This document shows, in pieces, positions 1-64,000 of a stretch of DNA of 64,000 nucleotides (the first letter of the stretch is position 1; every line of letters begins with the position of its first letter). Made by a program: the position numbers and the translations under genes. Location of the stretch: assembly GCA_047921155.1 (NCBI GenBank), contig JBLRWU010000001.1, positions 5,362 through 69,361 on the forward strand, given 5' to 3'. This DNA comes from Desulfurivibrio sp. Lineage in GTDB: Bacteria; Desulfobacterota; Desulfobulbia; Desulfobulbales; Desulfurivibrionaceae. Below the pieces are notes generated by a model. It was not told the DNA's origin. It saw only the letters and a program-made list of their open reading frames with translations, and made no database searches.

Positions 1-690
1 GATCCCCCGGATATTGTTTTCCAGGATGCTGTTGATCTCCCCCACCGCCCGGCGGGCCTTGCGGTACTGGGGCTGAACCCGGGTGGCGAAAAAACGGACG
101 GCGACCATGGCCACCGGCAGCGGAGTGATCAGCAGCAGGGCCAGGCGCCAGTCCAGCCAGAGGAGAAAACCGTAAACCCCGACAAAGGTGATCACCAGCC
201 GGACGATGTTGGTGGTCACATCGGAGAAAAAATGCTCCAGGTTATCCACGTCGTTGGAGGCCACCGCCAGCAGATCCCCGGTTTGCCGCTCCTCGAAAAA
301 ACCGGCGTCCAGGGTTTGCATCCGGGCGTAGACCGCCAGGCGGATATCATGGCGCACCTCCTGGGCCATGGAGTCCAGGCAGTAGTCGCTGATGCTTTGA
401 AAAACCGCCAGGGCCAGAAAGGTTCCCAGCACCGCCAGGCCGAACCAGATAAAAACGCCCGGGGCCGTCTCGCCGGCGCCCCGGGCGGCGATGGCGTCCA
501 CCACCCAGCCGATCAGGACCAGGGGCAGCAGATCGAAAAGGCGGGCCAGGGCATTGAGGGCCAGGCCGATGCCGATCCGGACCTTGTAGGGAGCGACAAA
601 GGGAAAGATCTTCCAGAGGTAATGACCCAGGGTGGCGGCATGGCCCTGATCCTGATCCGGGCTCTGGTCGTGGTTGGTTATGGAAGTCAC
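1..690 (-). CDS. ABC transporter fused permease/ATP-binding protein (MsbA-like exporter), N-terminal part; runs off the window start
   Basis: Translated by hand (not in the ORF track). GTG at 690 gives ...YLWKIFPFVAPYKVRIGIGLALNALARLFDLLPLVLIGWVVD...RMQTLDAGFFEERQTGDLLAVASNDVDNLE...ENNIRGI, a typical ABC transmembrane type-1 domain. Confidence 0.85.
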   Translation of the reverse strand, partial: MTSITNHDQSPDQDQGHAATLGHYLWKIFPFVAPYKVRIGIGLALNALARLFDLLPLVLIGWVVDAIAARGAGETAPGVFIWFGLAVLGTFLALAVFQSISDYCLDSMAQEVRHDIRLAVYARMQTLDAGFFEERQTGDLLAVASNDVDNLEHFFSDVTTNIVRLVITFVGVYGFLLWLDWRLALLLITPLPVAMVAVRFFATRVQPQYRKARRAVGEINSILENNIRGI

Positions 691-708
691 GGTCGATCCG
701 GTTAATGC

Positions 709-1776
709 TTAACTGCGCCAGCCGGCGAAAACTTCGTCGGCCAGGGGCGTTGCTTCCAGTTCCCGCAGGCTGCGTCCCGCCGTCTCGGCCTGGACCACCG
801 CCCGGCCCTGAGCGCGATAGGTTTTGCCGGCATAGCGCAGCACCAGGCCGGCGGCGGCGGCCAGATCCTGTTCCTCCTGTTCCTCCTGTTCCTCCTGTTC
901 CTGCCGGCCGGCCGCTTGCGGCAAGGCGGGCGGCCGGCGCAGGAGGGCGGTGGGCCCGGGATGATCCCGCAGATTGAGAAGCCAGTCGGAGGGCAGGGCC
1001 AGGGTTTGCAGGCGGTCATTTTCCGGCTCACTGCGCCCCAGCACCAGCCAGGCGCCGCTGGGCAAACGCATGACCCGGCCGGCCAGCAACAGACGGATAT
1101 CCTCGGCGGCCGGAATCTTCCCGGCCAGGGCGGTCTCGCCATAGAGTCCCCTGATCCGCTTGGCCAGGTTGGGATCGGTGAGGACACAGCCGCCGCCGGG
1201 GCTTTCATAATCCACAATCCCGAAACGGGCCGCCAGTTCGATCTGGGGGGTGCGGTTGCGGCCCCGAAAGGCCAGCAGGCTGTCCCGGTCCACCAGCCCC
1301 TCCCGCTCCGGCCTGGTAGGGGGGAGATGGCGGGCGCTGAGCGGCCGCAGCAGCAGATCATCGCAACCGCTGTCCCGTTCGATCACCCGCAGGGTATCGC
1401 GGCGCTGGGACATGGGCCGCTGGCCCAAAACCTCGCCGGAGATCAGAAAGGAGGCGTCAAGCTCCGTCAGCATCCGCAGGGCTTCGCCCATCAGCATGAT
1501 CTTGCAGTCGACACAGGGATTGAAATTCTTGCCGTAGCCGTGGGCCGGGGCCGCCAGCATCCGCAGATAGGGTTCGGTGAGATCGCGCAGCAGCACCTCG
1601 ATCCCGTAGCGTCGCCGGATTTCGGCCCGATAGCCTTCGGGATCGGCCAGCAGGGCCGCGCCGAAGAAGGGGGTGACGAACTTGACCGCCACCACCCGGA
1701 TCCCCTGCTCCATGATCAGACGGCAGGCCAGGGTGCTGTCCAGGCCCCCGGAGTAGAGGGCTAAGGCGGTGGTCAT
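709..1776 (-). CDS. PP-loop tRNA sulfurtransferase-like protein (ThiI/MnmA-related, CxxC...C type)
   Basis: N-terminal SGGLDS PP-loop, NPCVDC, GEVLGQRPMSQ and PGGGCVLTD motifs. Start overlaps the recN stop. Confidence 0.75.
   Translation of the reverse strand: MTTALALYSGGLDSTLACRLIMEQGIRVVAVKFVTPFFGAALLADPEGYRAEIRRRYGIEVLLRDLTEPYLRMLAAPAHGYGKNFNPCVDCKIMLMGEALRMLTELDASFLISGEVLGQRPMSQRRDTLRVIERDSGCDDLLLRPLSARHLPPTRPEREGLVDRDSLLAFRGRNRTPQIELAARFGIVDYESPGGGCVLTDPNLAKRIRGLYGETALAGKIPAAEDIRLLLAGRVMRLPSGAWLVLGRSEPENDRLQTLALPSDWLLNLRDHPGPTALLRRPPALPQAAGRQEQEEQEEQEEQDLAAAAGLVLRYAGKTYRAQGRAVVQAETAGRSLRELEATPLADEVFAGWRS
866..901. repeat. In-frame tandem repeat, 4 x TCCTGTTCC
   Basis: Four perfect 9-bp copies read directly; they encode the EQEEQEEQEEQ tract. 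Confidence 0.9.
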
Positions 1777-3476
1777 TTCGGGGTTTTCCTTTTGCTGGCC
1801 AGCAGCTCGCTGGCGTATTCCATGGTTTTGGCGGTCACCCCGTCCCCGGCCAGCATCCGGGCCAGTTCGGCGGGACGCTCCTCTTCGGCCAGCCGCACCA
1901 CCTCGGTGATGGTGCGCTCGCCGCTGGCCCTTTTGCGGACCACATAATGATCATCGGCCCCGGCGGCGATCTGGGGCAGATGGGTGATGCAGAGCACCTG
2001 ATGGTGGCCGGCCAGCTCGCGGATCTTGCGGGCCACCGACTCGGCGGTCTTGCCGCTGATGCCGGCATCCACCTCGTCGAAAATCACGCTCTCCACCTTG
2101 TCCTGGCGAGCCAGAATCGATTTCAGGGCCAGCATCAGGCGGGAAAGCTCCCCTCCCGAGGCCACCTTGGCCACCGGCTTCAGGGGCTCGCCGGGATTGG
2201 CGGAGAAGACAAATTCGGGCCGATCCCAACCCAGACGGGTCAGATGCTCAACCTCGGAGATCTCCGGCATATCCACGGCAAAACGGGCCTGCTCCAGGGC
2301 CAGCGAGGCCAGCTCCGCTCCCACCCGGCAGCAGAGATCCTCGGCCACCCGGCGGCGGGCGGCCGAGAGTTTAGCGGCCAGCAGCGCCAGCTCCTCCTCC
2401 AGTTCCGCCACCTCCCGGGCCAGCTCGCCCATGGCGGTTTCCAGATTTTCCAGGTTTTCCAGCTCCTGCCCGGCCTCTTCGGCAAAGGTCAGAACATCTT
2501 CCAGGGTGGGACCATACTTGCGTTTCAGGCGCTGCAACAAGTCGATCCGGGCGGTGACCCGATCAAGCCGGGCCTGATCGCTGGGTAGCTCCTGCAGGTA
2601 ACGGGAGATCTCCAGTTGGGCCTCTTCCAGGATAAAGGAGGACCCCGCCACCTCCTCGGCCAGCTTGGCCATCCCCCCATCCAGGGCCGCCATCTGTTCC
2701 AGGTTTTTGCGCACCGAGGCCAGGGGGCCGTTGATCTTGCCGGCCAGATCGGAGTAACAGTGCTGACCCAAGGCGATCAGGCTGTCGGAGGATTTCAGCC
2801 GGTCCCGCTCATCGAGCAGGAGTTGGTCCTCCCCCGGCTCCGGGGCGATCTCGGCGATCTCTTTGCATTGAAAGCTTAAAAAATCCCGCCGCTGCTCCTT
2901 GTCCTGCTCCCGGCTCTGCAGTTCGAGCAGCCGGGCCTTAACCGCCTGCCACTGATCGAAACGGGCGCTGAAGGCCCGTCGCTGTCCCAGCAGATCGCCG
3001 GCGGCGTCGATGCAGTCCAGGTGATAACGGGCCTGCAAAAGCTGTTGATGGTCGTGCTGGCTGGCCACGCTGAGCAGATGTTCCACGATGCCGCCGATGG
3101 TGGCGGCGGTGGCCATGGAACCATTGAGGTAAAAACGGCTTTTGCCCTTGGCGTTGATGATCCGCTTGACGATCAACTCGCCGGCCTCCCCGACGCCGGG
3201 AGCATCGTCAACGCTCACCACCCCGGCCGCCGCCAGCACCTTCAACAGTTCGCCGTGATCGGGATCGAACTCGAAAAAGGCCTCCACCGTGGCTTGATCG
3301 GCCCCGCTCCGCACCCAGTCCCCCGAGGCTCGGCCGCCGGCCAGCAGATGGATGGCCTGGAGGATGATCGACTTGCCCGCCCCGGTTTCACCGGTCAGGA
3401 CGATCAGCCCCGGCCCCGGGTTGAGCCGCAGCTCTTCAATCAGGGCGAGATTATTGATCCAGAGTTCTTTGAGCAT
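1773..3476 (-). CDS. recN: DNA repair protein RecN
   Basis: GETGAGKS Walker A, long coiled coil, ASGGELSR signature, FDEVDAG Walker B, ITHLPQIA. Confidence 0.97.
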   Translation of the reverse strand: MLKELWINNLALIEELRLNPGPGLIVLTGETGAGKSIILQAIHLLAGGRASGDWVRSGADQATVEAFFEFDPDHGELLKVLAAAGVVSVDDAPGVGEAGELIVKRIINAKGKSRFYLNGSMATAATIGGIVEHLLSVASQHDHQQLLQARYHLDCIDAAGDLLGQRRAFSARFDQWQAVKARLLELQSREQDKEQRRDFLSFQCKEIAEIAPEPGEDQLLLDERDRLKSSDSLIALGQHCYSDLAGKINGPLASVRKNLEQMAALDGGMAKLAEEVAGSSFILEEAQLEISRYLQELPSDQARLDRVTARIDLLQRLKRKYGPTLEDVLTFAEEAGQELENLENLETAMGELAREVAELEEELALLAAKLSAARRRVAEDLCCRVGAELASLALEQARFAVDMPEISEVEHLTRLGWDRPEFVFSANPGEPLKPVAKVASGGELSRLMLALKSILARQDKVESVIFDEVDAGISGKTAESVARKIRELAGHHQVLCITHLPQIAAGADDHYVVRKRASGERTITEVVRLAEEERPAELARMLAGDGVTAKTMEYASELLASKRKTPK

Positions 3477-3648
3477 CGGCCAAAGATACCGGATCTTTTT
3501 GGAATTGCAATAAAGGCTAACAAGTTATGGCGTTTTGCCCGCTTCATCGGTATCATACGCAGCAATGCAACTTTCAGGGCAGATTCGGTGTCTGCAGACC
3601 GACGGAAACCATTTTCTCCAACCAACCGGTAACCTTATTTTCATTTTC

Positions 3649-5106
3649 ATGACCGACCTTTTTCAATCCACCATGCAGAACCTGTTTCGGCGGCTAAAGA
3701 ACGCCAGGGCCGTGGTCTGCCTGCTGATTCTGGCCATCCTCCAGCCTCTCCCGGTCCAGGCCGTGAGCTTGCAGGATGAGCGGGAATTGGGTGAGCGGCT
3801 GCTGGTCCTGATTCGTAAAGAGTTCAAGCTGATCGACGAGCCGGATATCAGCACCTATATCCGGGGTCTGGGCCAGGAGATCCTGGGAGTGGCTGGCCCG
3901 CAGCCGTTCAATTACCACTTCTTTGTCATCAACAACCGGGAGTTCAACGCCTTTGCCGCCCCCTCCGGCCTGATCTTTATCCACTCCGGCCTGGTTGAGG
4001 CCAGTGACAGCGAGGGTGAGCTGATCAGCGTCATGGCCCATGAGGTTGGACATGCCGCCAGCCGGCACTACGCCGACCGTACGGACAAAATGCAGCGGGT
4101 CAACCTGGGTGCCACCGCCCTGGCCCTGGCCGGGATGATCCTGGGAGGGGGCAGCGCCCTGGGAGAGGCGGTGGTGGCCGGGTCCCTGGCCGGGGGTACC
4201 GCCATGGCCCTGCAGTTCAGCCGCCAGGATGAAGAGGAGGCCGACCGGCTGGCCTTCAGGTGGATGCAGGAGATGGGGCGAGACCCGGCCGAGATGCTGG
4301 GCATGCTGCGCACCATGCGCAGTATCAGTCGCTTTCGCCGGGCCCAATTACCCGCCTATCTGCTGACCCACCCGGAGCCGGAGCATCGGCTGTCCTATAT
4401 TGAGGACCGGCTCCATATGGACAAGGCCCCCATCCGTCCGCAACCACGGTTGAGTGATGCCGCTTTCGAGTTTCAGTTCCATCGGGTTCGTCAGCGAATC
4501 TTCTCTCTGACCCGTTCTTCCCAGGAGCTGCTGCCGGCTTTAAAGCACCGGCTGCGCGATGGTGACGAAGCTCCGGAAATTTTCATGGCCCGGTTCGGAC
4601 TTGCCCAGGCTTACCTGGCCGAACGCCAGTACGACCAGGCGATTGCCGAGATCAACAAGGTGATCGACCGTTTCCCGCAACAGCCCATTCTATTGGCCGA
4701 CCTGGCGATCATTCAATTTGAAGCCGGACGGCAGGAAACCGCCTTGGGCAACATGGCCCAAGCGGTCAAGCGGGATCCGGACAACCCCTACATCCTTTTT
4801 CACCGGGCCAGGATGTTCCAGCAGTTGGGGCGGATCGCCGACGCCCTGCCTATTTATGAACGCCTGCTGACCATGACCCCGGACCACGCCCGCCTCCATT
4901 TTCGCTACGGTCAGGCCCGTTCCGACCAGGGCGACCGGGCGGCAGGCCACTATCATCTCGGTCTCTACCACTGGTATGAAGGTGATGCGCGGATGGCCAG
5001 CCATCACCTCAATGAGGCGATTCGCCTGGATCCCGCCGCCGAAGAGGGAACCATCGGGCGGCAGGCCAAGGCCCAACTGGTCAATATCGCCCGGATGGAA
5101 AAATAG
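3649..5106 (+). CDS. M48 family metalloprotease with TPR repeats (BepA/YfgC-like)
   Basis: Signal peptide, NAFA, HEVGH zinc motif, FSRQDEEEAD, LLTHP and C-terminal TPRs. Start moved to ATG 3649 (3673 is an alternative). Confidence 0.88.
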   Translation: MTDLFQSTMQNLFRRLKNARAVVCLLILAILQPLPVQAVSLQDERELGERLLVLIRKEFKLIDEPDISTYIRGLGQEILGVAGPQPFNYHFFVINNREFNAFAAPSGLIFIHSGLVEASDSEGELISVMAHEVGHAASRHYADRTDKMQRVNLGATALALAGMILGGGSALGEAVVAGSLAGGTAMALQFSRQDEEEADRLAFRWMQEMGRDPAEMLGMLRTMRSISRFRRAQLPAYLLTHPEPEHRLSYIEDRLHMDKAPIRPQPRLSDAAFEFQFHRVRQRIFSLTRSSQELLPALKHRLRDGDEAPEIFMARFGLAQAYLAERQYDQAIAEINKVIDRFPQQPILLADLAIIQFEAGRQETALGNMAQAVKRDPDNPYILFHRARMFQQLGRIADALPIYERLLTMTPDHARLHFRYGQARSDQGDRAAGHYHLGLYHWYEGDARMASHHLNEAIRLDPAAEEGTIGRQAKAQLVNIARMEK

Positions 5107-5115
5107 GAGTCGGGA

Positions 5116-7350
5116 ATGTGGCAGCCCAACGATATCGTCCTCGACCATTACCGGGTCGAAACGGTGGCGGCCGATCCCACCGGTGAGGGTGGCGCTCTTT
5201 ATGGCTGCCGACATCTCTCCCGACCCTTTCGGGCCCTGTTGGAAACCCCGCCGCCCCGTTTGTTGACCAGCCCCGCCGGCTTGCGACAGATCATCACCCG
5301 GGCCGAACAGCGGATCCGGCTGGGCATGCATCCCAATTTGGCCGCTGCCTTTAATCTTCGTTTTACCCGGCGGCTGCCGGTGCTGATCGGTGAAGCGGTG
5401 GCCGGCGAGAGCCTGGCGGAGCGGCTGGCCGCCAAGGGCTGCGGCCATTATCCCCGGATCGATCTTTCCCTGGCGATCCAGTTTTGCCACGCCCTGGAAT
5501 ATTGTCACCATCTGGGGATCATCCACGGACGGCTCAGCCCGGCGGCGATCACGATCACCCCCAACTCCCTGCTTAAGGTAACCGGCTTCGGCCTGGCCGG
5601 GGCCGACGAACAACTGGAGCCGAGCCGGCTGCAAGCCCTGATCAGTGAGGATATCAGGGCGTTCGGCATCTGCCTGTGGCAGATCTTCTGTGCCACCCCT
5701 CCCTACATCGACCGTAAACGGCCCGGTAAACCGCAGCCGGTAAATCCCGCCCTCACCTTCCCGGTGCCGCTCCAGGTGGCCCTGTTGCGGAGCACCGCCA
5801 GCGATTCGGCCCGGCGCTACCGTAACTTTGCCGAACTGCGCCGTGATCTCAACCTGGCCTACCGGGAACTGTTTAAAATCCCCTGCCCCTACTTTGCAGC
5901 GCCTCACTCCGATTACCGGGCGGAAATCCTCAACAACCAGGCGGTGATGCTGCTGGAGGAGGGGAAAGAGCGGGCTGCGGCCCAAAAACTGGCCCGCAGT
6001 CTCGAGATCAACGATACCCTGCCGGAGGCGGTCCACAACGACCTGCTCTGCCGCTGGCGGCTGGCCGGGGCTGCTCCGGCCCGGATCCTCGGCCGCATCC
6101 AAGCCAATTACCGACCGCAACTGGAACAGCCCGGCCTGGTGGAGCTGGAGCGGGCGGTCACGTTACAGCTCTCCGGGCTCAAGGACGATCCCGACAAGCC
6201 GGGCCCCCAATTTCGGATGATCGCTCCTGCCGACCGGCTGGCCGTGTACCGCCACGGCCCGTCCCGGAGGAACTTGGAGAAAAATATTAGCGACCATCTT
6301 CGGCAGCGGCGTTACCAGGCGTGTTACGATCTCCTGCTGGCGGCCTGGAGCCGGACCGGATTCCACAAGGATAAATTCTACAACCGGATTTACGGGGAGC
6401 TGCTGATGGTCCGGGAGAAGAAGCAACCACTCCAGGCCCAGCGCTTCCTTAAACTGAGCGGCCACCAAAGCCCGGTGATCGCCCTGGCCACCATTCCCTG
6501 CAGCCGCCGGATCGCTTCCCTGGGCGCCGACGGGCGGCTGATTATCCACGACCTGGAGAGCAGCGGCAAACCCAAGCTGGTGGAAAACCGGGAACTGAAG
6601 GCAACCTGCATGGCGGTCTGTCCTGAAGGTAAGCACCTGGCGATGGGCGACCGCGAAGGCTCAGTCCGCCTGCTTTCCCCCCGCGACGGCGAAGTAACGG
6701 GCCAGGGCCAGCGCCACCCTGCAGCGGTAGGCGCCCTGACCTTCAGCCACGACGGCAAACTGCTGGCTTCCGGTGGCGAGGACGGCAGCATCATGGTGCG
6801 CCGGCTCTCCACCGGCAGCGAACACCAGGCCTCCCCGGCCGCCGGCGGCTCCATCCGCGCCCTGCTCTACCCGGGCGACGGCCTGGAACTGATCTCCGGT
6901 GGCGAGGACGGGGTTGTTCGCGCCTGGAAAAGCCGACTGCGGGAGTGTGCCGCCACCATCAACGCCCATGCCGGTCCCCTGAACGCCCTGGCCGCCGTCG
7001 GCGGGACCGAGGGGGAGAATCTGCTGATCTCCGCCGGGGATGATTGCTTGATCAAGATCTGGCAGCGGCCCGACGACAAATGCCGCCAAACCCTGGCGGG
7101 CCACGGGGAACGGATTCGCGCCCTCCATACCCTGGCCGACGACCAAACCCTGATCTCCGCCGGCGAGGACGACCTGATCCGGATCTGGGATCTGACCGAC
7201 GGCGCCAATCTCTTCACCCTGGATGGCCGGGGCGACGGGGTCTGCAGCCTGGGCCGGGGCCCGCGCCCCCACACCTTTCTGGCCGGACGGGCCGACGGCA
7301 TCATCAATATCTGGATGCTGATCCATCAACTTGATTTCGACCTTATCTGA
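5116..7350 (+). CDS. Degenerate Ser/Thr kinase-like domain + TPR-like region + WD40 repeats
   Basis: MHPNL, IIHGRLSPAAI, KVTGFGLA and DIRAFG match kinase subdomains. The C-terminus has repeated GH...SxGxDxxIxxW WD40 units. Confidence 0.8.
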   Translation: MWQPNDIVLDHYRVETVAADPTGEGGALYGCRHLSRPFRALLETPPPRLLTSPAGLRQIITRAEQRIRLGMHPNLAAAFNLRFTRRLPVLIGEAVAGESLAERLAAKGCGHYPRIDLSLAIQFCHALEYCHHLGIIHGRLSPAAITITPNSLLKVTGFGLAGADEQLEPSRLQALISEDIRAFGICLWQIFCATPPYIDRKRPGKPQPVNPALTFPVPLQVALLRSTASDSARRYRNFAELRRDLNLAYRELFKIPCPYFAAPHSDYRAEILNNQAVMLLEEGKERAAAQKLARSLEINDTLPEAVHNDLLCRWRLAGAAPARILGRIQANYRPQLEQPGLVELERAVTLQLSGLKDDPDKPGPQFRMIAPADRLAVYRHGPSRRNLEKNISDHLRQRRYQACYDLLLAAWSRTGFHKDKFYNRIYGELLMVREKKQPLQAQRFLKLSGHQSPVIALATIPCSRRIASLGADGRLIIHDLESSGKPKLVENRELKATCMAVCPEGKHLAMGDREGSVRLLSPRDGEVTGQGQRHPAAVGALTFSHDGKLLASGGEDGSIMVRRLSTGSEHQASPAAGGSIRALLYPGDGLELISGGEDGVVRAWKSRLRECAATINAHAGPLNALAAVGGTEGENLLISAGDDCLIKIWQRPDDKCRQTLAGHGERIRALHTLADDQTLISAGEDDLIRIWDLTDGANLFTLDGRGDGVCSLGRGPRPHTFLAGRADGIINIWMLIHQLDFDLI

Positions 7351-7353
7351 GCC

Positions 7354-8691
7354 ATGACCACTCCCGACCCCAATATCCCGCTGGCCGAGAGAATGCGGCC
7401 CGACAGCCTGGCCGAGTTTGTCGGGCAGCGCCACCTGCTCGACGACGATAAACTGCTCGGCGGCCTGCTGCGCTCGGGCCACCTGCCCTCCCTGCTGCTC
7501 TGGGGCCCGCCGGGCTCGGGCAAAACCACCCTGGCCCGCCTGCTGGCTCGCAACAGCGGGGCGGATTTCATCTTCTTTTCCGCGGTACTCTCCGGGGTCA
7601 AGGAGATCCGGGAGATTGTCGAGCGCAGCCGGCTACGCAAGGAGGAATCGGGCCGGGGCTGCGTCCTCTTTGTCGACGAGATTCACCGCTTCAACAAAAG
7701 CCAGCAGGATGCCTTTCTGCCCCACGTCGAGGCCGGGTTGATCACGCTGATCGGCGCCACCACCGAAAACCCCTCCTTCCAGGTAATCGCCCCCCTGCTC
7801 TCCCGTTGCCGGGTGCTGGTCCTCAATCCCCTGGGACCGCAGGAGCTGGAACAGATTCTGCGGTCCGCCCTGGCCGACCGCTCGCGGGGGCTGGGCGAAC
7901 TGGGCCTGACCATCAGCGATGAAGCGGCCGCCCATCTGGTCGGGATCGCCGATGGTGACGCCCGCAATCTCCTCAACAGCCTGGAGATCGCCGCCGCCCT
8001 GGCCGCCGACCGGCATGGCGAGCAAGGGGCGGCCAGGGAAGCCGGGGTGATCGAACTGGCCACGGTGGAGGAGGCCCTGCAACGCAAGAGCCTGCGCTAC
8101 GACGCCGACGGTGAGGAGCATTACAACCTGATCTCCGCTCTGCACAAAAGCCTGCGGGACAGCGATCCCGATGGGGCCCTCTACTGGCTGGTCCGGATGC
8201 TGATGGCCGGCGAAGAGCCACTCTATATCGCCCGCCGCCTGATCCGATTCGCCTCCGAGGATATCGGGCTGGCCGACCCCCAGGCCCTGGCCCTGACCAT
8301 GCAGGCCCGGGAGGCCTATCATCTGCTGGGCAGCCCCGAGGGTGAGCTGGCCCTGGCCCAGGCCACGGTCTATCTGGCCACCGCCCCCAAGAGCAATGCG
8401 GTTTATGCCGCCTACAACCAGGTTCGGGGAGCCATCCGTCGCACCGGCACCCTGGCGGTGCCCCTCAATCTGCGCAACGCCCCCACCAGGCTGATGCGGG
8501 AGCTGGGCTACGGCAAGGATTATCAGTATGCCCATGACGATCGCCTGGGCCTGGTCGATCAGCAGCATCTGCCCGACGATTTGCAGGGGAGCAGCTTTTA
8601 CCAACCCACCAATCGGGGCTACGAAGCGCTGGTCAAAGATCGCCTGGAGAAGTGGCGAAAAATCCTGGCTCAGCGAAAACCAAAGCCATAA
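7354..8691 (+). CDS. rarA: Replication-associated recombination protein A (MgsA/RarA AAA+ ATPase)
   Basis: PLAERMRP, GPPGSGKTT, DEIHRF, GATTENPSF, ASEDIGLADP, PKSN. Confidence 0.96.
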   Translation: MTTPDPNIPLAERMRPDSLAEFVGQRHLLDDDKLLGGLLRSGHLPSLLLWGPPGSGKTTLARLLARNSGADFIFFSAVLSGVKEIREIVERSRLRKEESGRGCVLFVDEIHRFNKSQQDAFLPHVEAGLITLIGATTENPSFQVIAPLLSRCRVLVLNPLGPQELEQILRSALADRSRGLGELGLTISDEAAAHLVGIADGDARNLLNSLEIAAALAADRHGEQGAAREAGVIELATVEEALQRKSLRYDADGEEHYNLISALHKSLRDSDPDGALYWLVRMLMAGEEPLYIARRLIRFASEDIGLADPQALALTMQAREAYHLLGSPEGELALAQATVYLATAPKSNAVYAAYNQVRGAIRRTGTLAVPLNLRNAPTRLMRELGYGKDYQYAHDDRLGLVDQQHLPDDLQGSSFYQPTNRGYEALVKDRLEKWRKILAQRKPKP

Positions 8692-8882
8692 CTCCTTGAT
8701 ATTTGGAACTAAAACCCTCGTTATTCCAACCAAAAAACAATAAAAAATAATGTTTGTTTAACAGTGAGAATTTTCTTTTATTTTTCAACCCGTTACCTTA
8801 TATTCAATTATTAATTAAAATTACAGCAATGGCATAAGTAGAGGTTATAACCTCTGTTTCACATCGAGCCTCACTGAGGACC

Positions 8883-10706
8883 ATGATGAAGAGAGTGGAC
8901 CAGTTGCGCACCATGTCGATCTGTGTTGTGGATGAAGACCCCGCCAGGGGTGATCGGCTGCGCGCCTTACTGATGGATGAAGGTCGATTCGAGATGGTAA
9001 CCGGAGTCGACTCATCCGCGGCCCTGCGACTTCTTCTTCATCCCCCCAGTCCCTTTGACCCCCCCAAGATACTTCACCTGGTTCTGGTGAGCGAGTCCCT
9101 CCCCGAGGAAGCCGCCTTGGAACTGTGCGGTTTCCTTGATCAGGCCGGGATCGCCTCGGTACTAATGGTGGATTCCGACGGGCGCTGGCAGGAGGGCCGA
9201 GCCGGTGAGGCATTTGAAGCCGGGGCGGTGGATATCCTCCTTCGTCCCTGGTCCGACCCCGAAGTTGTTTCCCGGATATATCTGGCCCTGCGGTTGCAGC
9301 AGGAGCGGCTTGCCCGGCGCCAACGGGAGGTGCGTCTGGAAGAGGAGCTGGCGGAGCGGCGGGTGATGGAGGCGCGCTTGCAGTACCGGGCGACCAACGA
9401 TGAACTCACCGGCCTGGCAAACCGCAGCCAGCTTGAGGGGGCGCTGGAGCTGGCTTTGATCCGGGCCCAGAACTTTCAACGGCCCGGCGCTTTACTCTAC
9501 ATCGACCTGGACCAGTTCAAACTGGTGAATGATACCGAGGGGCATGAATCGGGTGATCGCCTGCTGGGGGAGATCGCCGCCCTTTTGCGGCGCAAGATGC
9601 AGCCTCGTCATCTGGTCGCCAGAATCGGCTCCGATGAGTTTGCCGTACTTCTTGAGCAGACTCCGCGTAACGCCGTGCTGGAACAGGCCGAAGAGTTGCG
9701 GGAGTTGTTCCACGGCCACTGTTTCACGGGACGCTTGGGCCGTTACCATCTGGGAGCAAGTGTCGGCGTGGCACTGCTGTCCCCAAATGAGCGGCTGGAG
9801 AGCGGGGAGCTGTTGGCCAGGGCTGATCAGGCCTGTCACGTTGCCAAAATCCGCGGCCGCAACCAGGTTCATTGCTACGATTCCGCTGACCCCGAGGTGC
9901 TTGGCCTGCAAAAGGACGCCGGCTGGGTTCCAATCTTGAGGGATGCTCTGCGGGAAGGTAGTTTCAGTTTGGTGTTTCAACCCATCGTTCGGGCCCAGGA
10001 CGGTACATGCAACCACTACGAGGCCTTGGTCCGGTTGGTGAAAGACGGCCGGCTGCATGGACCGGCAGAGTTTATCCCCGCGGCGGAACGGGTGGGACTG
10101 ATCCACCAGATCGATCTCTGGGTAGTGGAGGCGGCCATGGACCGCTTGGCGGCTCAGCCTCCCGCCGAAAACCCCGTCTCCCTCAGCATCAACCTCTCCA
10201 CCCATGCCTTTCGCAATCCTGACCTGATGCCCCTGCTGGAGCGCAAGCTGGAGATGACCGGCCTCTCCCCCCGTCGGCTGATGTTTGAAATCACCGAGAC
10301 CTCGGCGGTGACCCAACTGGCCCAGACCCGTAAGCTGGTTGAGCGGATGCGGGCCATCGGCTGTCGTTTCGCCCTGGATGATTTCGGTTCCGGCTTCTCC
10401 ACCTTCAGCTATTTGAAGCATTTCCCCGTGGATCTGTTGAAAATAGACGGGGGATTCGTGGTCAACATGCTTAATGATGAAACCGACGAGCTGCTGGTAC
10501 GTTCGATGGTGGGCCTTGCCCACAGCCTGGGCAAACCGGTGGTCGCCGAATTCGTGGAAAATGAGGCCACCGCCCAGCGCTTGCGCGAAATAGGCGCTGA
10601 CTATCTGCAGGGATACCACCTCGGCAAACCGCAGCCCCGCTTCGAATCGGAACCGGCAATGGATCTTCCCGCGCCATCGCCCGCCGCCACCAAGCTTGGG
10701 ACCTAG
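8883..10706 (+). CDS. Atypical receiver-GGDEF-EAL c-di-GMP signalling protein
   Basis: Receiver-like N-terminus, DELTGLANR, DLDQFKLVND, RIGSDEF, YEALVR, DDFGSGFS, LKIDG, QGY. Confidence 0.9.
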   Translation: MMKRVDQLRTMSICVVDEDPARGDRLRALLMDEGRFEMVTGVDSSAALRLLLHPPSPFDPPKILHLVLVSESLPEEAALELCGFLDQAGIASVLMVDSDGRWQEGRAGEAFEAGAVDILLRPWSDPEVVSRIYLALRLQQERLARRQREVRLEEELAERRVMEARLQYRATNDELTGLANRSQLEGALELALIRAQNFQRPGALLYIDLDQFKLVNDTEGHESGDRLLGEIAALLRRKMQPRHLVARIGSDEFAVLLEQTPRNAVLEQAEELRELFHGHCFTGRLGRYHLGASVGVALLSPNERLESGELLARADQACHVAKIRGRNQVHCYDSADPEVLGLQKDAGWVPILRDALREGSFSLVFQPIVRAQDGTCNHYEALVRLVKDGRLHGPAEFIPAAERVGLIHQIDLWVVEAAMDRLAAQPPAENPVSLSINLSTHAFRNPDLMPLLERKLEMTGLSPRRLMFEITETSAVTQLAQTRKLVERMRAIGCRFALDDFGSGFSTFSYLKHFPVDLLKIDGGFVVNMLNDETDELLVRSMVGLAHSLGKPVVAEFVENEATAQRLREIGADYLQGYHLGKPQPRFESEPAMDLPAPSPAATKLGT

Positions 10707-10715
10707 GCCGGCCCG

Positions 10716-11591
10716 ATGGCTTATCCCCTGCCGCTAGCTACCGAAGCTTCATCTTACCCCGCGCCGTTCTCCCCCCATGATCTGTTGCGGGGAGAGGTGG
10801 TCCTTGCCTCCCCCCCCACTCTCTACCATGAACTAAACCGGGTGCTGGAAACCTCCGGCCGAACCGCCAAGGACGCCGCTGCGGTTATTGAAAGGGATCC
10901 GGCCCTTACCGCCCGTTTGCTGGCCCTGGTGAACAGCTCATTTTTCGGACTTTCCCGCCAGGTAGCCACCGTGGCCCACGCCATCACCATGGTGGGGTTG
11001 CGTGAACTGCGGCACCTGGTCCTGGCCACGGTGGTGCTGGAGCGATTTCGCGGCCTGAACAATGAACTGGAGGATATGGGTACGTTCTGGCGTCAAAGTC
11101 TCGCCTGCGCCCTGCTCAGTCGCCGGCTGGGGGACGGAGCCGGGGGAGTGAAAGAGGCGGAGGTACTCTTTACCGCCGGCCTGCTCCATCGCATCGGCGA
11201 CCTTATCATCTTCCGCCGGGTACCGGAACTGGCCCGGGAAGCCCTTTTTCGCCGGCTTGGTAACGATATGCCCTTGTGGGAGGCGGAACGAAGTGTGTTG
11301 GGGTTCGACTATGGCGATGTCGGAGCCGAGCTTGCCGAGTTGTGGAAATTCCCCTCGGTGCTGGTCGAATTGCTGGCTTATCAGCAGCGGCCGGAAAATG
11401 CGGTTCGCCATCCCCGGCTTTGTGCGCTGCTTCATCTGGCGGTTAACACGGCCCATGATGAGGTTCCGCCACCTGCTGCCGCTCCCTGCTGGCGGTTGGC
11501 CGGAATTGTTCCGAAAACCCTGGCCGGGTTTCAGGCGGAAACCCTGAAGCAGGTCACCGAGGCCGCGAAGGCTTACGGTTTGCCCTCATAA
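10716..11591 (+). CDS. HDOD domain protein
   Basis: DPALTARLLALVNSSFFG, AITMVG, FWRQSL, AGLLHRIG, ERSVLGFDY...GAELAELWKFP. Confidence 0.9.
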   Translation: MAYPLPLATEASSYPAPFSPHDLLRGEVVLASPPTLYHELNRVLETSGRTAKDAAAVIERDPALTARLLALVNSSFFGLSRQVATVAHAITMVGLRELRHLVLATVVLERFRGLNNELEDMGTFWRQSLACALLSRRLGDGAGGVKEAEVLFTAGLLHRIGDLIIFRRVPELAREALFRRLGNDMPLWEAERSVLGFDYGDVGAELAELWKFPSVLVELLAYQQRPENAVRHPRLCALLHLAVNTAHDEVPPPAAAPCWRLAGIVPKTLAGFQAETLKQVTEAAKAYGLPS

Positions 11592-11605
11592 CCGGTTTTT
11601 TCAGC

Positions 11606-11644
11606 AAAAAACCCCGCTCCGGAGAATCCCGGAGCGGGGTTTAG
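11606..11644. terminator. Bidirectional intrinsic terminator between the HDOD gene and ppaC
   Basis: AAAACCCCGCTCCGG-agaatc-CCGGAGCGGGGTTTT between convergent genes. Confidence 0.85.
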
Positions 11645-11697
11645 CTTATAACTGCTATTCGACAAGGCCGGAGCACTCGCCGAAACTTACTATTAGA

Positions 11698-12621
11698 TTA
11701 AGCGCCGAAGGCTTTCTGCAGGGGCGGTACAGTCTGCTTCTTGCGGCTCATCATGCCGTCCACCCACATGGTGTTGTTGTTGAGCTTGCCGTTGAACGCC
11801 TTCTCGATAACCGCCGGCTCATCGGACAGCACCAGCAACTCGGAACCCTCTTTGACCACGTCGGTGAGCATCATGATGATCGAGTGCCGACCCTCGGCCT
11901 TGACCCCCTCCAGGCCTTTGACCAGATCGGCCCGCATCGGCGCCACCTGATCCAGGGTGGCCAGTTCGAGCTGGCAGATGCCTACCTTTTTGCCACCCAT
12001 ATCGAAATCCTTGTAGTCGCGGAAGATCAGGTCTTTGATCGGTACCCCGTCCACGGCGGACTTGGCCTTGAGCATCTCCATGAACAACCCGTCGGTATCG
12101 CTGACCCCGGCCGTAGCGGTGAGGGCCTTAACGGCAGCCTTGTCCTCGTCGGTGCAGGTGGGCGATTTGAAATTGACGGTGTCGCTCAGAATGGCGCAGA
12201 GCATGGCGCCGGCGATATTCTTGGGCAGTTCGACGTTGTTGTTCTTGTACATCTCGTGGAGCACGGTGCAGGTGCAGCCCACCGGCTTGGCGTAGAAGAA
12301 GATCGGGCCCCCGGTGGTGATGTCGCCGATCTTGTGATGATCAACAATGGCTACCACGTTGGCGTCTTTGATGTTGGCCGGGGCCTGGGCGATATCGCTG
12401 AAGTCAACCAGGGCCACATCCTTGCCGGCGGCATCGGTGAAGGCGGCCGGCTGGGGCAGACCAAACTTCTCGAGTACCAGCTTGCTTTCGGGGTTAAGTT
12501 CGGCGGACTGAACAACGGGCACCGCATCGGTACCGGTGGCCTTCAGGTAGTGGGCAAAGGCAATGGCGCCGGCAACGGAATCGGTATCGGGACTGGAATG
12601 ACCTACGACATACACTGACAT
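11698..12621 (-). CDS. ppaC: Manganese-dependent (family II) inorganic pyrophosphatase
   Basis: GHxxPDTDS, VDHH (DHH), ILSDT, DYKDF, MSRKKQ. Confidence 0.95.
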   Translation of the reverse strand: MSVYVVGHSSPDTDSVAGAIAFAHYLKATGTDAVPVVQSAELNPESKLVLEKFGLPQPAAFTDAAGKDVALVDFSDIAQAPANIKDANVVAIVDHHKIGDITTGGPIFFYAKPVGCTCTVLHEMYKNNNVELPKNIAGAMLCAILSDTVNFKSPTCTDEDKAAVKALTATAGVSDTDGLFMEMLKAKSAVDGVPIKDLIFRDYKDFDMGGKKVGICQLELATLDQVAPMRADLVKGLEGVKAEGRHSIIMMLTDVVKEGSELLVLSDEPAVIEKAFNGKLNNNTMWVDGMMSRKKQTVPPLQKAFGA

Positions 12622-12689
12622 GGTTACTTCCTCCTTGGGCTGGGGTGAAATATGGTTAACAAACAGATACAGGGCAGCAAAATTGCTGC

Positions 12690-12718
12690 AGAATAGTGGT
12701 ATTGCCGGACCCAGTCAA
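12690..12718 (-). promoter_or_regulatory. Sigma-70-type promoter of ppaC
   Basis: TTGACT-17 bp-TATTCT on the minus strand. Confidence 0.6.
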
Positions 12719-12795
12719 GGGAAAATATCACCTTACTGTTGCGGGTCGGCAGTAAAAAATAAACACCCTGTTTCCCCGATTTTTAATTTTTCTTC

Positions 12796-12824
12796 TTGCC
12801 TTTGAAAAAATGGCATGGTAGAAA
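12796..12824 (+). promoter_or_regulatory. Sigma-70-type promoter upstream of the csp leader
   Basis: TTGCCT-17 bp-TAGAAA with a TG extension, preceded by an AT-rich UP-like tract. Confidence 0.45.
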
Positions 12825-12893
12825 GATTAAGTGTTTTTATAACGCCGTAGGAGTGTCGTACTTATTTGTGATTGAATAGATTGCGAAGAAGCG

Positions 12894-12930
12894 AACCGCA
12901 CGGGCCTGAATTCTCTGTGCGGTTTTTTTT
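12894..12930 (+). terminator. Terminator-like hairpin inside the csp 5' leader
   Basis: AACCGCACGGG...TCTGTGCGGTT ending in a T8 run. Confidence 0.6.
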
Positions 12931-13029
12931 GTACACCCACTCAAACGGCAAGCCGTACTCCCGTCGGGAGTATGGTGAACTTATCAAGTGGTCCCGAACG
13001 GGACCGCGTCCAGCAAGGAGTAGCAGATC

Positions 13030-13230
13030 ATGGCAGAAGGTACAGTGAAGTGGTTCAACGACGCAAAGGGTTATGGCTTCATCGCTCAGGATGGCGGCAG
13101 TGACGTATTCGTACATCATTCCGCGATTGAGGGCCAGGGCTTTAAGTCCCTGCAAGAGGGAGCACGGGTCGAGTTCGAGATCGTGGACGGTCCCAAGGGT
13201 CCGGCGGCCGGCAACGTTCGTCAGCTCTAA
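13030..13230 (+). CDS. Cold-shock protein (CspA family)
   Basis: GTVKWFN, KGYGFI (RNP1), DVFVHHSAI (RNP2), GPKGP; AGGAG RBS. Confidence 0.97.
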
Positions 13231-13250
13231 AAAACAGCTTTGAATCACCC

Positions 13251-13288
13251 AAAGCCCCGCGCCTTAATTGGCGCGGGGCTTTTTTTTT
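13251..13288 (+). terminator. Intrinsic terminator after csp
   Basis: AAAGCCCCGCGCC-ttaatt-GGCGCGGGGCTTTTTTTTT. Confidence 0.9.
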
Positions 13289-13370
13289 GCTTGTATAATC
13301 CCCCGCCGTGTTCTAGTTTTCCCAATTCACCTGCCTCAAAATCCTCTTACCGCTCGGGAGGTTTCACGAG

Positions 13371-14654
13371 ATGAAAGTAAACAAGGCCGATTTCGCGCAA
13401 GCATTGGCGGTGGGTCGCCCCCCCAACATCAGCAAACTTTTCCCCAACTCCCGGGCCCTGATCGTCAGCGGCAAGGTGATCGACCGGGCGATGCTGCTCA
13501 AGGGCCGCTGCATGACCATCGCAGCCAACGCCCGCAACGGCTTCATCATTCGCGGAGCCCTTAAGGCCGCCCAACGGGCCGACGCAGCCCTGATCATCGA
13601 AATCGCCCGTTCCGAGGGTGGGGCCAAGGCCTATTGTCCGATCAATTACTGGAACATGGCAACCATGGTGGATGCGGCCATGAACGAGCTGGGGATCACC
13701 ATCCCGGTGGCGATCCACGCCGACCACTACGGCATCAAGCAAGAGCGCGATCTTGATTTTGCCAAGGTGGAGATTCCGACCCTTTTCGAAGCCGGAATAA
13801 CCTCGATTGCCATCGACGCTTCCCACCTGCCCGACGAAAAAAACCTGCTGACCAACCTCTCCCTGAGCCAGTTGGTGCCGGCCTGGGCCGGATACGAGAC
13901 CGAGGTCGGAGAGATCAAGGGCACCAGCGGGCTCTCCACCCCCGACGAGGCGCTGTTTCTGATCCAGGGCCTCAATGCCCATGGGATTTTCCCCGACTGG
14001 ATCGCCCTTAACAACGGCACCACCCACGGGATTGAGGCCAGCGACGCCGGGATCGATGTGGAGCTGACCCGCACGATCCATGATCAACTCTCTCCCTACC
14101 GGATCTCCGGAGCCCAGCACGGCACCTCGGGCAACAGTTCCGACCGGCTGCGGGCCATCGCCGAAACGACCCGAACCACCAAGGCCAACGTCGCCACCGC
14201 TCTGCAGATGGTCTCCTGGGGGGTGGAGGTCAACGACTACGGTAACGCCCGGCTGGATGAACAGGGACGCTTTATCAAGCTGAAAAACGAAGGAGTCAGT
14301 GAAGCGCTGTGGGAGGAGATGGTGGCCTTCGCCACCGAAAAGGGTTGGAGTGCGGGTAACTACAAGAACCTCAATCTGCCCTTTGAGAACCGGCTGCTGG
14401 GCCAGCCCCGGGCGATACGGGACCGGATGGTCAAGCGGGTGGAGGATTTTGTTTACCGGCTGCTGACCGAGGTGTTCAATGCCGAAGGCACCGCCACCCT
14501 GGCGGTGGAGGCGATCTTGAGTAAGGGGGGGTATAATCTTGGCCCCAAGGCCGAACGGTTGGAAGACCCGGCCCAATGGAGCGGGGAGAGGATCGCCGCC
14601 CGCGCCGCCACTCTTGATAGCGACAAGGGTCCGGCAGGCGACTTCGACGACTGA
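13371..14654 (+). CDS. fba: Class II fructose-bisphosphate aldolase (long form)
   Basis: HADHY, IDASHLP, ETEVGEI, NNGTTHG, QHGTSG, KANVAT metal and substrate motifs. Confidence 0.88.
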   Translation: MKVNKADFAQALAVGRPPNISKLFPNSRALIVSGKVIDRAMLLKGRCMTIAANARNGFIIRGALKAAQRADAALIIEIARSEGGAKAYCPINYWNMATMVDAAMNELGITIPVAIHADHYGIKQERDLDFAKVEIPTLFEAGITSIAIDASHLPDEKNLLTNLSLSQLVPAWAGYETEVGEIKGTSGLSTPDEALFLIQGLNAHGIFPDWIALNNGTTHGIEASDAGIDVELTRTIHDQLSPYRISGAQHGTSGNSSDRLRAIAETTRTTKANVATALQMVSWGVEVNDYGNARLDEQGRFIKLKNEGVSEALWEEMVAFATEKGWSAGNYKNLNLPFENRLLGQPRAIRDRMVKRVEDFVYRLLTEVFNAEGTATLAVEAILSKGGYNLGPKAERLEDPAQWSGERIAARAATLDSDKGPAGDFDD

Positions 14655-14753
14655 TCAGCCTTCAGCAGCACCGCATCATGGGGTGATCCACCTGCATGGC
14701 GTTGCTTCACGCCGTCCTGCTTGCCCAGCCGTACGGCGCTGCTGAATGGTTTC
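14654..14753. mobile_element. Degenerate copy (C) of the GTAA-terminus hairpin/MITE family
   Basis: TTCAGCAGCACCGCATC...GATC...CTTGCC...CGGCGCTGCTGAATGGTTTC aligns with the 15209 copy. Ends are decayed and the interior is shorter. Confidence 0.6.
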
Positions 14754-14768
14754 CCTCTTGCCTGCGGT

Positions 14769-15011
14769 TTACTTGCTTTCGGTTTTGCTGCCGCCCAAGT
14801 CCTTGACCTTGTCGACCTCTTCCTTGATGTCGTCCTTGAGCGACTTAATGTCACTGACTCCGCTCTCCTGCTCCACCTCGCGGACGCCCTTTTTAAAGGA
14901 GCTGATGGCTTTACCCAGACCCGAGCCGATCTCCGGCAACTTTTTGCCGCCGAAAACCAGGAAGGCGATAACAAGGATTACGATCAATTCCGGCATTCCC
15001 AAACCAAACAT
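14769..15011 (-). CDS. tatA: Sec-independent translocase subunit TatA/E
   Basis: [42 protein letters not shown]; AGGAGA RBS before ATG 15011. Confidence 0.95.
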
Positions 15012-15208
15012 GGCATCTCTCCTTAGCTTGTAGCTCAATGGACCGGTACGGAAGGTGGTTGCCATCCGCAATCGGGAACCGTACCACTCTTTTTACCTTA
15101 TATCGAAATGAAATCAAACCTTCTTTCTCGTCTCCCGCTAAAAGCGTCGTCACCCCGCCCTTACCTGCTTTTCCCTTGCCCGGTTGGGCCGGCAAGATTA
15201 GAATCTCC

Positions 15209-15316
15209 GTAACCGTTCAGCAGCACCCCATCTTCGGGCGATCAGCCAAGCTTACGTACACGGGGTACGCGACACTTGGCTGCTTACCCGAACCTGGGGC
15301 ACTGCTGAACGGTTAC
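15209..15316. mobile_element. MITE-like 108-bp element (copy A) with 15-bp terminal inverted repeats and an 8-bp target-site duplication
   Basis: GTAACCGTTCAGCAG...CTGCTGAACGGTTAC, flanked on both sides by GAATCTCC (15201-15208 and 15317-15324). Confidence 0.85.
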
Positions 15317-15365
15317 GAATCTCCGGACTAACCCTGAAACAGGAAAAATCGCCAAGGAACCAGCC

Positions 15366-16328
15366 ATGACTCAGCGACTCCATTATACCAGGCTCTTTTT
15401 GCTGCTGCTGTTCACCGTCGGGTTCTGGCTCGGACCGGTCGATCGAACCGAGGCCGCCGCCGATGATCATTTGCCTGCCAAGGAAGTGACGGTGGGGATC
15501 GCTCCCCTGGCCTATCTGGTCAAACGGATCGGCGGGGAGCGGGTCAACGTCGCCACCCTGATCCCGCCGGGCCAGGATCCCCACAGCTTTGAACCCCGCC
15601 CCGGCCAGATCTCAGGCCTGAGCCGATCCGATCTCTACTTCTCGCTGGATATGCCGTTTGAACGGACTTTGCTGACCAGGATCCCCGCCGACACCGGCCC
15701 GCGGTTAATCGCGGTCGACCGCGGCATCGCCAAACTGGCCATGGCCGAACATCACCATGGTCATGCAGCCGGGGACAGCGAGGCCGCTTCCCATGCCCAC
15801 GGTGAGCCTGACCCTCATATCTGGCTGGGCCCCCGGCAACTGCTGATCATCTCCGCCCATATCGTGACCGGGCTGGCCGAGCTGGATCCGCCCCATGCCG
15901 CCACCTACCTCGAAAACTACGAACAACTGAAGAGCGAGATCGAAGAGCTCCACGATCGGCTCAGCCAACTGCTGGCTCCCCTGGCCGGGCGAACCTTTTA
16001 CGTCTATCACCCCGCCTTCGGTTATTTCGCCGACAGCTATGGTCTCCGCCAGCATGCGGTGGAGACCGGCGGCAAAACCCCGACTCCGCGCCAGTTGATC
16101 AACCTGATCCAACAAGCCAACCATGACGGGGTGCGGGTAATCTTCGTACAGCCTCAGTTCGATCGCAAGAGCGCCGCCGCCGTGGCCCGCGCCATCAATG
16201 GCGTGGTGGTTCCCCTCGATCCCCTGGCCGCAGATATTCTCGCCAACCTGGCCGGGATGGCCGCCCGCATCCATGAAGCACTGGGCGACGAAAAGGGGCC
16301 GCAGAGCGGCGGCAACCGGCAACCATGA
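15366..16328 (+). CDS. znuA: Zn/Mn ABC transporter substrate-binding protein
   Basis: DPHSFEP, His-rich loop, DPHIWL, HPAFGYF. Zn specificity is inferred from the His-rich loop. Confidence 0.88.
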   Translation: MTQRLHYTRLFLLLLFTVGFWLGPVDRTEAAADDHLPAKEVTVGIAPLAYLVKRIGGERVNVATLIPPGQDPHSFEPRPGQISGLSRSDLYFSLDMPFERTLLTRIPADTGPRLIAVDRGIAKLAMAEHHHGHAAGDSEAASHAHGEPDPHIWLGPRQLLIISAHIVTGLAELDPPHAATYLENYEQLKSEIEELHDRLSQLLAPLAGRTFYVYHPAFGYFADSYGLRQHAVETGGKTPTPRQLINLIQQANHDGVRVIFVQPQFDRKSAAAVARAINGVVVPLDPLAADILANLAGMAARIHEALGDEKGPQSGGNRQP

Positions 16329-17092
16329 TCACCACCGATGAACCCGCCGTCCTGATTCGCGACCTCTCCTTTGCCTATGATCGTACGCCGATTCTGGAGG
16401 AGGTGAATCTTCGCATCGAGGCGTTGGATTCACTCTGCATCGTGGGCCCCAACGGGGGCGGCAAGACCACCCTGCTGAAACTGATCCTCGGCCTGCTGGA
16501 GCCGGACCGGGGCCAGGTTCTGGTGCGGGGACGCCAACCGGAGGAGATGCGCCTGCATCTGGGTTACGTTCCCCAGTACTCCCACTACGACCCCCTCTTT
16601 CCGGTGACGGTGCTGGACGTGGTCCTGATGGGCCGCCTGGGCCGCTCTTTTTGCAGTTTTTACCGGGCCGACGCCCGGCGGGCCGCCCGAGACTCCCTGG
16701 CCCTGGTGGGGCTGGGGCATCTGGAAAACCGGCTTTTTTCCGCGATCTCCGGCGGCCAGCGCCAACGGGTGCTGATCGCCCGGGCCCTGGCCTGCGAGGC
16801 TGAGATCCTGCTGCTGGACGAGCCCACCGCCAATATCGACATGGAGACGGAAAACCAGCTCTTCAACCTGCTGCGGGAGTTGAACCGGACCCGGACCATC
16901 GTGGTGGTCACCCATGACGTGGGTTTTGCCTCCAGTTTTTTCAAGCGGATCGCCTGTGTCAACCGCCGGGTGGCCACCCACCCGGTGGCCGAACTGGATG
17001 GCCGAATGATCCAGGAACTGTACGGCGGCGACGTGGCCCTGATCCGCCACGATCACCATTGCGCCACCAGCGGGGAGGGTTGTGGTGTTTGA
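16325..17092 (+). CDS. znuC: Metal ABC transporter ATP-binding protein
   Basis: GPNGGGKTT, SGGQRQR, LDEPT, His-rich C-terminus. Confidence 0.88.
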   Translation: MITTDEPAVLIRDLSFAYDRTPILEEVNLRIEALDSLCIVGPNGGGKTTLLKLILGLLEPDRGQVLVRGRQPEEMRLHLGYVPQYSHYDPLFPVTVLDVVLMGRLGRSFCSFYRADARRAARDSLALVGLGHLENRLFSAISGGQRQRVLIARALACEAEILLLDEPTANIDMETENQLFNLLRELNRTRTIVVVTHDVGFASSFFKRIACVNRRVATHPVAELDGRMIQELYGGDVALIRHDHHCATSGEGCGV

Positions 17093-17930
17093 GTTTATCG
17101 AGGCCCTGCGCCATCCCGACATTCCCTTCTTCCGTTACGCCTTCCTGGTCGGGGCCCTGGCCTCCATCTCCTTCGGGGTGGTGGGGACCTATGTGGTGGC
17201 CCGGCGGATCAGCTACCTGGCCGGGGCCATTGCCCACTGCGTGCTGGGGGGGATCGGGGCCGGGCTCTACCTGCGGCATAAGGTGGGGATTGCCTGGTTC
17301 GACCCGATCTACGGGGCGATCATCGCCGCCCTGCTGGCCGCCCTGATCATCGGCCTGGTCAGTATCCACGCCAAACAGCGGGAGGACACGGTGATCGGAG
17401 CGCTCTGGGCCACCGGCATGGCCATCGGCCTGCTCTTCATCGCCAAAACCCCGGGCTACGTCGAACCGATGAGCTATCTCTTCGGTAATATCCTGCTGAT
17501 CTCGCAAACCGATCTCTGGCTGGTGATCGGCCTGGATCTGCTGGTGGTGGGAATTGTAATGCTCTGCTACAACCAGTTGCTGGCGGTGAGTTTCGACGAG
17601 GAGTTCGCCCGACTGCGGGGCCTGAATACCGAACTCTATACCCTGCTGCTGCTGCTGCTGACCGCTCTGACCGTGGTGCTGCTGGTGCGGGTGGTGGGAA
17701 TCGTGATGGTGATCGCGCTGTTAACCCTGCCCGCCGCGGTGGCCGGCACCTTCGCCCGCACCCTCTGGCAGATGATGCTGGGAGCAACCCTCTGCTGCCT
17801 GCTCTTTGTCACCTTCGGCCTGGCCCTGAGCTTCAACCACGATCTGCCCAGCGGCCCGGTCATTATCCTGGTGGCGGCCCTGGCCTATCTTGCGGCCCTG
17901 ACCGGCAAAAAGATCAGCCGAATGGGCTGA
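17082..17930 (+). CDS. znuB: Metal ABC transporter permease
   Basis: AIAHCVLGG, YLFGNIL, SFDEEFA, PSGPVI. Confidence 0.88.
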   Translation: MVFEFIEALRHPDIPFFRYAFLVGALASISFGVVGTYVVARRISYLAGAIAHCVLGGIGAGLYLRHKVGIAWFDPIYGAIIAALLAALIIGLVSIHAKQREDTVIGALWATGMAIGLLFIAKTPGYVEPMSYLFGNILLISQTDLWLVIGLDLLVVGIVMLCYNQLLAVSFDEEFARLRGLNTELYTLLLLLLTALTVVLLVRVVGIVMVIALLTLPAAVAGTFARTLWQMMLGATLCCLLFVTFGLALSFNHDLPSGPVIILVAALAYLAALTGKKISRMG

Positions 17931-19236
17931 TTTCAGCGGCAAAAGCGGCGACCTCGGCCAGAAGTTTCTCCTCGTCGATGGTGAGCAGGCGGCGATCCCG
18001 CATCACCAGGCGGCCGTCGATCAGGGAGTGGACCACGTCCGCCCCCCGGGCCGCGTAAACCAGTTGGGAAGGAAGATGATAGAGCGGGGTCAGGTGGGGC
18101 TGATGGAGATCGAGCACGATACAGTCGGCCTTTTTTCCCGGCTCCAGGCTGCCGATCCCGTCGCCCATGGCCAGCAGTTCCGCCCCGCCCCGGGTGGCCA
18201 GGTTAAGCACCGTGGCCGCGTCCATCACCGTGGGGTCCAGGTTGTGGACCTTGTGCAGTTTGGCGGCCATATCCATCTCGCCGAAGAGATCTACATCGTT
18301 GTTGCTGGCCGAGCCGTCGCTGCCCAGGCCCACGGTGACCCCGGCGGCCAGCAGCTCCGGCAAGGGCGCCACCCCTGAGGCCAGCTTCATGTTGCTTTCC
18401 GGGCAGTGGGCAACCTTAACCCCCCGCCGGGCCAAAAGCTCGATCTCCGCCGGCCCGAGCCAGACCCCGTGGGCCGCCACCGTCCGTTGATCCAGCACCC
18501 CCAGGGCTTCCAGGTGGGCCACCGGGTGTTTGCCGAACTGCTTGCGGCACCCCTGGACCTCGTCACGGGTTTCGGCCAAATGGATATGGTAGAGGGTATC
18601 GTGACGGCGGGCAAAGGTGTGGAGCCGCTGCAGCAGCTCCGGCGAACAGGTGTAAACCGCGTGGGGATCGACGGTGATCCTGACCCGCGGGTGATTCCTG
18701 TAGGTGGCCAACAGCTTCTCCAGATAAGCGAAACCGGCCTCCAGCTCCCCGTAACAGGGGGAGGGGAAGTCGTAGAGTACCTCGCCGATCCAGGCCCGCA
18801 TTCCGCTCTCCTCGGCCGCCCGGGCCACCTCGGCGGAAAAGAGATACATGTCGCAGAAGCTGGTGGTGCCGGAGCGGATCATCTCGGCCATGGAGAGCAG
18901 GGCCGAGCGGTAAACGATCTCGCCGGTCAGCTTGCCCTCGGCGGGGAAGATATGTTCGGTCAGCCAGGTCATCAGGGGCAGGTCGTCGGCCAGACCCCGA
19001 AAACAGCTCATCGCCGCATGGGTATGGGTATTGATCAGGCCGGGCATGATCAGGCCGTGGGGGGTATCCAGACGAGGGGCGGCGGGAAAGCGGCGCTCCA
19101 GTTCAGCCGTCGGACCCACCGCCACAATCCGGTCGCCCCGGATGGCCACCGCCCCCTCGGGCCACTGGCGACCCTCATCGTCCATGGTCAGCACCATGGC
19201 CCCGGTCAGCAAGAGATCAAGATCAGCTTCGCCCAT
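17914..19236 (-). CDS. Amidohydrolase, MTA/SAH/5'-deoxyadenosine deaminase family (MtaD/DadD-like)
   Basis: PGLINTHTH, FRGLADDLPLMTWL, PHAVY, HIHLAET, SNMKLASG, SDGSASNN. Start set at ATG 19236. Confidence 0.85.
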   Translation of the reverse strand: MGEADLDLLLTGAMVLTMDDEGRQWPEGAVAIRGDRIVAVGPTAELERRFPAAPRLDTPHGLIMPGLINTHTHAAMSCFRGLADDLPLMTWLTEHIFPAEGKLTGEIVYRSALLSMAEMIRSGTTSFCDMYLFSAEVARAAEESGMRAWIGEVLYDFPSPCYGELEAGFAYLEKLLATYRNHPRVRITVDPHAVYTCSPELLQRLHTFARRHDTLYHIHLAETRDEVQGCRKQFGKHPVAHLEALGVLDQRTVAAHGVWLGPAEIELLARRGVKVAHCPESNMKLASGVAPLPELLAAGVTVGLGSDGSASNNDVDLFGEMDMAAKLHKVHNLDPTVMDAATVLNLATRGGAELLAMGDGIGSLEPGKKADCIVLDLHQPHLTPLYHLPSQLVYAARGADVVHSLIDGRLVMRDRRLLTIDEEKLLAEVAAFAAEISPFG

Positions 19237-20062
19237 TGTGTAGAAACTCCAGCAACAGTTGTTCCAGCCGGGCGGCACAGGCCTCGCTTTCCCGAATGAT
19301 GTCGTCAATCAGGATGGGCTGAAAATTATCGGGGTCGTTGACATTGGAAACCACCGCCACCCCCAGCACCCGCATCCCGGCATGGCGGGCGACGACCACC
19401 TCCGGCACCGTGGACATCCCCACCGCGTCGGCCCCGCAGTGGCGGAGATAGCGGGTCTCCGCCGGGGTTTCCAGGCTGGGTCCGGGGATGGCTACATATA
19501 CCCCCTCGGCCACCCGCTCCAGATCAAGCCGCCGGGCGCACGCCCGAGCCCGGGCCAGCATCTCCCGGTCGTAGGCGGTGGAGAGATCGGGGAAACGCGG
19601 CCCCCAGGCGTCGATGTTGGGCCCGCGCAGGGGGTTGTCGGGAATAAAATTGAGATGATCGCTGATCAGCATCAGGGTGCCGGGGGCAAACTCGGGGTTG
19701 AGCCCCCCGGCGGCATTGGAGACCACCAGTTCTTGCGCCCCCAGCAGGGAGAGGACCCGAATCGGCAGGGTCAGGGTCCGGGCCGAGTAACCCTCATAGT
19801 AATGAAAACGCCCCTGCATAATCGCCACCCGTCGCCCCCGCAAGTTGCCGAAAAGCAGGTTGCCGTGATGGCCGGTCACCGTGGTCCGGGGAAAGTGGGG
19901 AATGGCATCGTAGGGCACCAGGAGCGGATCCTCGATCATCCCGGCCAGATGGCCCAAGCCGGTGCCCAGGACCAGGACCACCTCCGGTTCGGCGTGCAGC
20001 CGCTCGAGCAGGTACAGCCTGGCCTCCTCCACCTGCTCCTGAAAGCTCAATTCAGATGGCAT
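19223..20062 (-). CDS. Purine nucleoside phosphorylase (trimeric PNP/XapA type)
   Basis: GRFHYYEG, NAAGG, GPRFPD, GPSLETPAE, GMSTVPE. Start at ATG 20062. Confidence 0.92.
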   Translation of the reverse strand: MPSELSFQEQVEEARLYLLERLHAEPEVVLVLGTGLGHLAGMIEDPLLVPYDAIPHFPRTTVTGHHGNLLFGNLRGRRVAIMQGRFHYYEGYSARTLTLPIRVLSLLGAQELVVSNAAGGLNPEFAPGTLMLISDHLNFIPDNPLRGPNIDAWGPRFPDLSTAYDREMLARARACARRLDLERVAEGVYVAIPGPSLETPAETRYLRHCGADAVGMSTVPEVVVARHAGMRVLGVAVVSNVNDPDNFQPILIDDIIRESEACAARLEQLLLEFLHNGRS

Positions 20063-21440
20063 GGCGCTCGATAAAATCCCTGATAACCTTGGAATCGGCG
20101 GCCAGCACCTCACAGCGGCTCTCCATGCCGGCCAGTTGGGCCAGGGCCGGCGGCAACTCCGGCGGCCGGCCGGTCGCCGCCTCCACCGCCGCCCCGAACT
20201 TGGCGGGATGGGCGGTGGCCAGACAGACTAGGGGAATCCCCTCCCGCCGGCAGGCCAGCCCGGCGTAAACCCCCACGGCGGTGTGGGGATCAAGAAGATA
20301 GCCGTGCCGGTCCTGAAAATCACGGATGGTGGCCAGGGTGGCGGCCTCGTCGGCGCTGCGCGAGGCGAAATCGGCCTGGATCCGGGCCAGGCGCGGTCCG
20401 GTGAAGGAGAGTTTGCCGCCGGCGGCAAACTCCTCCATCTCCCGGCGGGTCGTGACCGGGTCTTCACCATTGAGGTAGTAGAGGTAACGCTCAAAGTTGC
20501 TGGCCAGCTGAATATCCATGCTGGGGCTGCTGGTGGGACGCACCCCGCTCACCGAGTAATCACCCGCCAGCACGAAACGGGTGAGCAAGTTATTCTCGTT
20601 GGTGGCTAAAATCAGTTGCCCGATCCGGGCTCCCAGCAGGCGACGGGCCACAAAGCCGGCGAAGATATCGCCGAAGTTCCCGGTGGGTACCGCGAAATCC
20701 ACCGGGGTCTCTTGGTCGTCCCCCAACTGCAGGGCCGCGTAAACGTAGTAAACCACCTGGGCCACGATCCGGGCCCAGTTGATGGAGTTGATCGCCCCCA
20801 GTTGATGCTTCTCCTTGAAGGGGATATCGTTGAAAAGTTTCTTGACGATGGCCTGGCCGTCGTCAAAGGTTCCCTTGACCGCGATATTGAAGACATTGGC
20901 ATCCAGCACCGTGGTCATCTGCCGTTCCTGGATCGGACTGACCCGCTGGTGGGGGTGGAGGATAAAGATATTGATCCGCTCCTTGCCCCGAACCCCGTAA
21001 ATGGCGGCACTGCCGGTATCCCCCGAGGTAGCCCCCACGATATTCATCCGCCCGCCGGAGGCGGTAAGCAGGTATTCAAAAATATTACCCAGCAACTGCA
21101 GGGCCACATCCTTGAAGGCCAGGGTCGGACCGTGGAACAGCTCGAGAATATGGCACCGGCCATGGTGGACCAGGGGGGTGATCGCAGGATCGGCGAAGCT
21201 GGCGTAGGAACGTTTGACCAGCCGTTCAAGGTCACCGGGGGGGATATCATCGATAAAGAGGCCCAGGACCGCACAGGCCAGCTCGGGATAGCTCAGGCCG
21301 CGCCAGCGTTGGATGGTGTCGGCATCGACGGTGGGCAGCCGCTCCGGCAGCAACAGGCCGCCATCGGTGGCCAGGCCCATCATCACCGCCTCGGTGAAGG
21401 GAATGGGGGCGATCCCGCCCCGGGTGGAGATATAGCGCAT
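20052..21440 (-). CDS. thrC: Threonine synthase
   Basis: MRYISTRG, ELFHGPTLAFKD, ATSGDTG, NSINWAR, PTGNFG, TAHPAKF. Confidence 0.96.
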   Translation of the reverse strand: MRYISTRGGIAPIPFTEAVMMGLATDGGLLLPERLPTVDADTIQRWRGLSYPELACAVLGLFIDDIPPGDLERLVKRSYASFADPAITPLVHHGRCHILELFHGPTLAFKDVALQLLGNIFEYLLTASGGRMNIVGATSGDTGSAAIYGVRGKERINIFILHPHQRVSPIQERQMTTVLDANVFNIAVKGTFDDGQAIVKKLFNDIPFKEKHQLGAINSINWARIVAQVVYYVYAALQLGDDQETPVDFAVPTGNFGDIFAGFVARRLLGARIGQLILATNENNLLTRFVLAGDYSVSGVRPTSSPSMDIQLASNFERYLYYLNGEDPVTTRREMEEFAAGGKLSFTGPRLARIQADFASRSADEAATLATIRDFQDRHGYLLDPHTAVGVYAGLACRREGIPLVCLATAHPAKFGAAVEAATGRPPELPPALAQLAGMESRCEVLAADSKVIRDFIERHAI

Positions 21441-21499
21441 AATCGGATTCCTTGGCTTTTTTAATGGTAGCTGTCCTACTGGTAGCAACCAATAACTGT

Positions 21500-23092
21500 T
21501 CAGTCAAGCAGCAGGCTGATGCCGTCCATCTCCGGCGGCACCGGTAACCCCATCAGCTTGAGGATGGTCGGAGCCAGGCCGGTCAGGGTGCCGTCGCTCC
21601 GCAAGCGGTGGGAACCAGGGACGGCCTGGCGGTCGATCAGCAGCAGGGGCACCGGGTTACAGGTATGGGCGGTCATCGGGCCGCTGCTTTGGGTGCTGAT
21701 CATCTCCTCGGCATTACCGTGATCGGCGGTGATCAGCACCACCCCTCCGGCGGCGGTAAACGCCTCCACCACCCGGCCGATGCAATGATCCACCGCTTCA
21801 CAGGCCTTGATCGCCGCCGGCAGAATCCCGCTGTGGCCCACCATGTCGCCGTTGGCGAAATTAAGGATCACCAGGGAATAGGGGATCTCCGGTCCGGAAT
21901 CTCCTCCCCCCCCCAGCCGGCGCAACAGCTCCTCGGTGACCTCGGGGGCGCTCATCTCCGGCTTGAGGTCGTAGGTGGCGACCTGGCGGGCCGAAGGGAT
22001 CAGGGCCCGCTCCTCCCCGGGGAAGGGCTCCTCGCGACCACCGTTGAAGAAGTAGGTCACATGGGCGTATTTTTCGGTTTCGGCGATCCGTAGCTGCCTG
22101 AGCCCGTGGCGACTGACCTCCTCCCCCAGGATCCGCTCCAGGGTCTGGGGGGGGAAGGCCACCGGCAGATCGAAATCCTTTTCATAACGGGTCATGGTGG
22201 CCAGGGTACCCAGGCGGGGCCGGCGGGGCCGGGTAAAACCGCTGAAATCGTCCCGACTTAAGGCGCTGACCAACTGGCGAGCCCGGTCGGCCCGGAAATT
22301 GAAGAAGATCACCCCGTCGCCATCCTGCAACGGAGCCACGGGGGTGCCGTCGGCCCGTCGGATCACGGTGGGCTTGATAAACTCGTCGTTTTCTCCACGC
22401 CCGTAGGCCTCCCGTACCGCCGCCAGGGGATCGGCGGCGTTCATTTCCGCCCGGCCGTCCACCACCGCCTGCCAGGCCATCTCCACCCGCTCCCAGCGTT
22501 TGTCGCGATCCATGGCATAGTAGCGACCGCAAACCGTGGCCACCCGGCCGAGCTTGAGGCGAGCCATGGCCGCAACCAGTGCTTCCATATAACCCAGACC
22601 GCTCCGGGGCGGGGTATCGCGACCGTCCATGAAAGGATGAACAAAAACCCGCTCGATGCCCCGGCGGGCCGCCAGCTCCAGCAGGGCGATGAGGTGGTCG
22701 ATATGGCTGTGGACCCCGCCGTCGGAGAGCAGGCCCATCAGGTGGAGGGCCGAACCCCGCTTTTGCACCTGGTCCATCACGGCGATCAGGGTCGGATTGG
22801 CAAAAAGATCACCGTCCCGCACCGCCAGGCTGATCCTGGTGAAATCCTGATAGACGGTGCGCCCGGCCCCGATATTGAGATGGCCCACCTCGGAGTTGCC
22901 CATCTGCCCCCTGGGCAGACCCACCGCCCCGTTGTGGGCGATCAGGGTGGTAAAGGGGTATTCCCGCCGCCAGCGATCCATATTGGGAGTGGCGGCCAGA
23001 TGGACGGCGTTGCCGGGCCCCGGCGACGCTTCCCCCCAGCCATCAAGAATCGCCAGCAGTACCGGCCGCACTTTACCCTTCATCGGAATCAT
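21500..23092 (-). CDS. gpmI: 2,3-bisphosphoglycerate-independent phosphoglycerate mutase
   Basis: ILDGWG, MGNSEVGH, SDGGVHSH, RYYAMDRD, ETEKYAHVT, DMVGH, ADHGN. Confidence 0.97.
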   Translation of the reverse strand: MIPMKGKVRPVLLAILDGWGEASPGPGNAVHLAATPNMDRWRREYPFTTLIAHNGAVGLPRGQMGNSEVGHLNIGAGRTVYQDFTRISLAVRDGDLFANPTLIAVMDQVQKRGSALHLMGLLSDGGVHSHIDHLIALLELAARRGIERVFVHPFMDGRDTPPRSGLGYMEALVAAMARLKLGRVATVCGRYYAMDRDKRWERVEMAWQAVVDGRAEMNAADPLAAVREAYGRGENDEFIKPTVIRRADGTPVAPLQDGDGVIFFNFRADRARQLVSALSRDDFSGFTRPRRPRLGTLATMTRYEKDFDLPVAFPPQTLERILGEEVSRHGLRQLRIAETEKYAHVTYFFNGGREEPFPGEERALIPSARQVATYDLKPEMSAPEVTEELLRRLGGGGDSGPEIPYSLVILNFANGDMVGHSGILPAAIKACEAVDHCIGRVVEAFTAAGGVVLITADHGNAEEMISTQSSGPMTAHTCNPVPLLLIDRQAVPGSHRLRSDGTLTGLAPTILKLMGLPVPPEMDGISLLLD

Positions 23093-23468
23093 CCTGCAGG
23101 CTCACCCTGACGGCATCATGCCAGAGACCGTCCAGATCGTAAAATTCCCGTAGATCACGGTAAAAAATATGGATCACCAGATCGTTGAAATCGAGCAACA
23201 CCCAATGCCCTTCGGCCAACCCCTCGGTATCGCCGATTTTCAGGCGTTTGGGCGAAAGAGCCTCATCCACCGCCTTGGCCAGGCTCTGGACATGGCGGGT
23301 GGAGCGGCCGCTTAAAATCAGCAGATAATCGGTGTAGGAGGAGATCCCCCGGACATCGAGAAGCACCGGGTTCTCCGCCTGTTTGTCCAGAGCGGCCCCG
23401 ACGGCAAGCCGGGCCAGCTCCAGTCCCGAAAGCTCCTTCAACTCTGCGGCAACTGCCTTAATATGCAT
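23073..23468 (-). CDS. rsfS: Ribosome silencing factor RsfS (Iojap)
   Basis: DKQAE...LDV...TDY...SGRSTRHV...WVLLD...VIHIF...REFYDLDGLW. Start at ATG 23468. Confidence 0.93.
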   Translation of the reverse strand: MHIKAVAAELKELSGLELARLAVGAALDKQAENPVLLDVRGISSYTDYLLILSGRSTRHVQSLAKAVDEALSPKRLKIGDTEGLAEGHWVLLDFNDLVIHIFYRDLREFYDLDGLWHDAVRVSLQDDSDEG

Positions 23469-23593
23469 TTCATGGTCCCTAATTGACTGAAAATCACCAG
23501 GATCGGCGAGATTGCGCCCAAAGGGTCGCATCATATATCGCCACCGCCCCGGATGCAACCGGGAATCCCCCTGGCGCCGAGCAAAAGTGCGCT

Positions 23594-23622
23594 TTGACTT
23601 CCGCAAGATGTGGAGGTATAAT
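23594..23622 (+). promoter_or_regulatory. Near-consensus sigma-70 promoter of secDF
   Basis: TTGACT-17 bp-TATAAT. Confidence 0.75.
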
Positions 23623-23696
23623 CACCGGTCTTCATTAACGCCCTCCCGTAACGGTGTTGCGGATAAAGGAAAAATTCCCGTTAAACAGGAGTATCC

Positions 23697-26306
23697 ATGC
23701 AAAGCTCGTTGAAATGGAAAATCGGCCTGCTCTTCTTTATGATCATCTTTTCTCTGGTCACCGTGCTGCCGTCACTGTCGGTTTCGGTGCCCGATTGGTG
23801 GAAGAAGTATCTGGCCCCGGAGGGCGTGCGCCTGGGACTGGACCTGCAGGGCGGCATGCATCTGGTGTTACAGGTCGATATCGACCGGGCCATCGCCAAC
23901 TCCCTGGACCTGGCCGCCGAGGAGCTGCGAGAAACCATGCGGGAGCAGCAGATCACCCTGGTTCGGGCCCGCACCACCGATCCCAAGACCGCCGTCTTCA
24001 CCCTGCCCAATATCGGGGCGCTCCAGGCCGTACAGAACAAAGTGAGCGAAGATTTCCCCAACCTGGAGATGCGGACCGAGAGTGAAGAGGGCACCTTTCC
24101 CCGCATCTTCCTTAAGCTTGACGAAGAACAGCTCGATTTTATTGAAAAAAATGCAGTCCGCCAGTCACTGGAGATTATCCGCAACCGGATCGACCAGTTC
24201 GGGGTGGCGGAGCCGGTAATCGTGCGTCAGGGCGTTGATGAGATTGTGGTCCAGCTGCCCGGGGTAAAGGATCCGGAACGGGCCATCGACCTGATCGGCC
24301 AGACCGCCCAGTTGGAGTTCAAGCTGGTGGATGATTCCCAGGCGGTCAATCTGGAACAACTGATCAACCAGGCCGTGGAGGCCGGACAGTGGCAGTGGGG
24401 TGAGGATCGGCGGCAGTTGAACCAGGCCCTGCGGGGAATGCTGCCCGAAGATCGGGAGATCTATTTCCATCGCATCGTTGATCGCCAGACCGGCCAGGAA
24501 CGCCGGGAGGCCATCCTGCTCTACACCACCTCCCTGATGACCGGCGAGATGGTCCGCGACGCCCGGGTCCGGGTGGGCGGCACCTTCAATGAACCTTACG
24601 TCAGCCTGGATCTGACCAACCGGGGTGGTCGGGTTTTCGGTCAGATCACCGAACGCAACGTGGGCCGCCAGTTAGCCATCGTCCTTGATGAAGTGGTCCG
24701 TTCAGCCCCGGTGATCCGGGAGCGAATTCTAGGCGGCAGCGCCCAGATCTCCGGGGGCTTCAGGCATGAAGAGGCCGCCGACCTGGCCATTGTTTTGCGG
24801 GTGGGCGCCCTGCCCGCCCCGGTGGAGATTATCCAGAACCTGACGGTGGGGGCCTCTCTGGGCCGTGATTCAATTCAGCGAGGGCTGGTCTCCGGCCTCT
24901 TCGGGGCCTTGCTGGTTTCGATGTTCATGGTGATCTACTACCGGCTCTCCGGGGTGATCGCCAACGCCGCCATGGCTTTAAACATCCTCTTTATCTTCAC
25001 CGGCCTGGCGATGATGCAGGCCACCCTGACCCTGCCCGGGATCGCCGGAATCATTCTGGCCATCGGTATGGCGGTGGATGCCAACGTCCTGATCTTCGAA
25101 CGGATGCGGGAAGAGTTCGCCCTGGGCAAAACCGTCAAATCGGGAGTTGAGGGAGGATACAGCAACGCGCTGTCCACCATTGTCGACTCCCAGGTCACCA
25201 CCCTGATCACCGCCCTGGCCCTCTTTCTCTTCGGCACCGGGCCGATCAAGGGTTTTGCCGTCACCCTCTCCCTGGGGGTCACCTTCAACCTGTTCACCAC
25301 CCTCTTCGGCACCAAGCTGGTCTACGACTTTCTCCACGCCAAACGGCTGCTGGGTGAAATTCGCTTTCTCAGCATACTGAGCAACCCCCGCCTCGACTTC
25401 ATGCGCCTGCGCCGGATCGCCTTCGGACTTTCCGGAGTGCTGCTGCTGATCGGAGCCGTGGCCATGGTGGAAGTGGTCCGGGGCACCGCCAACCTCGGGG
25501 TTGATTTTGCCGGCGGCACCATGGCCCAGTACCGGGCCGAACAACCCTTCAACCTGGCCGAGGTGCGCAACGCCCTGAACCGGGCCGGCCTGGAAAGCGC
25601 CCAGCCCCAGCACGTGGAGGGGGAAAACCGGTTGATCGTGCGGATCAAGGAGGACCGGGCCGTGGTTGGCGAGATCACCGCCACCGTCACCGCCGCTCTG
25701 CATGAACATCTGTCCGATAAGGGATTCGAGCTGGAAAGCCAATCAGAGATCGGTTCGGCGATCAGCGAAACCCTCCGCAACAAGGCGCTGCAGGCGATCC
25801 TGATCGCTCTCTTGGGGGTAATTATCTATCTCGCCCTGCGCTTCGATCTCCGCTTCGGCATGGCGGCAGCGGCGGCGACCTTCCATGATGTTCTGGTGGT
25901 GCTGGGGATCTGCTGGCTGCTCAATATCGAGATCACCCTGCTGATCGTCACCGCCCTGCTGACTCTGGCCGGCTATTCATTGAATGACTCGGTGGTGGTT
26001 TTCGACCGCATCCGGGAAAATCTCAGGAAAAGACCCCTGGAGGCGATGAAGGACGTGATCAACCGCAGCATTAACGATATCATGAGCCGGACCATCATCA
26101 CCTCGATGACCACCGCCCTGGTGCTGGTTTCCCTGCTGATGTTCGGCGGTTCGGTGATCAACGACTTCTCCTTGACCCTGTTGCTGGGGATTATTGTCGG
26201 CACCTTCTCTTCGATCTTTGTGGCCAGCCCCCTGCTGATGCTGTTGCCGGGCGGCGACCAGCGGCCTGACCGGGCGGAACCGCAGGGAGACGGGGCCCAG
26301 CTCTAA
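23697..26306 (+). CDS. secDF: Fused protein translocase subunit SecDF
   Basis: LGLDLQGG, RIDQFGVAEP, VDANVLIFER (SecD part); GVDFAGG, GYSLNDSVVVFDRIRE (SecF part). Confidence 0.96.
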   Translation: MQSSLKWKIGLLFFMIIFSLVTVLPSLSVSVPDWWKKYLAPEGVRLGLDLQGGMHLVLQVDIDRAIANSLDLAAEELRETMREQQITLVRARTTDPKTAVFTLPNIGALQAVQNKVSEDFPNLEMRTESEEGTFPRIFLKLDEEQLDFIEKNAVRQSLEIIRNRIDQFGVAEPVIVRQGVDEIVVQLPGVKDPERAIDLIGQTAQLEFKLVDDSQAVNLEQLINQAVEAGQWQWGEDRRQLNQALRGMLPEDREIYFHRIVDRQTGQERREAILLYTTSLMTGEMVRDARVRVGGTFNEPYVSLDLTNRGGRVFGQITERNVGRQLAIVLDEVVRSAPVIRERILGGSAQISGGFRHEEAADLAIVLRVGALPAPVEIIQNLTVGASLGRDSIQRGLVSGLFGALLVSMFMVIYYRLSGVIANAAMALNILFIFTGLAMMQATLTLPGIAGIILAIGMAVDANVLIFERMREEFALGKTVKSGVEGGYSNALSTIVDSQVTTLITALALFLFGTGPIKGFAVTLSLGVTFNLFTTLFGTKLVYDFLHAKRLLGEIRFLSILSNPRLDFMRLRRIAFGLSGVLLLIGAVAMVEVVRGTANLGVDFAGGTMAQYRAEQPFNLAEVRNALNRAGLESAQPQHVEGENRLIVRIKEDRAVVGEITATVTAALHEHLSDKGFELESQSEIGSAISETLRNKALQAILIALLGVIIYLALRFDLRFGMAAAAATFHDVLVVLGICWLLNIEITLLIVTALLTLAGYSLNDSVVVFDRIRENLRKRPLEAMKDVINRSINDIMSRTIITSMTTALVLVSLLMFGGSVINDFSLTLLLGIIVGTFSSIFVASPLLMLLPGGDQRPDRAEPQGDGAQL

Positions 26307-26338
26307 GGAGCGCAACGGAAATTCCAAGGAGTGAACCG

Positions 26339-27064
26339 ATGAGTATTAAACCACCGGCGGACCAGGTCCAGCCCTTGGGGTCCGAGGAGTCTTTCTCTTT
26401 CGACTGCGGGCCGGAACTGAGCTGTTTCACTGAATGCTGCCGGTCCCTGGATCTGGTCCTGACCCCCTACGACGTGCTGCGCCTGCGGCGGAAACTGGGG
26501 CTCAGTTCGGCTGAATTCCTCGAGCGCTACACAGTGGTGGAGGAGCGCGAGGATGAGGCTTTTCCCCTGGTCTTTCTGGCCATGGTGGATGACGGTCGGG
26601 CCAGTTGCCCCTTTGTCGCCACCTCCGGTTGCACGGTTTACCAGGATCGACCCGCCGCCTGCCGGGCCTACCCGCTGGGCCGGGGTTTACGCCTCACCGG
26701 TTGCGGCGGCCGTAAGGCCCAGGAACTGTTCGTGCTGGTGCGGGAACCCCACTGTCGGGGGTTTGAGGCGGAGGGGAAGCAGGATGCGGCGGCCTGGATG
26801 AACGACCAGGGGCTGTCCCCCTACAACCGGGTCAGCGACGCTTTGCTCACCCTGCTGCGCCACCCCAAAATTCAGCAGGGCTGGCGCCCCAGCCCGAGCC
26901 AAAAGGAGCAGTACCTGCAAACCCTTTACCAGCTCGAAGGGTTTCGGGAACTGTTGCTCTCCGGTGATGGCGGACCCCGATCGGCGGCGGAGTTGACCAC
27001 CCTCGATGAGATCGAACAGCTGCTGGTCGCCATCGACTGGCTCCACCGGACATACAAGCTTTAA
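26339..27064 (+). CDS. YkgJ/FliB-like cysteine-cluster protein
   Basis: CxxxxxCxxxCC, CPF, CxVYxDRPxxCRxYP. Confidence 0.85.
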   Translation: MSIKPPADQVQPLGSEESFSFDCGPELSCFTECCRSLDLVLTPYDVLRLRRKLGLSSAEFLERYTVVEEREDEAFPLVFLAMVDDGRASCPFVATSGCTVYQDRPAACRAYPLGRGLRLTGCGGRKAQELFVLVREPHCRGFEAEGKQDAAAWMNDQGLSPYNRVSDALLTLLRHPKIQQGWRPSPSQKEQYLQTLYQLEGFRELLLSGDGGPRSAAELTTLDEIEQLLVAIDWLHRTYKL

Positions 27065-27099
27065 GGCCGAACAAGGCCTTATTTCAAGGAGACGTGGAT

Positions 27100-27927
27100 A
27101 TGAAAAGAGCGGTCAGGGCCATCGTAATCACCGGCTACGGGACCAACTGCGAGGTGGAGATGGCCCAGGCCTGCAAGCTGGGCGGCGCCGACCAGGTTGA
27201 TATCGTCCATATGAGCGAATTGCTCCACGGCGAATATCGCTTGGATGACTACCACCTGCTCAATCTGCCCGGCGGTTTTCTGGACGGCGACGACCTGGGG
27301 GCCGGCCAGGCCGGAGCCCACCGCCTGCGCCACGCCACGGTAAAACCCGGAGGGGAGCCGATCCGCGACCAGCTTTACCGCTTTATCGAAGCGGGCAAGT
27401 TGATCATCGGGGTCTGCAACGGTTTTCAGTTGATGGTCAAGATGGGACTGCTGCCCGGTTTCGACCAACGCTACGACCGTCGGCTGGTCAGCCTGACCCA
27501 TAACGACTCCAGCCGCTTCGAGGATCGCTGGGTCCACCTGCGGGTTGATCCGGAGAGTCCCTGCGTTTTCACCAAGGGGATTGAGCAACTTTATCTGCCG
27601 GTGCGCCACGGCGAAGGCAAGTTCGTCACCGCCGGCGAGACGGTCCTCAACCTGTTGGAAGAGAACCACCTGATCGCCATGCGCTACGCCGATCCCCAGA
27701 CCGGCAAAGCGACCATGCGCTATCCCTTGAACCCCAACGGCTCACCGGACGGAATCGCCGGAATCTGTGACCCCAGCGGTCGCCTCTTTGGCCTGATGCC
27801 CCACCCGGAAGCCTTCCTCCATCGGGTCAACCACCCGCGTTGGACCAGGGAGCAGTTGCCGGAGGAGGGCCAGGGGGTGACGCTTTTCCGCAACGGGATC
27901 GATTTCATCCGAGCAAACGTGCTGTAA
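27100..27927 (+). CDS. purQ: FGAM synthase glutaminase subunit
   Basis: GTNCE, PGGFLDGDDLG, GVCNGFQ, HGEG, NPNGS, MPHPE. Confidence 0.95.
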   Translation: MKRAVRAIVITGYGTNCEVEMAQACKLGGADQVDIVHMSELLHGEYRLDDYHLLNLPGGFLDGDDLGAGQAGAHRLRHATVKPGGEPIRDQLYRFIEAGKLIIGVCNGFQLMVKMGLLPGFDQRYDRRLVSLTHNDSSRFEDRWVHLRVDPESPCVFTKGIEQLYLPVRHGEGKFVTAGETVLNLLEENHLIAMRYADPQTGKATMRYPLNPNGSPDGIAGICDPSGRLFGLMPHPEAFLHRVNHPRWTREQLPEEGQGVTLFRNGIDFIRANVL

Positions 27928-27936
27928 GCGGAAGCA

Positions 27937-28638
27937 ATGACGCCGCCCAAAGGTCATCGCCTGGCCCGGCTGATCCTGGACTTACGGACGCCGATGCTCT
28001 ACCTGGGGATCCTTCTGGTGGTGGCGACCATGGGCTTCACCGTGGTTTCACCGCAAGCTTTACGCCTACTGCAAGCCCACCTGAGCCAGGAACTGGCCTA
28101 TTTCACCGTCACCGACCCCTTCCTGGCCCATGTACGGCTGGGGTTGGGGCTGGCCATTTTCACCACCGTGCCGCTCTTCTCCTGGTGGTTCTGGAAAGCG
28201 ATGGCCGGGCCGTTCAAGCTTACCCGGATCACCCGGCTCTGGTTTGCGGCCTTCAGCTGCCTGCTCTTCTACGGCGGCGCCATCTTCTGTTTTCTGGTCA
28301 CCCTGCCCCTGGGGGTTAATTTTTTGCTGGGCTATCAGTCCGAGCAGTTGCAGGCCGTGATCGCGGTGGGCAAGTTCGTCACCTTCGTCACCGTCTTCGT
28401 GCTGGCCTTCGGTTTTATCGCCATGCTGCCGATCTTCATGGTCTTCGGGGCCAAAACCCGGCTGATGACCCGGCAAAGGTTCGAACGCAACCGGGGTTAT
28501 GCGGTACTGATTATCACCATTATCTCCGCCCTGATCACCCCCACCCCGGATGTGGTCAACCTTTCCTTCATGGCAGCGCCGATGTATCTGCTTTACGAAT
28601 CGGGTATTATGATCATCAAGCTGCTTAAAATCGAGTAA
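27937..28638 (+). CDS. tatC: Divergent TatC-family membrane protein
   Basis: About six hydrophobic segments, C-terminal ALITPTPD and LLYE motifs; N-terminal and loop motifs are altered. Confidence 0.75.
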   Translation: MTPPKGHRLARLILDLRTPMLYLGILLVVATMGFTVVSPQALRLLQAHLSQELAYFTVTDPFLAHVRLGLGLAIFTTVPLFSWWFWKAMAGPFKLTRITRLWFAAFSCLLFYGGAIFCFLVTLPLGVNFLLGYQSEQLQAVIAVGKFVTFVTVFVLAFGFIAMLPIFMVFGAKTRLMTRQRFERNRGYAVLIITIISALITPTPDVVNLSFMAAPMYLLYESGIMIIKLLKIE

Positions 28639-28666
28639 CGACCCGGGACGGAACCGAGAAAGGCCC

Positions 28667-28963
28667 ATGCCGCGACCCTACCAGCCAAAAGAGAAAAATC
28701 CCATCAAGGCCGTCATCCTGCTGCTGCTGGCGCTGCTGGCCCTTTGGATGTTGCTGAGCCCTTACGGGCTCTGGCAATACTCTCGAATTTCCCGGGAACT
28801 TGCAGGGCTGCGGGAGGAGAACAGTCGCCTGGAACAGGAAAATCACGAACTGCTCATCGAGCTCGAAAGGCTGCGCAACGACCCGGAGTATATCGAAGAG
28901 CTGGCCCGCCGGGAACACGGCCTGCTGAAAAAAAACGAGCTGATCTTCAACTTCAGCCGCTGA
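28667..28963 (+). CDS. Septum formation initiator (FtsB/DivIC family)
   Basis: Single TM, coiled coil, YIEELARREHGLLKKNELIF. Confidence 0.9.
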   Translation: MPRPYQPKEKNPIKAVILLLLALLALWMLLSPYGLWQYSRISRELAGLREENSRLEQENHELLIELERLRNDPEYIEELARREHGLLKKNELIFNFSR

Positions 28964-28971
28964 TCGGTTTC

Positions 28972-29151
28972 TTACCCCCTGCCTCTCCCGCCTTTACGCC
29001 CCCTTTCCAACGCGGCCACCTTTTTCTCCAGCTCCTCGCTGAGCTTGACCCGCCCCTCAAGAACACATCCCCGCCGCCCGGGGATGCAATCGGATTTCAA
29101 TTTCTGGCAATTATTGAGATTAAAATCGTAGTTACGGCAGGAGAAAGTCAT
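28972..29151 (-). CDS. Small four-cysteine hypothetical protein (59 aa), not in the ORF track
   Basis: Hand translation: MTFSCRNYDFNLNNCQKLKSDCIPGRRGCVLEGRVKLSEELEKKVAALERGRKGGRGRG*. ATG lies 18 nt after the sixA stop and the ORF fills the intergenic gap. Confidence 0.7.
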   Translation of the reverse strand: MTFSCRNYDFNLNNCQKLKSDCIPGRRGCVLEGRVKLSEELEKKVAALERGRKGGRGRG

Positions 29152-29169
29152 GAATCACCACTGCTGTTG

Positions 29170-29658
29170 TTAAGCTTTGGGGTAATCGTAAAAGAGCAGG
29201 CTACCGATCCCCCGCTCAACATCCAGCCAGGAGTCCACCGGAAAATTTAAAGCAACCAGGCCGCATGGGGGGATATTAGCGAACTTTTCACCACTCAGCC
29301 ACTCGGCCAGGATGGTTAGATAGGGGTTGTGGCCCACCAGCATCGCTCGGGACAGGTTGTCGTCAAAAGCCCGGATAACGGTCAGCAGGCCGTCGATGCC
29401 CTCGTAGTAGATCTTCTCGTCGCAACTGATCCGGGCCGCCGGGTAGCCCAGGGAATCGGCGAAGATGCGGGCGGTTTGGCGGGTTCTTTTGGAGGGACTG
29501 GCCGCAATCAGTTCCGGGGAAAAGGCGTGATCCCGCAATAATCGCGCCATCACCGGGGCATCCGCCATGCCGCGCTCATCGAGCGACCGTTCAAAGTCGC
29601 TGGATTCACCGCTCATCCATCCCGCTTTGGCATGCCGCAGTAAACAGAGAGTCTTCAT
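29170..29658 (-). CDS. sixA: SixA-family histidine phosphatase
   Basis: LLRHAKA, SPSKRTRQTA, LVGHNP. Confidence 0.88.
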   Translation of the reverse strand: MKTLCLLRHAKAGWMSGESSDFERSLDERGMADAPVMARLLRDHAFSPELIAASPSKRTRQTARIFADSLGYPAARISCDEKIYYEGIDGLLTVIRAFDDNLSRAMLVGHNPYLTILAEWLSGEKFANIPPCGLVALNFPVDSWLDVERGIGSLLFYDYPKA

Positions 29659-29671
29659 GACGACGTCAAGC

Positions 29672-31048
29672 TCAACGGGCAGGGTGCGGGGGGGCCGGGG
29701 CCGGACTCAAAACGCCCCACTCCACCAGCCGTTGCTGGGCATAACCCGACTGACCGCCACTGCCCGCCTGCTGAAGGTAGCGGAGATACTCCCGGGAAGC
29801 CGCTTGGGTCTGGCCCATATTTTCAAGGGCCACCCCCTTGAGGAAGGTGGTATTGGGGTTGCCGGGCAGAAGTCGATCATACTCCTCGAAGTAACGGTGG
29901 GCGGTCCCGTTGTCACCCAGGCCGAGGCGGGCAATCCCGGCCACCTGCAGGGCCTGGGGTTCGGCGGGATAAACCTGACGGGCGGCCTCGGCTAAGCGGG
30001 CCGCCTCTTCTTTATTACCCAGACCGTACTGGCAGCGGGACATCAGCAGCAGGCCGGGGTAATCATCCGGAGCCAGCCCCAGCGCCTTTTTGAAATGGGG
30101 CTCGGCCTGGACAAACCGTTCCCGGGCCATCTCCCTTTCCCCGATCTGCTGAGCCTCGATGGCCGGTCGCAGACGCCGCAGGCCGGCCAGGTTATCCTGG
30201 TATCGTTCCCGGTTGCGCGGCCGCCCCTGCTCCTCCCGGTAACGGCTGGCCGCCATGTTTTCGGCAGTGGCCAGTCGCTCGTTGCTCATGGGATGGGTGG
30301 AGAACATCAGCTCCAGGGCATTGGGTTTGCTCTGGGACTGCGCCACCAGCATCCGGTGCAACCCCACCATCCCGGCGGGATTGTGCCCGGCCTTGGCCGC
30401 GTACTCCATGCCCAGGGCATCGGCTTCCCGTTCGTTTTCCCGGCTGTAGTGGGCCAGCAGGGCACCGGCGGTTAGCCCGCCCAGGGTCTGCACCAAGGGG
30501 GCCAGGCCCTGGCGATCCTCGGAGCTTGCCACCGCCACCCCGGCCCCCACCACCGCCAGTTGGGCAAAGATCCCTTTGGTCATCCGCTGGGCGGCGTGGC
30601 GGGCGTTGACATGGCCAACCTCATGGCCCAAGAGGGCGACCAGTTCGGCCTCATCACCCATCTCCAGCAGAATACCGCGGGTCACCCCAACGGTGCCGCC
30701 GGGAAAGGCGTAGGCATTGATGTAGTTGGCATTGACCACTTGAAATGAGTAGGGCATCTCCGGGCGGTGGGAATGGCTGGCCAGTTCAGCGCCCAGGGAA
30801 CCCACGTAACGGTTGAGAGCGCCGTCCCGGGAAACACCGAAATCGGCGGAGAACTGGTGGGGTGAGTGTTCCTGGTCGATGGCGATCTCCTGCCCCTCGG
30901 AGAGCAGCATCAACTGCTGGCGGCCGGTGACCGGATTGACCGCGCAACCGCCCAGCATGGCCCCGGCGGCAGAAACCGACATCAGGGCCAGAAAATCACG
31001 ACGGGAAAGGGCAAGGGACGAGCTGCGGCGATAAACGGAAGTTTTCAT
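29672..31048 (-). CDS. M48 family metalloprotease with TPRs, predicted Tat-exported lipoprotein
   Basis: SRRDFL twin-arginine motif, LGGC lipobox, NPVTGR, NAYAFPGG, HEVGH, YSRENEREAD, STHP. Confidence 0.88.
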   Translation of the reverse strand: MKTSVYRRSSSLALSRRDFLALMSVSAAGAMLGGCAVNPVTGRQQLMLLSEGQEIAIDQEHSPHQFSADFGVSRDGALNRYVGSLGAELASHSHRPEMPYSFQVVNANYINAYAFPGGTVGVTRGILLEMGDEAELVALLGHEVGHVNARHAAQRMTKGIFAQLAVVGAGVAVASSEDRQGLAPLVQTLGGLTAGALLAHYSRENEREADALGMEYAAKAGHNPAGMVGLHRMLVAQSQSKPNALELMFSTHPMSNERLATAENMAASRYREEQGRPRNRERYQDNLAGLRRLRPAIEAQQIGEREMARERFVQAEPHFKKALGLAPDDYPGLLLMSRCQYGLGNKEEAARLAEAARQVYPAEPQALQVAGIARLGLGDNGTAHRYFEEYDRLLPGNPNTTFLKGVALENMGQTQAASREYLRYLQQAGSGGQSGYAQQRLVEWGVLSPAPAPPHPAR

Positions 31049-31133
31049 GACGAGCCTCCATGGCGATAAAACCGGATTCAACGCTCAGCATAAAATATTT
31101 TTCCGGCCAGGGCCATGATTTCGGCCACCCCGC

Positions 31134-32363
31134 TTAGCGGAAGATGACCCGGCAGAAGCGGCGCTTGCCCACCTTGAGCAAAACCTCGCCGGCGGCCGGG
31201 ATGGCAGTTTCGATGGCGGTGATCTTGTCACCGTTGACGCTGACCGCCTGCTGCTCGATCATCCGCCGAGCCTCGCCGGTACTCTTGACCAAACCGGTAT
31301 CGCAGAGCAGCCGGGGCAGCCACAGGGGTTCGGAACCGGCTGCCAGGGTTACCTCCGGCAGATCCTCGGGCAGTTGGTGCTGGCTGAAGACCCGTTCGAA
31401 ATTATCCTCGGCGCGGACAGCGGCCTCGCGGCCGTAAAAGCGGGTCACCAGCTCCCGGGCCAGACGCTGCTTGATCGCCTTGGGGTGGGCCTGGCCCGCC
31501 TCCATCTCCCGATGCAACGCAGCAATCTCCTCCAGGGAGAGGTCACTGAGCAGTTCGTAGTAGCGAAACATCAACTGGTCGGGCATGGAGAGAGTCTTGC
31601 CGTAGATATCATCGGCACTTTCGGTGATCCCGATATAGTTGCCCAGAGACTTGCTCATCTTGTTGACCCCGTCCAGCCCCTCCAGCAGGGGCATGGTCAG
31701 CACCACCTGGGGAGCCTGGCCCCAGACCCGCTGAAGATCGCGGCCCATCAGCAGGTTGAAAAGCTGATCGGTGCCACCCAGCTCGACATCGGCCTTCAGG
31801 GCCACCGAATCGTAGCCCTGGATCAGGGGATACATGAACTCGTGAATTCCGATGGGTTTCTCCCCGGCAAAGCGCTGCTTGAAATCCTCCCGCTCCAGCA
31901 TTCGGGCCACGGTGAGCTGGCCGGCCAACTGGATCATCTCCCGCGAGGAGAGCTGATTGAGCCAGGAGCTGTTGAACACCACCCGGGTCTTATCCGGGTC
32001 GAGGATTTTAAACACCTGCTCCTTGTAGGTTTCGGCGTTGGCCGCCACCTCTTCCGCACTCAGGGGTTTTCTGGTCTCCGACTTGCCGGTGGGATCGCCG
32101 ATCATCCCGGTGAAATCACCGATCAGAAAGCAGATCTCATGCCCTAGCTCCTGGAACTGCTTCATCTTCTGGATCAGCACCGTATGCCCCAGGTGGAGAT
32201 CGGGAGCGGTGGGATCAAAACCGGCCTTGATCCGCAGCGGCACTCCGCTATCCTGGGATTGACGCAGTTTTTTTTCCAGATCCTCGGGGGAGATCACCTG
32301 GGCCGCGCCGCGGGTCAGGTACTCCATCTGCTCACTGATCCTCATCTCATCGTTCATCGCCAT
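31134..32363 (-). CDS. tyrS: Tyrosyl-tRNA synthetase
   Basis: [32 protein letters not shown]-terminal S4-like domain. Confidence 0.97.
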
Positions 32364-32368
32364 CGCCC

Positions 32369-33937
32369 CTACTTGGCGTACTCCACGGTTCTGCTCTCCC
32401 GGATTACCGTAACCCTGATCTGGCCGGGATAGGTCAGCTCCTCTTCGATCTTCTTGACGATATCCTTGGTGATCAGGGCCGCCTCGGCATCGCTGAGCTT
32501 GCCGCTGTCCACGATCACCCGGATTTCGCGGCCGGCCTGAATGGCATAGGACTTATCCACCCCCTTGAAGCCGTTGGCGATCTTTTCCAGATCTTCCAGG
32601 CGCTTGACATAGGACTCCAGCATCTCCTTGCGGGCCCCGGGACGGGCGCCGGAGAGGGCGTCGGCCGACTGGACCAGAATATCGAGCAGACTTTCCGGGG
32701 CGACATCCTCGTGATGGGCGGCGATGGCATGGATCACCTCGGGAGACTCACCATACTTCTTGGCCAGATCGGCCCCGATGCTGGCGTGCGACCCTTCCAC
32801 CTCGTGGTCCACCGCCTTGCCGATATCGTGGAGCAGGCCGGCCCGCTTGGCCTGTTTGACATTGATTCCCAGTTCGGCCGCCATAATCCCGCAAAGAAAG
32901 GCAACTTCCAGAGAGTGCTGCAGGCAGTTCTGGCTGTAGCTGGTCCGGTACTTGAGCCGCCCCAGCAGCTTGATCAGTTCGGGGTTGACCCCATGGGCGC
33001 CGACATCGAAGGTGGCCTGTTCGCCGGCCTCCCGCATCCCCACCTCCAGCTCCTCGGCTACCTTGTTGACCACCTCTTCGATCCGGGCCGGATGGATCCG
33101 GCCATCGGCGATCAGCCGTTCCAGGGCCAGCCTGGCCACCTCCCGGCGTACCGGATTGAAACCGGAGAGGATCACCGCCTCGGGAGTGTCGTCAATGATC
33201 ACATCAATGCCGGTGGCCGCCTCGATGGCCCGGATATTACGCCCTTCCCGACCGATGATCCGGCCCTTCATCTCATCACCGGGCAGGGGCACCACCGAAA
33301 CCGTTCTTTCGGCGACATAATCTCCGGCGTAGCGGGAGATCGCCAGGGCCAGAATATTCTTGGCCTTGCGGTCGGCCTTGAGCTTCATCTCGTTTTCGAT
33401 CTTGACTACCGCCTTGGCTCCCTCCATCCGGGCCTCGCTCTCGATGCTCTCAATCAGCATCGCCTTGGCCTCTTCCCGGGAAATCCCGGCGATCTTTTCC
33501 AGCCGACCCCGCTGCTCCTCAACCAGGCTGTCGATCTCGCGGTTACGATTTTTCAGTTGCTCTTCATCACGAGCCAGCCCCTGCTCCTTCTTGATCAGCT
33601 CCAGCTCCCGCTGATCCAGCAGATCGATCTTGCGTTCCATCTGGTCCAGCTTCTGGATCAGCCTTTTTTCCTCCTCGGTCACCTCCTTCTTACGATCACG
33701 GATCTCCTTATCCGTTTCCTGCTTCAGTTGCAGGGCCTCGTCACGACTCTGCAGAGCGGCCTCCTTACGGATCCGCTCCGCTTCGGCCAGGGCATTTTCC
33801 ACCAGTTTGCGCCCCTGGGCCTCGGCATTCTCCCGGCGGCCCTCGGAAATAACCTTACGCAGCATAAACCCGACCGCCAAACCGACAGCCAGTGCCAACA
33901 GGCCCGCCACCCCGATAATCAGTACGATATTGGACAC
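32369..33937 (-). CDS. rny: Ribonuclease Y
   Basis: N-terminal TM, coiled coil, KH domain ([14 protein letters not shown]), HD domain (LLHDIGK), [13 protein letters not shown] start at 33937 with a GGGGAG RBS. Confidence 0.96.
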
Positions 33938-34460
33938 GGACTCCCCCCTTGTAATTAGATTATGACTACACCAAAAGAGAGGAAAAACAGGAAGAAAACG
34001 GGGAGAGAAGAGGGTGTTCGGGCCACAGGAAGCCCCATCCTGGCGGACGGGACACGGTCGCCCGGCTTCACGGGCTGCACTTGTCGTCGGGGGCAACGTC
34101 TGCCCGTCGGTTAATCGTCAGCGCAAGGACTGGAGGATTAACCGCAGCAGTGCTTATGGATCCGTCGACAACTGAAAAGAAAAATCACCGCTAAAAGGTC
34201 CTGCTGCCCCGTCCAACGCCGCAAAGCCCGTAACCGGACCCAACAAACCGTCCCGGGCTGCACTAAACGCCTGTAAAACCACCCTCGAATATCACCGGGC
34301 GCCCCGGCCGCCGGTTTCCCGACCCCTGACCGCGACGCGTAAAAACACTGCTTCCTCTCTAGTAAACGACAGCAAAATATATAAAACCCCTGCACGGGGG
34401 CGTTGCCATCCAGCTAACGGCAGGTTCCCGAAAGTGAACTTGCCGTTATAGCAAAAAAAA

Positions 34461-34645
34461 TCCCCCGCCATTGCCGTGCCCGGACAGTGACATCGAACCT
34501 AACAGTGTTAGGTGGGCGATACCAGTGTTTCCCTCTTAAGGAATTCGCCCAAAGACGATCTCCTTGCAGAAAACAGCTTGCGGTCACCCTCAATGTCAAT
34601 GTTGGCTCGAAATTTATCTGCCCGATCACAAACAAGGCAGGGGAA
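34461..34645 (-). ncRNA. ssrS: 6S RNA
   Basis: About 185 nt directly downstream of zapA (conserved zapA-ssrS synteny). The ends pair (CCCCTGCC...GGCGGGGG), TCGAGCC pairs with GGTTCGA next to a central bubble, and a T run follows. Confidence 0.85.
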
Positions 34646-34649
34646 ACCG

Positions 34650-34943
34650 TTACACCTCATTTTGGCCGGCCTGTTCGACCCGCTCGCTGAGCCGGCCCAG
34701 ATGTTGCTCAACCTGCTGCCGGTACTCTTTAAATTCACGCTTCAACCGAACGTACTGGCCGGCCATGTTCAAGCTGGTAAGAATGGCGGCCTTGTTGGCC
34801 GGCAGCCCCCGACTGCTGCCCCGGCTGGCTTCCTCCAGATGGGTTTTGACCAGATGGAGGATCTCCTGCACATCCTCTTCGGGCGCGTCGGTGAAGAGGG
34901 GATACTCCTGGCCCAGCACTTCGAATTTAACCAGCCGTTCCAA
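34650..34943 (-). CDS. zapA: Cell division protein ZapA
   Basis: VKFEVLGQEY, AAILTSLNMA, C-terminal coiled coil; position upstream of 6S RNA. Confidence 0.85.
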   Translation of the reverse strand: MERLVKFEVLGQEYPLFTDAPEEDVQEILHLVKTHLEEASRGSSRGLPANKAAILTSLNMAGQYVRLKREFKEYRQQVEQHLGRLSERVEQAGQNEV

Positions 34944-35004
34944 GCCCGTCTCCTTTCAAGGGTTACCAAAAACCGCGATCCTTGGCAATATGTTTTACAC
35001 TCCG

Positions 35005-35280
35005 CTAAACCTGCTCCCCATCCCCGGTCGCGGCTGGTTGCCCGTCGGAAAAGCTGCGTTCCCATTTTTCGATGGTATCGATCAAGCCCCCCACCCGGTG
35101 CCGGACCTGGTCCTTCTCCTCCCGCAGGCGGGCAAGCTCCTGCTTCAACTCACCGTTTTCCTCGCCCAACCGTTGCAGTTGCTCAACCAGTTTTCTTTTT
35201 TCGGCCGCCGCGGCGTCCAGGCTGCCCATCAATTTGCTGACTATGGCCTCCAGCCGATTAAGACTTTCCACATGTTCCAT
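35005..35280 (-). CDS. zapB: ZapB-like coiled-coil protein
   Basis: Entirely coiled coil (LNRLEAIVSKL...EKDQVRHRVGGLI), directly upstream of zapA. Confidence 0.75.
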   Translation of the reverse strand: MEHVESLNRLEAIVSKLMGSLDAAAAEKRKLVEQLQRLGEENGELKQELARLREEKDQVRHRVGGLIDTIEKWERSFSDGQPAATGDGEQV

Positions 35281-35394
35281 AATAAGTATACTCCGCAAAA
35301 AAGACAAAAAAATAATTAGTTACACGATATTATTCAGAATAAACAGCAGGTTGCAATCTACCTTGGCCGCCCCCGGCGGTCAAGGTATTTTACC

Positions 35395-35503
35395 GTAAGC
35401 GGTCACGGGGCACCGCATCTTGCGGCGATCGTTCCGGCTCACGTACTGGCGTACGCATCGCCGTCCCGCTTGCCGCAACCTGCGGCACCCCGTGACCGCT
35501 TAT
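35395..35503. mobile_element. MITE-like hairpin element (copy B), 109 bp
   Basis: GTAAGCGGTCACGGGG...CCCCGTGACCGCTTAT, colinear with the 15209 copy. No TSD is visible. An extra terminus-like GTAACCGTTCAC sits at 35526-35537. Confidence 0.8.
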
Positions 35504-35558
35504 CTTGTGGCCTCTGTGATCGCTTGTAACCGTTCACCAGGGCCAACAAAGTGTTGAT

Positions 35559-36566
35559 TTAACGGGCTCCGGGAAGCGGCCGTTGCCCCGCCGCCACCCT
35601 GGTTCCGCACAAGTCGCTGAAGGAAGGGATTTCGGCCCCCTCTTCCAGAATACAGTCGTGGAGTTTGACGAAGGGATCGATCCGGCAACCGGGCCCGATC
35701 CGGGTCCGGCCGCTGATCTGGACCCCGGCGGCGATAATGGTGTCCGGACCGATCTCCACCCCCCCGGCGATCAGGGTGGTTTCCGGTTGCAGCAGCGTGA
35801 CCCCGCTCTCCATCAGTTCGCGGTTGCGGCGCTGCTGCAGCAGAGCGTGGGCCCGGGCCAGTTCCACCCGGGAGTTGACCCCGAGCATCTCGTCGGCATC
35901 GGGGCAGCACCAGTGCTGCACCTTGCGCCCTGCGGCCACCGCAATGGCAACGATATCGGTCAGGTACATCTCGTTCTGGCGGTTGTCGCTGCCCACCTCG
36001 GCCAGAGCCTGGAAAAGAAAGTCGTTGGTTACACAATAGATTCCGGCATTGACCTCGCCGATCTGCTTTTCCGCCGCGGAGGCATCCTTCTCCTCGACAA
36101 TCCGCAGCAGGCGCCCCCGGGTATCGCAGACCAGCCGGCCGTAGCCGAAGGGATCTTGCGGTCGGGCGCTGAGGACACTGAGGCTCGCTGCGTTACGCCG
36201 ATGAATCGCCAGCAGATTTTTCAGCGTTTGGGGGCGGATCAGGGGGGTATCGCCACAAAGGATCAGGGTGGTCCCGGGTCGACCGGCCAACAGATCGGCA
36301 GCGGCCAGTACCGCGTGGGCGGTGCCGTTTTGCTCTCGCTGCACGGCGATTTCCAGCTTCCGTCCGGCCAGCACCTGTTCAATCTCCCGGCGCTGATGCC
36401 CCAGCACCACCACGGTTGCCGTCGGCTCCAGGGGCGCCACCGCATCCAGCACATGATCGATCATCGGGGCAAAAAAGAGTTGGTGCAGCACCTTGGCCCG
36501 GCGCGAACGCATCCGGGTGCCCTTGCCGGCCGCCAGCACCAGGAGATAGAGGGGTAAATTGTCCAT
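35559..36566 (-). CDS. glmU: GlmU-like UDP-GlcNAc pyrophosphorylase with only a short hexapeptide-repeat tail (335 aa)
   Basis: LAAGKGTRM, Q.GTAHAV, GDTPL, PFGYGR, IVEEKDA, EVNAGIY, EMYLTD, GVNSR. It ends after a few LbH turns. Confidence 0.8.
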   Translation of the reverse strand: MDNLPLYLLVLAAGKGTRMRSRRAKVLHQLFFAPMIDHVLDAVAPLEPTATVVVLGHQRREIEQVLAGRKLEIAVQREQNGTAHAVLAAADLLAGRPGTTLILCGDTPLIRPQTLKNLLAIHRRNAASLSVLSARPQDPFGYGRLVCDTRGRLLRIVEEKDASAAEKQIGEVNAGIYCVTNDFLFQALAEVGSDNRQNEMYLTDIVAIAVAAGRKVQHWCCPDADEMLGVNSRVELARAHALLQQRRNRELMESGVTLLQPETTLIAGGVEIGPDTIIAAGVQISGRTRIGPGCRIDPFVKLHDCILEEGAEIPSFSDLCGTRVAAGQRPLPGAR

Positions 36567-36720
36567 AATCAGGTATTTTCCAGCTATTCCCCGGTTCGGG
36601 AACACCAGGCTTCTCTCCCGGAGATATTAATTAGTTTCCCTGCCAAATCGGCCCCGCCCACTATATAACCTGCGGGCACCGGCGACAAGCTGGTAAATGT
36701 AACGGCATGGCGCCGCAGCT

Positions 36721-37725
36721 TTATACCTCGCCTCCCATCAGCAGATAGCGCAGGTAATGGAAGGAAGAGAAAAGGGTGAAGAGCAGCAGCAGGATCAACG
36801 AAGCGGCCAGAGCCCGGCGCTGAAAGGCGGCCACCGGAGCGGCCAAACCGGGAAGGGAACGAAAAATCCCGGCCAGTGGTCCGCTCAGGCCGTAGAAGGC
36901 GGCCGGCAGCAGAGTCCCGTAAATGGCGAAACCGATATAGGCGTACTCGGGTTTAAGGATGCAGAAAGGGCAGTTATGGAAAGGCATGGCGTAAATATAG
37001 GAGGAGATCGCCACGGTTATCGCCAACAGGGCCAGGGGGAGAAAGAGCAGCCAATATGTGGCAAAAGCACCGTACAACCAGGGCCCGGGCCAACGCCAGA
37101 GAACAGCGCCCGTGAGCAGCAGGGCGGCGATCCCGCCGTAGAACGGTGGCAGAATTTGCCCGCCGGCCAACTCGGCCCAGAGCTGGGAGCCGCCGGAGCC
37201 GGGGCTGAAAACCACGGCGCAGCAGGAGGTGATAATGTCGGGTTCGATCTTGAGCAGGTAGAGGCTCTGGAGGGTGATATCCGCCGCCAGCCAGGGGAGC
37301 AGCGCCAGCAGATACCAGCACTTGTGCCGCACCAGAGGGTAGTGTTCGGAACTGATATCGAGCCGGTGAATCACCAGCCAGAAGCCGTAGAAAAAGACCC
37401 CGACCAGCTTGACCGTGAGGGCCGGCAGGCCGAAATCGTTGACCAACAGGGTGCCGGTGGCGCACATCGCCCCGGTGATCACCTCGGCGAAATTGTCGGC
37501 GGCCAGCACCAGCAGCACCAGGCTGAGGATCTGCAGGGCCAGGGCGTAAGTCACCAAAGTGGAAGAGAGCCAGATTTCGCTCTCCAGGCTGATCTGGCGG
37601 CTGTCGTCGCTGGCCGGATTCCAGAAGCGGATCACCCGCAGGGCGCTCCGGGCCGCCACCGCCAGCAGGAAAACCACCAGCAGACTGCTTAGAACCAGCG
37701 CCAGACTCCAACTGTTCAGCAGCAT
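36721..37725 (-). CDS. Uncharacterised polytopic membrane protein with Cys/His motifs
   Basis: About 8 hydrophobic segments; GAMCATG, TSCC and PFHNCPFC motifs; overlaps the upstream ATPase gene. Confidence 0.8.
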   Translation of the reverse strand: MLLNSWSLALVLSSLLVVFLLAVAARSALRVIRFWNPASDDSRQISLESEIWLSSTLVTYALALQILSLVLLVLAADNFAEVITGAMCATGTLLVNDFGLPALTVKLVGVFFYGFWLVIHRLDISSEHYPLVRHKCWYLLALLPWLAADITLQSLYLLKIEPDIITSCCAVVFSPGSGGSQLWAELAGGQILPPFYGGIAALLLTGAVLWRWPGPWLYGAFATYWLLFLPLALLAITVAISSYIYAMPFHNCPFCILKPEYAYIGFAIYGTLLPAAFYGLSGPLAGIFRSLPGLAAPVAAFQRRALAASLILLLLFTLFSSFHYLRYLLMGGEV

Positions 37726-38393
37726 CGCACCCGTCCGTCAGTCACCTCCACCACCCGGTCGATGGCTTGATCCTCAACCACCAGCGGGTCGTGGGAAGTG
37801 ATGATGATGGTTTTGCCCTCGGCTTTCAACCCGGCCATGATTCCCATAAACTCGTGGCTGAGTTTGGTGTCGAGATGGGCGGTGGGTTCGTCGGCCAGAA
37901 TAATCGGCTGATTGTTGATCAGGGCCCGGGCAATGGCCACCCTTTGCAACTCGCCGCCGGAGATCTGGCCGGCCGGGAAGTTCTCCCGGTGGGCGATTCC
38001 CAGTCGCTTAAGCAGAACCCGGGCCCGTTGCCGCTGCTCAGCGGGCGACACCCCCAGGGGCAACAGCGGCAGGGTGATATTTTCCCGCACGCTTAAGGCC
38101 GGCAGCAGATTGAAACGTTGAAAGATAAAACCGATGGTTTGGCGCCGATGGATGGTGAGAAAACGGTCGGGCAAGCGGGCCAGTTGCTTGCCGGCGATGG
38201 CCGCCCGACCGCTGGTGGGAGCCATCACGCAACCGATAATGGCCAGCAGGGTACTCTTGCCCGAACCGCTGGGCCCCTTGAGGCAAACCACCTCTCCGGC
38301 GGCCACCTGGAGATCGACCCCGGCCAGAGCCCGGACCTGATTGGCCCGGCCCCGGTTATAGATCTTTTCCACCTTTTCCAGTTCAATCAGCAT
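37716..38393 (-). CDS. ABC ATP-binding protein (LolD/MacB type)
   Basis: GPSGSGKST, IGFIFQRFNL, SGGELQRVAIARAL, ADEPTAHLD. Confidence 0.92.
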   Translation of the reverse strand: MLIELEKVEKIYNRGRANQVRALAGVDLQVAAGEVVCLKGPSGSGKSTLLAIIGCVMAPTSGRAAIAGKQLARLPDRFLTIHRRQTIGFIFQRFNLLPALSVRENITLPLLPLGVSPAEQRQRARVLLKRLGIAHRENFPAGQISGGELQRVAIARALINNQPIILADEPTAHLDTKLSHEFMGIMAGLKAEGKTIIITSHDPLVVEDQAIDRVVEVTDGRVRCC

Positions 38394-38398
38394 ATTGG

Positions 38399-39598
38399 CT
38401 ATCCGTTAAGGGCATCTTCGGCCGGCACCGAGGCGCTGCGCCAGGTGGGAATCACGGTGGCAGCCAGATAGGGCGGCACGGTCAGGGCAAAGAGCAGCAG
38501 CAGATCCTGCAGTACGATTTTGGGGGCCAGGGCAAAGGCGGGATAGATCGCCGACCAGCCCACCAGCACCGGCCGAAAGAGGGCGGCATCGAAATAGAGG
38601 ACATGGACCCAGGCCAGGGACAGCCCCAGCAGGAAAGCGCCCCCGGCCACCACCAAAGCCTCCTGGCCCCGCATGATCAGCAGATCCGGGGTCTCCCAGC
38701 CGACAATCTTGAGTACCGCCACCTCCCGGCGCTCCTCCGGTGATAAGCCGGAGGCCTTATCCCAGGCCAGGATGGCAAAGGCGGCCAGGGCGGCCAGCAG
38801 GCAAACGGCGGCCATGCCGCTGCGCCAACCGAAAACCGCCTGGTAGGTGCGGGAGATCTGTTCCCGGGTCAGTACCCGGGTATCGGGCAACACCTCGGCA
38901 ATCCGTCGGGCCAGATTATCGACTTCGGCCGGATTGTGGACATAGACGCACAGGTCGGTGACCAGTCCCGCAGGAATCTGGAATAGATCGCGGGCCTGGG
39001 CCAGCTCGACGGCGATCAGATCGGCGGTGAGCAGGTCGGTTTCGCCCTTGAAGATTCCCGAGACGGTAAAGCTTTTCAGGGTAAGGTCGGGCCGGAAGAG
39101 GGAGAAAAACCCGCCGGGGGCCAGATCGAGGGATGAGGCGATCAAACCGCCGACGGCGGCCGGGGCCGGCCCGTCGGCTCCGGCCGCCGGAAACTCCCCC
39201 GTCGCCAGGGTCTGACCCAGGTGTTGGCCCAGGGGCATCCGGCCGGGGTCGACGCCGATCACCGTGAAATTGGCCAGCCGCACCTCATCGAAATAGTAAC
39301 CCCAGATCCGGGGCACCACCTGCCTGATCCCGAAAAAACCGCGCAACTGTTCCTGGTAGGCCAGGGGAATTGATTCCTGGCGGCCGGCGCTCATCTTCTG
39401 GATCACGATATCGGGGGTGGGGGCCAGAATCGCCCCGGCCCTCTCGGTGAGGGCGTTGGTCACCAGATGAAAGGAGGCCAGCAGAAAGATCACCCCGGTG
39501 AAAATCAGCAGCACCCCGAGATTTTTCCAGCGCCGCCGCCACAACGAGGAGAGGGCGAAGTCCAGCAGGTTGAGTTGTTTGGCCAAAGCCCCTTCCAT
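38399..39598 (-). CDS. FtsX/MacB/LolE-type ABC permease
   Basis: One N-terminal TM, a large periplasmic loop, ERREVAVLKIVGW, three C-terminal TMs. Confidence 0.88.
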   Translation of the reverse strand: MEGALAKQLNLLDFALSSLWRRRWKNLGVLLIFTGVIFLLASFHLVTNALTERAGAILAPTPDIVIQKMSAGRQESIPLAYQEQLRGFFGIRQVVPRIWGYYFDEVRLANFTVIGVDPGRMPLGQHLGQTLATGEFPAAGADGPAPAAVGGLIASSLDLAPGGFFSLFRPDLTLKSFTVSGIFKGETDLLTADLIAVELAQARDLFQIPAGLVTDLCVYVHNPAEVDNLARRIAEVLPDTRVLTREQISRTYQAVFGWRSGMAAVCLLAALAAFAILAWDKASGLSPEERREVAVLKIVGWETPDLLIMRGQEALVVAGGAFLLGLSLAWVHVLYFDAALFRPVLVGWSAIYPAFALAPKIVLQDLLLLFALTVPPYLAATVIPTWRSASVPAEDALNG

Positions 39599-39600
39599 GG

Positions 39601-39966
39601 CTACCCCTCCGTCGCCGGCCGCCGCCGGTGAAGCGCTCCCGTGGGCTGGGGCTCCCGCAACAGCGGCGGCGGAGCCCAGAAGGAGCCGGTGGGAAAATGC
39701 TCGATGGCGCCGGGATGGCTCATAAACGGGGTCAGGGGATCACTGACCGCCGGATGCCTGGTGTAGCGAGCCTCGGTGGCCACCACCAGATCGGTCAGAC
39801 CCAGACCGGAAACCGCAATATGGAGGAGGGGCAACGCCGCCTGCTGCCGGGCCCGCAACTCCCGGCCATGGACCAGGATCATGGCGTTAAGGGCGATAAA
39901 GAGCAACAGTAATCCCAAGGCCAACGTGGAGGGACGCATCTGCGAGATCCTGCCTGGCCCGGTCAA
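39601..39966 (-). CDS. Small membrane-anchored hypothetical protein
   Basis: N-terminal hydrophobic helix, then GLTDL...TEARYTRHP...HPGAIEHFPTGS; coupled to both neighbours. Confidence 0.7.
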   Translation of the reverse strand: MTGPGRISQMRPSTLALGLLLLFIALNAMILVHGRELRARQQAALPLLHIAVSGLGLTDLVVATEARYTRHPAVSDPLTPFMSHPGAIEHFPTGSFWAPPPLLREPQPTGALHRRRPATEG

Positions 39967-40481
39967 TGACCACGCCCCATGGTATGGCCACCCCGCATCT
40001 CCTGCACCAGCTCGGGGGTGATCTCCTCGAAACGCAAAATCTCCCGGCCCTGATGATCCCGGGAAAAGGTCTGCGCCTTCTCCTCGGAGTCAAGCGGGAT
40101 AAACTCGTGCCCCATGGGACCGTGGATCCCGCTGCCGACCACATAATAGGCGCTCCGGCCGTCGATCCACTGCAGGGTGTAGTAGTCCTTGGCCCAGATC
40201 GCCGTCACCTCCACCCCTTTGCCAGCTCCGAAACTTTCGGGGTTGAAATGGTAGGCCAGCAGATCCTTCATCCCGTCGAAAAACTGCACCTTGCCGGTGG
40301 CCAGGTGCAGTTGGGTAATCCAGTGGGGGTAGCGGGCCACGAACATCCCGCAGACCGGGCACTTCTCCCGGACTCCCACCTGCTCCACCGGGGGTGGCGT
40401 CTTGGAGCCCGCGGCGCCGAACGCCGGCAACCAAAGTGACAGGATCAGAGCCCAAAACAGAACCTTCAGCGCACCCTTCAT
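39963..40481 (-). CDS. NosL-family periplasmic metal-binding protein
   Basis: Signal peptide, CPVCGM, FFDGMKDL, DYYTLQWID, GPMGHEFIP, FSRDHQG; His/Met C-terminal tail. Confidence 0.88.
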   Translation of the reverse strand: MKGALKVLFWALILSLWLPAFGAAGSKTPPPVEQVGVREKCPVCGMFVARYPHWITQLHLATGKVQFFDGMKDLLAYHFNPESFGAGKGVEVTAIWAKDYYTLQWIDGRSAYYVVGSGIHGPMGHEFIPLDSEEKAQTFSRDHQGREILRFEEITPELVQEMRGGHTMGRGH

Positions 40482-41020
40482 TGCAAATACCCTCCGATCA
40501 ATCTTTGCAACTCCTCCTCCCCCACCCCGCCCAGCACTGCGGCGGTCAGCCGGTGTTGCGGATCAATAAAAACCGCCATGGGGTCGAGTTTGACCCGGTA
40601 CTGTTCGGCGATCCGGCCGCCATGGTCGATAATCACCGGAAATTCGATCTCCAGTTCCGCAATAAAACGTTGAACCAGCTCCTGGTTCTCATTGCGGCTG
40701 ATGTAGATGATCTGCAGGCCCTGCTCCTGATACTGGCGAAAATAGCGGTTGAAAACCGGAGTATCGGCCCGGCAGTACTTGCAGTCCACCGACCAGAAAC
40801 GCAAAACCACCGGCTGGCCGTCGTAATCGGAGAGATTGAAACGGTTGCCGTACTGGTCAACCGCGGCGAAATCGGGGGCCTGATCGCCCAACTGCAACTG
40901 CCTTTGTTCTCCACAGGCGGCGAGCAACAGCAGCAACAACAGCACCGTGGCCCAGGATAATCCCCGAACGCCCGGCATTACCGTCCGCCCCTGCGGGCGC
41001 CAACTTCTCATTACCACCAT
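40478..41020 (-). CDS. TlpA/ResA-like thiol-disulfide oxidoreductase lipoprotein
   Basis: LAAC lipobox, APDF, FWSVDCKYC (CxxC), cis-Pro-like LDPM. Start is uncertain (41020, 41011 or 40978). Confidence 0.85.
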   Translation of the reverse strand: MVVMRSWRPQGRTVMPGVRGLSWATVLLLLLLLAACGEQRQLQLGDQAPDFAAVDQYGNRFNLSDYDGQPVVLRFWSVDCKYCRADTPVFNRYFRQYQEQGLQIIYISRNENQELVQRFIAELEIEFPVIIDHGGRIAEQYRVKLDPMAVFIDPQHRLTAAVLGGVGEEELQRLIGGYLQ

Positions 41021-41156
41021 ATCCCCTCCACAAATTTTCCCCAAAGGCACGGCCGTCAAAGAGAACTTCTGTCGTCAAGGCCACAGAGTGGCAGAATAGC
41101 CGAAAATGGACCCGGATACAACCTCGTTTGCCCCCACTTGACCGCCGCTAGCAACT

Positions 41157-41291
41157 TCATTGAGAGCTGGCAAGCAGGCTGCCGATGGTTTTCCGCAGCT
41201 CCTCCAGTTCCAGGGGCTTACACAGAACCGCGTGGGCGCCGGAATGTTCCAGCACCTCCTCCATCCGCGGCCGATCGATGGCGGTGATGGG
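41157..41291 (-). pseudogene. C-terminal fragment of a response-regulator receiver domain
   Basis: Hand translation PITAIDRPRMEEVLEHSGAHAVLCKPLELEELRKTIGSLLASSQ* matches the receiver beta4-alpha4-beta5(KP)-alpha5 pattern. There is no N-terminal half. Confidence 0.6.
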
Positions 41292-41298
41292 GACAAAC

Positions 41299-41333
41299 AA
41301 AAAGAGGGATTAAGAGCAGGCTCTTAATCCCTC
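41299..41333 (-). terminator. Intrinsic terminator after tRNA-Glu
   Basis: 13-bp stem GAGGGATTAAGAG / CTCTTAATCCCTC followed by a T run on the minus strand. Confidence 0.85.
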
Positions 41334-41345
41334 ATATCTGTTTTT

Positions 41346-41421
41346 TGGTGACCCCTACGGGACTCGAACCCGTGTTACCGGCGTGAGAGGCCAGCGTCCT
41401 AGACCGCTAGACGAAGGGGCC
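41346..41421 (-). tRNA. tRNA-Glu (anticodon CTC)
   Basis: GGCCCCT acceptor stem, CT-CTC-AC anticodon loop, GGTTCGAGTCC T arm, encoded CCA; 76 nt. Confidence 0.96.
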
Positions 41422-41464
41422 ATGCAAAAGTGTGGGCTCTATCTACCTTATGTGCGGCCCGAGG

Positions 41465-42058
41465 TCAAGCTGATAATCTTGCCAGCAGTTTCCGCCCCTG
41501 TTCACCGGCCTCCCGCAGAGCCTCGGGGCGACCGGCGGCATCAAGGCACTGCTCCAGGCCGCGAACCAGAACCTCGCCGCCATAGGCAAAGCCCATGGCA
41601 TCGAAAGCGTACTTGGCAGTGAGGATCGCGCCATCGAAAACCTTGACCCCCTTGGTGGCGGCCACCGCCAGCAGCAATCCACGTCGCGATGAATCATCCG
41701 CCCGTTGTCCCTGCCGCCCCGGCAGACGCCAGCGGCTCCACAGGGCCTGGTTGCGGTCCACCAGGGCCTTGGCCTGGGCGGTGATCCCGTAGAAGTAGAT
41801 GGGCGAGGCCAGCACCACTCGATCGGCGGCGGTGATCTTTTCGTACAACTGGGTCATGTCATCAATCAGGACGCACTCTCCGGTCTCGTCGCAACCGCCA
41901 CAGGCAATGCAGGGTTGAATAACCAGATCGCAGATCCGGACAATTTCGATCTCGCCGCCGGCAGCCGTTACTCCTTCGGCCAAAGCCGAAAGCATGGTGG
42001 CGGTGTTACCTCCGGCCCGGGGGCTGCCGTTAAAGGCCAGCACCTTGATTTTTGCCAT
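41465..42058 (-). CDS. Iron-sulfur flavoprotein / NADPH-dependent FMN reductase family
   Basis: GSPR..GNT, CIACGGC.....C (Cx2Cx2Cx5C), SPIYF. Confidence 0.9.
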   Translation of the reverse strand: MAKIKVLAFNGSPRAGGNTATMLSALAEGVTAAGGEIEIVRICDLVIQPCIACGGCDETGECVLIDDMTQLYEKITAADRVVLASPIYFYGITAQAKALVDRNQALWSRWRLPGRQGQRADDSSRRGLLLAVAATKGVKVFDGAILTAKYAFDAMGFAYGGEVLVRGLEQCLDAAGRPEALREAGEQGRKLLARLSA

Positions 42059-43610
42059 CTATTTCCTCCTTGTTTGTTGGTTCCGCCCGTCGGGGCAAAC
42101 GGTTATAAAATTCGGTTTCATCGCGTAAGCGGGTCATCACCTCCAGAATGAGAAAGCGGGGAGCCACCCGCCAGCGCCAGTTGCCCCTGGCGGTGCCGGG
42201 GATATTCATCCGGCAGTCGCTGCCGAACCCCAGAATATCCTGGAGGGGGATAATCACCAGATCCGCCACCGAGGCCAGCGCGACCCGGATGAAATCCCAG
42301 TGGATCGGACTGCCCTCTTGGCTGCGAGCGTAACGCAACAGGCGTTCCTTGGCCGCCGGGGTGCTGCGGTCGCTGAAATACCAGCCCACCGCCGTATCGT
42401 TGTCGTGGGTGCCGGTGTAAACTACACAGTTGCGGTCCGCATAGTTGTGGGGCAGGTAGCTGTTCTCCTCATCGGAGTCGAAGGCAAACTGCAAGACCTT
42501 CATGCCGGGGAAACCCAGGGTGTCACGCAACTCTCCCACCGCCGGCGTGATAATTCCCAGATCTTCGGCGATGATCGGCAACCCTCCCAGGGCCTTTTCC
42601 ATGCCCCGAAAGAAATCCAGCCCCGGCCCCTTGACCCATTCCCCTCGCACGGCATCGGGTTCGGTGGCCGGAACCCGCCAGTAGGACTCAAAACCGCGAA
42701 AATGATCAATCCGGACAATATCGGCCATCCTGAACTGCTGCCGAAACCGCTGCTGCCACCACCGCTCCAGCCCGACGCGGCTGGCCGGGTCGCCGTCCCA
42801 GCGAAACAGAGGATTGCCCCAGCGCTGGCCGGAGTCACTGAAGTAATCGGGCGGCACTCCGGCCACATGGGTGGGCTGCAGGGTTTCCTTATCCAGCAGG
42901 AAAAAATCCGGGGCGGCCCAGACCTCGGCGCTATCCGGGGCCACATAGATGGGGAGATCGCCGATCAACCACACCCCTTTCTCCTTGGCATAACGGCGCA
43001 ACCGCTCCCATTGCCGGAAAAAGATGAACTGAACAAACCTGTGGTAATTGATCCGGTCGCTCAAACGCTCCCGGCCCTCGACCAGCGCCCCGGGATGACG
43101 CCGGGCAATCTCCGGCGGCCAGGAGTACCAGGGCAGCCCGTGCTGCTCCTCGTGCAGGGCCATGAAAAGAACGTAATCATCCAGCCAACTTTCGCCGGCA
43201 ACAAACCGTTCATACTCCCCACGCAGGGGATGGTTGGTTGCAAAAAGGGCGAAGGCGGCGGCCAGAATCTCCTCCTTCCAGGGCAACACCTCGTCGAAGT
43301 TGATCAGATATTCGGAAAATTGCGGGGCGTCGTGGAGCAGGTCATGGGAGAGCAAGCCATCGGCGGCCAGACTCTCCGGGCTGATCAACAACGGATTGCC
43401 GGCAAAGGCGGAAAGGCCCATATATGGGGAGTTATCCAGTTCCCGGCTGGTGGGGCACAGGGGCAAAAACTGCCAGTACTGCTGTCCGGCCTCCGCCAGC
43501 AGATCGACAAAGACGTGAGCCGCCGGCCCCAGATCCCCGACCCCAAAACGGCTTGGCAGGGAAGTTACATGCAGCAAAATCCCGCTGCCCCGAGCATAAA
43601 AAAATGTCAC
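42030..43610 (-). CDS. malQ: 4-alpha-glucanotransferase (GH77)
   Basis: GILLHVTSLP, GVPPDYFS..GQRWGNP, RIDHFRG, IAEDLG, YTGTHDN, RMNIPG. Confidence 0.96.
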   Translation of the reverse strand: MTFFYARGSGILLHVTSLPSRFGVGDLGPAAHVFVDLLAEAGQQYWQFLPLCPTSRELDNSPYMGLSAFAGNPLLISPESLAADGLLSHDLLHDAPQFSEYLINFDEVLPWKEEILAAAFALFATNHPLRGEYERFVAGESWLDDYVLFMALHEEQHGLPWYSWPPEIARRHPGALVEGRERLSDRINYHRFVQFIFFRQWERLRRYAKEKGVWLIGDLPIYVAPDSAEVWAAPDFFLLDKETLQPTHVAGVPPDYFSDSGQRWGNPLFRWDGDPASRVGLERWWQQRFRQQFRMADIVRIDHFRGFESYWRVPATEPDAVRGEWVKGPGLDFFRGMEKALGGLPIIAEDLGIITPAVGELRDTLGFPGMKVLQFAFDSDEENSYLPHNYADRNCVVYTGTHDNDTAVGWYFSDRSTPAAKERLLRYARSQEGSPIHWDFIRVALASVADLVIIPLQDILGFGSDCRMNIPGTARGNWRWRVAPRFLILEVMTRLRDETEFYNRLPRRAEPTNKEEIDGKNQGAGL

Positions 43611-43828
43611 GCTGTGGTTCTCCCCTGTGCTAGCATAGAGTTGTCAGCCACGCTGCAGCTTCGAACAACCATAACATCGACCGGTCCTGCCGGCCAAGCT
43701 GAATATTAATTATTCTATATTTTACTCTTGCTCTTTCCGCAGAGAAGCATTAGTGTACCGCGTTTGACGTACTTGAATCAGAAGGGGAGGCATACCCCCA
43801 AACCATCCAGTATCGGGAGATCAACATC

Positions 43829-45160
43829 GTGTCCGTTAACATCAAATCCAGGTTGCTCGAGGCCGGCAAGGACGACGGTTGCATCACCCTCTCCTTCTTA
43901 AATGACCTGATCCCGGATGACAAGGATTCCGATGCCATCGACGGAATTTTCGACTTCCTCCAGGAAAACAACATCGAAGTGATCACCCACGACAAGGATG
44001 GAGACAAAAAAGATCTCTCCGGCAAGCATCTGGATGATAAGGACGATTCCGGCGACATGGAGGAGGAGGGTCCCCTGGCCGCCAAGCTCGCCGGTCGCGA
44101 TGACCTGGCCGAGCCCGAGGAGACCACCACCACCTATCTCCGCGAGATGGGCCAGTTCGACCTGCTGACCCCCGAGGAGGAGGAAAAATATTCCAAGACC
44201 ATTCGCGAAGGCTTCAACGCCATCGTCAACGCCATTCGCAAGGACCGCTCCGGCCTGCCGGAGATGAAGCTGTTGGCCGAGCGCCTCGATCTCTGGGAAA
44301 AACGCGACCCGACCCTGAAACCCAAGAAACAGCACCTGAACCATATGGTGCGCTCCATGACCAAGGTCTGCGAGCAGTATCCGGAGAGAAAGCGCCTGCG
44401 CCAGAACTACTGCCGGGTGGAACTCTATGCCCGTTCCATCGAGGTGGCCAAGGATGCGATGATCAAGGCCAACCTGCGGCTGGTGGTCAGTATCGCCAAA
44501 CGTTACATGCACCAGGGCCTGACCCTGGCCGACCTGATCCAGGAGGGCAACCTGGGCCTGATGCGGGCGGTTTTCCGCTTCGACTACACCAAGGGCAACA
44601 AGTTCAGCACCTACGCCAGCTGGTGGATCCGCCAGGCGATCACCCGGGCCATCCTCGACAAGACCCGGACCATCCGCCTGCCGGTCCACTTTCTCGAGCT
44701 GCGCAGCCAGTTCTTCAAGGCCTTCTACTCCCTGCTCAAGGAGCTGGGCCGGGAGCCCACCCCGGTGGAGATCTCCGAGAAAACCGGCCTGCCCATGGAG
44801 AAGATCCTCGCCATTTTCGAAGCCTCCCGCGAACCGATCTCCCTGGAGACCCCGGTGGGCGACGACGACTCCACCCTGGGGGATTTCCTGGAGAACCAGG
44901 AGTCGATCTCCCCCTACGAGGCGGTCAAAGGCAACCAGTTGGCCGAGCGGGTCACCAGTATTCTCTCCACCCTGAGTGAGCGGGAGGAGAAGATTATCCG
45001 CCTGCGTTTCGGGATCGGTGAAGACGCCGAATACACCCTGGAGGAGATCGGCAAACGCTTCAATGTCTCCCGGGAGCGCATCCGCCAGATCGAAAAGAAG
45101 GCTTTAAACCGCCTGCGCCACTCCAGCCGTCGGGAAAAACTGAAAAATTTCCTCGATTAA
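43829..45160 (+). CDS. Sigma-70 factor, RpoD family (possibly a paralog of the primary sigma)
   Basis: Region 1.1-like N-terminus, [55 protein letters not shown]. Confidence 0.92.
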
Positions 45161-45163
45161 ACC

Positions 45164-47707
45164 ATGGTGGTTCGGCTGCCGGAGCAGAGGGTCTTCCACG
45201 GCCTCTTTATCCCGGTAACCCTGGCCCTGATGACGGGTGGCGCTGCGGCCCGTTACCTCTCCGTCCCCCCGCTGCTTAGCGGATTACTGGTCGTACTGGC
45301 GGCTGCGGGCGTTCTCTTTCTCCTCCGCCCGCGCCGGGATGTGTACCTCGGCACCCCGGCGCTCCTGCTGTTGCTGGCCATTTTTATGGCTGCCGGCTAC
45401 AGCCTGACCCGGCCGCACTTATCTCCACCCACCGCCCCCGACCATCTCTACAACCTGCTGCTGCCCACCCCGCTTGAAACTATCTCCGAGCCAAGTCATG
45501 ACGTGGTCCTGGTGGGGGTTTTGCGCCAGCTTCCCCGCAGCGGCAACGGGCGAACCCGGCTGGTGCTGGCGGTGGAGGAGCTGCGCACCCCCGAGGGCAA
45601 ACAACCGGCCCGCGGTCTGGTCCAGATCACCGTCAACGGCAACCTGCCCGCGGAGGTCCGGCCGGGGGACCTGCTGCTGGTCCGGGCCCGGGTGGGTCCG
45701 GTACGCTCCTTCAGGGTACCGGGAGGTTTTGATTACCAGCAGTTCCTTGCCCGCCAAGGGATCCGGCTCAGCGGCTGGGTGGCCAATCCGATCCAGGTGG
45801 CCAGGATCGAGCCGACCCTGCCGCCATCCCTCGCCTTCCGCCTCCGCCATTTTCCCGAACGGCTGCGCTTTGCCGCCGATCGCCACCTGGAGCAACATCT
45901 GGGCGGCCACCATGCCCTGCCGCTGCTCAAGGCGCTGCTGATCGGCGATCGCAGCGGCATCCCTGCGGCCACCCTGGAAACCTTCAAGGCCGGTGGGGCC
46001 ATGCACCTGCTGGCCATCTCCGGCATGCACCTGGGGTTGATCGCCCTGATGAGCATGGCCGTTGCTGAATGGCTGCTCAAGCGCTCCTCCCGGCTGCTGC
46101 TGGCCCTGCATGTGCGCAAGGCGGCCCTGCTGCTGGCCCTGCTGCCGATCATCGCCTACGCCCTGATCACCGGCCTGCAGCCCCCGGCCCAGCGAGCCCT
46201 GCTGATGACCCTGGTCTTCATGGGGGCGATTCTGCTCAATCGGCAATGGTGCAGCCTCAATAACCTGGCGGTGGCCGCCCTGCTGATCCTGGTTCTGGAT
46301 CCGCCGGCCCTGTTCGGGGCCTCCTTCCAGCTCTCCTTTGCCGCCACCGCCGGGATCATTATGCTGATGCCGGCCCTGCAAGGCCGTTACCAGGCGGCAC
46401 AAGCCCAGGGCAGTGGCTGCCGGGCCGGGATAGTCGGCCGAAATATCGTTTTCTGGATCAGCGCCGGGCTGCTGGTCTCGACGGTGGCCACCCTGGTAAC
46501 CGCCCCCTTCTCCCTGCACCATTTCCACCGAGTTTCCCTGCTCAGTCCACTGACCACCCTGCTGGCCACCCCGCCCCTCTTTTTCTGGACCCTGCCCCTG
46601 GCCCTGACCGGCCTGGGACTGGCGACGCTCGGCCTGCCCGGGGGCGGCTTGCTGCTGGCGCTTTCCACCGCGGGAATTGAAATCACCACCGCCATCACCG
46701 CCCGGCTGGCCGCCCTGCCCTTCAGTTTTTACTATCTCTCGCCGCCCAGTCCGGGGGAGTGGTGTGCCTGGCTCGGGCTGTTCAGTGCCCTGCTGTTCTG
46801 GCGTCGTCATCGGATTTTCGCCGCCGGAGCCGGGGCTATAATGGTGCTGCTGCTCTTCCTGCTGCCGGTGCAGGAGCAATGGCGCCGCCAGCAGGAGGGC
46901 CACAGCCGGGTTACCTTTATCGAGGTCGGCCACGGCAACGCCACCGTGGTGGAGCTGCCCGGCAACCGCACCATCCTGGTGGACGGCGGCGGCCCCTCCA
47001 CCTTGAGCGCCGATATCGGTGAACAACTGATCGCCCCCTTTCTCCGCCACCGGCGGATAAGGCGCCTGGATGCGGTAGTGATCAGCCACCCCCACGCCGA
47101 TCATTACAACGGGATCCCCTTCCTGTTGCGGAATTTTCGCCCCGGAACCCTGTGGGTCAGCGGCCACGGCACAGAGGTCGCCGACTATCCGGCCCTGCTG
47201 GAGTTGGCGGAAAGCTTGGGGATTGAGATCAGGATACCGGTAGCCGGCGAGGAGTTGGCGGCGGGAGCGGATCTGGTCGGGTTGCAAAATCTGGCCGATT
47301 TTCATAGCCACGAGGCGAGCAATCTCAAGCCGCCCCTGGATGATCCGGTCAACGACCAGGGCTTGGTAATCAGCTACCGACACGGGGATTTCTCGTTTCT
47401 CTTGCCGGGGGATATCAGCATGGGCCAGGAGCGACGACTGTTGGCCCAATTGGAGGAGGAGGCGAGCCACACGGTCCTGGCCGCCTCCCACCACGGCCGC
47501 CGGACATCAATGGCCCCGGATTTTGTATCGGGGGTGGCCCCGCGCTATATCGTGGTTTCGGACGATGACCGCCGCACCGACTACCGGCGGGTCGCGGAAT
47601 GGGAGGCCATGGGCGCCCGGGTGTTCACCACCGGCCGCGACGGCTCCATCACCTGCACCGTCACCGACCGGGAACTGACCTGCCAACCGGCGATCAGGCG
47701 TCGGTAA
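45164..47707 (+). CDS. comEC: DNA-uptake channel ComEC/Rec2
   Basis: OB-fold region with PGGFDY, HLLAISGMH, SFQLSF, metallo-beta-lactamase SHPHADH. Confidence 0.93.
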   Translation: MVVRLPEQRVFHGLFIPVTLALMTGGAAARYLSVPPLLSGLLVVLAAAGVLFLLRPRRDVYLGTPALLLLLAIFMAAGYSLTRPHLSPPTAPDHLYNLLLPTPLETISEPSHDVVLVGVLRQLPRSGNGRTRLVLAVEELRTPEGKQPARGLVQITVNGNLPAEVRPGDLLLVRARVGPVRSFRVPGGFDYQQFLARQGIRLSGWVANPIQVARIEPTLPPSLAFRLRHFPERLRFAADRHLEQHLGGHHALPLLKALLIGDRSGIPAATLETFKAGGAMHLLAISGMHLGLIALMSMAVAEWLLKRSSRLLLALHVRKAALLLALLPIIAYALITGLQPPAQRALLMTLVFMGAILLNRQWCSLNNLAVAALLILVLDPPALFGASFQLSFAATAGIIMLMPALQGRYQAAQAQGSGCRAGIVGRNIVFWISAGLLVSTVATLVTAPFSLHHFHRVSLLSPLTTLLATPPLFFWTLPLALTGLGLATLGLPGGGLLLALSTAGIEITTAITARLAALPFSFYYLSPPSPGEWCAWLGLFSALLFWRRHRIFAAGAGAIMVLLLFLLPVQEQWRRQQEGHSRVTFIEVGHGNATVVELPGNRTILVDGGGPSTLSADIGEQLIAPFLRHRRIRRLDAVVISHPHADHYNGIPFLLRNFRPGTLWVSGHGTEVADYPALLELAESLGIEIRIPVAGEELAAGADLVGLQNLADFHSHEASNLKPPLDDPVNDQGLVISYRHGDFSFLLPGDISMGQERRLLAQLEEEASHTVLAASHHGRRTSMAPDFVSGVAPRYIVVSDDDRRTDYRRVAEWEAMGARVFTTGRDGSITCTVTDRELTCQPAIRRR

Positions 47708-48776
47708 AATCGGCGGGGGGCTTCTTGAGGAACTGAACGAATTTACTCTTGTCGATGGCGTTGATGTAGGCGTCTTCACCGGAGATCCACCCCTTGTTGA
47801 CCAGCTCCAGGATGGCGTCGTCCAGGGTCTGCATCCCGAATTTCTTGCCGGTCTGCATGGCCGAGGGGATCTGGTAGGTCTTTCCCTCCCGGATCAGATT
47901 GCGCACCGCCGGGGTACAGATCAGAATCTCCAGGGCGGCGCAACGCCCCTTCTTGTCGATCCGCTTGAACAGGGTCTGGGAAACCACCGCCTTCAAGGCA
48001 TCGGCCAGGGTGGAGCGAACCTGAGCCTGCTGGCTGGCGGGGAAAATTTCGATGATCCGATCCACCGTCTTGTTGGCATTAAGGGTGTGCAGGGTGCCAA
48101 AGACCAGATGCCCGGTCATGGCCGCCTCCATGGCCAGGGCGATGGTTTCGAGATCGCGCATTTCACCCACCATGATGATATCGGGGTCTTCACGCAGAGC
48201 TCCACGCAGGGCGGCGGAAAAACTCTTGGTATGCAGCCCGACCTCACGATGGTTGACGATACAGCTGCCGCTCTTGTGGACAAACTCGATGGGGTCTTCG
48301 ATGGTCAGAATGTGATCCTTGCGAGTCTTGTTAGCCTGATCAACAATCGCCGCCAGGGTGGTCGACTTACCACTGCCGGTGGGGCCGGTCACCAGCACCA
48401 TCCCCTTGGGCAACGAGGCAAGACGGGAAACCACCGCCGGCAACCCCAACTGCTCACAGGAGAGAATGTCGCTGGGAATTTCGCGAAATACGGCGCCTAT
48501 CCCATACTTCTGCATAAAGAGGTTGCCGCGGTAACGGGCCAGGCCGGGAATCTCATAGCCGAAATCGACATCCCCGGTCTCCTCGAAAATTTTAATCTTT
48601 TCCTCGGAAACAATTTCGTAAAGCATCCCCTTCAGGGTGTCGTTTTCCAGAACGTTGTATTTGACCCTCTCCATCTCGCCACGAATCCGCAAAATCGGCT
48701 GCTGACCGGAAACCATATGGAGGTCGGAAGCTCCCTGTTCATTCATCAACTTGAAAAACGCGTCGATCTGAGCCAT
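47694..48776 (-). CDS. pilT: Type IV pilus retraction ATPase
   Basis: ASDLH, GPTGSGKSTT, TIEDPIE, ALREDPD, GEMRD, TGHLVFGTLH, AVRNLIRE. Confidence 0.94.
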   Translation of the reverse strand: MAQIDAFFKLMNEQGASDLHMVSGQQPILRIRGEMERVKYNVLENDTLKGMLYEIVSEEKIKIFEETGDVDFGYEIPGLARYRGNLFMQKYGIGAVFREIPSDILSCEQLGLPAVVSRLASLPKGMVLVTGPTGSGKSTTLAAIVDQANKTRKDHILTIEDPIEFVHKSGSCIVNHREVGLHTKSFSAALRGALREDPDIIMVGEMRDLETIALAMEAAMTGHLVFGTLHTLNANKTVDRIIEIFPASQQAQVRSTLADALKAVVSQTLFKRIDKKGRCAALEILICTPAVRNLIREGKTYQIPSAMQTGKKFGMQTLDDAILELVNKGWISGEDAYINAIDKSKFVQFLKKPPADFTDA

Positions 48777-48885
48777 GAGGGTTGTACTCCTTTAGGGTTA
48801 ATTTTGCCGATCGATATGGTACACTCCGGCCCAATATCACAAAATATAGCTGCACCGGCAAGATAAAAAACAACTTGAACCCACC

Positions 48886-49764
48886 ATGAAATGGATCGAC
48901 CTCCATACCCACTCCACTTTCTCCGACGGTACCTGCAGCCCGGCCATGCTTATCGACCTGGCGGTAAAGCACGGGTTGGGCGCCCTGGCTCTGACCGACC
49001 ACGACACGGTGGCCGGCATCCCGGATTTTTTAAGCTACGCCCAAGCACGGGATATCTGCGTACTTGCCGGGATCGAGATCAGCGCCTGGTTCGGCCAGGA
49101 ATCGCTGCACATCCTGGGCTACGGCATTGATCATAGAGATGACAACCTGCTTAAAGCCCTGGGCGAGATTCAGCAGGCCCGCCACCAGCGCAACCTGAGG
49201 ATCCTGGCCAAACTTGCCGACATGGGGATCGGGATACGCTATGCCAATATCGAAAACCAGGAAAACGGGCAGGTGGGTAGACCCCATATCGCCAGGGAGC
49301 TGATCCGGCTCGGGGTGGTCCACGATATGCACACGGCTTTTGTTCGTTACCTGCGGCGCGGCGCCGCTGCCCATGTGGAAAGTCTCCGCATTCACGCCCT
49401 TGATGCCATCCGCCTGATTGCCGCTGCCGGCGGTGCCCCGGTCCTGGCCCACCCGGCGGTAATGGGCAGTACCTTGCAGGGGCTGCCCGACCTGCTGCCG
49501 GAGCTGCGCCGGGCCGGGCTGGTGGGACTGGAGGTTTTTTATCCGGCCCACACCCGCAAGCAGCACCAGCAGCTACTGCAACTGGCCGATGAGCATAAGT
49601 TGATTGCCACCGGCGGCACCGATTTCCACAGCGACTCGGCCGGCGGATTTCCCCTGGGGGGCAGTCGCCACAGTGTCCGGGTACCCTTCACCTGCTTTAC
49701 CGAGCTGGCCGAATTTCTCACCAGCCCGCCAACCTCCACCCCATCCGGCAGGGAGCAGCAATGA
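48886..49764 (+). CDS. PHP domain protein (YciV/TrpH-like)
   Basis: DLHTHSTFSDG, LTDHDT, GRPHIA, AHP, GGTDFH. Confidence 0.9.
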   Translation: MKWIDLHTHSTFSDGTCSPAMLIDLAVKHGLGALALTDHDTVAGIPDFLSYAQARDICVLAGIEISAWFGQESLHILGYGIDHRDDNLLKALGEIQQARHQRNLRILAKLADMGIGIRYANIENQENGQVGRPHIARELIRLGVVHDMHTAFVRYLRRGAAAHVESLRIHALDAIRLIAAAGGAPVLAHPAVMGSTLQGLPDLLPELRRAGLVGLEVFYPAHTRKQHQQLLQLADEHKLIATGGTDFHSDSAGGFPLGGSRHSVRVPFTCFTELAEFLTSPPTSTPSGREQQ

Positions 49765-51146
49765 AAACCGTCCTGGTCATCGATGACGAACCCAACTACC
49801 TGATCATCCTCGGTGAACTGTTGCGCGACGAGGAGTACGAGGTTTTCACCGCGGCCAGCGGCGAGGAGGCCCTGAATATTATCAAGCAGACCGACCTCGA
49901 CCTGATTATCACCGACATGCGCATGCCCGGGATGGATGGGCTGGCGCTGCTCAAAACCGTCAAGGCCCAACATCCCGATCTGCCGGTGATCATGATCACC
50001 GCCTTCGGCGAGGTGGACAAAGCGGTGGAGGCGATGCGCAACGGCGCCTTCAACTACCTGGCCAAGCCCTTCAACAACGATGAGCTGCTGGTCAGTGTCC
50101 GCAAAGCCATCGAACATTACGAGGTCATCCGGGAAAACACCCGGCTGCGGGCCGAGATCAGCCAGCAAACCTCCTATGCCAGCATGGTGGGTAAAAGTCG
50201 GCGAATGCGGGAGATCTACAGCCTGATCGAAAAGGTGGCCCCCGCTCCGACCTCGGTGCTGATCACCGGGGAGTCCGGCACCGGCAAAGAGCTGGTCGCC
50301 CGGGCGATCCACAGCCGCAGCCCCCGGGAGAAAGAGCCGTTTATCTCCCTCAATTGCGCCGGGCTGCCGGAAACCCTGCTGGAGTCCGAGCTGTTCGGCC
50401 ATGAAAGAGGGGCCTTTACCGGCGCGGTGGCTCTGCGCAAGGGCCGCTTTGAGCTGGCCGACCACGGCACCCTGCTGCTCGATGAGGTGGGCGAAATGCC
50501 CCTGACCCTTCAAGTCAAGCTGCTGCGGGTGATCCAGGAGCGGGCCTTCGAGCGGGTGGGGGGCAGCAAGACCCTGAAGGTGGATGTGCGGATTATCGCC
50601 GCCACCAACAAGGATCTCAAGGAGGAGGTGGAACGGGGCAACTTCCGGGAGGACCTCTACTACCGGCTCAACGTCGTCCATATCCACCTGCCGCCCCTGC
50701 GGGAGCGCCAGGATGATATTCAGATGCTGGTTTCCCATTTTGTCGGCAAGTTCGCCACGGGCCTGCAACGGCCAAACCTGCGGATTCTGCCGGAGACGGT
50801 CCGTTTCTTGAGTACCCTGCCCTGGGAAGGCAACGTTCGTGAACTGGAGAACACCATCGAACGAGCCGCCATCCTCTGCACAGACGACCTCATCACCCCG
50901 GAGGATGTCCAGCCCGACACCATGAGCGGCCAGGAAGCCGCCGGCTGGGGCGAAGAGCTGGAGATCGAACAGCTGATCCCCCCCAACACTCCACTGCCGG
51001 AGGTACTTAACGCCATAGAAAAAAAACTGGTGACAAACGCCCTGGAAAAATCTGATAATGTTCAAACCAGGGCGGCGGAGAGCTTGGGAATTACCAAAAG
51101 TCTGCTCCAGTACAAGATGAAGAAATTCGGCCTGCACCGGAAATAA
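49761..51146 (+). CDS. Sigma-54-dependent response regulator (NtrC family)
   Basis: Intact receiver (DD, TDMRMP, KP), GESGTGKE, GAFTGA, REDLYYRL, WEGNVREL, C-terminal HTH. Confidence 0.95.
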   Translation: MKTVLVIDDEPNYLIILGELLRDEEYEVFTAASGEEALNIIKQTDLDLIITDMRMPGMDGLALLKTVKAQHPDLPVIMITAFGEVDKAVEAMRNGAFNYLAKPFNNDELLVSVRKAIEHYEVIRENTRLRAEISQQTSYASMVGKSRRMREIYSLIEKVAPAPTSVLITGESGTGKELVARAIHSRSPREKEPFISLNCAGLPETLLESELFGHERGAFTGAVALRKGRFELADHGTLLLDEVGEMPLTLQVKLLRVIQERAFERVGGSKTLKVDVRIIAATNKDLKEEVERGNFREDLYYRLNVVHIHLPPLRERQDDIQMLVSHFVGKFATGLQRPNLRILPETVRFLSTLPWEGNVRELENTIERAAILCTDDLITPEDVQPDTMSGQEAAGWGEELEIEQLIPPNTPLPEVLNAIEKKLVTNALEKSDNVQTRAAESLGITKSLLQYKMKKFGLHRK

Positions 51147-51249
51147 CGGCGACAGGATCCCTTTCTCCGCTTCTGTCCATGATGGTTCCATGTTACAATG
51201 AAAGCGCAGACCCGATTATCGGGTACCCTGTCAAACCTGGAGGAAAAAC

Positions 51250-51636
51250 GTGACCCCGCTGGATATCTTTCTAATTTTTACCGCCTGCGGCGTGGTAATC
51301 CTGACCGCCGTCCTGGTCCCCACTCTGCTCCAGATCAAGCGGACCTACCGCCGCGCTGGGGACACCCTGGAAGTGTTAGAAAAAGAACTGCCCCCCATGA
51401 GCCGCAAGATTACAGCCGCGGCCACCGAACTGGAACTGCTGGCCGCCACCTGCAACGCCAAGGTGGAGGAAACAGAAGTGGTGCTGCGCACCGCCCGCCA
51501 GGCCAGCGAAACCCTGCTTCTGACCTCGCAGGCCCTGAAGGATTCGGTTCGGCCTATCATCAGCGGTATCGGCGGCCTGAGCGCCGGGGTGCAAATGTTT
51601 GGCCGGGTGCTGCTCGGCGGCCGGGGTAAAAAATGA
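51250..51636 (+). CDS. DUF948 / YtxG-like protein
   Basis: N-terminal TM followed by a coiled coil; upstream of a YtxH-like gene. Confidence 0.7.
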   Translation: MTPLDIFLIFTACGVVILTAVLVPTLLQIKRTYRRAGDTLEVLEKELPPMSRKITAAATELELLAATCNAKVEETEVVLRTARQASETLLLTSQALKDSVRPIISGIGGLSAGVQMFGRVLLGGRGKK

Positions 51637-51676
51637 TTCCTACCCCCATCAAGGAACAAACTAAGGAGGTTCAACA

Positions 51677-52069
51677 ATGACTCACCATCACGAGAATTGC
51701 AACGCGGGACTGACCGTATTATCCTTCCTGGCCGGTGCCTTAACCGGCGCAGCCGTGGCCCTGCTGGTCGCCCCGAAATCGGGACGGGAAACCCGGGAGC
51801 TGCTGAGCAGTTACGGCGACGAGTTGCGGGAAAGGTGCCGTAACCTGCCCGAAGACGCAAAGGAACACGCCGGTGGGGCGGTAGATCGCGGCAAAGCGAT
51901 GATTGAACAGGGAAAGGAACTGATCAACAAGGGCAGCAAACTGGCCGCCCAGGGTAAGGACTATCTCGACGACAAGAAAAGAGCCCTGAGCGCCGCCATC
52001 GAGGCCGGCAAAAAGGCGATGGCAGAGGAGAAGGAATCCCTCGATCAGGCTCTGGACAAAGACAAATAG
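51677..52069 (+). CDS. YtxH domain protein
   Basis: FLAGALTGAAVALLVAPKSGRETRE. Confidence 0.9.
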   Translation: MTHHHENCNAGLTVLSFLAGALTGAAVALLVAPKSGRETRELLSSYGDELRERCRNLPEDAKEHAGGAVDRGKAMIEQGKELINKGSKLAAQGKDYLDDKKRALSAAIEAGKKAMAEEKESLDQALDKDK

Positions 52070-52122
52070 AGAAAAGTAAAACCACCCATCTCTCCACGCT
52101 CCGGAGATGCCGTAGCCGTCGA

Positions 52123-52980
52123 TTATCCGGTTACGGCATGTCCGGCGGCCCAGTTCAGCTTACCTCGCAGGATCTCGAAATACCCTTTCCAGGGCGAGCA
52201 GATCAGGCGGAGGCTCTTCTCAGCCGCCGTCACCTCCAGGGTGTCGCCGGCCTGCAGTTCGGTGTAGAGCCGGCCATCAACAATAACCTGCAACTTTTCA
52301 GCGATCCGCTCCCCCACTCGGCCGGTGGCCAGACGAGCACGGACCCGGCTGGTAGCATCCAGTAAAACTGGCCGGCTTTCCAGCATAAAAGGGCAGATCG
52401 GGGTGACCAGGATGGCGGCCAGGCGGGGATGGACAACCGGACCGCCGGCGGAAAGGTTGTAGGCGGTGGAGCCGGTGGAGGTGGAGATGATCAGGCCGTC
52501 GGCCCGGTAAGTCGCCAGATATTCATCATCGACCCAGGCCCCAAGTTCGGCCATCCGATCCACCGCCCCTTTACTGATCACCACATCGTTGAGGGCGTAG
52601 AGCCAGGGCCGGACTACGCCAGCCTCTCCGCTGTCGCGATGCAGGTTGATCTTCAGCATCATCCGGTCTTCAATGATCGGTTCCCCGGCCAAAATCTCCG
52701 CCAGGGCGCGATAACGATCCTCCACCGCCACCTCGGTGAGAAAACCCAGGCCGCCGAGATTGATCCCAAGCACCGGAATCCCGTGATCGCAGGCCTCCGC
52801 CGCCACGTGCAACAGGGTGCCATCACCGCCGAGTACAATCAGCAAATCCTGATCCGCCTCGATTCGATCCAATTGCCCGTCGATCCCGCGGGCGGCAAAC
52901 CAATCCACCATCTCCCGACCAATGCGTCGCGGCTCGTCCGAGTCACGCTTTAAAATGATCCCTACCTTGCTGACCTTCAT
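52123..52980 (-). CDS. nadK: NAD kinase
   Basis: GGDGTLL, LGFL, NDVV, ADGLIISTSTGSTAYNLSAGGP. Confidence 0.95.
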   Translation of the reverse strand: MKVSKVGIILKRDSDEPRRIGREMVDWFAARGIDGQLDRIEADQDLLIVLGGDGTLLHVAAEACDHGIPVLGINLGGLGFLTEVAVEDRYRALAEILAGEPIIEDRMMLKINLHRDSGEAGVVRPWLYALNDVVISKGAVDRMAELGAWVDDEYLATYRADGLIISTSTGSTAYNLSAGGPVVHPRLAAILVTPICPFMLESRPVLLDATSRVRARLATGRVGERIAEKLQVIVDGRLYTELQAGDTLEVTAAEKSLRLICSPWKGYFEILRGKLNWAAGHAVTG

Positions 52981-52981
52981 T

Positions 52982-53806
52982 TCACCCCCGGCCCAGCTCA
53001 ACGGAACGTGCGGTGGCCGCTTCCACTGCGTCCATTACCAGGCCGCGGAATCCGCCCCGCTCCAGCAGATGCAGCCCGGCGATGGTGGTACCGCCGGGAG
53101 AGGTCACCATCGCCCGCAGGGCAGCGGGGTTTTTCTCCGGAGTCGCCAGGGCCAGTTTAACCGAACCGAGGATGGTCTGGCGGGCCAGCTGCTCAGCCAC
53201 CTCCCGGCTCAATCCAACCTTGACCCCGGCATCGACCAGAGCTTCGAGAAAGGTGAAAACATAGGCCGGGCCGCTGCCGCTTAAGCCGGTGACCGCATCC
53301 AGATGTTTCTCCTCCAGCACCACCGCCTCCCCAACCGCCGCGAAGATTTGCCGGGCCAGTTCCAGGTCGTCGGTTCCGGCGTGACAACCGGGGCTCAAAG
53401 CCGAAGCCGCCGCCAGTACCAGGGCGGGGGTGTTGGGCATCACCCGGATAACCCGTACCGCCACCGGCGCCAGCCGCTCCTCCATATAGGCCAGGGAGAT
53501 TCCGGCGGCAATCGAGATCAACAGGTGATCTTTCCCGATCTGCCCTCGATACTGCTCCAGAACCGCCCCTACCACCTGGGGCTTGACCGCCAGCACCAAC
53601 ACCGGACAGGCCCCAAACAACGGACCGGCCTCGGCGTGAACCGTCACCCCGTACTGTTCGTGCAACAGTTCCCGGCGGGGCCCGTGGGGCTCGGCCACCA
53701 GGATCTGTTCGGGCCGGTAAAGATCTGCCGCCAGCACCCCTTTGATCAGGGCTTCGGCCATCTGCCCGCCCCCGATAAATCCAAGATTTTTCATATCACT
53801 CACCAT
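52982..53806 (-). CDS. proC: Pyrroline-5-carboxylate reductase
   Basis: GGGQMA, AVKPQ, RVMPNTP, SGSGPAY, VTSPGGTT. Confidence 0.96.
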   Translation of the reverse strand: MVSDMKNLGFIGGGQMAEALIKGVLAADLYRPEQILVAEPHGPRRELLHEQYGVTVHAEAGPLFGACPVLVLAVKPQVVGAVLEQYRGQIGKDHLLISIAAGISLAYMEERLAPVAVRVIRVMPNTPALVLAAASALSPGCHAGTDDLELARQIFAAVGEAVVLEEKHLDAVTGLSGSGPAYVFTFLEALVDAGVKVGLSREVAEQLARQTILGSVKLALATPEKNPAALRAMVTSPGGTTIAGLHLLERGGFRGLVMDAVEAATARSVELGRG

Positions 53807-53921
53807 AGCTCGCCTCCAGCGTCTTAACTTCGATTTGTGAGCCAGAATAGCCGATCCGGCCTGCCAGGTCCAGAGCTATGAAAACAGCGGCAATCGTCGC
53901 AAGCAGTGGCCGGCGGCCTAC

Positions 53922-53956
53922 AAAAAAAACCCGTCGGGGAAAAATCCCGGCGGGTT
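53922..53956 (-). terminator. Intrinsic terminator after lpxC
   Basis: AACCCGCCGGG...CCCGACGGGTTTTTTTT on the minus strand. Confidence 0.8.
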
Positions 53957-53990
53957 AATGATGGGGCACTGTTGGGCGATGAGATCTTGC

Positions 53991-54971
53991 TTAGCTGTAA
54001 ACACCCGCCAAGGCCAGTGACGGCGGCGAAAGGTAGGGCAGGAGGCTATCGCCGACCGCTTTGGTGGTCATGGCCAATTGGCGCAGCACCTGGCTCTCTC
54101 CCTCGGTTTCGTAGGCCACGATATCCCACGATTCCGGGTGGGCGGCCACGGCCTGCATCAGGCCCAAGTGTTGCCCGTGCCCCGATTTTTCCGCCACCAC
54201 TCGTCCCAGCAGCGGAAATCCCAGCAGGGCCAGGTCGCCGATCAGATCCAACGCCTTGTGGCGAACAAACTCATCGGCGTAACGGAGACCGTCACTGTTG
54301 ATCACCCCGCTCTCGTCCATTACCACCGCGTTATCGAGGGAGCCACCCAGAGCCAAACCATTACGGCGCAGCGCCTCCACCTCATGGAGGAACCCGAAGG
54401 TCCGGGCGGAGGCGACCTCTTCCGCGAAACGCCGCGGAGTCAAATCGACATCAAACTGCTGGCTGCCGATCCGGGCATGGGGGAAATCGATCCGGCAACT
54501 TACCCGAAAACCGTTGTAGGGTTCGATACGCACCGAGCGTCCCTGACCATCGCTGAACCGCACCACCTCGTTGAACTTAAGCATCCAGCGACAGGCCCGC
54601 TGCCGGCAACGGCCAACCCTGCGCAGCAGGTGGACAAAGGGGGCGGCGCTGCCGTCCATGATCGGAATTTCAGGCCCGTCCACCGCAACCACCGCATTGT
54701 CGATCCCCAGGCCCGACAAGGCGGCCAGCAGGTGTTCGGTGGTGGAGATGGAGGCATCAAGATCGGTGCTGACGGTGGTGGCCAAACGGGTATCCACCAC
54801 CCGGTCCATAAAGGCCGGAGTGGGCTCAAGTTGCCCCAAATCGGAGCGAACGAAGCGCAACCCGCTGTTGATCTCACCGGGGTAGATCACCAGGCTGACC
54901 GGCTTACCGGTGTGCAAACCGATACCGGCAACGCTGACGCTTTTTTTCAGGGTGTGCTGAAATGAATCCAT
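53991..54971 (-). CDS. lpxC: UDP-3-O-acyl-GlcNAc deacetylase
   Basis: QHTL, GIGLHTG, TEHLLAAL, EIPIMDGSA, ARTFGF, HKALDLIGD, GH. Start at ATG 54971. Confidence 0.96.
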   Translation of the reverse strand: MDSFQHTLKKSVSVAGIGLHTGKPVSLVIYPGEINSGLRFVRSDLGQLEPTPAFMDRVVDTRLATTVSTDLDASISTTEHLLAALSGLGIDNAVVAVDGPEIPIMDGSAAPFVHLLRRVGRCRQRACRWMLKFNEVVRFSDGQGRSVRIEPYNGFRVSCRIDFPHARIGSQQFDVDLTPRRFAEEVASARTFGFLHEVEALRRNGLALGGSLDNAVVMDESGVINSDGLRYADEFVRHKALDLIGDLALLGFPLLGRVVAEKSGHGQHLGLMQAVAAHPESWDIVAYETEGESQVLRQLAMTTKAVGDSLLPYLSPPSLALAGVYS

Positions 54972-55064
54972 GATCCCAATCCTTGTATGAAAACCGCCTG
55001 GCGGCCGATTATTCTTCGTTTTGAGGCAACCGTAACGGAAGCCATTCCCAATCACCATTGATAT

Positions 55065-55081
55065 ATGCAATTTAGGGGCCG
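55065..55081 (-). promoter_or_regulatory. Putative sigma-54 (-24/-12) promoter of lpxC
   Basis: CGGCCCCTAAATTGCAT has GG-N10-GC spacing with TTGCA at -12. Confidence 0.6.
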
Positions 55082-55210
55082 CGACGGCGAAAAAAGTTAC
55101 AGTATCGTCAATAATCGCCTGCAATCAGCAAGAAAAAACAAGATGATCCGGCCCGGATTTTGCGCCACCCCAACCCCTTCTTGTGGCAAAAACAACACAG
55201 TTTACGACTA

Positions 55211-56293
55211 TCACCCACAATAACCACTCAGACGCCGGCGCAGGAAATTGTCGAATGACTCCTCCATAAACAGGGCCACCCGCAGGGCCACCAGCGGATA
55301 ATCATCAGGCAGGAGCTGGAGCTTGACCAGATCCTTTTCGGTGGTGATCAAGCCTCCAGCCCCCCGTTCACGGGCCGCCGCGGTCAACTCGGCCAAGTCC
55401 GCCTCCGTGTAGGGATGATGGTCGGCGAAGGAGCGAAAGCCGGTAACCAGAAAATTTACCCTTTGCAGGGTCTCCAGAAATGACCGGGGCTGGGCAATCC
55501 CGGCAAAACCGTACCAGGGCTTGCCTCGCCCCCTGTCCAGGGCCATGCTCTTGCCCGAACGGCCGTCCAGCAAGCAGACCGGCAGATATTCCCCGATAAA
55601 ACAAGGGGTGGCCGGCAACAGCTCTTGGAGAAAGCGGCGAAACTGCCCCACCTGCTCCCGGTTGCCGTCATCCACTCCGGTGATGACCAGGGCATCGGCC
55701 CGCCCCAGGGCGGACCAGGGCTCCCGCAGGGGACCGCCGGGGAACACCCTGGCCCCGAGGGGCAGGTCGCGGGCGCTGAAAAGGACCAGATCAAGATCGC
55801 GGGCCAAGGCCAGATGCTGAAAGCCGTCGTCGAGCAGCAGGGAACCCGCCCCCAGTTTTTTTACGGCATGACCACCGCTTAGTGTCCGTTGCCTGGCAAC
55901 CACTACCGGCACCCCCGGCAGGGAGCGGGCCAGCAACACCGGTTCATCCCCTGCCCGCTCTGGCCCCACCAGCAACCCGCCGTCCTCGGAACCATCGGCA
56001 ACCACGATCACTTGATCAGCGCTAACCCAGGATGATTTACGGCCGTAGCCCCGACTGAGAACGGCCGGTTTCAGTCCCATCGCCCCCAGTAACCGGGCAA
56101 TATGGATCACCAACGGGGTCTTGCCGGTCCCTCCCATGGTCAGATTACCGACGCTGATCACCGGAACCGCCATTTTTTGCTGCCGCAACAAGTTATGGCG
56201 GTAGAGCCAGGCCCGCAGATGCATCAGCAGGGTGTAGAGGGGCGAGAACAGCAGCCCCACGGCAAACAGTAACCGCAGACGGCGTGAAGTCAT
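55211..56293 (-). CDS. lpxK: Tetraacyldisaccharide 4'-kinase
   Basis: SVGNLTMGGTGKTP, SRGYG, GDEP, DDGFQH, PLRE, DHH, TTEKD. Confidence 0.95.
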   Translation of the reverse strand: MTSRRLRLLFAVGLLFSPLYTLLMHLRAWLYRHNLLRQQKMAVPVISVGNLTMGGTGKTPLVIHIARLLGAMGLKPAVLSRGYGRKSSWVSADQVIVVADGSEDGGLLVGPERAGDEPVLLARSLPGVPVVVARQRTLSGGHAVKKLGAGSLLLDDGFQHLALARDLDLVLFSARDLPLGARVFPGGPLREPWSALGRADALVITGVDDGNREQVGQFRRFLQELLPATPCFIGEYLPVCLLDGRSGKSMALDRGRGKPWYGFAGIAQPRSFLETLQRVNFLVTGFRSFADHHPYTEADLAELTAAARERGAGGLITTEKDLVKLQLLPDDYPLVALRVALFMEESFDNFLRRRLSGYCG

Positions 56294-57618
56294 CTTTCCT
56301 CCTTCAGGGGCAAGTCAGAATTAAGCAGTTTGGCGATCATCTCCAGGTGGGCCATCGGCACCCCCCCGCTCCGGATCTCCACCAGTTCGTAGGCCCGCTG
56401 CCCGGCGGCGGCCAGGACGGCAGGCTCTCGCAACCAGCAGGATACGGCGGCGACGGTATGTTCCTGGTCGTTGACCCGGCAGGCCCCACCCACCGCCAGC
56501 AAATCACGGCTGATTTCGGCGAAGTCTTCCATGTGCGGGCCGAAAAGCAGGGGCCTTCGGCAAGCCGCCGCCTCCAAGGGGTTATGCCCCCCCGCCGGCA
56601 CCAGGCTGCCGCCGACAAAGGCAAGGTCACAGAGGGGATAAAGGGCGGTCAGCTCTCCGTAACTATCCAGGATCAGAACTTCCCAAGGGTCAGGGCTCAA
56701 CACGGTGCGCAACCGGGCCCGACAATCATGTTTCCGGGCCAATTCCAGCACGGAGGCCGCCCGCTCCACCCGGCGCGGAGCCAGAATCAGGACCAATTCG
56801 GGAAACTCCCCGGTCAGTTGCCGCCAGGCCCGCAACAGGATCTCCTCCTCCCCGGCATGGGTGCTGCCCGCCAGCCAGAGCAGCTTTTCCGGCCCGATCC
56901 CCAGCGTCTCCCGGCTCAACCGCGATGGCGCCCCCCCCGAAACCGGGCGCTCCAGGGCCGCCGGATATTTAAGGTTGCCCAGAACTCCCACTTTGGCCGG
57001 GGGCAGGCCCAGGCCACGCAGGCGCTCCGCCTCCTCCGCAGTCTGCATGGAGAGCAAAGCAAAGGGCGCGAAAAGCAGGGGGCGGGCCAGGAAGCGCCAG
57101 CGCCGATACCAACGCCAGGAGGAGGCGGAGAGCCTCCCGTTGACCAGCAGCAGCGGCACCCCCCGGACCTTAAGGGAACGAATCAGATTGGGCCAGAGAT
57201 CGGTTTCCACCAGGATAAAGAGATCGGGGCGCAAATCCCGGACCAGCCGGTTCATCGCCCAGGGCAGGTCGTAGGGCAACACCTCCAGGCGATCCACCAG
57301 CTCGGCGCAACTTGCCGCCGCCAGGGCGGCTCCGGCCCGGGTGGAGCTGGAAAGAATCAGGGTGGCATCCGGATAACGGCCGCGCAGGGCCCGCAACAGC
57401 GGCCGGGCCGAAGCAGTTTCCCCCACCGAAAGGGCATGGAGCCAGATCCGTACCCCCCCCTTTTTTTGCCCTCTTCTTCCCCCGGGGCCGGCAATCAAGC
57501 CCAGACGGCGGCCGATCCAGGTGGCGTAGCCGGGCACGCGGATCGCTTTGACTATCAGCAGCGGAAGGGCTAGAATCAGCGCCACCGGCAACCCGATGTT
57601 ATAGATCAACCTTATCAT
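56290..57618 (-). CDS. waaA: Kdo transferase
   Basis: WLHALSVGE, ETDLWPN, GNLK, AGSTH.GEE, FVGGSL...GGHNPLE. Confidence 0.94.
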   Translation of the reverse strand: MIRLIYNIGLPVALILALPLLIVKAIRVPGYATWIGRRLGLIAGPGGRRGQKKGGVRIWLHALSVGETASARPLLRALRGRYPDATLILSSSTRAGAALAAASCAELVDRLEVLPYDLPWAMNRLVRDLRPDLFILVETDLWPNLIRSLKVRGVPLLLVNGRLSASSWRWYRRWRFLARPLLFAPFALLSMQTAEEAERLRGLGLPPAKVGVLGNLKYPAALERPVSGGAPSRLSRETLGIGPEKLLWLAGSTHAGEEEILLRAWRQLTGEFPELVLILAPRRVERAASVLELARKHDCRARLRTVLSPDPWEVLILDSYGELTALYPLCDLAFVGGSLVPAGGHNPLEAAACRRPLLFGPHMEDFAEISRDLLAVGGACRVNDQEHTVAAVSCWLREPAVLAAAGQRAYELVEIRSGGVPMAHLEMIAKLLNSDLPLKEER

Positions 57619-57626
57619 TGGCCACC

Positions 57627-58349
57627 ATGAACATTATACTGATCCACCCCGAGGAAGCCGACGGCAACCGGGTAATCTTACGCGACCACCGGGCCCGGCA
57701 TATCCGCAAGGTGCTGAAGGGCAAGCCCGGAGACACCCTGCGGGTGGGCCTGGTCGACGGCCCCATGGGCTCCGGCCTGATCCGCCATCTTGACGCCGAG
57801 CAGGTGGAACTGCAACTGAATTGTCACACCCCCCCGCCGGCCAAGGCCGCCACCGACCTGATTCTGGCCCTGCCCCGGCCGATCATGCTGAAACGGGTGC
57901 TGGCCCAAGCGACCTCCATGGGGGTGGGACGCATCATGCTGATCAACGCCAACCGGGTGGAAAAAAGCTTCTGGCAATCCTCATTGCTGACGGACGAACA
58001 GTTAGCCGCCGCCCTGCAACAGGGACTGGAGCAGGCGGTGGATACCCGCCTGCCCACCCTCACCCTCCATCGGCGTTTCCGCCCCTTTATCGAGGATCAA
58101 CTGCCCGGGATGAACCAGGAATACCGGTTGCGGCTGCTGGCCCACCCCGGAGCGGAACCCACTCCCCGGGCAACCGCGACCCTTCCCGACCACAGCCGGC
58201 GGCTGCTGGCCATCGGCCCGGAAGGGGGCTGGGTTGATTTCGAGGTTGACTGTTTCCGCCGGCAGGATTTTCAGCTTTTCTCCTTGGGTTCGCGCATCCT
58301 GCGGGTGGATACCGCCATTCCCGCCCTGCTCGCCGCCACCATGGGGTAG
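57627..58349 (+). CDS. rsmE: 16S rRNA m3U1498 methyltransferase
   Basis: HIRKVLK, LALPRP, EQA, IGPEGG, LGSRILRVDTA. Confidence 0.92.
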   Translation: MNIILIHPEEADGNRVILRDHRARHIRKVLKGKPGDTLRVGLVDGPMGSGLIRHLDAEQVELQLNCHTPPPAKAATDLILALPRPIMLKRVLAQATSMGVGRIMLINANRVEKSFWQSSLLTDEQLAAALQQGLEQAVDTRLPTLTLHRRFRPFIEDQLPGMNQEYRLRLLAHPGAEPTPRATATLPDHSRRLLAIGPEGGWVDFEVDCFRRQDFQLFSLGSRILRVDTAIPALLAATMG

Positions 58350-58355
58350 CTTGCC

Positions 58356-59963
58356 CTATTTTTTTAGTTTTTGGCGCAGCCTGTCAACCAGCATGGTCAG
58401 TTCCGGCAGATTAAGTCGGTGGAGAACCAGGCCGTAGATGACGGCGCTGCTGCTGATGCAGACCGTCACCGCCAGGATATCGAGCAAGAGCCGGTCCTCC
58501 CCCGGGCCGCCGGGGAAGAACCACTGGCGCAGCCCGAAGAGCCAGATGCCCATGAGCAGCGAGGCCAGAGAGATTTTACCCAACCCCTTAAAGACCGGGA
58601 CCAGGGGATAACCTCCCAGGGTGCGATGGAGCATAATGCTCAGAAAGATAAAATTGGCGGTCATCGCCACCGAGATGGAGAGCGCCAGGGCCTGGTGCCG
58701 CAGCCACTCAATGGTGGCCAGAATAAAGAGCAGATTGACCGCCATGGTCAGGAAACTGCCCATCACCGGGTAACGGGGTCGATCCAGGGCGTAGAAGACC
58801 GGGACCATGATCTTGACCGCGGCATAGGCAAAGAGGCCCGCCGCGTAGCAAACCAGAGCCTCCGAGGTGCCGATGGTGGCCAGGGCATCGAAGCGGCCAT
58901 GCTGAAAAATCACCCGGATAATCGGCTGGGCCAGCAGGATCAGGCCGACCCCGGCGGGAATACTGAGGCAGAAGGCCATATTCAGCGAGGAGACGTAGGT
59001 TTCCTTGAGTCGGGGAAAGTCGCGTTCGGCGGCAAACCGGGAGACCACCGGCATGGTGGCCACCGACAGAGCCACCCCGAACAGCCCCACCGGCAACCAG
59101 AAGAGCCGGAAGGCGTAGTTGAGCCAGGACAGGGTTCCTTCGGGTAACGAGGAGGCAAAATAGGTGTTGATCAGGATATTGAGCTGCAAGGGGGCCAGGC
59201 CCACCACCGCCGGCAGCATCAGGAGCAGGATGCGGCGCAGGCCGGGGTCGCGGAGATTGAGGTGCGGGGTAAAGCGGAACCCGGTTCGAAACAGAGCCGG
59301 CAACTGGCAGGCCAGTTGCAGCACCCCGCCCACCAGAATCCCGATCGCCATCCCGACGATGGCCGGCTGACCGAAGCGGGGCAGCAGCAACGCCAGACTG
59401 ACCCCAGCCAGTAGAGAGCCCAGGTTAAAAAAACTGGAGGAGAGTGCCGGGACGAAAAAACGGCCCTTGGTGTTCAAAATCCCCATCACCACAGCGGCCA
59501 ACGAGACCAGCACCAGAAAGGGGAACATGATGGCGGTGAGTTTGGCGGTCAGCTCCACTTTGCCCGGGGTCCGGGCGAACTCATCCTGGACCAGCAATCC
59601 CACCAGCTGCTCCGAGGCGAGGATTCCCACCAGGGTAAGTAAACTGAGAAAAACCCCGAAAAAGACCAGCACGTTACTGGCCAGCTTCCAGGTTTCCCGC
59701 TCCCCCTTGGTGGCATTGTGCCCGGCAAAGACCGCGACGAAGGCGGCGCTCAGGGCCCCTTCACCAAAGAGATCGCGCAGCAGGTTGGGAATCCGGAAGG
59801 CCACCACGAAGGCATCAAAGGCGTAACCAGCCCCAAAGAGGATGGCGAAGGCCTGCTCCCGCACCAACCCCAACACCCGGCTGCACAACACCGCAACACT
59901 GACCACGACGGCGGACTTGGCAATGGTGGCGGTGGTGGCGTGGTTGTCGGAGGTTTTCGGCAT
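58356..59963 (-). CDS. murJ: Lipid II flippase MurJ (MviN)
   Basis: SRVLGLVRE, AFRIPNLLRDLFGEGALSAAF, LPVGLFG. Start at ATG 59963. Confidence 0.96.
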   Translation of the reverse strand: MPKTSDNHATTATIAKSAVVVSVAVLCSRVLGLVREQAFAILFGAGYAFDAFVVAFRIPNLLRDLFGEGALSAAFVAVFAGHNATKGERETWKLASNVLVFFGVFLSLLTLVGILASEQLVGLLVQDEFARTPGKVELTAKLTAIMFPFLVLVSLAAVVMGILNTKGRFFVPALSSSFFNLGSLLAGVSLALLLPRFGQPAIVGMAIGILVGGVLQLACQLPALFRTGFRFTPHLNLRDPGLRRILLLMLPAVVGLAPLQLNILINTYFASSLPEGTLSWLNYAFRLFWLPVGLFGVALSVATMPVVSRFAAERDFPRLKETYVSSLNMAFCLSIPAGVGLILLAQPIIRVIFQHGRFDALATIGTSEALVCYAAGLFAYAAVKIMVPVFYALDRPRYPVMGSFLTMAVNLLFILATIEWLRHQALALSISVAMTANFIFLSIMLHRTLGGYPLVPVFKGLGKISLASLLMGIWLFGLRQWFFPGGPGEDRLLLDILAVTVCISSSAVIYGLVLHRLNLPELTMLVDRLRQKLKK

Positions 59964-60162
59964 GAGCTGACAGTCTCGTTCTTTAAGCAACAATTCCCGG
60001 CCGCAAGGGTCCGGAGCTACAGGGCAAAGCGGTAACAACTTAGCAGGCGCAACCGGCAAAAACAAGCGGCGTTTCACCGCGACGGCTTGACTTTAGCCCC
60101 CGGCCCGGAATAGTATGCCGAACGGTTACGGATCAATTAAATCCAGACGAAGAGCGTAAGAG

Positions 60163-60657
60163 ATGACGACCTATACCTGTGCAGTGCTGACCACCAGCGA
60201 CAAGGGCTTCAGGGGAGAGCGGGAGGACACCAGTGGTCCGGCCCTGCGGAAGGTATTGAGTGAGAGGGGGTTTACGGTGGCGGATCACGCCCTGGTGCCC
60301 GACCGGATCGAGGAGATCCGCCGGACGCTGCTGGATTGGGTGGACCAGCGGAAGATCGATCTGATCGTCACCACCGGCGGCACCGGGCTCAGCCCCAGCG
60401 ATGTTACCCCCGAAGCGGTAAGACCTTTACTGGAGCGGGAAATTCCCGGGATGGCCGAAGCGATGCGGGCCGCCAGCCTGCTGAAGACCCGTAACGCCAT
60501 GCTTTCGCGGGCCCTGGTCGGCACCCGCGGTCAAAGCCTGATTATCAATCTGCCGGGCAGCCGCAAGGCAGCCCTGGAAAACCTGGAAGTTCTGCTGCCC
60601 ACCCTGCCCCATGCCCTGGAAAAGATCCAGGGCAGCACCGAGGATTGCCAGCCATAA
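60163..60657 (+). CDS. MogA/MoaB family molybdopterin adenylyltransferase
   Basis: SD...REDTSG, TTGGTG...DVTPEA, SRA, INLPGS. Confidence 0.93.
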   Translation: MTTYTCAVLTTSDKGFRGEREDTSGPALRKVLSERGFTVADHALVPDRIEEIRRTLLDWVDQRKIDLIVTTGGTGLSPSDVTPEAVRPLLEREIPGMAEAMRAASLLKTRNAMLSRALVGTRGQSLIINLPGSRKAALENLEVLLPTLPHALEKIQGSTEDCQP

Positions 60658-60666
60658 CATTTACTT

Positions 60667-61728
60667 TCAACAGCTTACTTCAACCACCGGCTCATCCCCG
60701 TTTTTCTTGGAAAGGGCCGCGATCTCACCGATCAGGTAAGGGGTTTCCCCCAATGCCTCCAGTTGATTGCAGGCATCTTCCGCTTCCTTGGCATCGACCA
60801 CCACCACCATGCCGATTCCGTTGTTGAAGGTCCGGCACATCTCGTCGTTGGAGACTTTCCCGTTCTTGCGGAGGAATTCGAAAATCGGCAACACTTCCCA
60901 GCTTTTGGCGTTGAGTACCGCCTTGCAGCCGTTGGGCAGCACCCGGGGAATATTGTCGATCAATCCGCCGCCGGTGATATGGACCATCCCCTTTACCTTA
61001 TAATTCTTGATCAGGTTGAGCAGGGTTTCGCTGTAGATCCGGGTCGGTCGCAACAGCTCCTCGCCCAGGGTGCAACCGAATTCGTCGATCCGATCGCTGA
61101 CCGAAAGCTTCATATCATCAAAACAGATCTTGCGGACCAGGGAGTAGCCGTTACTGTGAATACCGCTGGAGGCCAGGCCGATCAGGGTATCACCCACCCG
61201 GATATCGGAACCGTCGATAATCTTCTCCCGCTCGCTGATCCCGACTACGAATCCCGCCAGATCATACTCCCCGCTGCGGTACATCCCCGGCATCTCGGCG
61301 GTTTCTCCGCCGATCAACGAGCAGTGGGCGATCTCGCAACCCCTGGCGATCCCCTTGACCACATCGGCGGCCACATCCAGATCCAGGCCCCCGGAGGCGA
61401 AATAATCCAGAAAAAAGAGGGGATGGGCCCCGGATACCGCGATATCATTAACGCACATCGCCACCAGATCGATGCCGATGGTATCGTGCTTACCGCACAT
61501 CTGGGCGATCATCAGTTTGGTACCGACCCCATCGGTGGAGGAGACCAGCACCGGATCCTTGTACTTGCCGCTGCCCAGGGCGAACAGCCCGCCGAAGCCG
61601 CCGATCCCGGTCAAAACCCCGGAACGGAAGGTGGCGGAAACCATCGGCTTGATCCTTTCCACAAACTCGTTACCCTTGTCGATATCAACCCCGGCCTCGG
61701 CGTACCGGGAGGTTTCCTTCTTGGCCAT
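60667..61728 (-). CDS. purM: AIR synthetase
   Basis: YAEAGVDID, TDGVGTK, MCVND, GGETAEMPG, HSNGYSL, HITGGG. Start at ATG 61728. Confidence 0.97.
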   Translation of the reverse strand: MAKKETSRYAEAGVDIDKGNEFVERIKPMVSATFRSGVLTGIGGFGGLFALGSGKYKDPVLVSSTDGVGTKLMIAQMCGKHDTIGIDLVAMCVNDIAVSGAHPLFFLDYFASGGLDLDVAADVVKGIARGCEIAHCSLIGGETAEMPGMYRSGEYDLAGFVVGISEREKIIDGSDIRVGDTLIGLASSGIHSNGYSLVRKICFDDMKLSVSDRIDEFGCTLGEELLRPTRIYSETLLNLIKNYKVKGMVHITGGGLIDNIPRVLPNGCKAVLNAKSWEVLPIFEFLRKNGKVSNDEMCRTFNNGIGMVVVVDAKEAEDACNQLEALGETPYLIGEIAALSKKNGDEPVVEVSC

Positions 61729-61872
61729 ATTAAATCTCGTGAGTCCTTGCGAAAGTTGCGGCAATACCGCCGGCGCTGAATGGTCGGCGGCACCTGTCCG
61801 CCGGTGTGATGACAACCCCTGCTCTTTACTGACCAGAGGGCAAAAAGTCAACGAATTTTGCCTTTGCTTACA

Positions 61873-61901
61873 TTGACCTTACCTTGATTGTGCATTATCC
61901 T
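61873..61901 (+). promoter_or_regulatory. Sigma-70-type promoter of the zinc-ribbon gene
   Basis: TTGACC-17 bp-TATCCT. Confidence 0.5.
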
Positions 61902-61995
61902 ACCCCACTGAATCAAGTCATTCCGCATCCGCCCCCGAATCCATTCCGGTTTTCGACGGATACAAATTACCCCGACCTTTTGAGGAGTCATCCCG

Positions 61996-62658
61996 ATGAT
62001 GGAAGATCGCACCGAACGTTGCCTGCGCCTGGCGCGGGAAGAACATTTCTGCCCCCACTGCCAGCAGCAGCTCTCCTGCTGCGAGGCCCCCCCATTTCAT
62101 GTCGGCGACGGCCTGGGCTGGGGCACCGACATTCTCTTTATCTGCCTCAATGATGAGTGTTCCCTCTACGCCAAGGGCTGGCAGGAGTTCGAAGACCGTT
62201 ACGGCCACTCCGCCTCTTGCCGCTATGTCCTCTGCCCCGGTAACGAAAAAGGGGAGAGCATGATGGTGGGCGGCGCCAACGCCTTCAAGGGCTCCGAGGT
62301 CGATGTGGCGGCCCTGATGAAGCAGAACAAACGCTACCGCCGCCAGAAGGAAGCGGAAGCGCAGCTGATCGAATGTGTCGCCGCAAAAAACCTGGAGCCG
62401 GTACTCTACCTGCTCACCGACGAACACGCCGATCTGCCGGTTCGCAAAAAGGCCTGCGAACTGCTGCTGGAGCTGAAGGATCTGGCCTGCATCGACCCCC
62501 TGCGCAACCACAGCTTCCGTAACACCGACTTGGAGCAGCAGGTCAACATGGCCATCATTGAACTGCTGAAAATGATGCATCGCAGGGAGTGCCCGGCCTG
62601 TGCCGAGATCATCAAAAGCCAGGCCAAAACCTGCAAGCACTGCGGTTTGACCCTGTAA
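61996..62658 (+). CDS. Zinc-ribbon domain protein of unknown function
   Basis: N-terminal CPHC...CLNDEC, helical middle, C-terminal CPAC-x10-CKHC. Confidence 0.8.
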   Translation: MMEDRTERCLRLAREEHFCPHCQQQLSCCEAPPFHVGDGLGWGTDILFICLNDECSLYAKGWQEFEDRYGHSASCRYVLCPGNEKGESMMVGGANAFKGSEVDVAALMKQNKRYRRQKEAEAQLIECVAAKNLEPVLYLLTDEHADLPVRKKACELLLELKDLACIDPLRNHSFRNTDLEQQVNMAIIELLKMMHRRECPACAEIIKSQAKTCKHCGLTL

Positions 62659-62691
62659 ATTACAGCCGGGTGCCGACCCCACGATTTCCCC

Positions 62692-62720
62692 TTGCCAAAA
62701 GTGGGGAGATTGGCTATATA
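62692..62720 (+). promoter_or_regulatory. Sigma-70-type promoter of tRNA-His
   Basis: TTGCCA-17 bp-TATATA. Confidence 0.6.
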
Positions 62721-62766
62721 AGGCCCTTCCTGACCCCATCATCCCAAGTGGTGGGGCCGGGCCTAT

Positions 62767-62844
62767 GGTGGGCGTGGCTCAGTTGGTTAGAGCACCGGGT
62801 TGTGGCCCCGGAGGTCGGGGGTTCAAGTCCCCTCGCTCACCCCA
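62767..62844 (+). tRNA. tRNA-His (anticodon GTG), including the encoded G-1
   Basis: G-GTGGGCG acceptor stem, TT-GTG-GC loop, GGTTCAAGTCC T arm, C73 discriminator, CCA. Confidence 0.96.
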
Positions 62845-62855
62845 GGATAATTACC

Positions 62856-62890
62856 AGGGCTGTCGGATTTACCGGCGGCCCTTTTTTTAT
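62856..62890 (+). terminator. Intrinsic terminator after tRNA-His
   Basis: AGGGCTGTCGG-attta-CCGGCGGCCCT followed by a T run. Confidence 0.85.
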
Positions 62891-62909
62891 TTCATAATGG
62901 GAACAATTC

Positions 62910-63080
62910 ATGAACCGTTTAGTGGCCAAAGTACTGCTGGTCCTGATGGCCATTGGCCTGCTTTACAGCCTGTATGCTTTTTCCCAGGGCCGATTTATGG
63001 AGGCCATGGTGATCTACCCCCTGCTGATTGCCGGCTTTCTGCTTTCTCGAATCGGCGGCGGGGACAAGGGGGAGGATTGA
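62910..63080 (+). CDS. Small two-TM membrane protein (56 aa), not in the ORF track
   Basis: Hand translation MNRLVAKVLLVLMAIGLLYSLYAFSQGRFMEAMVIYPLLIAGFLLSRIGGGDKGED*; host-like CTG/GCC codons. Confidence 0.65.
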   Translation: MNRLVAKVLLVLMAIGLLYSLYAFSQGRFMEAMVIYPLLIAGFLLSRIGGGDKGED

Positions 63081-63213
63081 CCTGCCACCTGCTGCCGATT
63101 CCGTGCTTTTACGGTTTACGGCGGGCCGGGTTTCGGGTATATAACTCGATTCGTCGTTTTTTAGGATAGATTGCCAAGTACCATTAATTGCCGGTAGCGC
63201 ATAAGCTAAATAG

Positions 63214-64000
<787 letters not shown>

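Follow-up and report, generated by a model that had tools for sequence, protein, structure and literature searches.

An abundant IS66-type MITE family of Desulfurivibrio and related Desulfobulbales with covarying stems and a strand-specific fold

The window analyzed here is a stretch of 64,000 nucleotides of Desulfurivibrio sp., and the MAG that holds it comprises 1.94 Mb in 173 contigs and is 80% complete. Genes were called with a home-made codon-usage caller (1721 genes, 91% coding), and the neighboring genes in the window were checked with Pfam. Two colinear 107-nt hairpin rods, copy A (15209-15316, + strand) and copy B (35395-35503, + strand), each form a single fold in this window. Copy A, a tail-less hairpin of the A subfamily recognized by sequence, fold and profile match, lies in the divergent spacer between tatA/B and znuA, and is flanked by a perfect 8-bp target duplication, GAATCTCC, on its left (15201-15208) and right (15317-15324) sides. 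Upstream of znuA is a promoter-like site (15176-15208; TTGCCC, 17-nt spacer, TAGAAT) that is conserved in two congeners, G006 and G007, and the left duplicate overlaps its -10 (TAGAAT). In the orthologous znuA upstream region of these two relatives, copy A is absent and the target is present as a single GAATCTCG or GAATCCCG. With copy A inserted immediately behind the -10, the znuA leader would now begin with a 108-nt hairpin. A third, decayed copy (14658-14751, + strand; found by repeat search, nhmmer 39.6 bits) has lost its GTAA terminus, starts 3 nt past the stop codon of a class-II aldolase gene (Pfam) and folds at -41/-44 kcal/mol.

Copy B is flanked by two minus-strand genes, one for a nucleotidyl-transferase and the other ZapB-like, with its left end 12 nt from the -35-like box of a promoter-like site of the ZapB-like gene (35355-35383, minus strand; TTGACC, 17-nt spacer, TAGATT), the -35 box being conserved in G006 and G007. 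The hairpin belongs to the B subfamily, as judged by sequence, fold and HMM and CM matches (G000:C1:40757-40863); its left terminus GTAAGCGGTCACGGGG pairs with the internal inverted copy CCCCGTGACCGCTTA, and its "top" strand, running from the left end to the tail, is the + strand of the window. The hairpin is followed by a tail and a third (right) terminus, CTTGTGGCCTCTGTGATCGCTTG (35504-35526, + strand), without the final two bases of the usual ...GATCGCTTAC; this tail matches other B-type copies and recurs, followed by an 8-bp duplication, at C4:21218, C29:971 and C161:502. Abutting the slightly truncated right terminus is a solo A-type tail with its terminus (GTAACCGTTCAC...AACGGGCT; 35526-35568, - strand), reversed and without hairpin, comprising 43 nt and representing the reverse complement of AGCCCGTTAAATCAACACTTTGTTGGCCCTGGTGAACGGTTAC, the tail that follows about 25 A-type hairpins. 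The initial annotation had recognized an extra terminus at 35526-35537 and took it as a hint of repeated insertion. The terminus (GTAACCGTTCAC) is indeed present at this position, but it is the end of a complete, reversed A-type tail; the hint itself holds: copy B adjoins a tail, without hairpin, from a second element of the A type, and G006 and G007 lack the entire composite of 174 nt (35395-35568). As neither copy A nor copy B is found at the orthologous sites of these two relatives, both are therefore insertions.

The left flank of copy B, ATTTTACC (35387-35394), is its target 8-mer as defined by alignment with the empty site of the relatives, where the 8-mer is single (ATTTTACG / ATTTTAAG); within the window, we did not see a clean right-hand duplicate. 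In the allele of runs X2 and X4, ATTTAACG comes straight after the right terminus. These two volcano-metagenome runs, from another study, contain a related strain with a shorter allele joining 35426 to 35557, comprising the first 32 nt of copy B, then 17 other letters (CCCCCGTGATCGCTTAC) and then 35557, and thus devoid of the hairpin interior and of 30 nt of the solo tail. No empty allele of the copy B locus was seen in the reads of four DNA runs, in which read-depth peaks over the repeat reflect copy number only.

The RNA minimum free energies of copy A are -70.2 (plus strand) and -84.9 (minus strand) kcal/mol and those of copy B -71.6 and -81.1 kcal/mol, respectively, with z-scores of -9 to -14 for the two copies against dinucleotide shuffles. 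Comparing A with B over 35 consensus pairs, 19 are the same, 15 differ by two-sided changes, 1 by a one-sided change and none is broken, with the count of 15 being somewhat inflated because the MAFFT alignment shifts the outer stem of B by one column; on visual inspection, about 10 pairs are truly compensatory. The CA/CA, TC/CC and GATC/GCTT asymmetries and the CGTAC-loop-GTACG apex are common to both copies, and on the minus strand the CA/CA becomes tandem U.G/G.U. All the features that the initial annotation had listed for two colinear copies with stems differing by paired changes are thus present in the sequence.

By BLAST and iterated nhmmer, we found 77 loci of this family in the MAG; 51 are full length, and about 20, i.e. 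about a quarter, lie at contig ends. The family is present in all eight congeneric genomes searched (8/8), with dozens to hundreds of candidates in the congeners, and look-alike loci are found in Desulfurivibrio, the Desulfurivibrionaceae and other Desulfobulbales and, more sparsely, elsewhere in the phylum. One element-bearing contig (L042, PWUU01000075.1), deposited as part of a Dehalococcoidia MAG and coming from the same sediment study as a Desulfobulbaceae MAG, is probably mis-binned. The copies are non-coding and 107-160 nt long, and most comprise three parts, namely a hairpin (left terminus plus internal inverted copy), a variable tail and a third terminus, with the unit reading in order: 8-bp direct repeat, left terminus GTAA..., 107-nt rod, tail, third terminus ...GGTTAC and the 8-bp repeat again. 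A-type tails measure about 43-49 nt and B-type tails about 25-29 nt, with some B-type copies having about 100 nt, and tail sequence differs from subfamily to subfamily. The terminal inverted repeats are, in the A type, a left GTAACCGTTCAG mirrored by an end ...GTGAACGGTTAC and, in the B type, a left GTAAGCGGTCAC mirrored by ...GATCGCTTAC.

Mobility is evident from the flanks: 88 of 166 copies have an 8-bp flank duplication with no more than one mismatch (50 being perfect) vs. 6 of 166 in a swapped-flank control, and the target 8-mers are AT-rich with no further consensus. With these duplications and the empty orthologous sites, the mobile family anticipated in the initial annotation is borne out. 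That annotation had treated the hairpin as the element; the hairpin is mobile, and tail-less forms such as copy A are shown to be mobile as well, but in most copies it is only part of a mobile unit to which the tail and third terminus also belong. Being short, non-coding and dispersed, with terminal inverted repeats, a duplication of fixed length and presence/absence at orthologous sites, copies A and B belong to a MITE family that is abundant in Desulfurivibrio and related Desulfobulbales. Four copies of 133 nt (C2:14262-14394, C35:13541-13673, C55:2809-2941 and C89:33-165 in G000) share the same 26-nt internal duplication of the 3' arm, and, as three of the four have 8-bp duplications, this small subfamily has itself transposed. 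Copies in other Desulfurivibrio species are 92-93% identical to copy A, while the flanking genes of the same genomes are 70-84% identical; this high identity means that either almost all of the 107 nt are under strong constraint, or the element has been exchanged among species.

The 5'-GTAA termini and the 8-bp duplication are traits of IS66-type elements. Within the IS66 family, ISPpa5a and ISPpa7 generate 8-bp repeats (PMC3281130), and ISDge4 has termini GTAACTGCTCAGCA and an 8-bp repeat (PMC12898284), to which the termini of some MITE subfamilies (GTAACTGTCCAGCAGC) are close. The IS66 copies of the congeners are 2415 bp long and comprise three ORFs (137, 117 and 523 aa), with termini GTAAGCGCTCAGCGAACCCC and perfect 8-bp duplications (CATCCCTG, CTGAATTC and TCAAGAAC); the MITE ends resemble these ends over about 24 nt, with about 17 of the 24 terminal bases being the same, and the inner 60 nt or so of the rod is MITE-specific, with no counterpart in the congener IS66 ends. 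IS66 is present in 5 of the 8 congeners. In the MAG (80% complete), we found neither IS66 (PF03050) nor Y1 (PF01797) transposases, nor indeed a transposase of any kind, and no IS66 transposase was found in G002, a 99%-complete congener with many MITE copies. A kb-sized autonomous element with the hairpin, or a long ORF-bearing version, was not found either, and GTAA terminus pairs with duplications 0.7-4 kb apart were restricted to the canonical IS66 copies of G001 and some B-type MITEs with tails of about 100 nt. With no transposase found in the MAG and no IS66 transposase found in G002, it is the similarity of the ends that links the MITE to IS66, and we surmise from this similarity that the family is most likely mobilized in trans by IS66-family transposases. 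Among the roles offered in the initial annotation, that of a transposase substrate is the one that fits this anatomy of IS66-type termini and 8-bp duplications best.

From the MAG and 100-odd loci of other genomes, 173 full hairpins were oriented, with an orientation model built from 26 tail-oriented copies and a strand score difference of at least 30 bits, and 120 of these were aligned on the better-folding strand. RNAalifold yielded 35 consensus pairs on these 120 copies, with double changes in 26 of the 35 and three or four pair types at several of them (e.g. CG 48, GC 43, UA 23). The cells in standard pairs amounted to 96.2% vs. 77.7% in shuffled alignments of the 120 copies, and the covariation score was 0.515 vs. 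0.185 in shuffles and at most 0.117 with the partner slid by 1-3 columns; none of 500 shuffles reached any of the covariation measures. Covariation extends to the inner stems, far from the termini, and more than 90% of the 120 copies share the same internal loops, tandem U.G/G.U and apex. A parsimony tree of 161 copies has 132 double changes in which Watson-Crick pairing is retained, with all event counts on this tree being rough because it was made from the same short alignment. The covariation that the initial annotation expected from more copies is accordingly strong on 120-161 copies, and the resemblance of A and B with their paired stem changes is beyond chance, as evidenced by the 77 loci and by covariation far past the shuffled and slid controls. 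A consensus structure supported by covariation, one hallmark of structured RNA, is thus found for the 120 copies (and also at the groEL locus, see below); a second hallmark, a match to a described family, is not, as a comparison with Rfam 15 returned no family, whether at gathering score or with E-values of up to 10, the best sub-threshold hits being plant miRNA hairpins at 25 and 16 bits.

The fold is also strand-specific. In 160 of 165 copies, the bottom strand (complementary to the strand running from left end to tail) folds more stably than the top strand, with mean stabilities of -76.4 (bottom) vs. -65.2 (top) kcal/mol under RNA parameters and -41.9 vs. -36.7 under DNA parameters. In the 161-copy parsimony set, bottom-strand G.U cells number 607 vs. 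69 for A.C cells, and, by cell counts, pairing amounts to 96.7% for the bottom vs. 87.2% for the top strand. Changes making a bottom-strand G.U number 100 vs. 47 making an A.C (parsimony tree, 161 copies); terminal and internal branches alike show this ratio of about 2:1, as does every gene context. The conversion of CA/CA to G-U pairs on the minus strand, pointed out earlier for A and B, stands, with the G.U asymmetry being a property of the whole family. A covariance-model search of 150 genomes of the phylum recovered full-length members in four other families, having the same three-terminus architecture and duplications, with the same strand folding better by 16-26 kcal/mol. We recognize that C>T exceeds G>A by 2.7-fold in pairs and by about 1.5-fold per base in unpaired columns; as the excess is also present in unpaired columns, part of the G.U bias may be mutational. 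There was no signal of replication-strand bias, with 24 copies on the G-rich vs. 30 on the C-rich strand, as judged by local GC skew on the MAG contigs, a comparison with little power.

The copies are not placed at random with respect to genes. In 96 of 135 copies, a co-oriented gene has its 3' end toward the hairpin (left) end of the element. This end is no farther than 12 nt from a co-oriented stop codon in 80 of 159 copies, vs. 7 of 70 for the tail end; in 30 copies, the stop codon is the TAA of the element's own GTAA. Copies between co-directional genes are sense in 53 and antisense in 29 cases (p = 0.01), and only 10 of 135 copies lie between divergent genes. Independently of the gene caller, stop triplets in the 12 nt before the left end number 97 in forward vs. 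67 in reverse orientation (p = 0.02), with no such bias at the tail end. In the spacer upstream of guaA (GMP synthase), an element is found directly after the upstream stop codon in two genomes (L051:6923 and L113:1140); the outer stems of these two copies are from different subfamilies, which suggests independent hits on a hot spot, or replacement. The family is among the most abundant repeats of Desulfurivibrio genomes; with about a quarter of its loci at contig ends it breaks MAG assemblies, and with copies at gene ends, promoters and operon spacers it affects annotation and gene expression.

This placement bears on the foremost alternative to a role of the fold in DNA, namely that the fold is read as RNA in host mRNAs (3' UTRs, leaders and operon spacers), where it would affect stability, processing or termination, as is documented for ERIC, Correia and REP. 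Tandem 5'-UG/3'-GU is a typical RNA motif, and its conservation in the family would be in keeping with such a role, as would the gathering of copies at gene 3' ends, half of them starting no more than 12 nt from a stop codon, the position of copy A just behind the conserved promoter-like site of znuA, and the terminator-like look of some subfamilies with AAAACG...CGTTTT ends. Orientation relative to transcription, a check put forward in the initial annotation, speaks against this reading, because the better-folding strand is antisense to the neighboring gene in about two-thirds of the copies. Moreover, copies with the top strand in the mRNA show the same excess of private changes toward bottom-strand G.U (39 vs. 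17), no promoter sites were called inside copies A or B, and the tails, being subfamily-specific, hold no conserved promoter from which the bottom strand could be transcribed. No terminator-like site or T-run was called in A or B, and the lack of an Rfam match also speaks against the RNA reading. On balance, we consider RNA function a possible yet rather doubtful explanation, even though some old copies may well have acquired an RNA role.

The best hint of such a host-level RNA role is the copy behind groEL. In the MAG, a degenerate copy (L155:967-1079, on G000:C66) begins at the groEL stop codon, before a conserved intrinsic terminator, and homologous hairpins, with degenerate termini (GAAAACG) and altered apices, occupy the groEL site in five congeneric genomes (L155, L158, L159, L160 and L161), with 12 of 45 pairs compensated among the five sequences. 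In the MAG copy, the tandem C.A mismatches of the mRNA strand have become Watson-Crick pairs, and here the mRNA strand has the greater stability. G006 and G007, the two genomes with the most similar groEL, lack the hairpin and have TAA instead of TAG as well as a different terminator. Other long hairpins are found at the 3' position of groEL in G008 and G010. Compensated changes at an orthologous site indicate that the structure can be kept in place at one locus, which, at least for part of the copies, favors the host-level reading. A small number of old copies, the groEL one among them, seem to be kept as 3'-UTR hairpins, and the conserved groEL hairpin is a candidate for a MITE retained by its host.

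A further possibility is that there is no selection on the fold at all, with the arms staying alike either by co-evolution of transposase-binding ends or by arm-to-arm correction within the palindrome, i.e. template switching or mismatch repair in an extruded hairpin. A copying mechanism would suit the 132 double changes on single branches, many of them transversion pairs without a wobble intermediate, and the outer 24 nt or so of both arms resemble IS66 terminal repeats, as co-evolving ends would. The three termini of the element allow "pairing" to be separated from "transposase recognition", as only the hairpin partner covaries. In the 67 copies for which the ends were defined, the left end agrees with the reverse-complemented hairpin partner at 14.2 of 16 positions vs. 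11.2 of 16 for the true right terminus, and at the most variable terminus position, the internal partner follows the left end in 93% of copies while the right terminus does so in 48%. Copies with differing left and right termini at this position have nevertheless transposed, as exemplified by their perfect duplications; the transposase therefore tolerates variation, and pairing is what is kept. That the internal partner tracks the left end while the right terminus does not indicates that complementarity itself is maintained, rather than transposase recognition alone. In addition, covariation extends to the inner stems, the asymmetric loops and tandem G.U, which arm-to-arm correction would erase, persist in more than 90% of the 120 copies and in distant families, and neither process would be expected to generate a strand bias in wobble pairs. 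Hence, we deem it improbable that the fold escapes selection, and the family provides a clean natural experiment on why palindromic MITE arms stay complementary.

Finally, a REPIN-like element moved as single-stranded DNA by a RAYT or an IS200/IS605-type tyrosine (HUH) transposase, which would share the hairpin doublet, compensatory changes, strand-specific fold and gene 3'-end location described for REPINs (PMC3116915), is very improbable and was rejected as the identity of this family, given that 8-bp duplications and GTAA terminal inverted repeats are hallmarks of DDE-type elements, that REPINs make no duplication, and that a Y1 transposase gene (PF01797) was not found in the MAG (80% complete).

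Collectively, an IS66-type MITE family with real covariation and a strand-specific fold is firmly established by these data. As to what the fold is for, we infer that selection acts on complementarity as such, in one nucleic-acid strand. We lean, with modest confidence when the firm parts are included, toward a MITE whose fold serves its own propagation as DNA. The element's own propagation is the likeliest reader of the fold for the following reasons: 1) the favored strand is usually not the mRNA strand; 2) the tails hold no conserved promoter and all young mobile subfamilies keep the fold; 3) it is pairing, and not end identity, that is maintained. One possibility is that single-stranded or extruded DNA of the strand with its 3' end at the left terminus would be used in IS66-type transposition. 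The host may then filter the resident copies, which would build up at the 3' ends of genes, in most cases oriented such that the mRNA contains the weaker-folding strand. We know of no need of IS66-family DDE transposases for a single-stranded or hairpin substrate. More specifically, and only tentatively, we postulate that the 107-nt rod might be a functional single-stranded module needed for IS66-type mobilization, with conserved loops, covarying stems and a fold on the strand that has the left terminus as its 3' end. Were this true, a DDE transposon family would use a structured single strand, for instance as a fold-back at the end of the transferred strand or as the arm of an extruded cruciform. 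A strand-specific fold that recurs from the genus to distant families of the phylum offers a testable handle on the poorly known mechanism of IS66 transposition.

The family is neither in Rfam nor in the papers we found, and a literature search revealed nothing on Desulfurivibrio repeats or IS66-derived hairpin MITEs. The novelty suggested by the initial annotation is thus upheld for the family itself but not for the compensatory changes in its arms, which are already known in hairpin-forming mobile repeats of bacteria such as REPINs (PMC3116915) and bcr1 (PMC3184786). In REPINs, the replicative unit is a hairpin in which two-sided compensatory changes are common, and a single-stranded DNA form is the proposed substrate (PMC3116915). 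Our MITE shares the hairpin unit and the compensatory changes, but REPINs are without terminal GTAA repeats and target duplications and depend on a Y1/HUH enzyme, and no such enzyme was found in the MAG. The AAAACG...CGTTTT subfamilies and the groEL copy are terminator-like in the manner of SPRITE, the pneumococcal rho-independent terminator-like repeat (PMC10969869); the likeness is limited to some subfamilies, copies A and B are without a T-run, and termination is here judged by the look of the sequence. ERIC/IRU of enterobacteria, Correia/NEMIS of Neisseria and bcr1 of the Bacillus cereus group are likewise dispersed, mostly intergenic repeats of about 100-150 bp forming long imperfect hairpins, with compensatory changes reported for bcr1 (PMC3184786) and effects on mRNA processing and stability for Correia and ERIC (PMC10969869). 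They differ from our MITE in having no sequence relationship to it and in duplicating TA or 5 bp instead of 8 bp; in our family, known from DNA sequence, the strand with the better fold is, as a rule, not the one co-transcribed with the neighboring gene. The closest kin are the IS66 insertion sequences and their derivatives (three-ORF IS66 and the ISBst12 group, e.g. ISDge4), with which the MITE shares GTAA termini, the 8-bp duplication and end similarity over about 24 nt, and from which it differs in being devoid of a transposase gene, in an inner stretch of about 60 nt that is unmatched in the IS66 ends of the congeners, and in having three termini instead of two.

Follow-up and report, generated by a model that had tools for sequence, protein, structure and literature searches.

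A conserved gene cassette with NosL, a type VII ABC pair and a new cysteine-bearing membrane protein in Desulfurivibrio sp.: a candidate Cu(I) relay independent of N2O reductase

The presence of a gene for a NosL-like copper chaperone in Desulfurivibrio sp. with no N2O reductase gene beside it raises the question of which system this protein serves. In the window (the whole stretch of 64,000 nucleotides that was analysed), six co-directional genes, here g1 to g6, occupy positions 36721-41020 of the minus strand and overlap or abut each other, so that the ORF coordinates agree with the sequence-only reading of this locus, which had described six tightly packed genes on one strand. The first gene, g1 (40478..41020), encodes a TlpA/ResA-like thioredoxin-fold lipoprotein of 181 aa, with an alternative ATG start at 40978, and overlaps by 4 nt with g2 (39963..40481), which encodes a secreted NosL of 172 aa. 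A small single-pass membrane protein is encoded by g3 (39601..39939); it is 112 aa long from an ATG start 23 nt behind g2, and 121 aa long from a TTG start at 39966, which overlaps g2 by 4 nt. After a gap of 2 nt follows g4 (38399..39598; type VII ABC permease, 399 aa), after another 5 nt g5 (37716..38393; ABC ATPase, 225 aa) and, overlapping g5 by 10 nt, g6 (36721..37725), encoding an 8-helix membrane protein of 334 aa from an undescribed family. The upstream boundary of the unit is formed by a tRNA-Glu(CTC) gene (41346-41421, minus strand; ARAGORN) and its terminator hairpin, which has a 13-bp stem (41304-41333, minus strand; terminator scan). No sigma-70-like promoter was found between this hairpin and g1. 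We propose, with a probability of roughly 0.55, that g1-g6 are one operon for an ATP-driven, thiol-dependent Cu(I) relay which works at the periplasmic face of the inner membrane and is independent of N2O reductase.

Loci outside the Desulfobulbales set were collected with a DNA pattern consisting of GAMCAxG and a fixed 83-residue spacing to a CC pair. This search yielded 120 loci from at least 10 phyla, all of them true g6. The g4-g5-g6 core order was found in about 90% of the 120 loci, and adjacency across phyla was observed for g5 in 95/102, for g4 in 71/79 and for g3, directly upstream of the permease gene, in 53/68 loci. Among the relatives, g6 is present in 32 of 41 genomes, and the gene order is kept in 15/20 Desulfobulbales loci. 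Because the order recurs both in the Desulfobulbales and in other phyla, the six-gene arrangement is not due to chance. The position of NosL varies: its gene lies upstream in 30/53 and downstream in 20/62 loci and is missing from some, and within the DNA fetched no NosL was seen in about a third of the cassettes. The constant core is g3-permease-ATPase-g6, and NosL and the thioredoxin are frequent add-ons. The neighbourhood check called for at the outset therefore found the genes together in many other genomes and in a fixed order. The sequence-only reading had pictured an ATP-driven, redox-assisted copper machine built around NosL; of this, the conserved gene set and the independence of nosZ (see below) have stood, but the central place of NosL has not.

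Judged by its sequence, g6 is a new 8-helix protein of a family that has no Pfam or NCBIfam counterpart, as no match was obtained in either collection even at E 10. The family comprises 821 clusters at 50% identity in a large protein library. The protein carries the motifs GAMCATG, TSCC and FHNCPFC; two Cys (C88 and C252) are invariant, the pair C168-C169 and H250 nearly so, and position 255 is occupied by Cys in 70% and by Asp in 27%. In the AlphaFold model (pLDDT 94.3), the eight helices form two 4-helix bundles, and the conserved Cys residues and one His lie in three loops which are predicted to be periplasmic by the positive-inside rule. Foldseek searches against the PDB gave no match at E 0.001 or better, a wide VIA-align search returned generic 4-helix bundles only (Z 13 or less), and the matches in the ESM Atlas were limited to unnamed clusters from Nitrospirota and Thermodesulfobacteriota. 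No sequence or fold match to CcdA/DsbD, DsbB, VKOR, CopD or MerT was found at the thresholds searched, and since g6 shares loci with DsbD_2 genes, it is no simple replacement for these. In MerT/MerP and CopC/CopD, a membrane protein with two vicinal Cys receives a thiophilic metal from a periplasmic binder. The likeness of the cassette to these systems is by analogy only and serves as a lead, not as a classification, since MerT, MerC and CopD show no detectable sequence or fold relation to g6. Loci with g6 only, in Bacteroidota and Polyangiales, have housekeeping genes as neighbours and gave no functional lead.

According to the fold model, g4 and g5 are a type VII ABC pair. The g4 protein matches Pfam MacB_PCD with 27.1 bits (cut-off 27) and remains below the cut-off for FtsX (16.7 against 25.5 bits). 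Its AlphaFold model (pLDDT 90.7) combines an FtsX-type 4-helix membrane domain with a large MacB/LolC-like periplasmic domain inserted between helices 1 and 2. Foldseek matched this model to LolE, LolC, MacB, HrtB, YbbP and BceB (E 3.5e-16 to 1e-7), with LolE as the best match (3.5e-16), MacB at 3.2e-15 and HrtB at 3e-11; the MacB/LolE-type permease that had been read from the sequence is thus recovered in the model, with a mechanotransmitting fold. The g5 protein (Pfam ABC_tran, E 1.3e-32) has, as read from its sequence, intact Walker A, Q-loop, signature, Walker B-Glu and H-loop motifs, including GPSGSGKST, SGGE, ILADEPT and SHD. Its best NCBIfam rows are MacB, FtsE and LolD, each below its equivalog cut-off, and the LolCDE equivalog level is not reached (lolCE 40.8 bits against a cut-off of 362; LolD 183 against 308). 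A MacA-type membrane-fusion partner was found neither in the operon nor as a recurrent neighbour in the 120 loci. The third partner, g3, has one N-terminal helix and the conserved motif LGLTDLxLxTEARYTRHPSxAD..FQDHPxxxEHFPSGS, and matches no Pfam or NCBIfam family. Type VII ABC systems act mechanically on the periplasmic side or in the outer leaflet and do not transport solutes across the membrane; their cargo is usually hydrophobic or membrane-bound, as for LolCDE, HrtBA and BceAB, and we know of none that handles metal ions. The periplasmic domain of g4 has no conserved Cys, His or Met, and this feature and the ABC class both count against a copper relay.

The g2 protein is a clear member of the NosL family (PF05573; 109.6 bits against a cut-off of 24, E 1.9e-31), with the motifs CPVCGM and GPMGH and a His/Met tail (GGHTMGRGH). 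It aligns to the NosL structures of Shewanella and Pseudomonas (7og7 and 7osf; E 4e-11). In SdNosL, Cu(I) is bound by C62, M64 and M145, a Cys and two Met set that binds and delivers Cu(I) (PMC8457098); these residues align with C44, M46 and M123 of g2, within CPVCGM and GPMG, and the Cu(I)-ligand motifs in this form were found in 24-28 of 33 cassette NosLs. The intact triad upholds, by alignment, the earlier description of g2 as NosL-like. Of the Zn(II) site of SdNosL (C59/C88/D92), C59 is kept as C41 of g2, and C88 and D92 align with D68 and D72; the positions of this site differ among NosL proteins (PMC8457098). The signal peptide of g2 ends in LPAFGAAGS and contains neither a lipobox nor a Cys, and a lipobox is present in only 5/33 cassette NosLs. 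The Asp/Asp reading of the Zn ligands, the missing lipid anchor of g2 and the cassettes without NosL are further points against a copper relay. The g1 protein matches Pfam AhpC-TSA (E 6.5e-26), Redoxin (E 7e-17) and Thioredoxin_8. Its lipobox LLAAC and active-site CxxC (CKYC) identify it as an anchored or exported thioredoxin-fold protein, and it stays below the NCBIfam equivalog level for TlpA (28.9 bits, cut-off 230). A homologue of g1 with 37-77% identity is encoded upstream of NosL in 15/20 Desulfobulbales loci, and CcdA/DsbD_2 genes occur in 15/120 loci. The thiol-reducing branch that had been proposed is recurrent: it consists of TlpA-like proteins, which are joined by CcdA/DsbD_2 in other phyla.

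In the relay that we propose, g6 would bind Cu(I) at the membrane surface, and the g4-g5 ABC pair, with g3 as an adaptor, would use ATP to drive copper between g6 and NosL. The cysteines of these two proteins would be kept reduced by g1, the TlpA-like lipoprotein, and NosL would hand the copper on to a periplasmic client.

N2O reductase was rejected as this client on the distribution of nosZ. Neither nosZ nor nosD was found beside the cassette, as had been noted for the window, nor with the TIGR04246, PF18764 and TIGR04247 profiles in the whole Desulfurivibrio assembly, which is 80% complete. Among the 41 relatives no genome has nosZ or nosD over cut-off, against 32 with g6, and nosZ is present in 12 of the 50 cassette genomes from other phyla, so that profiling of cassette against nosZ showed no tracking, in line with the expectation of another client. 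PF12679 proved too broad to serve as a marker for nosY. A haem-copper oxidase was likewise rejected as the general client, since COX1 is present in 13/41 relatives against 32/41 for g6; the haem-copper oxidase of Desulfurivibrio itself is a possible second candidate. No multicopper oxidase was found in the Desulfurivibrio genome. As most cassette-bearing Desulfobulbales have neither nosZ nor a haem-copper oxidase, a supply role requires another client with a putative copper content, which also weighs against the copper relay.

The best candidate for this client in the lineage, as judged from its motifs and gene neighbourhood, is a secreted, His-rich, one-haem beta-propeller with seven conserved His, conserved Cys and a CxxCH motif, which co-occurs with the cassette in Desulfobulbales and usually adjoins it. 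The propeller gene is accompanied by its own FtsX-ATPase ABC pair and often lies 5-6 kb from g6; in the Desulfurivibrio genome the propeller-FtsX-ATPase genes are on contig 9, away from the cassette, and the contig starts with the propeller gene. Across 121 Desulfobulbales genomes, 62 have both propeller and g6, 16 have g6 only, 4 have the propeller only and 39 have neither. These and the other co-occurrence counts come from related genomes and so overstate independence. The link between propeller and cassette is newly reported here, and because of it the NosL, earlier called an orphan, is not truly one in this lineage. It is tentatively possible that the cassette is a widespread ATP-powered copper insertase, with g6 as a new type-VII-ABC-driven membrane Cu(I) acceptor or conduit, that builds a periplasmic copper/haem propeller enzyme in Desulfobulbales. 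The propeller was found in only 3/50 cassette genomes outside the Desulfobulbales and is missing from 16/78 g6-positive members, both of which also speak against the copper relay.

NosDFY-NosL (P. stutzeri, PDB 7osf-7osj and 7znq; S. denitrificans NosL, 7og7) is among the closest known systems. It shares with the cassette the NosL Cu(I) ligands, a NosL gene beside those of an ABC ATPase and a permease whose presumed role is mechanical, on the periplasmic side, rather than that of a pump, and, in Arcobacteraceae, a cassette beside nosY/nosL-type genes. It differs in that the cassette has no NosD, NosZ or ABC-2-type NosY, uses a permease of the FtsX/MacB class, adds g3, g6 and a thioredoxin, and in Desulfurivibrio has a NosL that is no lipoprotein. 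LolCDE, MacAB-TolC, HrtBA, FtsEX, BceAB and YbbAP, all type VII ABC systems, share the g4 fold and the MacB/LolD-like ATPase, and the single permease gene of the cassette implies a homodimer. The cassette scores far below their equivalog cut-offs, however, and lacks MacA, TolC, LolA and an EnvC-like partner, its constant partners being g3 and the Cys-rich g6, which NosL frequently joins. As in TlpA/ScoI/PCuAC (CuA assembly) and ResA/CcdA, an anchored periplasmic CxxC thioredoxin is paired with a copper chaperone, and a CcdA/DsbD_2 electron conduit is part of the same cluster in other phyla; unlike there, the operon has no Sco or PCuAC, g1 reaches neither the TlpA nor the ResA cut-off, and the cassette also occurs in genomes without a haem-copper oxidase.

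To our knowledge, extracytoplasmic delivery of copper is known in few cases, namely to oxidases by Sco/PCuAC and to N2O reductase by NosDFY-NosL. If the proposed relay is true, it would be a third and widespread copper route (821 g6 clusters; at least 120 species-level genomes from about ten phyla), with another ABC class and two unnamed protein families. It would point to an uncharacterised client enzyme in relatives of cable bacteria, which drive sulfur cycling in sediments and alkaline lakes. A metal ion moved mechanically by the ABC pair would broaden the known repertoire of type VII ABC systems, and an insertase would imply that N2O reductase is joined by another multi-copper propeller enzyme, which has a dedicated assembly line. 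A full-text literature search, the coverage of which excluded most subscription journals, yielded no description of the cassette, and "NosL family" proteins turn up only in proteome tables (PMC6242987, PMC11349517).

The neighbours of the cassette in other phyla bear on its cargo. A Cu-translocating P1B ATPase over the TIGR01511 cut-off is encoded beside g6-TlpA in three loci (L094, L100 and L056). CusA/CzcA RND genes exceeded the TIGR00914 cut-off in both loci that were scored, directly upstream of and co-directional with NosL-g3-g4-g5-g6 in L110 and nearby in L089, and four further loci (L080, L084, L090 and L057) have ORFs of the same BLAST cluster. In Arcobacteraceae, the cassette adjoins nos genes with a NosY-like permease and an extra NosL. 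The Cu-ATPase and CusA genes found nearby in some phyla are in keeping with a soft-metal cargo, and together with the NosL ligands and the adjoining nos genes they indirectly suggest copper; most likely the cassette handles Cu(I) at the outer surface of the cell membrane. The same efflux-type neighbours, and the presence of the cassette in anaerobes without a recognised copper enzyme, would also fit detoxification of Cu(I)/Ag(I), in which the cassette would clear the periplasm, or the outer surface of the inner membrane, of the metal and pass it via NosL to efflux systems, with no enzyme maturation. We consider this unlikely because P1B ATPase and CusA neighbours occur in less than 10% of the loci, the core includes neither a membrane-fusion nor an outer-membrane partner, sulfidic habitats contain little free copper, and both the Arcobacteraceae nos genes and the Desulfobulbales propeller point to supply.

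Another thiophilic cargo (Zn, Ni, Hg, or sulfane sulfur/polysulfide), for which the cysteines of g6 and NosL would form the relay and TlpA would resolve the bound forms, is improbable. A vicinal Cys pair and a CxxC would suit persulfide or Hg/Zn as well as copper, the cargo usual for type VII ABC systems is compatible with this, and many carriers are from sulfur-cycling taxa, among them Sulfurimonas, Sulfuricurvum, Thiodiazotropha, Sedimenticola, Chromatiaceae, Desulfobulbales, Desulfuromonadales and Thermodesulfovibrio. This list, however, consists of the genomes reached first by the DNA-pattern scan and is no test; the Cys and two Met set of NosL is one for Cu(I) binding and delivery (PMC8457098), the metal genes nearby are of the copper type, and no sulfur-transferase genes recur beside the cassette. 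A thiol-redox/haem system for periplasmic c-type cytochromes, consisting of a ResA/CcdA-like branch and an HrtBA-like ABC with NosL as incidental, is very unlikely: ResA is the best NCBIfam row for g1, CcdA/DsbD_2 genes accompany some cassettes, the fold of g4 matches, among others, that of the haem exporter HrtB and the linked propeller has a CxxCH motif, but g1 misses the ResA cut-off by a wide margin (105.7 against 170 bits), g6 has a single conserved His and no WWD-type haem-handling motif, g4 matches LolC/E and MacB as well as or better than HrtB, and the core is accompanied by NosL more often than by any other partner.

The six genes g1-g6 lie at 36721-41020 on the minus strand of the window, and the window comes from a Desulfurivibrio genome bin of 1.94 Mb in 173 contigs that is 80% complete (G000). 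The first gene, g1 (40478-41020), encodes a thioredoxin-fold lipoprotein (AhpC-TSA, E 6.5e-26) with the lipobox LLAAC and the active site CKYC; its best NCBIfam match, ResA, scored under the cut-off. It is followed by g2 (39963-40481), encoding a NosL protein (Pfam E 1.9e-31), g3 (39601-39939), encoding a small single-pass protein without a family match, g4 (38399-39598), encoding an FtsX/MacB-type permease, and g5 (37716-38393), encoding an ABC ATPase with a complete set of catalytic motifs. The last gene, g6 (36721-37725), encodes a polytopic protein for which no Pfam or NCBIfam match was found, even at E 10. Neighbouring genes overlap by 4 or 10 nt or are separated by 2-5 nt, and the spacing between g2 and g3 is 23 nt with the ATG start of g3. 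The sequence-only reading had described a six-gene array on one strand, and all of its listed elements proved correct. A tRNA-Glu gene and a strong terminator lie directly upstream, and g1-g6 therefore form a separate transcription unit. Between this terminator and g1 is a short ORF (41157-41264, minus strand) that resembles the final 35 residues of the receiver domain in response regulators (..AVLCKPLELEELRKTIGSLLASSQ). This very short piece had no Pfam match and may be a gene remnant.

The gene order of the cassette was compared between genomes. The order NosL-g3-g4-g5-g6 is fixed in 20 Desulfobulbales loci, and a thioredoxin gene precedes NosL in 15 of them. A DNA pattern derived from two g6 motifs, searched in species-level genomes, returned at least 120 loci, and all 120 contained a true g6. 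The titles of the first 80 of these at least 120 loci include Campylobacterota, Nitrospirota, several orders of "delta proteobacteria", Myxococcota, Alpha-, Beta- and Gammaproteobacteria, Acidobacteriota, Verrucomicrobiota, Marinimicrobia, Bacteroidota and Bacillota. Among the listed loci with enough visible flank, g5 adjoins g6 in 95/102, g4 was found in 71/79 (and in four further loci by tblastn) and g3 in 53/68, which bears out the expectation that these genes occur together elsewhere. NosL was present upstream in 30/53 and downstream in 20/62 of such loci, and among all loci listed a TlpA-like gene was found in 24/120 and a CcdA/DsbD_2 gene in 15/120. The constant core is therefore g3-g4-g5-g6, with NosL and the reducing branch as frequent accessories, and the view that the system is built around NosL did not hold. 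Some Desulfobulbales carry a paralogous g3-g4-g5-g6 set without NosL or TlpA (L047, L049, L050; genomes G032, G038 and others), and the g6 proteins of the paralogous sets are 31-38% identical. The set at L050 has genes for a PAS/GAF histidine kinase and for a response regulator of the sigma-54 type as neighbours, and in five of the listed loci from other phyla the cassette is likewise next to a sigma-54 activator.

The g2 protein aligns with the solved NosL structures 7og7 and 7osf (E about 4e-11). In Shewanella NosL, C62, M64 and M145 carry Cu(I), as determined by mutagenesis (PMC8457098). These residues align with C44, M46 and M123 of g2. The zinc ligand C59 corresponds to C41, and the positions of C88 and D92 are both Asp in g2. 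The g2 sequence has no lipobox. In the g3 protein, three His are part of a conserved motif on the periplasmic side (TEARYTRHP..DHP..EHFPSG). In four Campylobacterota loci (L054, L086, L065, L099) two NosL domains are fused in the NosL of the cassette (about 360 aa), and a small, divergent protein (about 100 aa) takes the place of g3. A second NosL-domain protein of G000, encoded ahead of a DUF7826 protein on the 2-kb contig 160 (L002:564-1457, 1464-1979), has the motif CPYCGM and a twin-arginine signal.

The AlphaFold model of g4 (pLDDT 90.7, from a 45-sequence alignment) matched LolE, LolC, MacB, Spr0694-0695, HrtB, YbbP and BceB in Foldseek (E from 3.5e-16), which identifies g4 as a type VII ABC permease. 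Its periplasmic domain lacks conserved Cys, His and Met residues. The g6 protein is predicted to fold into eight helices forming two four-helix bundles (pLDDT 94.3), and neither Foldseek nor a wide VIA search gave a specific fold match. C88 and C252 do not vary among 60 diverse homologues, and C168-C169 and H250 are near-invariant; at position 255, 70% have Cys and 27% Asp. The positive-inside rule would place the three loops with these residues on the periplasmic side. At 50% identity the family comprises 821 representatives, and all members with a source name are labelled "hypothetical". The closest homologues carry the name Desulfurivibrio. In several Desulfurivibrio species (genomes G004, G005 and G001) the g6 homologues have a length of 360-400 aa and align in two or three segments, which points to insertions in the loop that follows the CC motif.

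Independence from nosZ had been proposed for the cassette, and the genome comparison agrees with this. Neither nosZ nor nosD was found in G000 (80% complete) or, over the cut-off, in 41 relatives, 32 of which have g6. The search itself works, since nosZ was found in 12/50 cassette genomes of other phyla (480-940 bits). Strict tracking of nosZ was thus not observed, and the cassette is a system in its own right. A haem-copper oxidase is encoded in 7/8 genomes of the genus, G000 included, and in only 13/41 relatives; no multicopper oxidase was found in G000.

Neighbouring genes gave hints on the cargo, each metal- or thiol-linked type being present at a minority of loci. Among the loci listed from other phyla, P1B copper-translocating ATPases are near the cassette in three (TIGR01511, 474-574 bits, cut-off 397). 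CusA/CzcA RND pumps are near it in both loci scored (TIGR00914, over 1060 bits), and four further listed loci have ORFs of the same BLAST cluster; the gene is upstream of the cassette on the same strand in 3/6 such loci. In some loci of other phyla TlpA and then CcdA directly follow g6, and Arcobacteraceae have a NosY-like permease and extra NosL genes nearby. Taken together, the aligned NosL ligands and the neighbour genes favour Cu(I) over other cargos. We propose, with a probability of 0.55, that the cassette is an ATP-driven relay which supplies Cu(I) to clients in the periplasm. By analogy with NosDFY-NosL, an ATP-powered conformational cycle of the ABC transporter would load or unload the chaperone in the periplasm. 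In this scheme g3 would be the adaptor through which the type VII ABC works on g6, and the Cys/His site of g6 would hold Cu(I) at the membrane surface, possibly after its release by a P1B ATPase. NosL would pick up the metal for delivery to the client, with TlpA maintaining the thiols in the reduced state. Metal detoxification is an unlikely alternative function, and transport of another thiophilic cargo, sulfane sulfur included, is less probable still. A role in cytochrome or haem maturation is very improbable. The Cu(I) relay would share the general plan of known chaperone plus ABC metal-delivery machines but differ in the ABC class and in its two unnamed protein families. No publication on the cassette was found in a full-text literature search in which few subscription journals were covered.

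A candidate client is a secreted beta-propeller that is rich in His and has one haem. In most Desulfobulbales families, an FtsX permease and the propeller are on one strand, followed by ATPase-TlpA-NosL-g3-g4-g5-g6 on the other. In the propeller (P0299, 382 aa), a signal peptide, seven conserved His, conserved Cys and a C-terminal CxxCH motif were identified. It had no match to curated families (Pfam, NCBIfam), and Atlas placed it, as a lead only, near YncE-like seven-bladed propellers. Among 121 Desulfobulbales genomes, 62 have both propeller and g6, 16 g6 alone, 4 the propeller alone and 39 neither, counts that give no valid probability because the genomes are related. The propeller-FtsX-ATPase operon has been relocated in Desulfurivibrio and is no longer linked to the cassette; G004, a complete genome, has the operon at 0.51 Mb and the cassette at 1.11 Mb. 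In G000 the operon is at the start of contig 9 (1-2328, L181), and N-terminal pieces of the propeller are at the ends of contig 38 (8-733, L179) and contig 171 (1069-1605, L180); a further listed position is 1587-2735 of the Desulfobulbales locus L036. Outside Desulfobulbales the propeller was found in only 3/50 cassette genomes, which suggests that the cassette is a module of general use whose clients differ between lineages. The propeller is a tentative assignment as its client in this organism. Six Desulfobulbales loci (L036, L035, L038, L039, L042, L045) have two ATPases, yet one permease on the cassette strand. The second ATPase seems to belong with the divergent FtsX-propeller pair, an unusual ABC transporter split across two strands.
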